A stretch of 52,586 bases of DNA, from contig RHPI01002990.1 of NCBI GenBank assembly GCA_009103225.1, positions 494,781 to 547,366 on the forward strand. Direction: 5' to 3'. The notes under the pieces were generated by a model, which saw nothing but the letters and a program-made list of their open reading frames with translations, was not told the origin of the DNA and did no database searches. This stretch comes from Chlorokybus atmophyticus (taxonomy: Eukaryota > Plantae > Mesostigma and Chlorokybus algae). Shown one piece after another: positions 1 through 52,586 of the stretch (the first letter of the stretch is position 1; each line of letters opens with the position of its first letter). The position numbers and the translations under genes were made by a program.

Positions 1-282
1 GGGGAAGGTACACATGGAAAAGATTGATACGGCAACGGGCGCATTGATACATGTTGGTCATGTTGCTTGCAGGCATGTTTTGCACGGTATCACTTGAATT
101 GGCACCCGTCAGTGTACGCAACTACTGCGATAGTGTTGGCCAGAACTCGCAGCGCAACGGACCTCGGTTGCACAACACGTGCACAAACACTCTTATTCTT
201 GCGACCATTGTGCAGAGGGGTTGGAGAGCAAATATAGGGTCCATTCTGTCTGTCTTCATGGTGGTGGTTGTCCCATGTGCAG

Positions 283-535
283 CATTGGAGCCTTTTGGCC
301 CTGCAGGACTTCACCCGGGAATGGCACCATGTCATGCCAGCCCCCCTTCAACATATCAAACAGCACCCATGCTCTTCATCATTCGAGGCACACAGGTGAT
401 TCAAGTAACGAAGGGTCTGATGGCGAACGAGTCCACATATCGCATGGCACGGTGCACGGGCAAGAGTGTTGATTGACTTCTTCTTCTTCATGGCAGTCAG
501 ATCTTTCAAGGATTGGGTCACCATAACAGGGTTGC
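283..535 (+). pseudogene. Degenerate SnoaL-like paralogue (remnants of exons 3-4)
   Basis: ccctgcaggacttcacccgggaatggcaccatgtcatg, gatggcgaacgagtccac and caaggattgggtcac match exons 3-4 of the intact gene at 2946-3859, with indels and frameshifts. Confidence 0.8.
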
Positions 536-1252
536 CAAAAGGCAAGCTTGCGCACATCGCACATATCATCTTGAAGTTGACGTGCGTGCGTGCGTGCGTG
601 CGCGGGTGCGTGGCATGCTACCGCACTTCACACGCATCGGGAGACGTGTGGCACATTCAACACATTAAAAATAGTGCCGACGAGGTGGCGAAGCAACATG
701 CACTATGTGGGGCATCAAGCACCCCGCTTTTTGTGATGAGTTGCGTGCGCGGGCGCGTGGGTGTCAGCAGCAATGGCGTGTGAGAGAGAGAAACCGCGCG
801 TGATGTGGTGTGCATGGTGACAGTAGCACACATGCGGGAAAACGTGCTCGTTGTTTGTGTCGATGTCGTTGAACAGAGTTGTCATTGACGGAGTCGGGAC
901 GCGACACGTTGTTTTGGCCAAGAGTCAGCGAAGTGTGACACGCCGTATTGGTGGTGTTGTTGTTTGAGCCTCTGGCTGCATGCGCTGTACATGACAAACA
1001 CCGTGACGGCAGCGCACGGAAAAGTCATCCATACACATGATGAGTCTATACAGCACATGTGTGCACACACGCGCCATCCCACCCTCCCCCCGCAGGCACA
1101 CCCCCACACTCATCCAGAGGCACACAGTGTGCATGCGCACAGTGTCGCATGCATGACAGCGCCCGCACTCATTAAACGCTTTACGCGAAGAGTAGTCTCA
1201 AAACACACAACCTGCTAACACTGTGCCGCGGTTGTGGGTGCAACCTGCAGTC

Positions 1253-1286
<34 letters not shown>

Positions 1287-1290
1287 CGCG
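1253..1290. repeat. (TG)13(CG)6 alternating purine-pyrimidine microsatellite
   Basis: Read directly from the sequence. Confidence 0.95.
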
Positions 1291-1339
1291 CCTTGGATGA
1301 CGAACAGCATGGATGATGGTTTTTGTTACGTTGTCCGCA

Positions 1340-1585
1340 GGATGTTGCCAGTCCTGGATAAAGTCCTGCCGGGCCAAAGGCTATAATGCTGCACATGGGA
1401 CAATCAGCATGAAGGACAGACAGCATTGATTTCACGTTGTTGTTGTGTGCCTGGTTTCCAGCCTCCAACACAATGGTCGCACGACCACAACTGTGTGTGT
1501 GCACGTGTCGTGTACAACGCAGTCACTCACCGATGACGTCCGTGGACAGGAGGTGGCCGAGGTCCGTTCCCGACAATATGGCGTA
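1340..1585 (-). pseudogene. Highly diverged SnoaL-like paralogue (remnants of exons 2-3)
   Basis: The minus strand gives YAILSGTDLGHLLSTDVI followed by a GTGAG donor, matching YEMVWAGTRSVKDLDRLLSEDFI|GTGAG in the intact gene. The segment gtcccatgtgcagcattatagcctttggcccggcaggacttt matches the copy at about 270-320, including the same internal deletion. Confidence 0.65.
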
Positions 1586-2945
1586 GCCGCGCACACATGC
1601 ACGCAAGCAACATGACCAGCGTGTGTCAGTGCACCTTTTCCGTTGGTATGTACTTGGCTCGCAGCAACACTGCATCTGATGATCAGTGTTCATCGTGGAG
1701 CCTGTGTGGAGGTGATGCACGCAATACATAACAATGCCTCGCTCTCACTCAGACTTACCCCTTTCGACCAGAGCACAGCACAACCACACTCCACACCTCT
1801 CCCTCCGTGACAACCATGCTGCTCCAACACCTATTGTTTTGTGAGTCAGTCTCTCTACCCGCAGGCACTGGGTTAGAAAGACTGCCTCTGTTGTGCAACC
1901 TTTGTCAAGGCAGTCAGGCAAGCCGCAAGCTGTGTGAGTATCTCTCAACACCCAAGGCATTTCGTTGAGACCGACGGCAAGGAGAGGCGTGTGCGTGTGC
2001 GTGTGCGTGTTGACAGGGGCAAGAGTGCGTAAGCCACTCTCGTGTAATGGACGCTTGTGACGACACGCACCGGATGAGTATGCCAATGCTGTTGTTGTTG
2101 TTGTTCGTCGTGACGATGCGAGGGCATGCAATCCGGGACACGCGCGACCCATGTTGTTGGATGGAGGCTGGTGTATGAGAAACGGTTCTTGCTGGAGCTT
2201 GAGTTGCGCTTGTGCATGCGCGTGCGTGCGTGCCGTTGCTTGCGCTTGTGCGACATCAATGCTTGTGTTGGCTATGGTCACTCGAGACACCCACGTATTC
2301 TATTGCAAGAGTTTCATGCACGTACCTGCGGCAGACACACGCTTGAAACGCATTGGCACGCAAACCCACCCAATAGGTCTGCAAGTTACTCAAAGGTCAT
2401 TGGCTTCAAATCTTGCCCACATCAAGCCAACTACCAAAGGCTTGCATGACTTGTATGCTGGCAGAAAGGAAGGGAGAAGAGAGGGCAGCACTTTCAATCC
2501 CTGTAAGTGTGAATGTGGGCAGGGCACGCATTAACGCCCCAAATTCATCATATGCAATGTGTGGCCGCAGTGTGCATCGCATGCCGTAGCTATTTATACA
2601 TTGGACATTGTTGTTGTGGTATCGTGCAATGTTCACGCATACAGTGCACGAAACGCATTTGTTGGAGCAGGGCAAGTGGATATACTTGCTAACACTGTGT
2701 GCTTAAATGCACATGTGCGTGTGCAGTTACAACATGAATCACAACTGAACAACAGTCATGTTGCAATGCACAGCGTCTGACATCAATGCACCCAACACAG
2801 GCCGCGCGATTCCTAATGACACACACATCAGCACAAACGTACCGCCCACCACAGTAACTCTACACATAGAGTCACTTGACATACACACGGGCGAAGGCTA
2901 GTGTGTGTTTGACGGCGTGGTCATTTCTTCTTGGGGGGGGGATGT

Positions 2946-3859
2946 TCACTTGTCAAGCATGTTGCTGAAGAACCCCCCTCCGCCGTGCCCGCGCTCGTCA
3001 TCAAAGTACGCGGGATGCTTAACCTTCCCCTGCATCTGCTTCAGAACGTAGTCGCCATCGTAGCAGTTCTCAGTGCGGCAGATCTCCCCCTGTGTGTACG
3101 AACGTGTGAGTGTGCACGGGCGCATAAACTCACAACACTACCGCTCTGTTTCTGTATCTCGAAGCTCTCTCACCTGGTCGTTGTATGTCTGTTTCTCGCA
3201 TCCTGAGACTGTGACCCAATCCTTGGAGGCTTTCATGCCCTGGAAGTCGTTCATCATCTTGCCGCGCATAGTGTAACCGACCGTGGACTCGTTCGCCATG
3301 GGACCCTCCATCATCTCATACCTGCGTTCGCGTGTGCTTGTATATATGTATGCGTGTGATGGAGAGTAGTATGATTGTTCCTTACGATATGTTGAAGGGT
3401 TGCATGACATGGTGCCACTCCCGGATGAAGTCTTGTAGGGCTTTGCGGCCCTTGATGGGCTCATTCTTGGGGGCCAAAGGCTGCATCGCTGCCACAGCAG
3501 ACACACATACTCTTGTGTTAGTGGTCTCGTACACTTAGGCCAGTCTTGACACAACAATTGTAGATACAACGACACACTCACAGATGAAGTCCTCGGAGAG
3601 GAGACGGTCGAGGTCCTTCACGCTGCGGGTGCCGGCCCACACCATCTCGTAGTCGCGCACGTTGTCCGGGGTATGCCGCGCCTGTGCATGTATGCGTGCG
3701 TGTGAGCGTGTGTGTCACAGGTGGCCATATGCATTGGATGGTGCAATAGTATGCACAGTGCCTTGAAGCCCTGAAAAAGCAACATCTCTTCTTGCCAATG
3801 CATACCTTGAACTCGCCCTTGCGCATCTCAGCAAAGCCGTGCATCTGAGGAGTATTCAT
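2946..3859 (-). CDS. SnoaL-like / NTF2-fold (polyketide or ester cyclase-like) protein, 182 aa, 5 exons
   Basis: Exons 3859-3806, 3681-3582, 3488-3386, 3321-3174 and 3089-2946 join through GT-AG introns into a stop-free 549-nt frame: MNTPQMHGFAEMRKGEFKARHTPDNVRDYEMVWAGTRSVKDLDRLLSEDFI...IKGRKALQDFIREWHHVM...KDWVTVSGCEKQTYNDQGEICRTENCYDG. The pattern W..DL..LL.EDF / G...L..F / V...G......N..G.I is typical of SnoaL-like domains. Confidence 0.8.
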
Positions 3860-3978
3860 CCTGACGTCTGGGGTGGAAGAGGAGATACCAAACACAAACC
3901 CCCTCTCACGCTCTCTCACGCTCACTCCCCTCTCCTTGGATCACAACTGTCCACACACAGTCCACATGTCTCTGCCCC

Positions 3979-3987
3979 CATATATAG
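3979..3987 (-). promoter_or_regulatory. Putative TATA box of the SnoaL-like gene
   Basis: TATATAT lies about 120 bp upstream of the ATG. A TATAA sits at the homologous position (9359-9363) in the paralogous block. Confidence 0.45.
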
Positions 3988-4599
3988 CTGCCACTACACC
4001 AACCTGTACAGTCTCTGTGCTGTCCGTATACACACTTGCTCGACTGACACTCCCTTAGTCACAGCCTTGTCATCCAAGACACAGGCAGTGTAAGACTACC
4101 CGTACTAATGACACAGGAGGAATCGTCAGTAGCCTGTGACAGCTTCATATATGCATGACCACGCACGCACAGATGCAGATGTTGCAACTGATCAAACCTA
4201 CCATATACATTTACTACTGTAGCTCCCAAGGCACAATGGTTAGCGAAGCGTCCCCAGGACATACAATACAGTAAGGAGTGGCGGGACTGGCAGGAGGAGT
4301 CAGCATGATGGGACTGTGTGCCAAGTCCAAAACGGAGAAAACAAACAGTTTGCATGCCTAAATTCAGAACAGATGCGCACGCGCAGTCACACCCATCGCA
4401 ATGGACATGCTGCCACATGCATGCATCCCATACACCACAACTCTCTCGATTTTTCTCTCTCCCCTTTCTGACCAAGCACCACGTTCAGCCATGGCAAATA
4501 CATAGGCCTAGCGAGGCCCAGAACTCTCTGTCAATGACGGAACGTTCCCTCGCTTGAGCATCAGAATCATCATAGTTCAAACCAACAGGCCAGCTTTCT

Positions 4600-5170
4600 T
4601 TCCGTTAGGCCTCCACCGCTTCCGCGTCGTCCATGGCGGCGGCGGCGGCGGCCCGCGGCCTGCCGTGCACTTTGCTGGTCGCGCCCGCCACCAGGCGCGG
4701 CGGTGGAGGCGGCGGCAGGGGTGTCGCNNNNNNNNNNNNNNNNNNNNNNNNNNNNNNNNNNNNNNNNNNNNNNNNNNNNNNNNNNNNNNNNNNNNNNNNN
4801 NNNNNNNNNNNNNNNNNNNNNNNNNNNNNNNNNNNNNNNNNNNNNNNNNNNNNNNNNNGGAGTTTACTTGATGCAATGTGGGAGTGTTGCGTCAAGTGTT
4901 GTGACATGGGGATTGTGTAACATACTAGTCTCCAAGTTCTCATTTGTCCTGTTTGTTTTGGTACTGGAACGAGCTGGCCTTCACACAGCTTTGCTATACT
5001 GTTGGAGTGAGGGTGTAGCAGCGTTTCCCAATGTCTTGTATACTGTGCAAGAGCGGTTGTTGTTCAGGGTTTCGTTGAGGTATAAGCAGGGTACGCTTCG
5101 CACGCATGCTCTGCTATGCATGCCAATGCGCGGGAGAGAGCATGGTAGACAATGCATGCATCTGCAACAA
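4600..5170. repeat. Segmental block Y, an inverted diverged copy of 11300-11790
   Basis: Both copies share ccATGgcggcggcggcg, gagtttac...atgcaatgtgggagtg and ttgctat...cagcgtttc...tgtgcaag...agggtttc...ataagcag. This copy is interrupted by an N gap. Confidence 0.75.
4728..4858. other. Assembly gap
   Basis: Run of N. Confidence 1.
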
Positions 5171-5546
5171 TAGCGACGCATGCTTCAACCATCGGCCAAC
5201 AGCTGACATATGCTTATCCAACCAACCCCAACCACAAACAATCTCCCCCCCCACCACCACCACCCCCACACGCACAGACAAAAAGAAATAAACAACGACG
5301 AAAATACGCACACACAACTACTCCCCTAACGGTACGCATGTTTTCTATGAGCAGTTGTGCGCTAGTCCCACATGCGCTAGCGTTATTCTGCATGCGTGGT
5401 ACACCATGTGTGTACACGTGCTTTGCATCGCATGCATCCGTACTCTGAGATTCCGGATTTGGCTTTCCCATGCATGTGTGAGCGCGCATATATATGTGCA
5501 GTCGTGCATGCTGCATGTTGTGGGTACCAATCTTGCTCCTCACCAG

Positions 5547-8500
5547 GTGGTGCGCCCGGCCCCAAGACGAACAACCACAACAAGAAGAAGAAGATCAAGA
5601 CCGCCCCTTCTTCACTGCTACCTCAACCCCCCTCCCCCTCCCCCTCCCCCTCCCACAATCACCCACACCCTCCCCACAACACTCCCCACCCTCACCTCAT
5701 CACCACTCGCCCCAACACCCACCCCAACAACCTCCCACTCACACTCCCTCACCGCCCCACCTTTATACACACTCTCCACCACCTCCACCTCCTCCTCTTC
5801 ATGCAATGAGCCATACGGTCTCCTCCCTTGCTCCACCTCCACTCCCGGCAACGCCTTCTTGCTCCTAGTCTACTCTTACATCCTCTTCAGCGCAGCTCGC
5901 TTGATCTCCACCGGCAGTGAACTATTACTAGAGGTCTTAGATGCAGGTCTCATAGGTGGACTCCTCCTCCCCGTGTTGGGTGCCTTACCTGATGCACTCC
6001 TCGTGCTCGTGTCCGGGCTGGCCGGGGACGTGGTTGAGGCCCAGGAGGAGGTGCTTGTGGGGGTGGGGGTACTGGCGGGGAGCAGCGTGTTGCTGTTGTC
6101 GGTGGCGTGGGGGGCGGCGCTCGTGGCGGGGAGGTGTGATATGGTGGGGGTGGGCGGGGGGGAGGGTGCGAGGATGGTGGCGAAGGAAGGGACGATGACC
6201 AAGAAGTGGTGGGAGTTGAATGGGACTGGCGTGACCACGGATGAACAGACAAAGTGAGAGGGACTTTGAGTGTTTACGTGCGGCAATTGGCTATGCTGTT
6301 CTGTGTGTACCTTAACAATCCTCATGTTGTTGTAGGGTTGGGGCGAGGATAATGATGCTTTCGACTCTGCCTTTCCTGATCGTGCAAGTGCCGCTGCTGG
6401 ATGGTATTTGTTTGCGTGCAAGTGTGCACATGTGCGTGCATATGTCTGTACGTGCGTGTATACGCACACGCGCGTGCGGGCATGTGCTCACCGCCGTGAG
6501 CTTGTGTGCGTGTGTGCATGTATCCTGAACACGTGCTGAGTGTGCTTTTGGCCTGTTGTGTGTGCATCGTTCTGACAAGCATTGTGCAGGGCACCCGGCG
6601 GAAGGCCCCGAAGCTGCTCTCATTGGGGCCATTGTGTGCGGCCTTGGACTCATTGCCTACTGCACATACCAGGCACGCACACACACTCACATGCATACAC
6701 ATACACACACATCATGTACCAGGCACACACGCACATATGCGCGTTCTCATACCACTCTCACTTACTACTACTCTACCACCATGACAGCAATAGCAGTTAA
6801 CCACCAATTACACACAACATCCGGCCTCCCTCCCTAGGTGGCTAGCCCCTGGCTCCAGCAGAAGAAGATCGAGGAGGCCCGTCTCCAATACGTCCGCGCC
6901 CGCACCCTCACCGGCATGCAACAACTAACACGCACCCTCTCCCTCTCCCCCACCCCCGCCACCCCCACCACCCACGCCTGGTCCGAGTCCACCCTCTCCG
7001 CCGTCTTCTCCAAATTCGACGAGGACAACGACTCCCACCTCTCCCGCGGTGAACTACGCACACTCATCGTCGCGTTGGGTATAGAGAGAGAGGGATACGT
7101 CCCCTCGGATGACCAGATAGCTGCCTGGATGAGGGAGTTTGACGCGGACGCGGACGGCAGGATATCGAAGGAAGAGTTTGCGAGGGGGATGGCGGAGTGG
7201 AGTGAGAAGGTGGAGGAGGAGGTGAAGAAGAGGAGGAGAGGGAAGGAGTTGGCGATGTCGGCAAGGGGGGATGCTTCTATGGGAGTGGAAGGGGGGGATG
7301 GTTCGTCGGCTTTCTGGGCTTCGAGCACGACGGAGGCTAAAAGGGTGAGGTGGTGATAACTGGGTAGTGTGGCGTACAGCGTGGCCACGGGCTGTGCGTA
7401 TGTGACTTTCACTTTCATATTGTCAGCGTTTTGGTGGTTTGATGCGTCAAGGTTTCGTGTGCTCACACTGCGACATACATGCACGCACACGTGAGACACG
7501 CACAAGGAGACACAGACACACGCGCACACACGCGTTCACGTGCGTGTTCAATAGTGCTCACGAGTACACTACATGCACCAACGTCGTGTTGCATCAACTG
7601 AGTCAGTATGAATCCACATACTCCTCTCTCCAGGTGTTGGAGCTCCTGCTGCAAGAGGAGAGCGGAACTGCGGAGGGCGATGAGAGCGGCGACGGCGAGG
7701 GCGAGGGCGAGCGGTCTTCCCCGTCCACCCCCACGCAGATATACCGCAAAGCCGCAGCCTACCTCGTCGCCGGCTCCGCACTCGTCGCGTTCTTTGCGGA
7801 TCCCATGGTGGACACCATTGGGTAGGTTGCCGTTGTTGTCGTTGTTGGCATCGCCAATCACTCGTTGTCCACGGCAGTGGTCGTAACATCAATGATTGTG
7901 CATGCATGTGTACACATGCTTGCGAGCGCGCGTGCATGTGTGAGAGTCCTGATGTGCGTGTGTACGCAGGAACTTTGCGGAGGCGGTGGGTGTGCCGGCA
8001 TTCTTCGTGGCGTTCGTGGTGACGCCCTTTGCGTCCAACGCCAGCGAACTTGTGTCCGCGGTGCTGTTCGCCAAGAAGAAGCGCAAGCGCAACATATCCC
8101 TCACATACAGCTCTGTAAGCATTGGATATGTGGAGCAGCAACTCCCATTATTATAGGGACTGAACACCGCACTTGGGCACAGTTACTTGCGTATCTTCTT
8201 ACTGTGTATGTTGCAAGAACTCGTACACACACACGCACACACGCACACATGAACGCACGCCCTTTTTGCCTCATGATAGCGTCTTCACTAACACATGTGC
8301 CTCATGGCAGCTGTATGGTGCGGTGACGATGAACAACACGCTGTGCCTGGGGGTGTTTCTCGTGGTGGTGTACGCGCGTGGCCTCACGTGGGACTTCAGC
8401 AGCGAGGCCTCCGCCGTCGTCGCCGTCACGTTCGCCGTCGGCGCCCTCGCCGCCACGCGCACAACCTTCCCAGCCACCCTCACCGGTAGAGTTGTGTGTA

Positions 8501-8652
8501 TGTGTGTTTGTGTGTCACTCACGTTCATCATGGTTGTAGGCAAATGGCATCAGCTCAGATGATTGCTCTTGTGTCCAGGGCCTGCTTTGGCGCTGTACCC
8601 GGCGGCGCTCGGGCTTGTGGCGTTTCTGGACTACGTGTTGGGGTGGCAGTAG
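5547..8652 (+). CDS. NCL: EF-hand-containing cation/Ca2+ exchanger (NCL / EF-CAX family); 5' end uncertain
   Basis: Motifs CNEPYGLLPCST..GNAFLLLVY..GSELLLEVL..GGLLLPVLGALPDA..LAGSSVLLLS, EF-hands DEDNDSHLSRGE and DADADGRISKEE, alpha-2 repeat TPFASNASELVS, LYGAVTMNNTLCL and the C-terminus LDYVLGWQ* match plant NCL. At least 8 exons; one GC-AG intron (donor 6673). A possible upstream exon lies at 5152-5331. Confidence 0.92.
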
Positions 8653-9488
8653 CAGTTGTTGTTGGGATGATGATGACGAGGAAGTGTCATGTTGGGAGAT
8701 CAACAACAAAGGGGAGAGGCATCACAATGATGTCGTTGTGATGCCACTCCTCTCTCAAAGTTGACTACTCACGTCAGCGTGGGTCACTGGTTGGGTGAGT
8801 GTTTTGTGGACAAGCTTGCTAGTAGTAGTCTGAGGCACACAAACACGATATACATTATATGTTGCTTTGATCACTCTGGACACGTGTGTCAACCCCCTCA
8901 CTATGTTCCCTGTTTGGGTTGTCACGGTGTGACTGTGTGCATCAGTTCAACCTTACGCAACTCAAACTTGATGAAGCAGATGTGACCTGTGTCTGCGATT
9001 TTTTGTGTGCTAAAGTCCCTCACTCTAGTCGCGAAGGGTGTGGCTGTGTGCATGTCACAACGGTTTGGCAGATGTGACCTGTGGTTTTTCTTTGGTAGTG
9101 TTGCATGCCCCACAGTCCGATGCTGACTCCTCAATTCTGCCAGTCCCATCACTCTTGCTGTACTGACCTGGCTACAGTAAGCCTTTAACCTCATATAAGC
9201 ATTGAGCCAGGCTACCTACCATCACATCTGTGTCATCAAGAGTATCAGCCTGCCTATGTCTGGCATGACGAGGCTCTGATTGAAGAGGATGTCAGTGCAA
9301 AGACTGGGTGCATCCACACAGCACAGTTGCTGTACAGCTTGGTGTAGTAGCAGCTGTGTATAAGGGGTAGCGAAGCTTAGAGTGTGTGTGTGGAGTTGTG
9401 AGCCAAGGTGAGGTGAGCGTGAGAGAGTGCGTGAGAGAGTTGAGAGAGGTTTGGTGCTGGTATCTTCTCCTCCTCCCCAGACGCCAGG

Positions 9489-10474
9489 ATGAATACTCCT
9501 TAGATGCACGGCTTTGCTGAATTGCGCAACGGTGAGATGAAGGTATCAACTGGCCAAAAATGTGTTTGCTTTGCATGGCCAAGGCACTGTGTGTTATTAC
9601 ACCATCCGACGGACATGGCCACTTGTCGTGCACATACGCACACGCACGCACGCACGCGCACGTGCATGTGTGCCCAGCCTCGCCACACCCCGGACAACGT
9701 GCGCGACTGAGTATTGGTGTGGGTCAGCACCCGCAGCGTGAATCTCTCTCATTAAAGCGTGAAGGACCTCAATCGCCTACTCTCAGAGGACTTCATCTGT
9801 GAGAGTGTACATACAATGCGAAACGGCAATGTGTGTGTGTGTGTCTTTCTATACATTGTCAAGACTTGTGCAAATGGCACACAAGGCCACTCACGCATTA
9901 CTGTGTGGCAGCGTTGCAGCCTCTGGCCCCCCAAGAATGAGCCCATCAAGGGACGCAAAGCCCTGCAGGACTGCGTCCAGGAGTGGCACCATGTCATGCA
10001 GCCCTTCAACTTGTCGTAAACACTATGCTAGCATCGGACACAAGGACGTGCCGCACACACACAGCCACACAGCCACATACACACACGCAGGTATGAGATG
10101 ATGGAGGGTCCGATGGCGAACGAGTCCACCCTCGGATGGACACTTCGTGGCAAAATGACGAACGACTTCCCGGGCATCAAAGCATCCAAGGATTGGGTCA
10201 CAGTCTCTGGCTGCGAGTAACAGACCTACAATGACCCGGCAGGTGATGATCAAACAGATCAGATCAGTTGTGAGTGATATGCAAACATGTGATATGCACA
10301 TACACATACGCACATGCATACACGCAGGGGGAGATTTGTCGCGCTGAGAATTGCTATGATGGGGACTACGTGCTGAAGCAGATGCAGGGCAAGGTCAAAC
10401 ACCCAGCATGTTTTTATGACGAGCGCGAGCGCGGGCACGGCGGGGGGGTCTTCAGCAACATGCTTGAAAAATGA
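9489..10474 (+). pseudogene. Full-length SnoaL-like pseudogene
   Basis: Same 5-exon structure as 2946-3859, with premature stops TAG 9501 (CAG in the intact copy), TGA 9708 and TAA 10218 (AAA in the intact copy), plus a 21-bp insertion at 9735-9763. Confidence 0.9.
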
Positions 10475-12032
10475 AGGGAATGAGGATGACGACGATGTCA
10501 ACACTGCCAACAAACATTAGCTGTGTGTGTGTGTGTGTATAGCAACTGTGCGTACAGTGACTGTGGTGGCGTTGTTTTGTGCTGATTTGTGTGCTGGTGA
10601 GTCGTTAGGGAAGGCGCAGCCTGTGTTCTTAGAGTGCTTTGTTTTGTAAGTCCAATTGTGAACGTTGTGCATGACAACAGATGGATTGGCCAGTTCTGAG
10701 TCAACTTGCGTGACTGCACACGCACACACACGTGCATACAAGCACACAGTGTTTGGAGTTACATACTTGCTTTCTCTTGCCTTGCACCTGCACAGTGCAA
10801 TGCGTGCTGGAATGGAATTTGCACAATGACATCAACACGATGATGGTCATCGTGGGCACGGCATGGCATGTGAACAGTGTTCACACTGCCATGTATTGCC
10901 ATGCGCACACTCTGGAGCAACCACGCATCACGTATGATCACTTCGGGGCACTCTTGCGGGCCTGCCACACATCTTACACAGACTGTTTGAAGCTGCGGCT
11001 GCCTTCTCTCCCTTTGTCCAGCATACAATATTGAGGGAAGACCTGCGTAGCTTGCTTGATAAGGAATGTGTGACCTTCTGGTCTGAACGTATTGTGGGTA
11101 TGTGTGCCAGTGTCGCTCTCTTAATGTGTACAGCACGTGAACACTTACTTCACTCAGCTCTGCGTGTGTCATGCCACCACTGCTATCTCACACACGCACA
11201 CACACGCGTGCACACACACATACACCAGCAACACAAGACCCAGCAAGAGCAACATGAACTGTGTTCATACATGAGCCCCCAGCCTTGCACTCATAGGGTA
11301 TTCACCGCAATGCATGCACACGTCTGACATGCGCCTTATCACGCGCATTGACACATGCATGATAGAGCGTGCGTGCAAAGCGTGCACTGCTTATCAGTGA
11401 AACCCTCAACAAGCATCAACTTGCACAACATGCACGACATCACGAAACGCTGTACCCCACACCAACTGCATAGCAAGGCAAGTGCGATGGGCAGCTGTTA
11501 TCAACACTAGAAGGACACATGACAAACACACAAAACTGCTGTGTTACTCCCCTAAAATAACACTCGACACAAGCACTCCCACATTGCATGGAGTAAACTC
11601 TCCCCATGGCAAGCGTTCCCAACGCACCCTTCCCACGACGTTCTCCCCAGCGAACCCGCGCCTGCTGCCGCCGCTTCTCCTGGAGATGAGCGCAGCGCAG
11701 CGCAGCGCAGCGCAGTAGGATGACGTTCCCATTGCCGCCGCCGCCGCCGCCGCCATGGACGACGAGGCGGATGAAGCCTGCTGGGTTGGCAAGAGTGAGA
11801 GAATCCTCTCTCGGACGGTTTGCAGCACGGGGAAATGTCCAGGCCTAATGAAAACGTTGCGGTGAGACAGACACCGTTTCACCTCTGCCAAACTCTGAGT
11901 GCGTTGATTTGGGCGTGATTGTTATAGTCTCCCCCAGGGGAGGAGGTAAAACACCACTCCACTTCACTATTATCTTGAAGTCAATAAAGTCCTTCAACAT
12001 TGGAATGGCAACTGTGTTAAAAAGTAGTTGTA

Positions 12033-12513
12033 CAGTCTACCCCCGTTAAAAGACTTCGCTTTAATGAAATAACCCCGCTAAGATCATGGATTATCAAAAG
12101 ACCAATGGTTTTACAGGCAAATATCTTCGGTTAGTGGAATAGTCTTGTACGTAATACGACTAAAGAGAAGGCTTGAAAATTTAAGTGGGCTCAGTCTTGT
12201 AACGGGGGAATACCTTGTTGATAGCATGATTGTCTTGTTGATATTAAAATAATTTTATGGATTAAATCATTAAGTTCGTATATTAAATTGTATGGTTTTT
12301 AGAGGAAATATGAATGTGAGTTTTGCCACGTCAGCAAATGATGACGTGGCTTGAGGTTATCGGTCGATACCCCCATTAACAGAATATATGTTCTTTAAAC
12401 AATAAACAATATATATAAGAATATATATAATCTTATAAGCGCCAAGAGAATAAACCCGTTAGTGGAATGAAAAGCTGAAAGATAAACGTAATTCTTATAA
12501 CGGGGGTACATTG
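12033..12513. mobile_element. Non-autonomous Tc1/mariner (pogo-like) MITE, 481 bp
   Basis: TA|CAGTCTACCCCCGTTAAAAGA ... TCTTATAACGGGGGTACATTG|TA gives about 21-bp imperfect TIRs and a TA target-site duplication. Partial TIR motifs (cccgtta/taacggg) recur internally. The element is AT-rich and has no ORF. Confidence 0.8.
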
Positions 12514-13064
12514 TACTTGTACTTGTACTTTTCTAAGTATCGAAAATCGACCCTTTGTGGCCGCAAAATATCTCTTAAACCAAGCCAAATTTGCTATAGT
12601 GTTGCTTACATAGAGTGCGGTAAATTGCGAGTAGCATGCCGTAAAACTAGTTTCGTGATTTTAGGACAATTCTATCAAAGAGTTGCTTTTCAAAGTAGGA
12701 GGAACCGTGCACACTTCGCCGCCGCACCCTAAACCTAAAAGTTGTGAGTTCAACATGCGATTTGGCAGGGAAGTTGGCGGAACTCACGATTTCTGGCGGC
12801 CGTCTGGCGAACGCGTCCTCCAACAGCGTGGCGCAGTCAAATTATTTGTCGCTGTTAAGTGACTGAATCTTTAACCGCGGTTGTTTGTTATTGTTTACTG
12901 GTTACCCAACCACATCGTCAGTTCTCCCTAACAACGGCGTGGTTGATTACAAACTCAATCGCCCGTAAAGGTTAAGAAGCCTAAACCACTGTGTCTGTGT
13001 GTATGTTGAATTTAAATGTGCAATAGTACGACGAATAACAATTTGTGTTAATTGAAAGTGCCTT

Positions 13065-14195
13065 GAGCATGTAGCTTCCAAACTTTGTTTTGCTAGTTGT
13101 GCATCGTAAACGCTTTTGCAATGTAAGCAATATCGACCTCACGCGGTAGTAATAATTGCTTAACTTACGTGACTGCCACAGCTGATGATGGCCGCGCTGG
13201 AGAATAGGGTTAGATATTTGTGCATCAAGGTGCTAAACTGCCCTAGTTTCGGTAAGCAAGCTTTTGCCATCATTAAATCTATCCTCACCTCCGGTTGTGG
13301 CGGGCTTGATCTAACACGAAAATATTTCGAACCGTCAACACGCCCTTCGCACGTTTGGCTGTACACCGGATTCCACCCTGATACTCAGAATACAGTTTGA
13401 GCGCTACACGATCTCCCAGTGGAAAAACATTTTGAGGCGCTTCACGATATGGGCGTTGTGATCGATGTAGACGAGAGGCGTGAAAAAACCCGCATATGAC
13501 CGCTAAATTAGATTATCGCCCATGCTTACGCTGACAGTCACGCAGTGTGTATTACGGATGCCATCCGAGGGCATGGTATGATACGATGAACAACATAGTG
13601 CCCCGAGCATGTAGCTTTCAAAGTTTGTTTTGCCAGTTGTGCATCGTTAAAGCTTTTGCTGTGTAATTTATATTGACATTACGCAGTATTGATAACCAAT
13701 GTGACTGCCACAGCTGAAGATGGCCACGCTGGAGGATAGAGTTAAGTATTTGCGCAATAAGGTGCTAAACTAACATGCTTCCATGAAGCAAGCTGTTGCC
13801 ATCACCAAAGATACCCTCACCTCTGGTCGTGACAGGTGTGATCTAACACGACAACATCTTCAACCGTCAACACGCCGACCGTAGGTTTGGCTGTTCACCG
13901 GATTCCACCCTAACATCAAGAACACAGCTTAAACGCTGACCGATCTCTCATAGGGAGAACATCATGAAGCACTTCACGATATGGGCGTTGTAATCGGTGT
14001 GGATGCGAGGCGTGAAAGAACCTGATATGACCGCTACATCAAGTTGTCGCCCATGCCTACGTTAATAGTTACACAGCATGTACCTCGGATGCCATCCGAC
14101 GGCATCATATGATATAATACGATGAGCAACCGGATGCCTCGAGCATGTAGCTAAATCTTCTCTTGCCATCTGTGCATCGTTGAAGCTGTTGTTGT
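13065..14195 (+). repeat. About 540-bp diverged tandem repeat (2 full copies and 1 partial) carrying a decayed reading frame
   Basis: Units start gagcatgtagct at 13065, 13605 and 14141. They share gtgactgccacagctga, ttggctg.acaccggattccaccct and cttcacgatatgggcgttgt. Confidence 0.92.
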
Positions 14196-15041
14196 GCAAA
14201 CGATGCCAATCTCACCGTGAGGCCGGTATCAATGAACGGCGTGCTATTCTATTGTTCGGGTGAAAGACATTGTTAATGCTGTGCGCAATTAATCATCGTT
14301 ATGATGTTTTTGCGTGTACGTATGCTGTAACATTTGCTCACGTTCACTCAGTATCACTGAACATGTAATGCTGCTTTAACACCATTAACTGATCATTTTT
14401 GCACATCATTTAAATGACTACCTGAGGATGGTTTGGGGCAAGTTTTGCGAGTTTAGCTTGCCCAACTACAAGGCCGTCTGCACGCACTTTTATAGCAACC
14501 TTGCAAATGGCTTATCAGAAAAGCAATGCACTCTACGGCATGCAATAAATAGTTGGTAGCGAAATATGTTAACGTTTAAATGCATGCCGATTAAGGGCAT
14601 GTTGTTGTATTTGACCTCGGTGCAGATCAACTTCAAGTTGCTTGATTTGAGCATTGCCAATTGTTGTCATTGGAATTATTATATTATATACTCAATGATT
14701 GCATTGCAATGTAATTGAGTTGATCAACAAAATTGAGCTAAACGTTGAACAATACAACAAATGTTAGATTCAACTTTTGGTAGAATTACTTGTTACATTA
14801 TCATTTTACTATCTTGTTATGATAGCAATACTATGCATATGTATCGGTAAAAGGCATTAAATTGGTCACTTAAATTAAAAGCTGAATGTTAATATCATTA
14901 CAACATGTTGGTGAGAGCTCCCATGCGTTTCATACTACGCGTAAATTGATAAACATGTGAATCACGCGTAAGAATGGAATTGCATCATATATGGCCAAGC
15001 GCAATCGCTAACCACTCGCTATGTATTATACGAGTCATATT

Positions 15042-15121
15042 AACATCATTTCGCATACATGCTGAACATATATTCGAAATGATGTTGAACATGTATGCAA
15101 AATGATGTTCAACATGTATGC
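15042..15121. repeat. About 23-bp unit present as two direct copies and one inverted copy
   Basis: aaatgatgttgaacatgtatgc (15077-15098), aaaatgatgttcaacatgtatgc (15099-15121), and a reverse-complement copy at 15042-15068. Confidence 0.75.
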
Positions 15122-15574
15122 GAACGTTATATTCATGTTGGCTTAACAAATAATCATATAGCTTACTGTTGCAATGGATTCTGCCTAACATGATGTGAAT
15201 GTAGACGTTGAAGAATTATGCCTCTTAACAAAGCATTCTTATTATTCGATTATGTGTCCTTTCGTGGGAAGGTTGTCGTTGAGGTAGCCGGCATACGAGT
15301 ATAGCTATTAAAATGCTTACGCTAATGCAGGCTGCATACCCGTAAGCTCTTCAATGTTTTTCAACAAATTCCTAGCTGAGCATGCGGCTGTGCATGTTTC
15401 ATACACATATACGCACATTGTACAATGTTCAAGCGGTTACGTTATGGTGTTAACGCTCTAAAACTTGTGACTCACTTAATGTCATGTGATGGCATCACAT
15501 GACATTAAGGTTTTGACAATGTCACAAGTTAAACTGTACATCAAAGTGAGTTGATGCTGTTGCAGGGTTGCTAA

Positions 15575-15740
15575 CATATGTATATGCATAGCATATATAT
15601 ATATATATTGTGTACATCATATATATATATATATATATATAGTACATAACTATGTTAATATATATGTATATATACATAAACCAACATATACGTATACGTA
15701 TACTAGTAATAGTATCTATATATACACATATATATATCTT
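15575..15740. repeat. Degenerate (TA)n microsatellite
   Basis: Read directly from the sequence. Confidence 0.9.
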
Positions 15741-17539
15741 GTCATCATGAAACATAGCATGTTATTTATGATTGCACACTGAGTACGAAGCGCTATAGCT
15801 AATTGTTTTATATGTAATTGCAAGGGTGCTGCATCATGTAATATTATTTACATGTCTCATCTTATCAATCAAGTCAAGCAGTGTCACATGAGTTAATGCC
15901 AACAGCAATATTAACGGTTACCAATCTCAACTTTAAAAACAATCATCACATGATGTCTATGCGAAGATTGATTGTACGTAATTGCCATTGCAAGCATGTA
16001 TACTTATAATCGGCTATTATATCTCAATATTAGCAGCACGATCTGCAATAAGTGGATTCTTGCATAAAAATTTAGCGCACATATTTCGACTATACAATGG
16101 CATTACACAAACTTTGTAGCTTTACCCAAGCTCAGGCGTGCACAAATCAGCCACACTTGTGCACGCCTTTGTGCACAACTGCTCCATGTGATCGCCGCGA
16201 TAACACACGCTTGTTTAGCACCTCGGCATGCTCGATGCAGTAGAGTTGCCTTACTTCAATACGAAGGGCACTCGTTTGTTGTCGACAGGCACCCCGTATG
16301 GAAGGTGCATGAGCTATTCTTATCATCATGACAGTCATTGTGGTAAGATAAACTTTATCTTAAAGATCTGGATTGCCTTGAAGGCAATCAGAATTTCTCA
16401 TCGTGTAAGCCATGGTAAGCCGCCTATTTTCAAATAAGGGCCTACATGTGCGTGCACCATGCTCAATAATGTAAACGTGTCTAGTTGTACGTGCGCTCAC
16501 GCTTGTGTGTGGCGCACAAAAATTGTGTGTAATAGGTACACACGCGTCTGCGCGCACAGACATGCACTCATACACATTAACTTTCCTGTTTACAAGCTGT
16601 GAAAATTGCGGTATTGATGAATTTCCATATGTATGTATCATGTCGTGTAGATGTGATCATGCAGCACTTGAGCAGCCACAAAAGATTATTAAGTAATGCA
16701 GTTTATTTATTTATTTGTTTATTTATTGCCAGCATCAACTGACAGAACTGTGAACTTTAAAAGCTATATGATTAATTAACGCAAGGTAAGAGACAATGCG
16801 TTGTAATGAGTAAACTTTGTACATGGCATTGAATGCTGTGCGCATTTAACGCAAAAGTAATAACAATACTTAAGTTGTGCGTTTGCACGCACGTGCGCCA
16901 ATTGCAATAACACTTGAGCGTTAACATATATTTCATACATGTACTGCTTCTTAATAAGAAGAAATAGTGAAGTGTGCGCGCTCGCACACACATAGTATGG
17001 AAAGCGTAAAAGCGCACGCACAGAGGCGTACACACATGCACTGTGCACGCAATGCGCAGTTACGAGCATTTACACATGTGACGTCAACAATTTACAATAT
17101 ATGCACAATTTCGAAACAAGTAAACCTGCGGCGCCATCGCCATTGCGTAGATCATCTCTTGAAGCTGAATGCGATAATGTCATGAGCATCAATATAAACT
17201 TCTCAGGCTCGGTCGGGCAATAGCTGCAATGCTCTGGAAGTCCCACACCTGACTTTGCTTTTGATACTAACCCGCCCGGGGGGGGGGGGCTTGCACTGCT
17301 GCCGCAGCCAGTTTCTGATTGCATGGCGGTGGCCTGCTCATGTCACACAAACAGGTGCGCTACCTTTAATGTTCCAGCGATAACAGTGTTGATTGGCTTC
17401 TGGAGCGAAGGCAGGGCCGCCAATAGGTAGCCACTTGGAAGCCAACTTCAGATTCAGTGTTTGAGGCATGCACCATGCATGTGAGAGCTCCCGACCAGCC
17501 AGTGTCACTGGCATTAGCGTGGTCGTCGGCGTTGGCGTC

Positions 17540-18862
17540 ATGGCCGCCGCCTGCTGCGCCATGCCGGCAGCGGCGACGTCGTCTCTAACGATGTCGCTCC
17601 GAAGACCGCCTGCGACGACACCAGCAGGAACAATCCTATCAAGGCGGCGGCGTGCTGCTTCTCCTTCTTGTCCTCCTTATCCGTGTCCTGTTCCTCGCCA
17701 TGCGGCGGCGGGCGGCCTCACGGCACGGCGAGGGAGCTGCGTGGCGTCGGCGGCGGGAGGGCTGGCGTCCGGGTCTGGGTCAGGGGCAGGGACAGGCACA
17801 GGGGCAACAAGCAAGCCCGTAGGCAAGGTGAGGGCGTCGGAGGTGGTATGGTCCAGCGCAGGGGCCTTCCTAGCAATGTCTCTACTGGCAGCCGCAGACA
17901 CCCAGCTTGCTGCAAGGGGCTTGCCGAAGCTAACCATAGGCTCCTTCGCTGCGCTGGCGACGCTGCTGCTGGCGGCGCCCAAGTCCCCGCTGGCCGACCC
18001 GTACAACGTCCTGGTCGGCCACGTCGGCTCCGCCCTCGCCGCAGTGGCGTGGTGCGCACTACTGCCACCGCACGCGTTCTGGGCAGCACGAGCATTAGCA
18101 GTAGCCACGGCCGTTGCCTGGATGCTACTCACGAACTCCGTCAATCCACCTGTAAGTGTGGGAGTGGGAGTGCGAGTCAGAGTGAGAGTGTGTGTCAGTG
18201 TTTGTGTGTTTCAATGTGAGTGTGCATGTGAGTAACACTGTCAGTGTGATCGTATTTGGAGGTTGTGTGTTTGCCCTAACACTAAGCATATTGGTTGTGC
18301 ACACCCATCTGCTGTCCGCTGCTGCATTATTCAACTATCATGTCATGCAGGATGGTTTCAGCTCTTGCTTCACTGCTTTTGTGTGCGTGTCTAGCGGCTT
18401 GTAATCAAGTTATGTGTTGTAACACGTGATGTGACTGCCACACGCACGTTTGTGATATGCATGCACGCATGCATGCATATATTTATGCATGCGTGATTGC
18501 TTGCAAGCATCAGGTTCATGCCATGGCACCTTGCCACACACCAGTGGCCTTTGCTGCGTTCCTGTCACACACATTATATTATTAATCTTGCACTGCATGC
18601 AGCTGTGTCTAGCTTTTGGTCACGTCCAATGCGCACAATAGGCAGCCATCCTTGCAACTGAAATACTATGCGCATGGTACCCACCAAGTGCTGATCATCA
18701 ATCGGCTTATAGGCCGGCGCGGTCGCTTTGATCTTCGTGGACGGGCCGCAGTGGCGCACGCTGGGCCCAGTGTACGCGTTGTTCCCCGTGGTGACGGGCG
18801 CGTGCGTCCTCATCGCGGTCGCCGCGCTCGTCAAACAACTCAAGCACAGGTTTCAGTTCTGA
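17540..18862 (+). CDS. HPP-family integral membrane protein (plastid nitrite transporter NITR2-like) with a transit peptide, 2 exons
   Basis: Exons 17540-18151 and 18713-18862. Motifs IGSFAALATLLLAAPKSPLADPYNVLVGH and TNSVNPP|AGAVALIFV are HPP-family. The N-terminus is Ala/Ser/Arg-rich. Confidence 0.88.
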
Positions 18863-19199
18863 TTAGGAATAAGGAAGGGGTTAGGGATATATGTTCATAT
18901 GTATACCAGTATCGCATGGTTTGGTGTTGTCTGCTTATGGTAGGGTGAGACTCTCTCCAGTCACAGCTGTATACACTTGGGGTAGTTGAGGTATGGCCAT
19001 TGTTGTCAACCGCTGTCTTGATAGGTAAGCTTGTTTTGTTCATCAGCACTGCACAATAGAGTCTGCTGGTTTTGAACGTCGAATGACACAAAGGACACAG
19101 GGTCCATTGACAGAAGGTGTGGTGCTGTTGATCACAAGACTGCTGCAGCAAGATGTGTCGCAGCCCCACATGATGGCTTGCTGTCGCTCACAATGCATA

Positions 19200-19490
19200 C
19201 ACACCAGGATCGGGGTTAGGGTAGCAGGACATGACGCAGCATGGGCTACCCGGCAGAGGTGGTGGCGGGGGAGAGGGAGAGAGCGGGAGGGAGGGAGTCG
19301 TTGTCCTTGCCGTTGCCATGCGAACCATTGCCAACAACGACTAACAATAGCCCATGTGGGCAGGTAGTTGGATGCTGACACGTGTGTATGCATGTCTGAT
19401 GGGGTAGGCGAGATAGTGGTAATGTGGTAGTGAAGATGCAGTGTGTGAACCCGGTGGTCGTACACTGGCAATGTGCATAGAATTGAAGGT
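19200..19490. repeat. Diverged dispersed repeat, direct copy at about 42700-42985
   Basis: Shared segments gcatgtctgatggggt/gtatgtctgatggggt, gaacccggtggtcgtacactg/gaccccggtggtaaatacattg and a G-rich 5' part. Confidence 0.5.
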
Positions 19491-20022
19491 GCTATTGCAC
19501 CCGTGTACTATGCAGCTAGCAGTCATTGGTACATGTTTGGCATGCTCATGCAGCAGTGGTTGTATATATGTACTGAGAGTATGATTGATGAATGATGGTG
19601 CATGCGCTTTGCACACCTGCATGCATGTGTAGTACAAAAAATGCGCGATACGTATGCACATGCAAGACACATGCAATGGACCAAGCATGTCCACATGCAG
19701 TTAACAGTGTGAGGTGGTGGCCCCTGGTGTAATTATAGAAGTGTCTCTGCTTGCCTGCCTTGCCTGTAGTGTATGTTTAACTTTTACACATAACCTGTGA
19801 CTGCATGGTTAAAACTAAAACTACGACTTATATTGTATGCATGTGCTAGGATAGGCAGAACCATAGCATATACCTTTAGTACATGCGTACTGGTGCAGTT
19901 GAGACAGTGACAGAGCAGGTGACGTATAGGGTTACTATATACAGATGCACATGCGGTGTGGTCATGTTTCGTTGCCAATTACAATAGAACACGTGCACGA
20001 AGCACCCGTTTGTAGAATGCCG

Positions 20023-20062
20023 TTTCCCCGCCTGTCACATCGTGATGTGACAGGCGGGGAAA
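20023..20062. repeat. Perfect inverted repeat with 19-bp arms and a 2-nt spacer
   Basis: tttccccgcctgtcacatc-gt-gatgtgacaggcggggaaa. Confidence 0.95.
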
Positions 20063-21278
20063 AGCCCTTTTTTAGAGAACCCGCAGTGCACAATATTGGT
20101 TGAAACCGGCAATAATGCTGGTTGAGCACTCAGTGCTTGTTGATGCCGGTGTTGCCAGTGTTTCTTTTTGTCTACCAGCACATATATTACCGCATAGTTG
20201 GTTTGAGTTGGTACCTGAGGCGGTTGCTAAGACAAGTGTATAGGATACATGAAGTACTGTTTTTCAACACATATAGGCATACCACATGCACATAACAACA
20301 CCATAGCATTCCTATACAAGGTTGTACTCAAAACCCTACCGGGCTAAACAACCATCACACTACCACACTATTACAACCGCCCATCCCCCGTTAGACGTGC
20401 ATGCATGTTAACATGTTGGAGTTGTTACCTGCCCATAGGCCCATTCAAGTCAGCTGCGTTCAACGCGGCAGTAGGTGCAGCACAAGACCAGCAGCAGGAC
20501 TCCCTTCCCTCCGCCCCCTCCTCTCCCCTCTCCCCGCCACCACACCGCCTCCTCTCTCTCCCACCCTCTGCGTGCGAGCCACCCCACGCTGGCTCTGCTG
20601 CTGTCGCCAACCCTTGCGGCGCAGTGCCAATGTCAGCACTGCACCGCGCAGGGTCCTTGTGTACGTGCTGACAGTTACACTAGTAGGTCTGGTTGGTGGG
20701 GTTGGTCTGGTACCTCCTCCGCACGGGCAAACTGTGCTACCACACAATCTGCCCCCCCGTGCACGTCCAGCTGTTGCTGTTGCTGTGCGGTGGTGCTGTA
20801 GCGACTGACACAGCATTCTGTACAGTAGCGCTGGGGGTGTGCGGTAAGTGTAGTTGGCACTCCGCCTCATGTGTTGTCTTATTGTGGCCAGCATGCGCGT
20901 CATGGGATGGCCGTCGGCTTGCTTTGCTCGCAGCAGTTGTGTCATGGCTTGGAGGCAGTGTTTGCGATATGTACATCTGCGCGTGAAGCGTATGTACTGC
21001 GACTCTACGCCCAGCTTCACGCTGCTCGGCATGTTGGACTGAGGGAGTGGGGCTCTGTGGTAGGGGATGCCGATGTAGTTTGGCATGGTGTGCAGTGTGC
21101 ACTGCATTGCTGGCTATCTTGTATTCAAACTATATGAAATAAAGGTAATAATAGAAGCATATCACCAGGCAACCTTATGCATAGGTTTTCTGTAATATTA
21201 TGCAATGGATGCCAAAGGCAGTACACAGTAGACAGGATGATTAGACTTGAAAGGAATTGTCAATGTCTTTTGCTATGG

Positions 21279-24200
21279 TCACACTTGGAAGTCCCACCGC
21301 AAATCAACAAACCCACTGTCGTGAACGCGTAAATTATTCTTCAAGGATATCCTGATGGGCAATCCTTCGCACAGCGGCATCAGCGAGCGCGCATGCCTCA
21401 ACAACCGCCCGCACGCACTCTGTTGATGCACGCACGCGCACACGGGTGCAGTTAGCAACCCACTCGTAGAGTCACGTGTGCATCAGTAAACTTCAACTCT
21501 CAAAACCAGATGCAGCTCGCAACAACAGCAACAAAATGCCACACCTCTAGTTGAGCGGTGGTGACATCAGGCGCGACTGCCATGTGCCGCAGTCTAAGTT
21601 TTGTTTGGACATGTCTCAACAGGCTCTCCCTTTGCTTCTGCGCTTTGCTGTGGCGCATCCTTGCGGCCACGACGTGACTGGCAAAGCGCTCCACAGCCTC
21701 ATACACCTGCAACACAATGACAACAACAACAAGTTTAGCGCTCGACAGCCATCATGACCAACGCTAACATCTTTACCTGATCAGGTGTTGCATCAATTGG
21801 TACCAGCAACACTCCAAACGTGGGGTTGATGCCAAAACCGTGCACGCCATCCCACTCGAGGAGCGTTGCGCCTGTTAAAGTGCATTGCCATGTGTGTACT
21901 TGCTCTTCATGATCATACACCCGCAATGCGCTTGTATACACGAAATGCTGTATCACATGCACAAAACAAGCAAGACTTGCCTGTTGGAAGCGGTGTATCC
22001 CTCGGCACAACTTGCAATGGCAACTCCTCAAACAGTCCGCTGCGCACGGGCCCACTGGATAACGCTTTCTCATTCAAACTCTGCGGGTGGCAACTCTCAC
22101 CGGTTGTACAAATGTTGTGTGTAACTCTTGCAAGTCTGCAGAGGCAATATGATACAAATACGCGCACGCACTAAAGAACGCGCGCGCGCGCAGAGTCTTG
22201 CACAGTGCGATTTTTCCCATGACGTTGATGACGCAGGGTTTTGTCAATGTGAACACATGTACACGTGTACCCACCTGCAGGAATGATGAATACTCTGCAC
22301 TCGAGCCTGATTCAGGATCGGTGAAAACCATCCCAACTTGCAGGTGACGAGCCACCTATTCACACACGCACATAGCCCTTTCTGTCATGACCACCAAGCT
22401 ACCGATGTGCTGCTTACTGTAAACTTCGCGTGTCACAATTCTCAACCCCTTTGTGACCTGTTACCTGTTCCTCTAAATGGCGTCGATGTTGCAGCTTGAG
22501 CTTAACGTCTGTCACGACCGCGACGTTGACGGCTGCAAGCCGAGCCGACCAAACCTGCCCAAGATAGTGCAAGAGTTGTTTGGCATTACTTACTTCAACA
22601 TCAATACCAAGTGGCAGGACTTCAGTGTTCGTGCAGCGGCACAGTACCTTTGCAGAGTCATCAGTATTCAGCCAAACCGCTCCCGTCCAATCAATGCCAT
22701 ACCTGTAAGCACACAGGGTTGGTTGTGCCATAGGCAACTACACGAAAGCACTTGCTTATACACACGCGCGCACTCGCACGCCTATTTATGCGCGCGCACA
22801 CACATACACATACACACAGCTGCTGGCTGCCATGCCTGTTGCCAAGTATCAGAATAATGCCTCGCAGCGACTGTTGTGAATTCATCATGTCCAACGCTCT
22901 GCTGAGTCGCTGGAGCACTTCACGCTGCTTCTCAGGAGTCCAATCACCGCCCTGTATGCACGCGTAGTTGATACTCGTACACTCTGATCATGACCTATGT
23001 CCATGGCATAACACACACACACAATGCGAAGTGAGTAGCGTACCTACCGTTGCATTGAACGAGACCGATAACCCCTGGCCAGCATACAAGGCCGCTTGCA
23101 TCACGCTGATCTGCAGAGCAAGCATACAACATAAAGGCCAGACTCAGCGCACGAAATGTCATGGTGATCATTAATTCTGGCAATAACGAAGCTGATGATA
23201 TTGATAACACTCACACCCTTTTTACCTGGCGCTGTATTGAAAACGAGGCCGTCTCCGCCTGTCGCGTGTGCTCGGACGCTTGCCGGAGATAATCAGCAAG
23301 GGTCTCAAGCCCTGTCGAGTACGTGGAGTACGGCGACCATCTTGTTCGATCGCTGGTACTGCAGCAAGAGGAATATGGTGATATGTGTAACAGCAAATGC
23401 TGATATCCACATCTTGTGAGATACTAGTTCACAAGTGGTTGGTAGCAATCACGTGTACACGGCACTGTACTTGAATGTGAATTGTAGTGAGCACGATATA
23501 TGGCAAGGCTTGAGGAAGCGCAAAGGTAATGTTGTAATATTTGCGAATTGACACGCATTATCACTGATCACCACATTGCACAGGTTACAGCATACAACAC
23601 GCAGTGCACTACTGGAGCAATGGCTTGCAAACAACACTTGCACTCAAGTGTCCTTAACAACACAACCCACACAGGTACTACACAACATCCACACCCACAT
23701 CCACACCAACCTCGGTTCCTCGTTGTCCTCCACGGCCACGGCCTCCCCGAGCCCGCACGCCGCGAACAGCCTCGCGAGGGCGGCATGCCTGAAGCCCGTC
23801 GATCTCGACACGGGCGGCAGAGACACCGACACGGGCTTGGCTTCGTTGTTGTTGTCGTTGTTGTTGTCATGTTGGGTCTCTGCCAGGTGTCGCACGTAGA
23901 ATGTCAGGTGGGTCGCCTGCCCGTTGACCTGTTGAGTTGGAAGTGGAAGAGGTGCTTCAGCATATATGCAGTTGTGGGCAAGGTTTGCATGCACATGTGT
24001 GCGTGTAACTGCAATTGCATGTGTGCTTAGCATGCATGCGTGTGCGCAAGTGACACACATGTGTGCGTTGCAGATGTGCTTGGCATGCGTGTGCATGTGT
24101 GCATAGCCTTTTCGTGCATTTGTATGTGAGTTTAAAGGAAGTTAGACTTGCCTCGCCATCGAGGTACTGCTGCAGCAGCTTGAAGGAGTGCGTGTTGACC

Positions 24201-24552
24201 CGCTGCTGCTCGTCGCGCCCCTGAAACAGGTCAGGATGCACGCGGCGGTACAGAGCACGCAGCTGCGCCTTCACCGTCGGCACACCTGCGGCAAATTTAA
24301 AGATCAAACAGCAATCGTGCAGCATAAAGACAGACTAAGCAAGCACGCAAGCATATCATTAATGCCAAAACAGGCGAACAAGCCAAACTGTCTCCAAAGC
24401 CCTCAACCCTAGCAAAAACGCCTGTTCTCACCTTCTTTAGCTGCAGCCTGCGTGGCAAAAGCGCTCCAGCCTTGCTGCAGCCGGCTACTGAGAAGCTGCT
24501 GTGAGGCAGCGGCGGCGGCGCCTCTCAGCGCTGACCGCAGCGCCGCCGCCAT
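21279..24552 (-). CDS. DUF4460/DUF4461 protein, TCAIM-like, probably mitochondrial, about 12 exons
   Basis: Presequence-like MAAALRSALRGAAAAASQQLLSSRLQQGW; DUF4460 signature LRALYRRVHPDLFQ..EQQRVNTHSFKLLQQYLD; LTFYVR; GNRYGIDWTGAVWLN; C-terminus HDSGFVDLRWDFQV*. Exon phases are consistent when three GC donors are used. Confidence 0.8.
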
Positions 24553-25305
24553 GCGCCGCAGGCTCAACGGTCTCCCCCTTCCCCCTGTTGGCCTAACTCG
24601 CTATGTCTCGCCCCTGCGCCAATGTGCCGCCGCCGCCGCCGCCGCAACCCGGCTGCCACTGCCAGCAGCTATCTGGGCTAACTGATGGCTTGATCTCAAA
24701 TCAATGATCTCGCTGACCTGAGAAGACGAGAGGTGTACCAGGTTGTGGTCCACTTGCGCAAGGCTGGTTCATAGGATTCAAGTCTACAGTAGGTGTAGGT
24801 TCATGAAAGTCATTCCTCGTGGCTACATCAGAGGTCATCACTGTGCTCTGCTGCTGCTGCTGCTGTTGCTGTGCAGTGTGTCATGGGTGCGCACTCTCAG
24901 TCAAACGACCACATTGAGCGCCACTAGCAGGCCACAGCACTGTGCTGGTGGTAAGTCCGCGAACAGTGCTTCACTGGGCAAACAGACATGTACAACAAGT
25001 CATCTTCATGACACAATCGAAACTGGTCAGATCCTCGAGCAGTGCTTCACTGGGCAAAGAGACATGTACGACAAGTCGTCTCCATGATCGCTGTGTATAA
25101 ACCAAAACTCATCTCATGCTGTGCAGAATTGCATTCCATTCTCTGTATGAAACAAGGCCATGAACAAACAGGAAACTACCGGCTGCCGATACACATTTCC
25201 CCGCTTCAGTGCAAGCAACTAATCCCTTTCCCTCGCGCGCGCTCTGTCTCTAGTTCCCAACTCCAATATGCATCAACCAAGCAACAACTAATGTCCAGTC
25301 TACAC

Positions 25306-28039
25306 TTACAGTTCTAACAAGCGCAGCTCAATCATGCCTTCTCTCCTGAGAGGCGAGTACCACGCCACGACGCGCATGGCGCCTTTGCTGCCAGGCACAA
25401 TGCTTTCTACACTGTAGCCGAGCTCAACGAGGCGTGGCTGACCCACAATGTTGCTGTCATCAGCGGCGTGGGTCTTGTTGTCCAAGTCGAACTGCGCTTC
25501 CACCTGTGCGCGCACGGGACCGAACAGCTGCTGCTGCACGCTTGCTGTGAGCGTGCGTCGCCGCGTGGTCCCGCTCCACAGCGTGGTAATGCTGTCCGCA
25601 TCAGCCGAAGCAGCCAAACCATTGGCAAAACTCCGGCCTGTTCGCATCGAGTCAATTGCATCCGACACCGCTGCTATTGAAGAACACGCGTCTACTCTGA
25701 CCGACACCGCTGTGAAGTCCAAAATCGGCCTTGAGAAGTGTCCGAGCTGAGCGCCAAACCCGACCGATGCAAAGACTCCTGTTGAGAGCTCCGGATACCC
25801 ATCGTTAGTCGATGAAAGCAACCTGCTTTTACCGGGAGGCTCAAAGTGACTGCGCATGTTGGATTTGCTGAGGTTAATTGGGCTTCGAGCCAACGCGCCA
25901 ACAACGGCGCCATAGCTTATGCCTGGAGGTGTGACGAGTAAGCTGTAAGGTGGCTCTGTTTTCTTGCGCCAGCGCCGGAGGTTGAAAGCGCCCTTGCGCT
26001 CGATGGTGACTGCGGCTTGAGCGTGCGTGGGAGAAGTGGGTTGCAACTGCAGATGTTGCTGTGGCGTGCATTGGTTGTGTACGTGTGCGTGTGATCGGCG
26101 AGGCGGCGCCAGCACGCCCTCCGGCAAGTTGAGGCTGCTTTCGTACCCGTCGGAGGCCGGTTGCAAGTGGTACACGCCGGCCTTGTAACGGATGCCCCAT
26201 GCGTTGCGCTGCGACGCGATGCTGCCGGCAAGAAGCCGCGGCACATCTTGGTAACAACCACTCGCGTCCATGAAGCGACTGTTCCAGACTGCGTCCAGCA
26301 CCACCGCGTGCTTTGGCAACTGTTCAAAGGAACACATTGTGTGAGACAGTGTGCAATGCTTGCGCATATAGATCCCTCACGGTGGTGTACATGAATGTTG
26401 TGCAAAGGTGACTCGCGTCCAACACTACAACATGCTTGCCGCTGCATGCATGGGACATGAGCTTATGTGAGAACGGACACTGCTTTTGCTTAGGAGAGAC
26501 CTTTGCAACTGTATCAATGTATACCTCGCGTCGTAACCGTATCTTTGCGCGCACGGCAGACATCAACCGTCCGAGGTGGGATGCATTGGAAGGCGTGGAG
26601 AGTCCGCCGAGAGACGGCAGCTCCGCGCTCCCACTGGCTGTTGTCCATTGGCCGAGGGCAAGCCGGCCCCTTGTTGATAAGCTGTACAAGGAGGGATCAC
26701 TCAAAACCTGCAAGCGCAACAGTTGTTGTAAGTACTGGCATTATGGATCATGCTTGTGGACATATGGGATGCAACGTAGGAAGGCGTTGCATATGTGTCT
26801 AAGGGGGCTGACCTGCCATGTTGATGGTCCTGTGTCCCAATTGGGTTGAAACCTTCGTCTCCAGGCTTGCTGCAGGCACATGCGGCCGAGAACTGTAAAC
26901 CACCTGTGATTTGCAACAAGACTGTTCCACGCAACATACAGCAGGCTGTAGCCAACCAGCACGCACAGCAGCAGTATATCTGCATGACACTTGTGTCCCA
27001 CATGAACGCACCAAGCCGATCCGCCAATAGCAGCAAGCGCACGGTCCACAACGACTCCCCTAATGCCATCAACAGCAGGCACAACAGGCAACAGCGGATA
27101 GCGATGCTGCATCAAAATCAACTGTTGTGATCGAACTAGTCGCGGGCCCTGCAACAGCCTTGCTTAATAGGATCATAAAGTTTCAGACTAATGCACATAT
27201 GCATGTACTTGCTACAGTGCTTTTGCGAAATTATTCAGCAGTTATGACACTGCTAGTAACAAGCCAACTACTATGTAGCTTACAAAGACTGTGCACCACA
27301 ACTCGAAAGCATTTCATGCGCTGTGGTTGGCTCGCTATGCCGCCAGGTGATGTCACAAGCAGCATGTCATACATCATTCATGATATGCATGATGACACAG
27401 GTACTACTGAGTACTCACCTGCAACGTGCGCAGTCTGCTTGCGCTGTTGTCGCCCGGCATGCGCAAAACCTCCCCATCCAGGCTGCTTGCACTTGCTATG
27501 CCGTCATTCCAAAACTGCAGGAAATCGCTCAGTTAAGATTATCACGCATACGATTGAATATAATGAATTATCAAACCTTGCAACTCCTTGGAAGCACAAT
27601 GAGGATAACCGTGCATATGATTGTTTATACTCGCTGCTGACTTTGATGTGATCAACCCTGCTGCACCACCTTTTCTGACTGTTATCATGAATTGACTCAG
27701 TACTTGCTTTCGGTGTTGGTGCACTTCTTGACTTAAGAGCAGCTTCAGTTGTTGTTCGTGTAAGCTCACCAGTGCCACGAATGCAACCTGATTAAGCCAG
27801 CTTGCATTCAATGATGGTAGTTGTTTGTGCCTGTCACACTCTACAAACCACGGCACACGAAGCAGCTGACTGCTGGACGTGCACGAAGCATGTTCGAGCA
27901 TACAGCCTTGCGGTGGTCGAGATCAGTACAATATTTGAACACCCTAAACACGCCCATCATGGTCCAAGCGTTGACCCAACAAGCAGTTTCAACTCGCCTG
28001 GCCATTGAGGGCGCCGTCCACAGCCGGCGCCCGCGCCAT
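25306..28039 (-). CDS. TGD4/LPTD1-family chloroplast outer-envelope lipid-transfer protein, 6 exons
   Basis: Spliced N-terminus MARAPAVDGALNGQ|FWNDGIASASSLDGEVLRMPG..RLVRSQQL..YPL; middle DPSLYSL..LPKHAVVLDAVW..FMD..GCYQDVP; C-terminus LGHFSRPILDFT..SVQQQLFGPVRA..VVAWYSPLRREGMIELRLLEL*. These match remembered motifs of Arabidopsis TGD4 and At2g44640. Confidence 0.85.
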
Positions 28040-28348
28040 CGCAGGCGCAGCGTCAAAGCCACAGAGGCAGAGCAGGAAGGCCAAACCCTCCCTCCTGCAA
28101 GCCTAACTACTACTGCTGCTGCTCCACCTGTGCCCGCACGTCCGCCGCTGCCGCCTGGCCATGGCTCAGAGTGGCGGTGCTCAGCACTGACACGAGTGCT
28201 CAAGCGAACCCTAACTTGTGCAAGTGTGTGCTTGCCTCTGGTGTTGTTGTTATTGACGCTTGCTAATTGAAGCTGAGCTGAAATGCCATTTAGCTGTGCT
28301 CCGTAACATGCTTGACAACCGTGACGTAAACAAGCTGCTGGAGAGGTC

Positions 28349-30687
28349 ATGGACGCCAGCGATGTGGTGCGCACACTCTCATGCACATACACGCAAAGCA
28401 CGCTCTTAGTTGCCGTTGCTCCCTGCAAGATGTACTGTGCGCTGCTTTCAGCAGCAATCTGAAAACAATGCACAAGCTAGCTGGCCACAGGCTGTATGCC
28501 TGACCACTGCTCATTGAAATAGGCAGACTGACTCACAGACTGCTGGCAATTGTTGGTCTGGTGCTTTGCAGAGGAGGCGGGAGATTGCACTGCTGCGTGC
28601 TGAGGTTGATGAGATGCGCGCAAGGCTGGCCGAAGCTCAAGCAGAGCAGCCCGCAAAGCCTTCGCTCGAGGCAATGTGGGTGTTAGTCATTGTTGATTAG
28701 CAAGCGTCGGTCACGTACACATAAAGCATACTTTGCATTGCTGCAAAGCCATGCATGGCATTACTATTTGAACAGGTGTGTCAAGTAATAGTCAACTGCT
28801 TCAAAAACACTGTGGCTGTGTAGGGCATTGCAGTGTAGTCTAACTTGATGTTGCTTGCTTTGCAATGCGATGGCCAGGGATGGGCAGCTGCTTGTCATGA
28901 GTGATAGGACGTTTGAGGAGGACACTCAGCGGGATGCGCAGAGTCAGCAACCGCAGTCGGATGCTGAAAAGCTGTTTCGCCGCAAGGTAAGGGCCTCCAA
29001 GCATGTTCAACAAGCTTGCACAAGCTAACACATGCTGCGCATGTGCATGTGCCAGCTAGTGTGAAGGTTGTTCAAAGCCAGTACACGGGCACAAGTCAAT
29101 CGCATGTATGTATGCATGCATGAGGTTATGTCTGTGCAACAAGCTTGAATTATCTGTCACTCGTGCGTGTAAACGCGCATCATGCGTTGACGGCGAAAGT
29201 CGCATAAGTTCCAACACAACAACATGAATCCTGGCTGCATTCTCTGTGCAGATTTTAGCACAGGCAGCTTTCACGCGATTGGAGATAACGCTCGCACGAA
29301 GCTGGCCGTTACCGCCATCCAACCACGACAGAGAAGACGCTTCATCACTGCAGCAGACAGAAGTGTGCGGCCGCTCGTGTGGGCTGCCTTTTCGCCTGTG
29401 CATAACCGTTGAGCATTCAGAGGGTTCAGCCGAGGGCGAGTCCGCTGCCGGGGCAATTGCTGACAGCCGCGCGAGTGTGGTGAAGCTCGAGGTGGATGTG
29501 ACTGCGCCTCCACGCGTGCAGGAGGAACTAAGGCCTCTACTTGAAGGGTATGATCACGTGCAGGACACGACAGCGTCAAGTACATGCATGTATCAAGGCA
29601 AGTATGCATGGGTGCATGCATGTCGGCATATGAAAGTGATTTGTGAATGACGCACACGTACACACAAGCGCGTTATATGCGCCTGTGTGGGCGCGTGCAT
29701 GCGCGTGTGGGTGTCCATCTCTTAGAGTGCTCGTACACGTAGGTTGTGTCAATATGTGTCTACCTGTATGATGAGGCTTACCACTTGATGCGCCATTGCA
29801 CATGTACACGAACCTATGCATGTATTATGGTGATTGCAGTGTAAGGAGCAACCGGTCTCTTCGAGCTTTCTTCCGCGGGTTTGCGTCGTACACGCGCTTC
29901 GTATGGTTGAGGTCCCACACATTCAGGTAGCAGTTGCGCGAAGTCTCCTTCATACAATTGAGCCAACTCAAAAGTGGCTTGTCACAGGCATCTTCTCACG
30001 TCATGGAGCAGCTGGGACTTCAGGCCTAGCACCTCCACTGGCATCGCGCGCACCACTGTGCTGGAAATGGAGAATGCGGATACTGGGTATGTTGTGGCGC
30101 AGCTGGAGTTGATGTTCTGCTTCTCAACTTGCAACCCAACAGTGAAGCCATCGACTTTTGTTCATGTTCACGTGCCCTGGCTCATGCCGTTTCATTTCAT
30201 CACCTCAGCCGTCTGTGCACAGCTTTTTGTACTTGCTTGTTGCTGAGTTGGGTATTCAATCCACATATAGCTGCACCAACGCATTGAGCGCGCGTGCGTG
30301 CGTGCGAACCATGTCACCATCATTCACTTCACAGGGTGGCTCTCTGCTTGTCTTGGGCACTGGATTGCTCAGCCGAGGGATTTGTTAAGCAGAGGGTTGA
30401 GCTCCTTCCAGGCCAATACCCTCAAGGTAAGTGCACCATTCCACAGTTACTACCATCACTTTCACAAAGCCGCATATTGCTGACTTCTGATTGCATATCC
30501 AGATGCGGCCGTGCCTTTCCAGAGTTTGGCCACTCGGTTCCAAGACATGTGTCTGATCGGCAGCGTCCAGGCCGCTGTGGATGCTGTATTGGATGCCCTC
30601 ACTGACGATACACTAGATGGTAGTGCTGTTGACCGCAAAAGGTTGAAAGGAAGGCCCGCAAGGGAGTCTATTGCAATTGATGCGTAG
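28349..30687 (+). CDS. CENPP: CENP-P/Ctf19-like kinetochore protein (coiled coil plus tandem RWD), 319 aa, 8 exons
   Basis: Exons 28349-28366, 28572-28675, 28908-28986, 29252-29547, 29840-29926, 29988-30086, 30335-30426 and 30503-30687 join in phase with no stops. Colinear blocks resemble human CENP-P as remembered: LQQTEVCGRSCGLPFRL ~ LQRHRLSGNCHMVTFQL; EELRPLLEGVRSNRSLRAFFRGFASYTRFVWLRSHTFRHL ~ SELSEFVSRAEERKDLFMFFRSLHFFVEWFEYRKRTFKHL; LCLSWALDCSAEGFVKQRVELL ~ LVIVWRIQIDEDGKVFPKLDLL; FQDMCLIGSVQAAVDAVLDAL ~ FRTLVGLLGIEAALESLIKSL. Confidence 0.75.
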
Positions 30688-31868
30688 ATCAACTGCACTT
30701 TGGGATCCACATGAGACGGCTGTACTGTTATATAATGTATCATTGTGATATACTGTGAGCTCGAGTGCGGTTGCATGCTATGCATTGGAACTACTGGACA
30801 TCCTGTACTACACATACATGATGCCGAAGCAACTTCCATATAGTCGCGGGTGTGCATGTTCCACCTGATTCTTCATGATAAGGATTTGCTGACTCACTGT
30901 TGCGGCTAACAGCTAAAGACGTCGGGTGACTACGGTCATGTGGATTGACAACAATTTGATGATATGCACACATAGGGTAGTTTATATGTAAGGGGCCAGA
31001 ACGAGACTAGTAGTACAAGTAGACAAGCAAACACAGTGCATTACAGGCCGCAAACACAAGCAGCAACCGGCAACTTAGCTATACAAAGCTAGGGGGCTGG
31101 GTTGAATGTGCGGCATGAGATGAAGGCAGCAGCAGGAGAGCGGAGCACGGGCTGGTACCTGCGGCAGAGCACAGGAGAGTAGAGGAGGGAGAGTTGGGCC
31201 CTCGACCATGAGCTGGACAGTGCTGATGCGGACTTGACAACCAGCCCCCGCGCCGCCATTGGATCCGAATGCTCCTTAACCACGTGCCAAGTGCCAGTGA
31301 TTTGCCGAGCCTCGCCCACTATTCTGAAGCAGCACAAAGGAAACCTGCCGGTCACAGAAGAAAGCAAGTGCATAGACAAAGCTGAAGAGTGCAAAGGTGT
31401 CCGCGCATAAACAAAGCAGTCAATACAATCCAACACAAGCAATCATAAACAACGGGACGCAAGCAAGGCAGACAAATCAAGGGGGCCCAGAGCAGCGCTA
31501 GCTAGACAACAAACTCAGCCGTAGATGCGGTCAGTGTAAGCGCCATACGTAGTTCCTTGTCCTGACGTTAATTGAAGGTGATGCAGCGAGATGTTGAATC
31601 TAGCCCTGTAAGCCAATCTGTAACCCAAGCAAACAACAAACTAGAAAACGATACAACCTACAGACATACACATGTACCAATATAAAACAGAAAAGCATCA
31701 GCCACAAGTACACGATGCACATCCGCCCAATTCACACTCCTGCTTGCGAGCTCAATCATTATAAGTGTTGTGTGTTGGTGGTGAGTGGCGGACACAGGCA
31801 GACCAGGTCAGCTTCAAATCATTACATACAAAAGCAATAGCCTACAGCATCCAACTGGCCAGCAGCAA

Positions 31869-34800
31869 TCATGCATTCGCAATAATGTCATGCACAATGT
31901 CGCAAACTGCTGGGTCTTCCGCTCTGGCTGACAGCTTCATGGCTACATTCTTTGATGCATCCATGCCAAACTGCAGCCGGACGAGCACCTGCAACACCAC
32001 AAGGTCAGCAAAGAGCTTCCAATACGGGACGCAGCAGCAAGCGCAAGGCACAGGCTGCAACACTAAACAACATCATCAAACTTGAAGTCGAGTTAGAACA
32101 TGACACACTGCCTGCCAGCAAGTGACAACGTTACCTGAACGTTGCCGACAAAAACTCCCGCAAGCAATGTGGTGTGGGAGCGTGCATTGGCAGGGACAAC
32201 TTCGGTGCTCTCCACAGGCTGCATGCCGAGGATGGCCATCACGGCCTCCACGGCTTCTTGCAATGCCTCCCGCGGGCCGATGCCGTACTCGTCAACCTTC
32301 TCATTCTCCTCCGGCAGAGCCTCCCACGCAACGCGGAAGTTTGGCACTGGCACTTTTCTGATGTAATCTGTCGTGGAGACTTCCAGATCCTCCAGCTGGT
32401 ACTCGTCCTCATAGCCGTCCTCCTCCACATCACCTGTGGAGGGGTCGACCTCTTTGATCTTGAACTTCAACACGTTGATGAACTTGCCAACGGAACAGCT
32501 GCCAGCGGGCCGTTTCAGGCACACGTATATCTGGCCGGGCTCTCCATAGGGCATTCTGGCCAGCGGAACGGACGACTCCTCTTCGAACTCCTCTGCCTCG
32601 GCCAGGTCCATGATGACCTGGACCTTCTCCAGCACCTGCTCCTGGATGGTGTTGGTGCAGTTGAACTGGAACACGATGTGGGACGGGAAGACATGCTTGA
32701 TGCAGCTGACGTTGTACTCGGTCTCTGCCTCTGTCAATGGCACCGATGGGGAGGACTTGAACAGCGCGCCCAAGTTAGCAAACTGCGGAATCTCCTTAAG
32801 CTTCGCCGCAGACTGGTCTGTTGTTGCTGCTGCGGGTGCAGCTGCGGCTCTGGCCGCAGCTGACTTCTCTGCGCGCTTGTCGCGCACGGGCTCCCGCTTC
32901 TCCGTCGACACAACCGACACGCTGGTGATGTCAAACGGCTTCTCGTTGGGTTTGTAGTCTTTGAGGGCGGCTTCCAGGTTGTTCAACGGGCAAGGCAAGG
33001 GGTCCAATATCACGGACTTGATATCACGCGCAGCCACGGTGATGCCGTCCTGCAGCATGTCCAAGAAAATAGTGGCTCTATCACGCACTTCATCATCATT
33101 GTCAAACAGGCAACGCTTCAGGAGAAGTATGACGCGGGGCTTGAGGCTGTCGACAAGTGCCCCAAAGCGCGCCAGCGAGCTCACGGCAGCAGCGCGCACA
33201 GTTGCATTCTCCAACACAACCCTGTTGTAGATGTAGCGAATGTACTTGCTGGGGTCCACAGTTTTTGGGCCTTGATCTCCAAGTAGATGCAGTATCTGCA
33301 GCAAGACGCAAGAGACAGCGTCACAAGGTTAGTGTTGGAGGTAGTGCAAGGACTGGTGCTGAACGCGCATATTGCAGTGAATGGGGCGTGACGGTACCTG
33401 AGTAGACAGGTATGTGAACTCGCAGTCCTCAATGAACTCGCAAAGGTGCGACAGGCCACTTTCTTTTGCTTCAGGGATCTCTCGAATCAAGATGAGGATA
33501 GAATCCACAATCGCCTTCTTGTACTCAAACCCGCCTTCTTCCCGCAGGATGTTACTCAAGAAGTTCATCCTGTACCACACACTATTAGTCAGCGCATAAC
33601 CATGTTGCAGCAGCGCGACTCATACTGCATTGCAAAACACCAACAGTCTAACTTCAACAATGACTAAGCACCGTTAGGTGGACGATAACGACCACAGTGC
33701 CAAACTAAATGCGAAACACACACAAATCTGCTACGCCTTACGTACATTGTGCGATACTTCTGAGGGAACTTCAAGCACATGGCGCGTATCGCCTCCACGA
33801 CCACAATCTTGAACTCGTCAGCAATGTCGCTCATGAAGTTGCTGATCTGCTTCATGAGGCGGTCCACTCCTGACTCGTTGCCTGTCTTCAGCAGAGTGGT
33901 GATGGCCAGAGTGGCAATGCTACGGTTCTGGTCGGAAATGAGTGTCTCCATGTCAATGTTGCAATTTGTCACTGCTGCCGGGTGCGTCATGGCCACCTGC
34001 AGCAGAAGTCAGCCATCCTGCATCGCCCTGCTCCACAACACACCATTACAAATACTGTGTGTTGTGTCCTGAAAAATTGATACCTTGTTGAGCGTTCGCA
34101 CTGCTGCAAACCGCAGCACTGGCTTTGAGGAGCTTAGGAACAACTGCAGCACTGTGATTGCAGGGGACAGCTCCCGCTGCGTGACATCCGGCAAATCTGT
34201 GATAGCGCGAGCGGCCTCAAATATCACCATCTCACTCTTGTGACGCAAGCAGCCCTCCAGAAAGTCATAGAAAGGACGGTCCCCTGTTGCAGGTGCTTGA
34301 CTTTCTTCAATAACCTGTGGGTGCCACCAAGAGCAGCCATCAGTCAGTCTTGGTCAAGCTTTCCAATGCCTTGCGAATGTGGTTGCAATGTGCCTTACCT
34401 GGCTAGTGTATCTGATAAGCAGACACTGTGCCATGGGGGATCGCACCGCTCCTCGCGTCAAGCTTGTGACCAACTTGCTTACTGCAAGCCTATCATGTTG
34501 GCGGATCTGTGCAGTCGTAGATATGTTAGGGCGGAAGTCATATACAGGGCTGCAGCGCTGTCAGCAGCCAGTCGCATACCCGCTAATGCCAGCTACAGCA
34601 CACCTGATGAAGCAGCGCCAGCGCATGAAACTGAACCATAGCAGACTTGGAGTGCACAGCCTCTTGCACTTCATTGCTCCATCTCCGCACGATTTCGGGA
34701 TTGTTCTGCAAGCAGAGAAGCACAGGTCTGTGGCTGGACTGGGCTTTGACCTGCAAGTCTTACAAATCAAAAATACAATACCTGCAAGAGATGGATGCCA

Positions 34801-36086
34801 CTGACAAGGGCAGCACTGGCAACAGCTGCGTTCTTATCAACCAGCGCCTGCTTCAGATACCGCTCTATTTGGGCAAGCAAACCTCCATCTGTAATTTGGC
34901 ACAGCACTCGGATAGCGTTGGCACGGTAAAGATCATTCTTGCTGTTCATGTCCTTCATGAGCGAACTGGTGACGATGATGACCTGCGCATGTATCAAGTC
35001 TAGTGTTACTGCTTCTGTGTGGACACTCCGCACACACCGTCTATAAGCACACTTGGCAACTGCAGCGTACCTCATCTGACGATGGGGATATCTCCTTGAT
35101 CATCAGGTACATCATGCGCCGCAACGAGACATCTTTGGATTGAAATAATTTGGTCACAGCGAAGAACACCTCTGTAGCCTCAGTCTGCTCAGCATCACAG
35201 TCTGCTCAGCGACTTGTACCATAGCCAGCAAACAACCAGACAACATGCATTGCAGCTATGGAGCTCAGATATCACTCATACCGTCGAGTTGCACGCATTG
35301 TTCATTAAGTTACCTTTGTGAATGTGTCCCCTTGGTTGAGAAGGTAGAGCAACTTTGTGATGACCTGCCATTCCAATGCATTGTAAGCGCATCTGATCAC
35401 CAAGGCATGATGCATATGTCCAAGTGTGGTATGCATACCTGTGCACAACGGCGAGCGTCCAGCTGAGGATCGTGAAAAATGCGGGACTCCTGCAGCACGG
35501 CACCTTTCTCGATACCCCAGAAAGGTGAGTATTCAGCTGCCGCAACAACACAGGCTTAGTTCAAGCATGATGGAGACCGCGTATACACGCACTGGTTGCT
35601 ACAATCATCAAGACGGTATACAAGTGCTGAAAACGACACAACCCTAACATGCAGTGCAAAACTCATGCCACCCCGTTAAGGGTCTCGTCACGCAACACAA
35701 CAAAACGAAATGCATCGGCAGCAAAACAACACAAGACAGCACACACTGCATATCAGATAACAACGAGTCACAAACTCTACACAATGCAGCATGCACTTAT
35801 GTAACATTAACTTGCAAGCTCAGGACAGCGCCAGCTGCATATTAGCACAACCTTGTCCTGTCAGGCCACGATCAAAACAGCACAAACCAATGGCATCACC
35901 TCAGCGACGCATGAGAATCTAGTAAACGACAGCCAGCGTAATGCAAAAGTTGGGGTGGATAGCACATGTGACAGTGATGGCTGATGGACCAAGCAAATCG
36001 GACAAACAGGCATGATCAAAGCACGCACTTTCATCCTCCCGATCCTCGTCTTTCTGCTTCAAATCCTGTCGGGGTGTGCTCGCCAT
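31869..36086 (-). CDS. COPG: Coatomer subunit gamma (gamma-COP), about 12 exons
   Basis: [39 protein letters not shown]; [18 protein letters not shown]; [12 protein letters not shown]; [15 protein letters not shown]; [16 protein letters not shown]; [11 protein letters not shown]; [14 protein letters not shown]; [11 protein letters not shown]; [13 protein letters not shown]; [10 protein letters not shown]. Confidence 0.98.
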
Positions 36087-36642
36087 GGCTGCCAGAGCGA
36101 TGGAGTTGCCGTGGTGCGCCAGCACGTGGTTGTTGTAATGGTTGTTGGGAAGGGGTGGAGCCCAACCAGGCTTAGGGGAAGTGTAAACACCCCCCTCTGT
36201 CGGTGGAAAAGGAGGGCGCCTGGTGCGCCCACTACGCCCGCATTGTCAACCGACTCAAGGACCCCGTCCACGCCACCTCCACCACCGCCAACACCTCCAC
36301 CCCTCCTGCCCAGCGCTCTCGCATTAGGGTTTGGTCACAATGGTCTCAAAGCTGGTAGTTTGCATGCATTACAATGCATCGACTAGGCTTGCATGGGTTT
36401 ACTAATTGCCGTAATTCCAGCAGATGGCGTGCTCACGTAGAAGCCATTGCATATGCTTATCAGGAACATGATTATACGTAGGGCGTGTCCTGTTGACGTA
36501 ACCAGGACCTCAATTACGCAACGCGGCACACATGCGCGAGTTACTCTGTGGTGTTGCTGGCCGTGGCGGTGGCGGTGGCCGGGGCGGCGGCGGCCGTGGT
36601 GGTGGTGTGGGGCCCGAGAGACGCCTTATCGGCATAAGCACA

Positions 36643-37514
36643 ATGAGTGCTGTATGGAGGGCTTTGTCCAGCCGGCTGTTCTCTGCGGCGCGGTCTGCAG
36701 GGGTGCATTCTGGGTTTGGGTCTGCAGCGCATGAGGGTTTGGTAAGCAGCATAAGCTGTTGTTCCACCTCTTCCTCCACCTGGTCTTCTGCCGCCGCCTC
36801 CGCCGCAGCGTCTCAGCAACAGCGCGGCATGAGCGGCCTGGTCGTGGAGGTTAGGAATGACAACTTCGAGGGCGCTGCCAAGAGGCTGAAAAGGCTGCTT
36901 AAGGTAGGCGAAAGGTCCTGCCAACACTAAGTAAATACAACCCCAATACATCGCATTGTTTCGCTCTGTACATGTTTGCTGCTGGTGTACGCAACCTGCA
37001 TCGTGGAATGCGAGGATTGTAGTAATGTGTGCCAGATTTATTTGTTGTTGTTTCTTCGAACAGCAGTCATTGTTGTTACGTTGCTATTGTGCAAAACTGG
37101 CGCGTTCACGTGCATGCCTCTCCCATATTCTTCACCGTATGCTGTGTATATGCATAAGTGTCCAATTTGCGCAGTAAGCCTTTACTTCACCAGAGCCGAC
37201 ACGATTGTTGTGCCATGTAATAACTAGCCAGCATGCCATGATGGTGCCCACTATAGTCTCAATCTGATGAAGAATCTGCACATGTCTGTGTGCTTGATGT
37301 GTGTTGTTTTGTGTCGCTGCCAAAGGTGGAGGGCGTTATCAACCAGTTCAAGGAGCATCGATACTACATAAAGCCGTCAGAGCGCAAGCGCATAATGGCA
37401 AAAGAGCGGGACAAGCGCATAAGGCGAAGGCAGTTCAAGGCCAGCCTTCGGTACATCCTCGAACAGCGGGAGAGGTACTGCCTTGCCAACTCTCTTGGCA
37501 GAACACCACAATGA
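36643..37514 (+). CDS. Organellar (probably mitochondrial) ribosomal protein bS21-like; 3' end uncertain
   Basis: A presequence followed by GLVVEVRNDNFEGAAKRLKRLLK|VEGVINQFKEHRYYIKPSERKR, the bS21 signature. Exons 36643-36903 and 37326-37474 or beyond. Confidence 0.88.
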
Positions 37515-38234
37515 TTGTTCGACACAATGTTTAATCGTTGGTGGTATGCTTCATGTGCAGGGGGTACTGATTGCATAAGCGCGTCAGTGGAGGTGATGTA
37601 ATGCTGCATAGCATTATATCGCGTGGGATGCTCGCGCACGCATGATGTGGAGGTGTGGAACACAGGCCATCAACTTGTAAAATCTGGTTGGGTCCTGCAC
37701 ACGCTGTTCAGCTGGCAAAGAAGGCATGGCAGGCGCACAAACTGTGTTGCGGGTGGCAATGCAGGGTGTCCGCGTTGCCAGTTGATCATATTTTCAGTGC
37801 AAGCGGATGGATACTGTATGCGGTAAGCGCGTTGGACAGGAGGTGGGCAGGCATACACAGTGAAAACCTGAGGCTGTCATGTATGTGGTTTTGACTGCAG
37901 CATGCACACAGAGTTAGTCTTTTCAGTGTTAGGAAGTGACACAAGGTACATGCCTTCAAACTTGCACTGCACAAAATTGGTGCATTTTTGAACAATTAAC
38001 GAGGCTGGCTGAGCGAGTGGCGCTTACATCCAGTGCTGTCCAGTGTCACACATTGCCATATGTGTAGTTCATACAGCAACTTGCAACACCTGAGAGTATG
38101 CGAACTGCTCACACTCTTGACACTGCGAATGAGATTCTGGAAATTGCAGGTCATTGTGTTGACATTTAGACCACCATGCCACGCTCAATATACTGCTGGC
38201 AGACCATGGCTGAAGTACAACAATTTGCCAACAA

Positions 38235-40169
38235 TCATCCATCTTGCGTCTGCCCTGCTGCTTGCTTTTCTTCTCTCCTACCCTCTCGCCCCTCTTTCCG
38301 CAAGCCCTTTGGAATGAACGGTTGGTGCTTCGCACAGGCAAATGCAGTTGCGATTGGCTCCAACGCCTGTGTGCGACAGTCAGTCACGAACCACAGTGAT
38401 TGAACTAAGTGATAGGTTTAACCAGTGGTGAGTTACGTGGTTCATGGCCTTTGCAGATGCTTCTTGATAGGCATTCGTGCATGCATGGGTGCGTGTGAGT
38501 GTGTGACTCGGTGTTGCTCTGAGCGGTGGGACAACGTTGCACTCTCAAGCGCGCAATGTGTTGGAGAGAAAGTTGTGGGTCTCCAACACATTGCAATGCG
38601 GCAAAGCACTCGTGCAAGACAAATACTGAACGATGCACATGCTTATGCAGCGCATGCATTTGCGCGGGCATACACAAGCCTCGCCTGGTTGTAAAGCTTC
38701 TGGTCTCGAACAAACTGGTCGAGGGCAAGTCCTGCGGTGTTCAACCGGCTCGCTGCGTCATCTGCCACATGCACGACAAGTTGTCACAGAAAAGATTTCG
38801 AATTTTGAGCGTGTGTGCGTGTTATTCAAGCGCAATGCATTCATGCATGCATGCATACTTCATATACACGCAACGCATGCGCCGGATGGACGCCAAAGCC
38901 TAAGCCGGATCCTCCCCCGCCCCCACCGACACGCTGGTGATGTCAAACGGCTTCTCGTTGGGTTTGTAGTCTTTGAGGGCGGCTTCCAGGTTGTTCAACG
39001 GGCAAGGCANNNNNNNNNNNNNNNNNNNNNNNNNNNNNNNNNNNNNNNNNNNNNNNNNNNNNNNNNNNNNNNNNNNNNNNNNNNNNNNNNNNNNNNNNNN
39101 NNNNNNNNNNNNNNNNNNNNNNNNNNNNNNNNNNNNNNNNNNNNNNNNNNNNNNNNNNNNNNNNNNNNNNNNNNNNNNNNGCCGTGACGGTATTACACAG
39201 CCACAAAGAGACACACAGCAACGACAACCATCACCCACCCACCTACCCAAGCACTCCGGCGCCTCCTTCAGCACCTGCCTGCACGTCGCTACACCGCCGC
39301 CATCCGCCGCCGCTGCCGCCATCACAATGACGACAATTAATGCACAGTCGCCAGCGTTCAATGCGAAACATCATCATGCAGCGCGTCGGCCTTGCCGCAA
39401 ACGGACAACGCGCATGGTCGGGGTTTAACAGCCGTTACGCGTACATGCATACGCACACCATCGTCGGCACGGTGCCTTGTGGCGGTGCGCGTCGGTGGCG
39501 GCGGCGGCGGCGGCGGCAAAGTAGGCGCAGGAGGAGGCAGAGGCGCAGCACGCGGAGGAAGATTTTGGTGAAGTAGGCGTCGTTGGCGTCGCCGTCGGCT
39601 TCCAGGCGCCCTTCCCTCCGCCTGCGTCGACGCTTGATCTAGCGCACGCCCCCTCTTCTGCTGCACATCGACAAGGCTGGTAGGTACAACATGCAAACTT
39701 GCTGCTTGTCGGACTGTGCATACACACAAAATTTTGCAGTGCAAAGCAATGCATTCTAGTGCTCGAAGGGCGCAGAACTAGGACCAAGCATCCAGGACCA
39801 CCAAGCAACCAAGTAGTACATCACATAGGTGCGGTTATAGGCCTCGCACTCACGGTTGCTACTCACATGTCCACCTACTGTATGCCCCCCACATCGCGAC
39901 TGCAACTGCAGCAATACCAGACCAGTACACTTTGCCCCTGCGTCATCAATTCACCTCAACATCAATTGGTCTGCCTCATCATCCTATCACAATTGCTCAC
40001 CTTCCTTGCTTGCCATTCTTGGTCTCGTCTTGCAACATCCCTTCATGTGCCAGCCAAGTGGATTACCAGCATCCTCCTTCTCAGCATCACCATAGTTATT
40101 AAGACCGCAGCCCCCCAGGATGACGGCGATATCGGCGGTGCTGGAGAGCATCGATCTGCTTCGCGCCAT
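38235..40169 (-). CDS. Hypothetical protein, 5 phase-compatible exons, one intron spanning an assembly gap
   Basis: MARSRSMLSSTADIAVILGGCG..|AEEGAC..CCASASSCAYF..AHRHKAPCRRW|QVLKEAPECL|DDAASRLNTAGLALDQFVRDQKLYNQ|ALEPIATAFACAKHQPF..QDG*. Splice phases are consistent, but no family was recognised. Confidence 0.45.
38925..39009. repeat. 85-bp exact duplicate of a gamma-COP exon segment (32913-32997), abutting an N gap
   Basis: Identical sequence accgacacgctggtgatg...ttcaacgggcaaggca. Confidence 0.95.
39010..39180. other. Assembly gap
   Basis: Run of N. Confidence 1.
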
Positions 40170-40208
40170 CGTCTCTGCGCTAAGTCCGTGTGACCGCGCG
40201 CGCGTTGC

Positions 40209-41391
40209 ATGCGTGAACAGGACGTGGAGGCGGGCGACGCAGGCGGCGGAGGAGGAGTACTACAGGTAGGGGTTTGGTTGTGTGGTGTGTGTTAAATTCT
40301 GTGTTGTAGCATTGGTGTGATGCATGCGCTGGTGTGTTCAGCAGTGGACAGTATGCGCGCATGCTGGATGTGCTAAACATGTAAGGTCGGAGTTTGGTTG
40401 TGTTCAATGATATGTGGTGTGTACACGTATGAGACGTTCGCATACATGTACTCATAGTCGCTCATGCTTGCTCGCTTCACATACACATACACACGCGTGA
40501 CCACTTGCAGGAGACGCATGCATGTGGGTGCGCATGCACGTATGCGGACAGCATGTCACGTGTTGTGCAGTGTCGTCAGCGCGTTGCAGTGCTGCGCTTA
40601 CTGTTGGGCAGAGTTCTTGTATGCATGTGTGAAATGTAAATTTTACAATGACAACAATCACAATGTATCATTGTTGCAGGTGCCAGTGGCCGGCGTGGCA
40701 GGAGGGGCTGAAGCTTCATGTGGGCGCGTGTTACAGCCATATCAACACATTGAAACATTTTCGATCCCAAGCCTTACCAGAAGGCTTCTTCCTGGCCTTC
40801 TGTCTGATGCACCGCAAAGACGGCCAGTTGTTGTTCGTGCCGAAGCCGTACGAGGACTGTTGGACCCCAACATGGGCCCGCGGGGCCAACTTTGAGTACA
40901 TCAACCAATACGTGAAGCCCACACATGGCGCCGTGCACGCTCCCGCCGCAGAGGCAGCGCGCATAACTTTTGTACAAGAGTGCGAGTTTGAGGTGTTCAC
41001 CGTGCGTGTGTCCGATGGGGAGGTGTATCACGCTCGCCAAGAGTGTTGTTTTGTTGAGGCTAGGATGCGCTGCGTGAACCTCATTGGAGGGGGCATCTAT
41101 CATGTTGTGTCGGGGGAGAGTGACGCACACAACAACATGCGGAGATGCATGGGCGTGTACGGGTTGTACTTCAAGAACGCTGAAGTGAGAGAAGTCGTTA
41201 GTGAAGGTGATGCAGAGGAGGAAGAGGAGGAGGAACAACAGGAGGAGAAGAAGGTGGTGTTGCACCGTGCGCACTGGCTACTACGTGATTCCAAAGAGCA
41301 GAGTTCAGTGCCGGCTCCCATTGCTGATGCAGTTGCAGGTGCTTCTAGTGCTACTGCTCCACCGGGCACGTGGAGTATGGTTAGGATCTGA
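40209..41391 (+). CDS. Hypothetical protein with a degenerate MYND-like Cys/His N-terminus and an unknown C-terminal domain
   Basis: The last exon (about 40680-41391) is open for about 236 codons with coding-like composition. Short upstream exons give CAHAGCAKH..C..CCAYC..CQWPAWQEGLKLHVGAC, which resembles a MYND finger. The small-exon boundaries are uncertain. Confidence 0.55.
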
Positions 41392-41489
41392 TCATCAGCC
41401 TGTAAGCGGTTGGGTTGGTGTGTACAGTGTACTGGGTGGGCAGCTACGCATGCTAGCATATCAGTGTGTAGTATTGTGTGTTGGGGGGN

Positions 41490-41690
41490 CTCGCTCCTGC
41501 TTCTACACTTCCCGCGCCTGCGCCTTGTGTGGTCCCGCAGTCTGCATGCCACCGCAGACATGTTTGTGCTGCTCAAGTCAAATCAGGCATGCTGTGCTAC
41601 TACTATGTTGTTCTATGTGCATTGAGTGTGACGTGCCATCACAGACAAGCGCAGACTAATTGTGACACACATGATCTTGCTGGCTGCAGG
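41490..41690. repeat. 201-bp exact inverted duplicate of an XPF exon plus intron segment (43540-43740)
   Basis: Identical reverse complement. It starts immediately after a single N (41489) and is flanked by G runs. Confidence 0.95.
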
Positions 41691-43169
41691 GGGGGGGAAC
41701 CGTCGATTGTGTTGTAAGGTGTTATTTGCTTTCCGGATTGTTGTTTGTGAGAGCACATGGTGGTCTCTCAAACAGCATGTCAATCGCTATTGTCCAACTT
41801 CATTGCGGCGAGTTGGTGGAACAGATGGTGGGGACTGCACAGAACAGAAGCATCACTGCTAGGACTATTTGTGAAACCCTTCTTGTGCCAGCAAGCAATT
41901 TGCTCCAAGTTGCGTAGAGAGAACGAATAGTGTTGTGTATGAGATTGACTACTTCTGCTGCCTGCCATAAAACAGGTCTTGAAATGTTGATGCTGAGTAT
42001 TGTGTTTCATTGTACTGGTGACATGCTGTGTACAAAAGATGTGGAGTATACTTGCGCTTTCCGGTTCCGGCACCGCTGTCTGTGTGCGTATTCAAGTATG
42101 CATAGTCCAATTGTACACAGAGCACCACTGCCGACCTCAAACACGCCGTCCACCACAAAACTAGGCGTCATCGACTCGCCGTACGCACGCTTTGTCCGCG
42201 TGTGTACGTATAGGCCCACTTCGTGACGGCTATGGCGGAACTGCTGTCGGCCATGCAAAGCGATCGAATGAAGAAGCTGCTGGCGAAGTTGCATTAAAGG
42301 CTAGGACGAAGTGACGCGTATGTGTGCTGTACACCATTGAAGCTGCTGTACATGACAGTGGTGACGAAACTGCAGCGACAGATTGCCTGCCTGTACGCAA
42401 GTGAAGGACGTGACACATGCATGGGGAGTAGGCTGTTGGTAGTGCAGCTTGCCCATGCTACGACGATGAAAGGCCAACCCCACCACCTAACCCCACTGGC
42501 AGCGCCTAACCGGCACATGCAACAGCTGCTAGTACGACAGCACCGATGCCGACAGGGCAGGGCGCAAGGGCAGGGCGCAGGGAAAACTCTTATGTCGATT
42601 ACACGCAATACACAAGGAGGTCCGGGTTCTGTCCATGCCTAACAAACACAGCAGGTAACCAAAACACAGGACGCAACTCAACGCAGGGGCGGGGCAGAGG
42701 GGCGGGGCTGAGGGGCCCTCAGCCAGGGTTACAACATGCACAGCTGCGTGGGAATGGCGGGAGGGAGGCTGTGGGTGAAGGAGAACTGGAGAGGGAGAGT
42801 GGAAGTCCGTCTGCTGCTCATGCTCCTGGCTGCAGAAAAGAAATGCAAGACTAACTGACTGCACACGCGTGCAGGTAATGAGCAAATGCATGCATGTATG
42901 TCTGATGGGGTTGAAGGCAATTACAACAGTCACGTGTGACTAGTGTAGGTAGACCCCGGTGGTAAATACATTGCATGATGATGAGCTTGGTGAACACTGC
43001 ATGTGTCATGCATGTCGCATGTATCATGATCACTTGCACTTTCTGTACACACATCCATGTGCGAGATGCACGCATGTGCAATCATACCCTCACGTGCTCA
43101 TACTTATCATCCACGTAAAAGCCATGTCGCAAGGCCAGCAAACATTGCATCATCAGCTTGAACCCCAAT

Positions 43170-46100
43170 TTAGCCTGCCATGGTGCATTCCTGGTCCAAA
43201 AACTCCTTGAGCTTCCTGGCTTGAACGCTACTCGCCAGCAGTTCCGTCAGCTGTTCCAGCGACATGTCCGCCAGGTCAGCAATGCTGCGGCACTTGCTCA
43301 TCACAGCGTGGTAGTTTGCATTCGTGATCCCAGGCAAGCGACGCAGCATTTCCTGCGCACAGACAAGGAGCAGGTTGGTTCACAATGCCTCATCACGAGA
43401 TTGAGAAGCGCCATGGTTTGATTATCAAGCTGTCTTGCCTGAGCTGCATTATTATAAACCTCCTCTTTCTCATCAAACTCCGGCCCGAGGGTCTCACTAG
43501 GGACTCCAATAGCAGCAGCAGCTTTTGCATCTGGCTCATCCTGCAGCCAGCAAGATCATGTGTGTCACAATTAGTCTGCGCTTGTCTGTGATGGCACGTC
43601 ACACTCAATGCACATAGAACAACATAGTAGTAGCACAGCATGCCTGATTTGACTTGAGCAGCACAAACATGTCTGCGGTGGCATGCAGACTGCGGGACCA
43701 CACAAGGCGCAGGCGCGGGAAGTGTAGAAGCAGGAGCGAGAGTCTGGACAGCACCGAGTTGGAATCAATCTCTTCTCGTATCTCGTCACGCGACACGAGT
43801 GAGAACCCGCGCTCCTGCTCAAACTCTATCAACAGTACAGGGATGTTGTAGTGGCGACACATCGCCTCAGCCTGTCATAAGAGAGTTCTCAGCAGGTGAT
43901 TATGCTGAAGCAGTGGTGCAGAGACTGATGCACTTGTACCATACCTGGTTGTACAGGCGGCCGCTCTTGAGGGAGCTTATTAGGTCAGGCACCGCCTTGC
44001 GTTCGACGCACATCTCTGGTGAAAGAATGTAATCGCCTACTTCTAACGTTACTGGTACAACCTGCCACACGCAAGACGTAAACAGTCAATGCGCAATAGT
44101 CTGTAGGTATGCATATGTAGGACAGTCCCATACTCAAACGAGCGAAGGACCAGAAACTAACTACCTATCAGTGTGTGCATTGGTGTAACAGCACAAGGAC
44201 CCACCAGCAGGCCCTGTTGATGCAGGACCGACGGTAAACTACTCATAAACTCGCGCATGTCAACCACTATCTGTGGCTGTCGAGTGCTTGCTGGGCGCAC
44301 TCCACCTCTGCGTGATGACGAAGATGGAGCCTGCATGAAGTAACACAAGGATTAGACCACATACACGTAGAGAATGCTGTTGTACTACACACGCGAGAAG
44401 AAACACTTATAGCAAGCAAAACCAAACAAAACAAAGCGGGCATACCGGCAATGCTACTATGCCTGTCGCGCTGTGGATGGATTGTGGTTCAGACAGTAGT
44501 CTCAGCTTCTCTGTGGTGGGCAGCATCATAATGCTTTTCTGCCTTATGAGGTTCTCAAACGCATGCTTCTCGCGCTTGATGCTGTGCAGAAACTTGAATT
44601 GCTCTGCCGAGTTCTTCACAGCAACCAAAGGACATCAGTGCTGCGCAAGAACACAAGCGCACGGAAAACACAAAAAAATGTCATGCATGCACCTGAACAT
44701 TGAGCTTATGTTACAGGAAACAGGTGGCAATACCTCATAATCAATGAAATAAATTCGCAATGGGACACCTCTTCGCTCAGCATGAAACACCTGCATGTCC
44801 ATGCATCCTAAGATAAATTAATACGCATAACAGACACATGCACACAAGCTGATGCAACTGTGTATCAGAAGTGTGGACAACGGCGACAACAACGACAACG
44901 ACATCCACAACCACCACAACCACAACCATAACCTACCTCAAGCTGGCGGATGACTTCGACGTCAGGGTCATAGAGGACGACAAACACTGGCTGGACAACA
45001 TCCAAGTCGTATGCGTGACGCTCGATAGCATGAAAATGCACTTGCTCCAAAAATTCCCCAAAGGAGTCATCTTCCTGGTTTGAAGTGGAAGGCCCTTTAT
45101 CTTTGTCATCCGCACTGTCCTCCTCCTCATCGTCCATGTTTTCCAGTTCAATAGGGTGGGACTCGAATCCTGCTCATAATATGCCCAATTGTGCACATAA
45201 GCAAGCACATTGAGACAAACAGACTACAAGTAAATACTACTTTCACAAGACTACTGCAAGAATCCTGCATACATGCATTACGCACATGCATAGAACACGC
45301 AACACGGAAGAGTATGTGATAAGCAGTACAGCACAGGTTGAGGTCTTACCATCGTCACGGTCATTGCTCTGACCATGAGACTGTCCCTGCCCTCTTCCAC
45401 GGCCATACCCGCGAGAGGAGGACCCGCGTCCTCCGCGTGCACGCCCACGGCTGCGCCCGCGCCCACGCCCACGCGGGGCACGAACACGTCTACGCTGCCG
45501 CATGGCTGCCAGCTTGGGCTGATAGTTGACATACTGCTTGAAGAGGGCCTTCATGAGCCCCGCAGGACCCTTCTGCATGCACTGCTCAAGCTGGATGCGC
45601 GTGTACTCGTCGCGCGTGAGCACGAGCACCGCGCCATCGGCGGCGGCTTCAGAGTTCTCCTGCTCTTCTTTGATCTCCAACAGTATGCTCCTTACTTCCT
45701 TCCACTTGGGCTGCTCTTCAAGCTGCGCCTCCATCTCTAAAGCCTGGCCTTCGGGAGGGAGAGTGAGCGGTATGTCATCAGGATCTCCGAGACCATTGAT
45801 TGTATCCAAGGCTTTATCGGTCTTGCGCTTTTTGGTTTTGGGCTCAGCATCCGCGTCCTGAGCACGCACAAGCACATACACACGCTGGCGTGCGTACTCA
45901 AAGATCTCTTGCGCGGCGCGACTGCTCATCCACGTGGAGTCATATGACTCATACACCCGCAAGCGGTCCAACTGTGCCAGGAACGACACTGCATCATACC
46001 TGACAACAGAAACAAACGACGCATAACAAATGAAATCATCATGCACACATACTCAACTGAACATCAACCACCTACCTGAGCAGGCAATCAGACAATTCGC

Positions 46101-47874
46101 GTACACGGCGAAGGTCAGCAACAAGCTGCCTGTAATTCAGATTGTCAGCCAGTTGGTTTGTATGACACATAGCATGTCAACAGATGGTAGAACTGATTGC
46201 GTGCAAGTTGGTTGGTGGCAGTGCTCCCACATGAGTACAGATTGCCTGCACCATCACTGGCTACGTGTACACGCACTGCATGCTGGAGAGGCGTATTGAT
46301 AGTTTTCGAATTGTGACACAAACCTGGTGTGGCGTCCAACCGTATGCCATACAGGGTCCAACTGGCGGCGTATGGTTTCATCAAACGCCTTGAACAGGCC
46401 GTTCTCTACTGTCAAGTCCGTAACATCCACAGCGTTGCACCGGCGCAATTCCTTCAAGAGGGTCTCCAGGACCTCCAGAGAAGCTGCGTGAATGCGCTGC
46501 ACAGCCAGAAATGCCTTCACGAAGTGTCAACAGCAACTGGACGATGCAGTAAACACATAATTCGTCTAGAACAAACCTGCATGTATGGGGTGAGCTGCAG
46601 ATGCACTTCAATGACTTCTGGCGGGCGCAAGTCCAATACATCTTGAACCTGCAGAACAGCATGTTTTATCCCAGGTGTATCAAATACACATGTACCAACA
46701 CACAGATCAAACATTCAGCAAGCGCAGCGACATCCTCACGACTTGCCTAAAACTTGCCTGTACTTTGAAGCGAGGCCACAAGTATAGACGTCGCACGAAC
46801 AAGTTGCGCAGAATGCGCTCAACCTGCCAACATGCAGACAGTTGACACCCATGCAGAAGCCGAGGAGACGTGCAGTGCAGATCAGCTGGCATACCGTGTT
46901 GAACCCAGCGTTGAAAGCATATGGTGAGTCCGACAAAGCACGCACAGTTCCTTCGGGCTTGCCAGCTTTGTAGAGCCGAAGTATGAAAGCTTCTGAACTC
47001 GTGTCATTTACCTGGTGCAAACACACAACAACAATGCAGCTGTGGAATTTGAATAGTCCAGCATGCCTCGCAAACATGCATACCCTGTGGGCGTTGGACA
47101 CAATAATGCCGGCAATGGATTCTGGTGCTATGCGGCTGTTAAGCAAGTCCACAACAAGGATGCGGGACGTAATGATGATCACGCCTCCGGCCTGGTAGAT
47201 TGACAAGCGCTCTGGAGCCAAGAACTCATTGTTGATGTCGTGCGGGAGCTCTGCTGCTGCATCTTGATGCTGCAGCTCCTGCACGCATGCATGCAGTTGA
47301 TGTCCAGCTCTGTTGCACACGTATGCAATCGCTTGGTGACACAATGACGTTGGTGCGAGCGCAATCATTGTGTTGCGTACCCTCCGCAAAGCAACTCGCT
47401 GGGCTTCGCTTATGTTCACCAGCAGCAATACGCCTTGCTGTTTGCTGGAGTGATGGAGTCGCACCAATGCCGCTAGCACCTACCATTACCAACCTGAAAT
47501 GTTGTTGACCGCGCCAATGTCGTCATGCAAAATGAGATAACAACGTTTCACAGCACACTACACGCATCCCAAGTCAACATGCTGCGAGCAAAGGGCAGAG
47601 ATTGATGCCATTGCACAACTGCATGACAACTTGACTGGTTCCGTCTGAGAAGCAAAAAGCATGTGCTAAGCGTGCCATTGTGGCTGGCTGCTAGCATGCA
47701 AGCAAGCTAAGAGCATAACCAATGAACCTTAACGACATTGACACATTAGCATGAAATTTGAAACTATAAGTCAGTTGAACGCACCTTGTGCAGGCCCATG
47801 CCGGCTGCCATGACAACCAGGCCGTTCTCCTCCAGCAGCTCATCGAGCATGGCACGGTGGAACGCCAGCGCCAT
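43170..47874 (-). CDS. ERCC4: DNA repair endonuclease XPF / ERCC4 (UVH1/RAD1), about 16 exons
   Basis: [28 protein letters not shown]; [11 protein letters not shown]; EAFILRLYK; [12 protein letters not shown]; [12 protein letters not shown]; nuclease motif [26 protein letters not shown]; [14 protein letters not shown]; HhH2 region [11 protein letters not shown]. Confidence 0.97.
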
Positions 47875-49081
47875 GCTGCTCGACGCATGCTGAGCCCTCA
47901 CACAAGCCTTGCGAGCTACAGGCTGACGCTCAACCCCCCAATCAGCTGTTTGCAGCAGCACAGGCTAACAAGCATAGCATAACCAGCTTCATGTGAGCTC
48001 AAGCCTGAGCTCCTCGTTGCTCGGCCTGAATGCTTGCCAGTGCACCTCAGGAAGGTGGCTGTGCGTCTGGTCTGCTCAGGCCAGGTCACAAAGCTCTCCT
48101 AGCCGTCCACCTTGCTCTCTCCCTCTCTCACGCACGTCATTGATGTCCCGCCCCCGCCGCCCCCGCCGCCCCCGCCCCCGCCCGCAAGCAAATACAACAG
48201 CAGCGGTCGATCTAGTATGCCTTTGCACCTTCAGGGTGAGGCGGCGGCGCAGGAGGAGAAGGAGGAGCAGTTAGGAGGGTTGAAGCGGAGCAGAAGGTAG
48301 GAGGTTGTGCTCTGGCTGACAGGGAGAAGGTTGGGTTGATGGTCCCCAGCGGTTGAGCGCCGCAAGCAGTGGTGGAAGCTGAATTGAACCTTCGGCCGCT
48401 GGATTGAATGGGTTGAGCAGCAAGAAGGTGGGCATGCTCAAAGCGGATGCTCAATTCTGTGCTTTCCTCTCTGAGCGAGTGAGGAAGCACAGTAAGTTGC
48501 ATGCCTATTACCTGAGAGTACATTTGTGTGATAACAATAGACGGTCCACGACTGTAGACCAAACAAGCGACACTAGAGCCAAAAGCTTCATGCTCATCAG
48601 CTTCTTGATGCTTATGTTGCAGCTTTGGTGTGTAAAGACATGCATGAAGCGTCTTTGTCAGTGCGATAGTTCTGCGTGTCGCCTTACAGTTATCGTATGC
48701 CTGCGACATATACAGCGTTTGACGTTTCATGTAACACAATCCTACCAGCTTCACCCAAGTCTGACCATGTTGCTGCGTTACTCACTAGTCCTGCCATCAC
48801 TCAGCGCACATTTTGTTGAGCAAAGACTATGCGGTCCCGTACCGCTAGCGGTGCGTTACTTTTACAGTTGCGTACACTATAGTGGCAATGCATGTTGTGC
48901 ACAAGACGCCCTACGGCAGTGCATGCAAGCACACAGCAACCGGCCTGGTGTTGGAAGGGTTACAGCCTGGTGTAACTGATTGCACTTGTTTTCCACAGGC
49001 CATACATACTTGCTGCTCTGTAGAAATATCTTCAGCAGCTTTGGTGGGAAACGTTGTTGACTTCGTGTGACAACCGCAAAG

Positions 49082-49783
49082 ATGGTGGCAGTGCACACAA
49101 TGGCGTCGCCGGAAGAGTTGAGAGTAGCAGCAATTGGCGAGGTTGTTGCTGCCCTCGTTGCTGGGGTCAAGGTATGCCCAAAGATTTACTGTGTGCGTGT
49201 GCGTGTCACATGACTATCAACATGAAGACGTCATCATGCACTGGCTTGTTGCCATCAGGACAACCGCGATGTTGATCTCAATGCAGTCAAGTCAGCAGCA
49301 GCCAAGAAGTATGCGCTTGCCCGCGCTCCAAAGCTGGTCGAGATAATCGCCGCGGTGCCGGAAGAGTACAAACCGCAGCTGCTGCCGCGATTGAAAGCCA
49401 AGCCAGTGCGCACGGCATCGGGCATTGCTGTCATTGCAGTCATGTCAAAACCACACAGGTGAGAACTTAAAATACTATACTATATATANNNNNNNNNNNN
49501 NNNNNNNNNNNNNNNNNNNNNNNNNNNNNNNNNNNNNNNNNNNNNNNNNNNNNNNNNNNNNNNNNNNNNNNNNNNNNNNNNNNNNNNNNNNNNNNNNNNN
49601 NNNNNNNNNNNNNNNNNNNNNNNNNNNNNNNNNNNNNNNNNNNNNNNNNNNNNNNNNNNNNNNNNNNNNNNNNNNNNNNNNNNNNNNNNNNNNNNNNNNN
49701 NNNNNNNNNNNNNNNNNNNNNNNNNNNNNNNNNNNNNNNNNNNNNNNNNNNNNNNNNNNNNNNNNNNNNNNNNNNNNNNNNNN

Positions 49784-49815
<32 letters not shown>

Positions 49816-51850
49816 CACGCGCATTTAATGTAGAAGCTTGCGCTCAACAATGTGATGCATGTTCTACAGGTGTCCACACATTGCAACAACAGGCAACATC
49901 TGCGTGTACTGTCCCGGGGGACCGGACTCCGACTTTGAGTACAGTACTCAATCATACACGGGTTATGAGCCGACAAGCATGCGCGCTATTCGTGCCCGCT
50001 ACGATCCGTATGCGCAAGCTCGCGGGCGCCTCGACCAGCTCCGACGCCTCGGACACAGCGTGGACAAGGTCGAGTTCATCCTTATGGGCGGGACATTCAT
50101 GTCTCTGCCAACAGACTATAGGGACTACTTTGTGCGCAACCTGCATGATGCTCTCTCCGGCCACTCTTCCAGCTCTGTAGCAGAGGCAGCCAAGTATGCC
50201 GAGCAGGTCTGCATGTATGCGTCATGTACATGCTATGTCTCTGTTGAGAACTGATGACCCACTTGACCGCACGCGCACTTGGTAGTTTGAAGGACTGTCT
50301 GAACCCTGTGTGCATCATCTCAGGCTGCTATCAGGTGTATTGGTCTCACCATTGAGACCCGGCCAGACTACTGCCAGGGTGTTCATCTGCGACAGATGCT
50401 GCTGTACGGTTGCACGCGCTTGGAGATAGGTGTTCAGTCTACGTACGAAGACGTTGCACGCGATACGAACCGAGGGCACACTGTTGAAGCAGTCAAGGAC
50501 TGTTTCTGCCTTGCCAAGGTGTGTGCGCTTATGTGTAGTCTGTGTGCGCGCACGCGCACACGTGTCCATGTATATGCGGAGCTGTGTGTGCACAGTAAGA
50601 TGGCACACCGCATGCAGCAACTTGATGCTTAGAAGCTTTTGTTTTGCAGGATGCTGGTTTCAAGGTGGTTGCTCACATGATGCCAGACTTGCCTAACGTG
50701 GGTCTAGAGCGCGATATGGAGAGCTTGAAGGAGTTCTTCGAGAACCCGGCCTTCCGAACTGATGGCCTCAAGTTGTACCCAACGCTCGTCATCCGCGGCA
50801 CAGGCCTGTACGAGCTGTGGAAAACAGGCCGGTACAAAAACTATCCACCCGAGGTATGAACTGCCAGACTCATCCTTGGTTGTGTGTATCAGAGTATAAC
50901 TGCCTGCGTCATAGTATTGACAAAGCCTCCTTGCTTGTCAGGTGCTGGTTGATTTAGTTGCCCGAGTGTTAGCGCTTATCCCGCCGTGGACCCGTGTTTA
51001 TCGTATACAGCGCGATATTCCTATGCCGTTAGTTACTTCAGGTAAGGGTGCTTGGCGTATGTGGTATAAACAGCTCTTGTGCAGAACAGAATGAAGCAAA
51101 CCTTCTACTTGGCAGGGGTGGAGAAGGGTAATCTGAGGGAGCTGGCCCTTGCGCGCATGCAAGACTTGGGTCTGAAGTGTCGCGATGTGAGAACGCGTGA
51201 GGTTGGAATTCAGGTACGCCCTTCATGTTCACGTATCTGCAATAATGCACTTCAAATGTATGCATGCGATCGTGTCCAGTTCCATCGATTGATGTCTGCG
51301 CCTGATGTTGACAGCAATGCTCAATGGTGCTGTGCGGTTGACATATCATGCAGGACATTCATCACAAGGTCAGGCCGGATCAAGTGGAGCTGATACGGCG
51401 GGACTATGTGGCCAACGGGGGCTGGGAGACGTTTCTGGCTTATGAAGATCCCATGCAAGACATCTTGGTAGGCTTGCTACGCTTGCGCAAGTGCGCCGCC
51501 AACACCACAATGCCAGAGCTAACGGGACGATGCTCCATTGTGCGCGAGCTACATGTGTATGGCACAGCCATCCCTGTGCACAGCAGAGATGAGAAAACAT
51601 TTCAACATCAGGTTCGCTCTCACAGACATGCACTCTGATTGAACAGAAATAAGGCAAACAACCTAGGCTGACTTCTTTGTATGTATTCATGCAGGGTTAT
51701 GGCACGCTTCTTATGGAGGAGGCAGAGAGGATTGCGCGCGACGAGCACAGATCACATAAGCTGGCTGTCATCTCAGGCATCGGCACCAGACACTACTACA
51801 GGCGGTTAGGCTATGAGCTAGAAGGTCCATACATGACTAAGCTCATATGA
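49082..51850 (+). CDS. ELP3: Elongator complex protein 3 (radical SAM plus GNAT), 9 exons; start codon provisional
   Basis: [13 protein letters not shown]; [11 protein letters not shown]; [19 protein letters not shown]; [15 protein letters not shown]; [11 protein letters not shown]; HMMPDLP; RELHVYG; QHQGYG; [20 protein letters not shown]. Confidence 0.98.
49489..49783. other. Assembly gap within a (TA)n tract in ELP3 intron 2
   Basis: Run of N flanked by TA repeats. Confidence 0.95.
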
Positions 51851-52564
51851 CAGCGCGTGCGATCTTCTTGGCATTGATCTTGTACATAGTAGTTGCTGCG
51901 TGTTCACATCAATAAGCAAGTGTTGCTTGCCTCTTTTCTATATAAGGTTGCGCTATAGCGATGTTCAGATTCATGCAATTAATGCACGATTGCTCGTAAC
52001 CATTGTGCCTCTCAAAATGACATGCACGGTGCATGATGCAACTAGTAGTGCATGTCAAGTGTAAACTTGACATGTGCATAGTGTCTGAATAGACCGATCT
52101 CATCTAACCTTGCATGAGTTAATACATGAGTCATACACCTCCGCAATGCTTGTAGCATGCACGGTGCTGTGGGTTGCTGAACTCATGTGCATGCAGCTCT
52201 ATGTGAGTTATGTTACATAAGTGCTTGCACCGCTTAACCACAAAGTATTTGGAGATGATAATAAACACATATGATGAATGCTGTAAATAGCAACATATGT
52301 GAATGCACATCTTGAAGTATAAGTATACTTAACTATACTTATGAATTACCATTGTCGATGTATGTTAAAAAGAGTCATTACAATCATATAACATGATCAT
52401 TGAAAACTCACAAGGCAAATGCAACATTCAAAACAACATGTTTTCTTATGTTTGCACGTCCAGTGGACGTCATCCACGCGCGGTACGTTTATACTAGTAC
52501 ATATGTCATATATTCCTTATAAAAAGATATTGCGGAATTTGCACTTGGTGCCCAAATATTGTGT

Positions 52565-52586
52565 ATATATATATATATATATATAT
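52565..52586. repeat. (TA)n microsatellite at the window end
   Basis: Read directly from the sequence. Confidence 0.9.

Follow-up and report, generated by a model that had tools for sequence, protein, structure and literature searches.

A probable CENP-P/Ctf19 orthologue in the streptophyte alga Chlorokybus atmophyticus

The kinetochore protein CENP-P, the counterpart of yeast Ctf19, is likely to have an orthologue in the alga Chlorokybus atmophyticus, encoded by the gene model Chrsp2S04681. The locus is an intact nuclear gene at positions 28349-30687 of the plus strand of the window, by which is meant the whole 52,586-nucleotide stretch of DNA that was analysed. The assignment is worded as probable, as the scores lie near or below the thresholds that apply to them, and membership in the family would not by itself be proof of a function at the kinetochore. 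The finding would widen the range of a known family to an unexpected lineage, with no new mechanism involved.

A sequence-only reading of the window had proposed that the product resembles CENP-P. This held up, in that CENP-P came first in all of the libraries giving a family match, namely Pfam, the PDB sequences, the ESM Atlas, and Foldseek; these lines are not independent of one another and have a single weak sequence signal behind them all. Every whole-protein search used as its query the database record P0001, which is identical, residue by residue, to the 329-aa protein spliced from the window.

Resemblance to CENP-P in sequence

When the protein was compared with the 24,736 models of Pfam, the top match was the CENP-P family (PF13096), with an E-value of 3.7e-4 and a score of 20.7 bits over residues 167-270, aligned to positions 45-144 of the 177 in the profile. 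The score falls below the curated gathering cut-off of 25, which is an operational threshold and no biological feature, and for that reason the protein is named here as CENP-P-like and as a probable orthologue, not as an established member of the family. The PDB sequences (177,635 distinct) yielded only two matches at E <= 10, both of them human CENP-P (E 0.2), with residues 152-300 of the algal protein aligned in a colinear manner to residues 132-281 of the human one. Colinear blocks of the CENP-P type are present, as HMMER alignments that remain colinear over ~150 residues and as motifs at residues 186-190 and 281-295. Shorter queries gave no comparable signal: a per-exon Pfam search on seven of the exons returned coiled-coil noise only, and a search of the PDB sequences with exons 4 and 8 as queries returned nothing relevant.

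Another means of placing the protein is the ESM Atlas. Among its 7.7 million clusters, CENP-P took the first two ranks, with scores of 0.91 and 0.90 and with 201 and 200 shared features, respectively; these values are to be read alongside a low ESM "recognition" (1720) and the 4-10% of shuffled proteins that reach scores near 0.9. The CENP-P family set was carried by nine hits, and CENP-O appeared at rank 9 with a score of 0.86. With the coiled coil removed from the query (residues 78-329), CENP-P was still first among the named clusters and CENP-O second.

Resemblance is also found in short motifs, which were picked after the fact and by eye, from the orthologs that van Hooff et al. 2017 list for CenpP and for CenpO (PMC5579357). 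Members of the CenpO set, which reaches from stramenopiles as far as moss and Arabidopsis, have in common the stretches H-T-x-P-x-F-x-P, Y-(Y/H)-C-V-L, and A-Y-V-x-R-R-E-Q (PMC5579357), and none of these three hallmarks occurs in P0001. The CenpP set is characterized by an FF-x-(G/S)-(F/L) helix past the first sheet and by a C-terminal block of the form F-x-x-L...G-(I/L/V)-(E/Q)-(A/G)-A, while its vertebrate members also possess an N-terminal helix of the form M-D-(A/S)...A-L-x-A-E-(I/V) (PMC5579357). P0001 carries FFRGF at aa 186-190 and F..M....GSVQAAVD at aa 281-295, both in the same relative places as in the CenpP set when judged by eye, and its N-terminus reads M-D-A-S...A-L-L-R-A-E-V. 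This pattern of motifs would appear to favour CENP-P over CENP-O and may be taken as modest support for that choice.

Predicted structure and the related double-RWD families

A single-sequence AlphaFold2 model of the protein has a mean pLDDT of 44.9 and is confident only in its N-terminal helix (residues 3-30, pLDDT 69-84), where six of the eight a/d positions follow a heptad-like hydrophobic periodicity. Elsewhere, the low-confidence model predicts strands at residues 92-96, 110-118, 124-133, and 151-160 and a helix at residues 271-302. The overall order of elements at this pLDDT of 44.9 is a helix, a second helix, four strands, two helices, two or three strands, and a long helix, and such an order is compatible with an N-terminal helix followed by two putative RWD modules.

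When the model was compared by Foldseek with 350,542 PDB chains, human CENP-P filled ranks 1-4 (best E 4.7e-4, probability 0.98), followed at rank 5 by Ctf19, which is chain P of the yeast CCAN structure 6qld, and at rank 6 by the RWD region of Knl1; on a model of pLDDT 45, the 3Di+AA score used by Foldseek partly repeats the sequence signal. In an alignment with VIA, the top match was again human CENP-P, through its first RWD (Z of 5.3 and rmsd of 3.5 over 74 residues, with model residues 85-183 against chain residues 75-162), and unrelated chains lay within 1 Z of it. When 48,161 representatives were searched by structure alone, the outcome was at noise level; the best match, with a Z of 5.1, was a chain of the spliceosome. 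The best 50 rows of that search contained no human CENP-P and no yeast Ctf19 chain of the CCAN, and the sole kinetochore RWD chain among them was Knl1, at rank 7. Of the checks named in the sequence-only reading, Foldseek thus has CENP-P and Ctf19 chains at its first five ranks, on an AlphaFold model that reaches a pLDDT of only 45, and the structure-only searches are indistinguishable from noise, so that the tandem RWD fold is a putative one.

The likeness to human CENP-P (7pb8_P, 7r5v_P, and 7qoo_P; PF13096) begins with overall size, 329 aa in the alga and 288 aa in human, and with a short N-terminal amphipathic helix. It extends through the colinear ~150 residues, which include the FF.(G/S)(F/L) helix and the C-terminal helix block. 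Structure-based identity, as taken from the Foldseek and VIA alignments, is only ~10-16%, and the algal protein differs further in its linker (aa 36-77), which is longer, acidic, and rich in Gln, in an insert rich in Gly, Ser, Ala, and Glu (about aa 134-150), and in a C-terminal tail of basic character (aa 306-329). The match to yeast Ctf19 (chain P of 6qld, 6qlf, 8ow1, and 8ovx) is weaker than that to human CENP-P, with VIA Z scores of 3.4-3.8 over model residues 85-198, the putative first RWD region. In Ctf19, the cohesin loader is recruited by a long N-terminal extension that is disordered, whereas the algal protein opens directly with its helix.

Could the protein be a member of the CENP-O/CENP-P/Knl1 double-RWD clan other than the CENP-P orthologue, that is, a very divergent CENP-O or a lineage-specific paralogue whose partner or role is a different one? 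The scores are too weak for a rigorous separation of paralogues, and other families of the clan also appear among the matches. The ESM lists contain CENP-O clusters at 0.86 and 0.82, as well as one mixed cluster with both Pfam families, and the paralogous double-RWD partner family to which land-plant CENP-O (Arabidopsis AT5G10710) belongs is related to the CENP-P family in ESM feature space. The C-terminal tandem RWD of Knl1 (4nf9_A), in addition to its Foldseek rank, gives the longest VIA alignment, 85 residues covering model residues 82-192, with a Z of 4.6 that is within 1 Z of CENP-P. This match would be consistent with a first domain of RWD type.

Against such a reading, CENP-P ranks above CENP-O in every search, and none of the other RWD families that the sequence-only reading had named as competitors (CENP-O, Knl1, Csm1, and FANCL) outscores it. 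The CENP-O profile PF09496 was absent from the Pfam matches even at E <= 10, there were no CENP-O/Mcm21 chains among the PDB sequence matches at E <= 10, and no CENP-O chain was present among the 48 Foldseek rows listed from ranks 1-50. Moreover, the three stretches typical of land-plant CENP-O are missing from the algal protein, which carries motifs of the CENP-P type instead. As for Knl1, the algal protein has no sequence-level match to it, and Knl1 is a very large protein of different architecture, the RWD pair of which binds Nsl1. A clan member that is not the CENP-P orthologue is consequently regarded as unlikely.

It is less probable still that the protein is an unrelated, lineage-specific coiled-coil protein resembling CENP-P by chance. 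One might be drawn to this explanation by the scores, all of which lie under curated or conventional thresholds, by the poor model with its noise-level structure-only searches, and by the lack of detectable relatives. Whole-protein and C-terminal word searches of 5.8 billion proteins recovered only the protein itself, a word search with the exon-4 ORF gave no match, and a scan of the JGI metagenomes found no relative. The exhaustive search did return a second match, P0002, a repeat protein of 3,836 aa in which nine weak stretches had been summed; its BLASTP E-value is 20, and it was set aside as noise. Chance, however, would have to account for one small family topping 24,736 Pfam models, 177,635 PDB sequences, 7.7 million clusters, and 350,542 chains, with alignments that are colinear and keep a single register over ~150 residues. 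The favoured reading, then, is that Chrsp2S04681 encodes the Chlorokybus CENP-P.

Gene structure, annotation, and setting

The gene consists of eight exons, separated by GT-AG introns and joined in phase to a single terminal stop, as confirmed by a script run on the window sequence. The start and stop coordinates are exactly those of the sequence-only reading, as is the number of exons, and the length of the product, which that reading gave as 319 aa, is 329 aa in one continuous reading frame. All seven introns begin with GT, all seven acceptors are CAG, and intron length ranges from 61 to 292 nt. The G+C content is 0.575 in the exons versus 0.43-0.52 in the introns, and retaining any one of introns 1-6 leads to a stop or a frameshift.

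The start codon at 28349 is the first one past an in-frame stop. It opens exon 1 (28349-28366), which encodes aa 1-6, matches P0001, and ends at the donor GTGCGC. Exon 2 (28572-28675; acceptor CAG, donor GTGGGT) encodes aa 7-41, with the N-terminal amphipathic helix or coiled coil, and exon 3 (28878-28986; acceptor CAG, donor GTAAGG) supplies aa 41-77, an acidic, Gln-rich linker. The putative first RWD strands would be contributed by exon 4 (29252-29547; aa 78-176), which is 100% identical to P0001 over residues 78-175 of the record. Exon 5 (29840-29926; aa 176-205) encodes helices with the CENP-P-type FFRGF motif at 29868-29882, and it is here that the alignments to human CENP-P and to PF13096 are at their best. 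The putative second RWD would start in exon 6 (29988-30086; aa 205-238), which lies within the PF13096 alignment, and its strands would be furnished by exon 7 (30335-30426; aa 238-269; donor GTAAGT), located within both the PF13096 and human CENP-P alignments. Finally, exon 8 (30503-30687) encodes aa 269-329 and the stop, including the C-terminal helix, the CENP-P-type block at 30538-30600, and the basic tail, and is aligned to human CENP-P as far as residue 300 of the algal protein.

Two in-frame splice options exist at intron 2 (28676-28887), and their products differ in length by 2 aa. The annotated option joins 28675 to 28878 and produces 329 aa, while the alternative (model A) joins 28679 to 28888 and produces 327 aa; the annotated protein P0001 uses the acceptor at 28878, not the one at 28888. 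Further along the gene, the E4/E5, E5/E6, E6/E7, and E7/E8 junctions are crossed in a colinear manner by the two HMMER alignments, one of them to the CENP-P profile (residues 167-270) and the other to human CENP-P (residues 152-300), and unbroken homology of this kind provides independent support for those four splice junctions.

The sequence-only reading had described the gene as hidden, a description that no longer applies, since the locus is already a model in the published annotation, although the sources examined give it no name that refers to a function. Exon 4 (98 aa) served as the query for an exhaustive search of 1.84 billion representatives, which led to P0001, a 329-aa record deposited as EukProt EP00898 Chlorokybus atmophyticus P002158 and equivalent to jgi/Chlat1/2943/Chrsp2S04681. 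As the spliced model and this independent MAKER gene model agree residue for residue, the splice pattern is more than the analyst's own choice of sites. The Chlorokybus annotation was produced by a MAKER pipeline that made use of transcripts, and 97% of the coding sequences (9,066 of 9,300) had transcript support; kinetochores are not a topic of the genome paper (PMC7027972). For Chrsp2S04681 itself, neither a word search nor a look-up of the exact product found a transcript contig or a transcript-derived protein in the collections searched. That the gene exists on paper only, as an unexpressed or mis-spliced locus, is very improbable: this missing transcript and the alternative E2/E3 junction of model A would allow it, but the frame of 329 codons is unbroken, the splice sites of all seven introns are canonical, the pipeline was transcript-aided with 97% support overall, and the homology alignments pass four junctions unbroken.

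The window as a whole is intron-rich, green-lineage nuclear DNA of ~52% GC, and a search of its full length against Rfam gave no match. Downstream of the CENP-P-like gene, the minus strand carries, at 32093-33304, a long exon that belongs to a gene for the gamma subunit of coatomer, spanning the end of the Adaptin_N domain, the COP-gamma platform, and the C-terminal appendage (E 2.5e-57). The two genes are convergent, and no more than about 1.4 kb separates their 3' ends. On its upstream side, the CENP-P-like gene has as its neighbour, on the opposite strand, a 352-aa ORF at 25306-26367 (minus strand) with a DUF3769 match (E 3.3e-10), and another ORF, at 17468-18235 on the plus strand, encodes an HPP-family transmembrane region (E 5.4e-22). 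The segment from 12000 to 17000 is low in GC (0.34-0.45) and poor in ORFs. Within it are a tandem duplication of ~535 bp in two copies of 77-82% identity (13057-14152) and a 23-bp mini-repeat (15059-15124). A second sharp dip in GC, to 0.344, occurs at 49001-50000, and a 251-aa ORF lacking a Pfam match is found at 49425-50180.

CENP-P and the inner kinetochore of the plant lineage

The CENP-OPQUR module, or COMA in yeast, is a part of the CCAN that is located beside the CENP-A nucleosome. In the human CENP-OPQUR and yeast COMA structures, CENP-P and CENP-O pair via their N-terminal segments, with the two double-RWD proteins side by side, and the C-terminal RWD pair of CENP-O/P holds the C-terminal helices of CENP-Q/U. 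By analogy with human CENP-O/P and yeast Mcm21/Ctf19, it is inferred that the N-terminal helix and two putative RWD modules of the algal protein would pair side by side with CENP-O to generate a Y-shaped heterodimer, and that the C-terminal RWD pair would, as in human and yeast, dock the C-terminal helices of CENP-Q/U (Okp1/Ame1).

A CENP-P in this lineage would be unexpected. The statement of the sequence-only reading that CENP-P typically goes undetected in land plants and model green algae agrees with both surveys consulted. In the work of van Hooff et al. 2017, the CCAN was reported absent from all Archaeplastida, and the CenpP ortholog set comprises animals, fungi, Capsaspora, Salpingoeca, Thecamonas, and two labyrinthulomycetes, with no plant or alga among them (PMC5579357). 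A table in a 2025 framework for Arabidopsis likewise leaves CENP-P blank (PMC12526889). According to the latter source, land plants have CENP-C, -O, -S, and -X only, of which CENP-C alone is at kinetochores, while the CENP-O of Arabidopsis and moss was not seen at kinetochores and is dispensable (PMC12526889). No O/P-type protein other than CENP-O has so far been reported from the plant lineage (PMC12526889; PMC5579357), and the observations on CENP-O in Arabidopsis and moss mean that a sequence family is no guarantee of kinetochore function there. No literature joining CENP-P with Chlorokybus was found, nor any CCAN survey covering this alga.

If Chrsp2S04681 is indeed CENP-P, the common ancestor of streptophytes still possessed this protein, and the line leading to land plants lost it later. 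Moreover, as Chlorokybus belongs to the earliest-diverging streptophyte clade, loss of the CCAN would be dated to within the streptophyte line and not earlier. Such a history would fit the view that a CCAN was present in the last eukaryotic common ancestor (LECA), and it would provide the orphan CENP-O of plants with an ancestral partner.

It is tempting to go one step further, to a proposition with about an even chance of being right, namely that Chlorokybus keeps a working COMA-type assembly of CENP-O, -P, -Q, and -U in a near-complete CCAN, with the product of this gene acting as CENP-P at the centromere together with CENP-O. The inner kinetochore of the streptophyte ancestor would then have resembled that of animals and fungi, and the land-plant kinetochore, with CENP-C only, would have come about by reduction at a later time. 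Chlorokybus would be a place in which to follow the path from a full inner kinetochore to the reduced one of plants.
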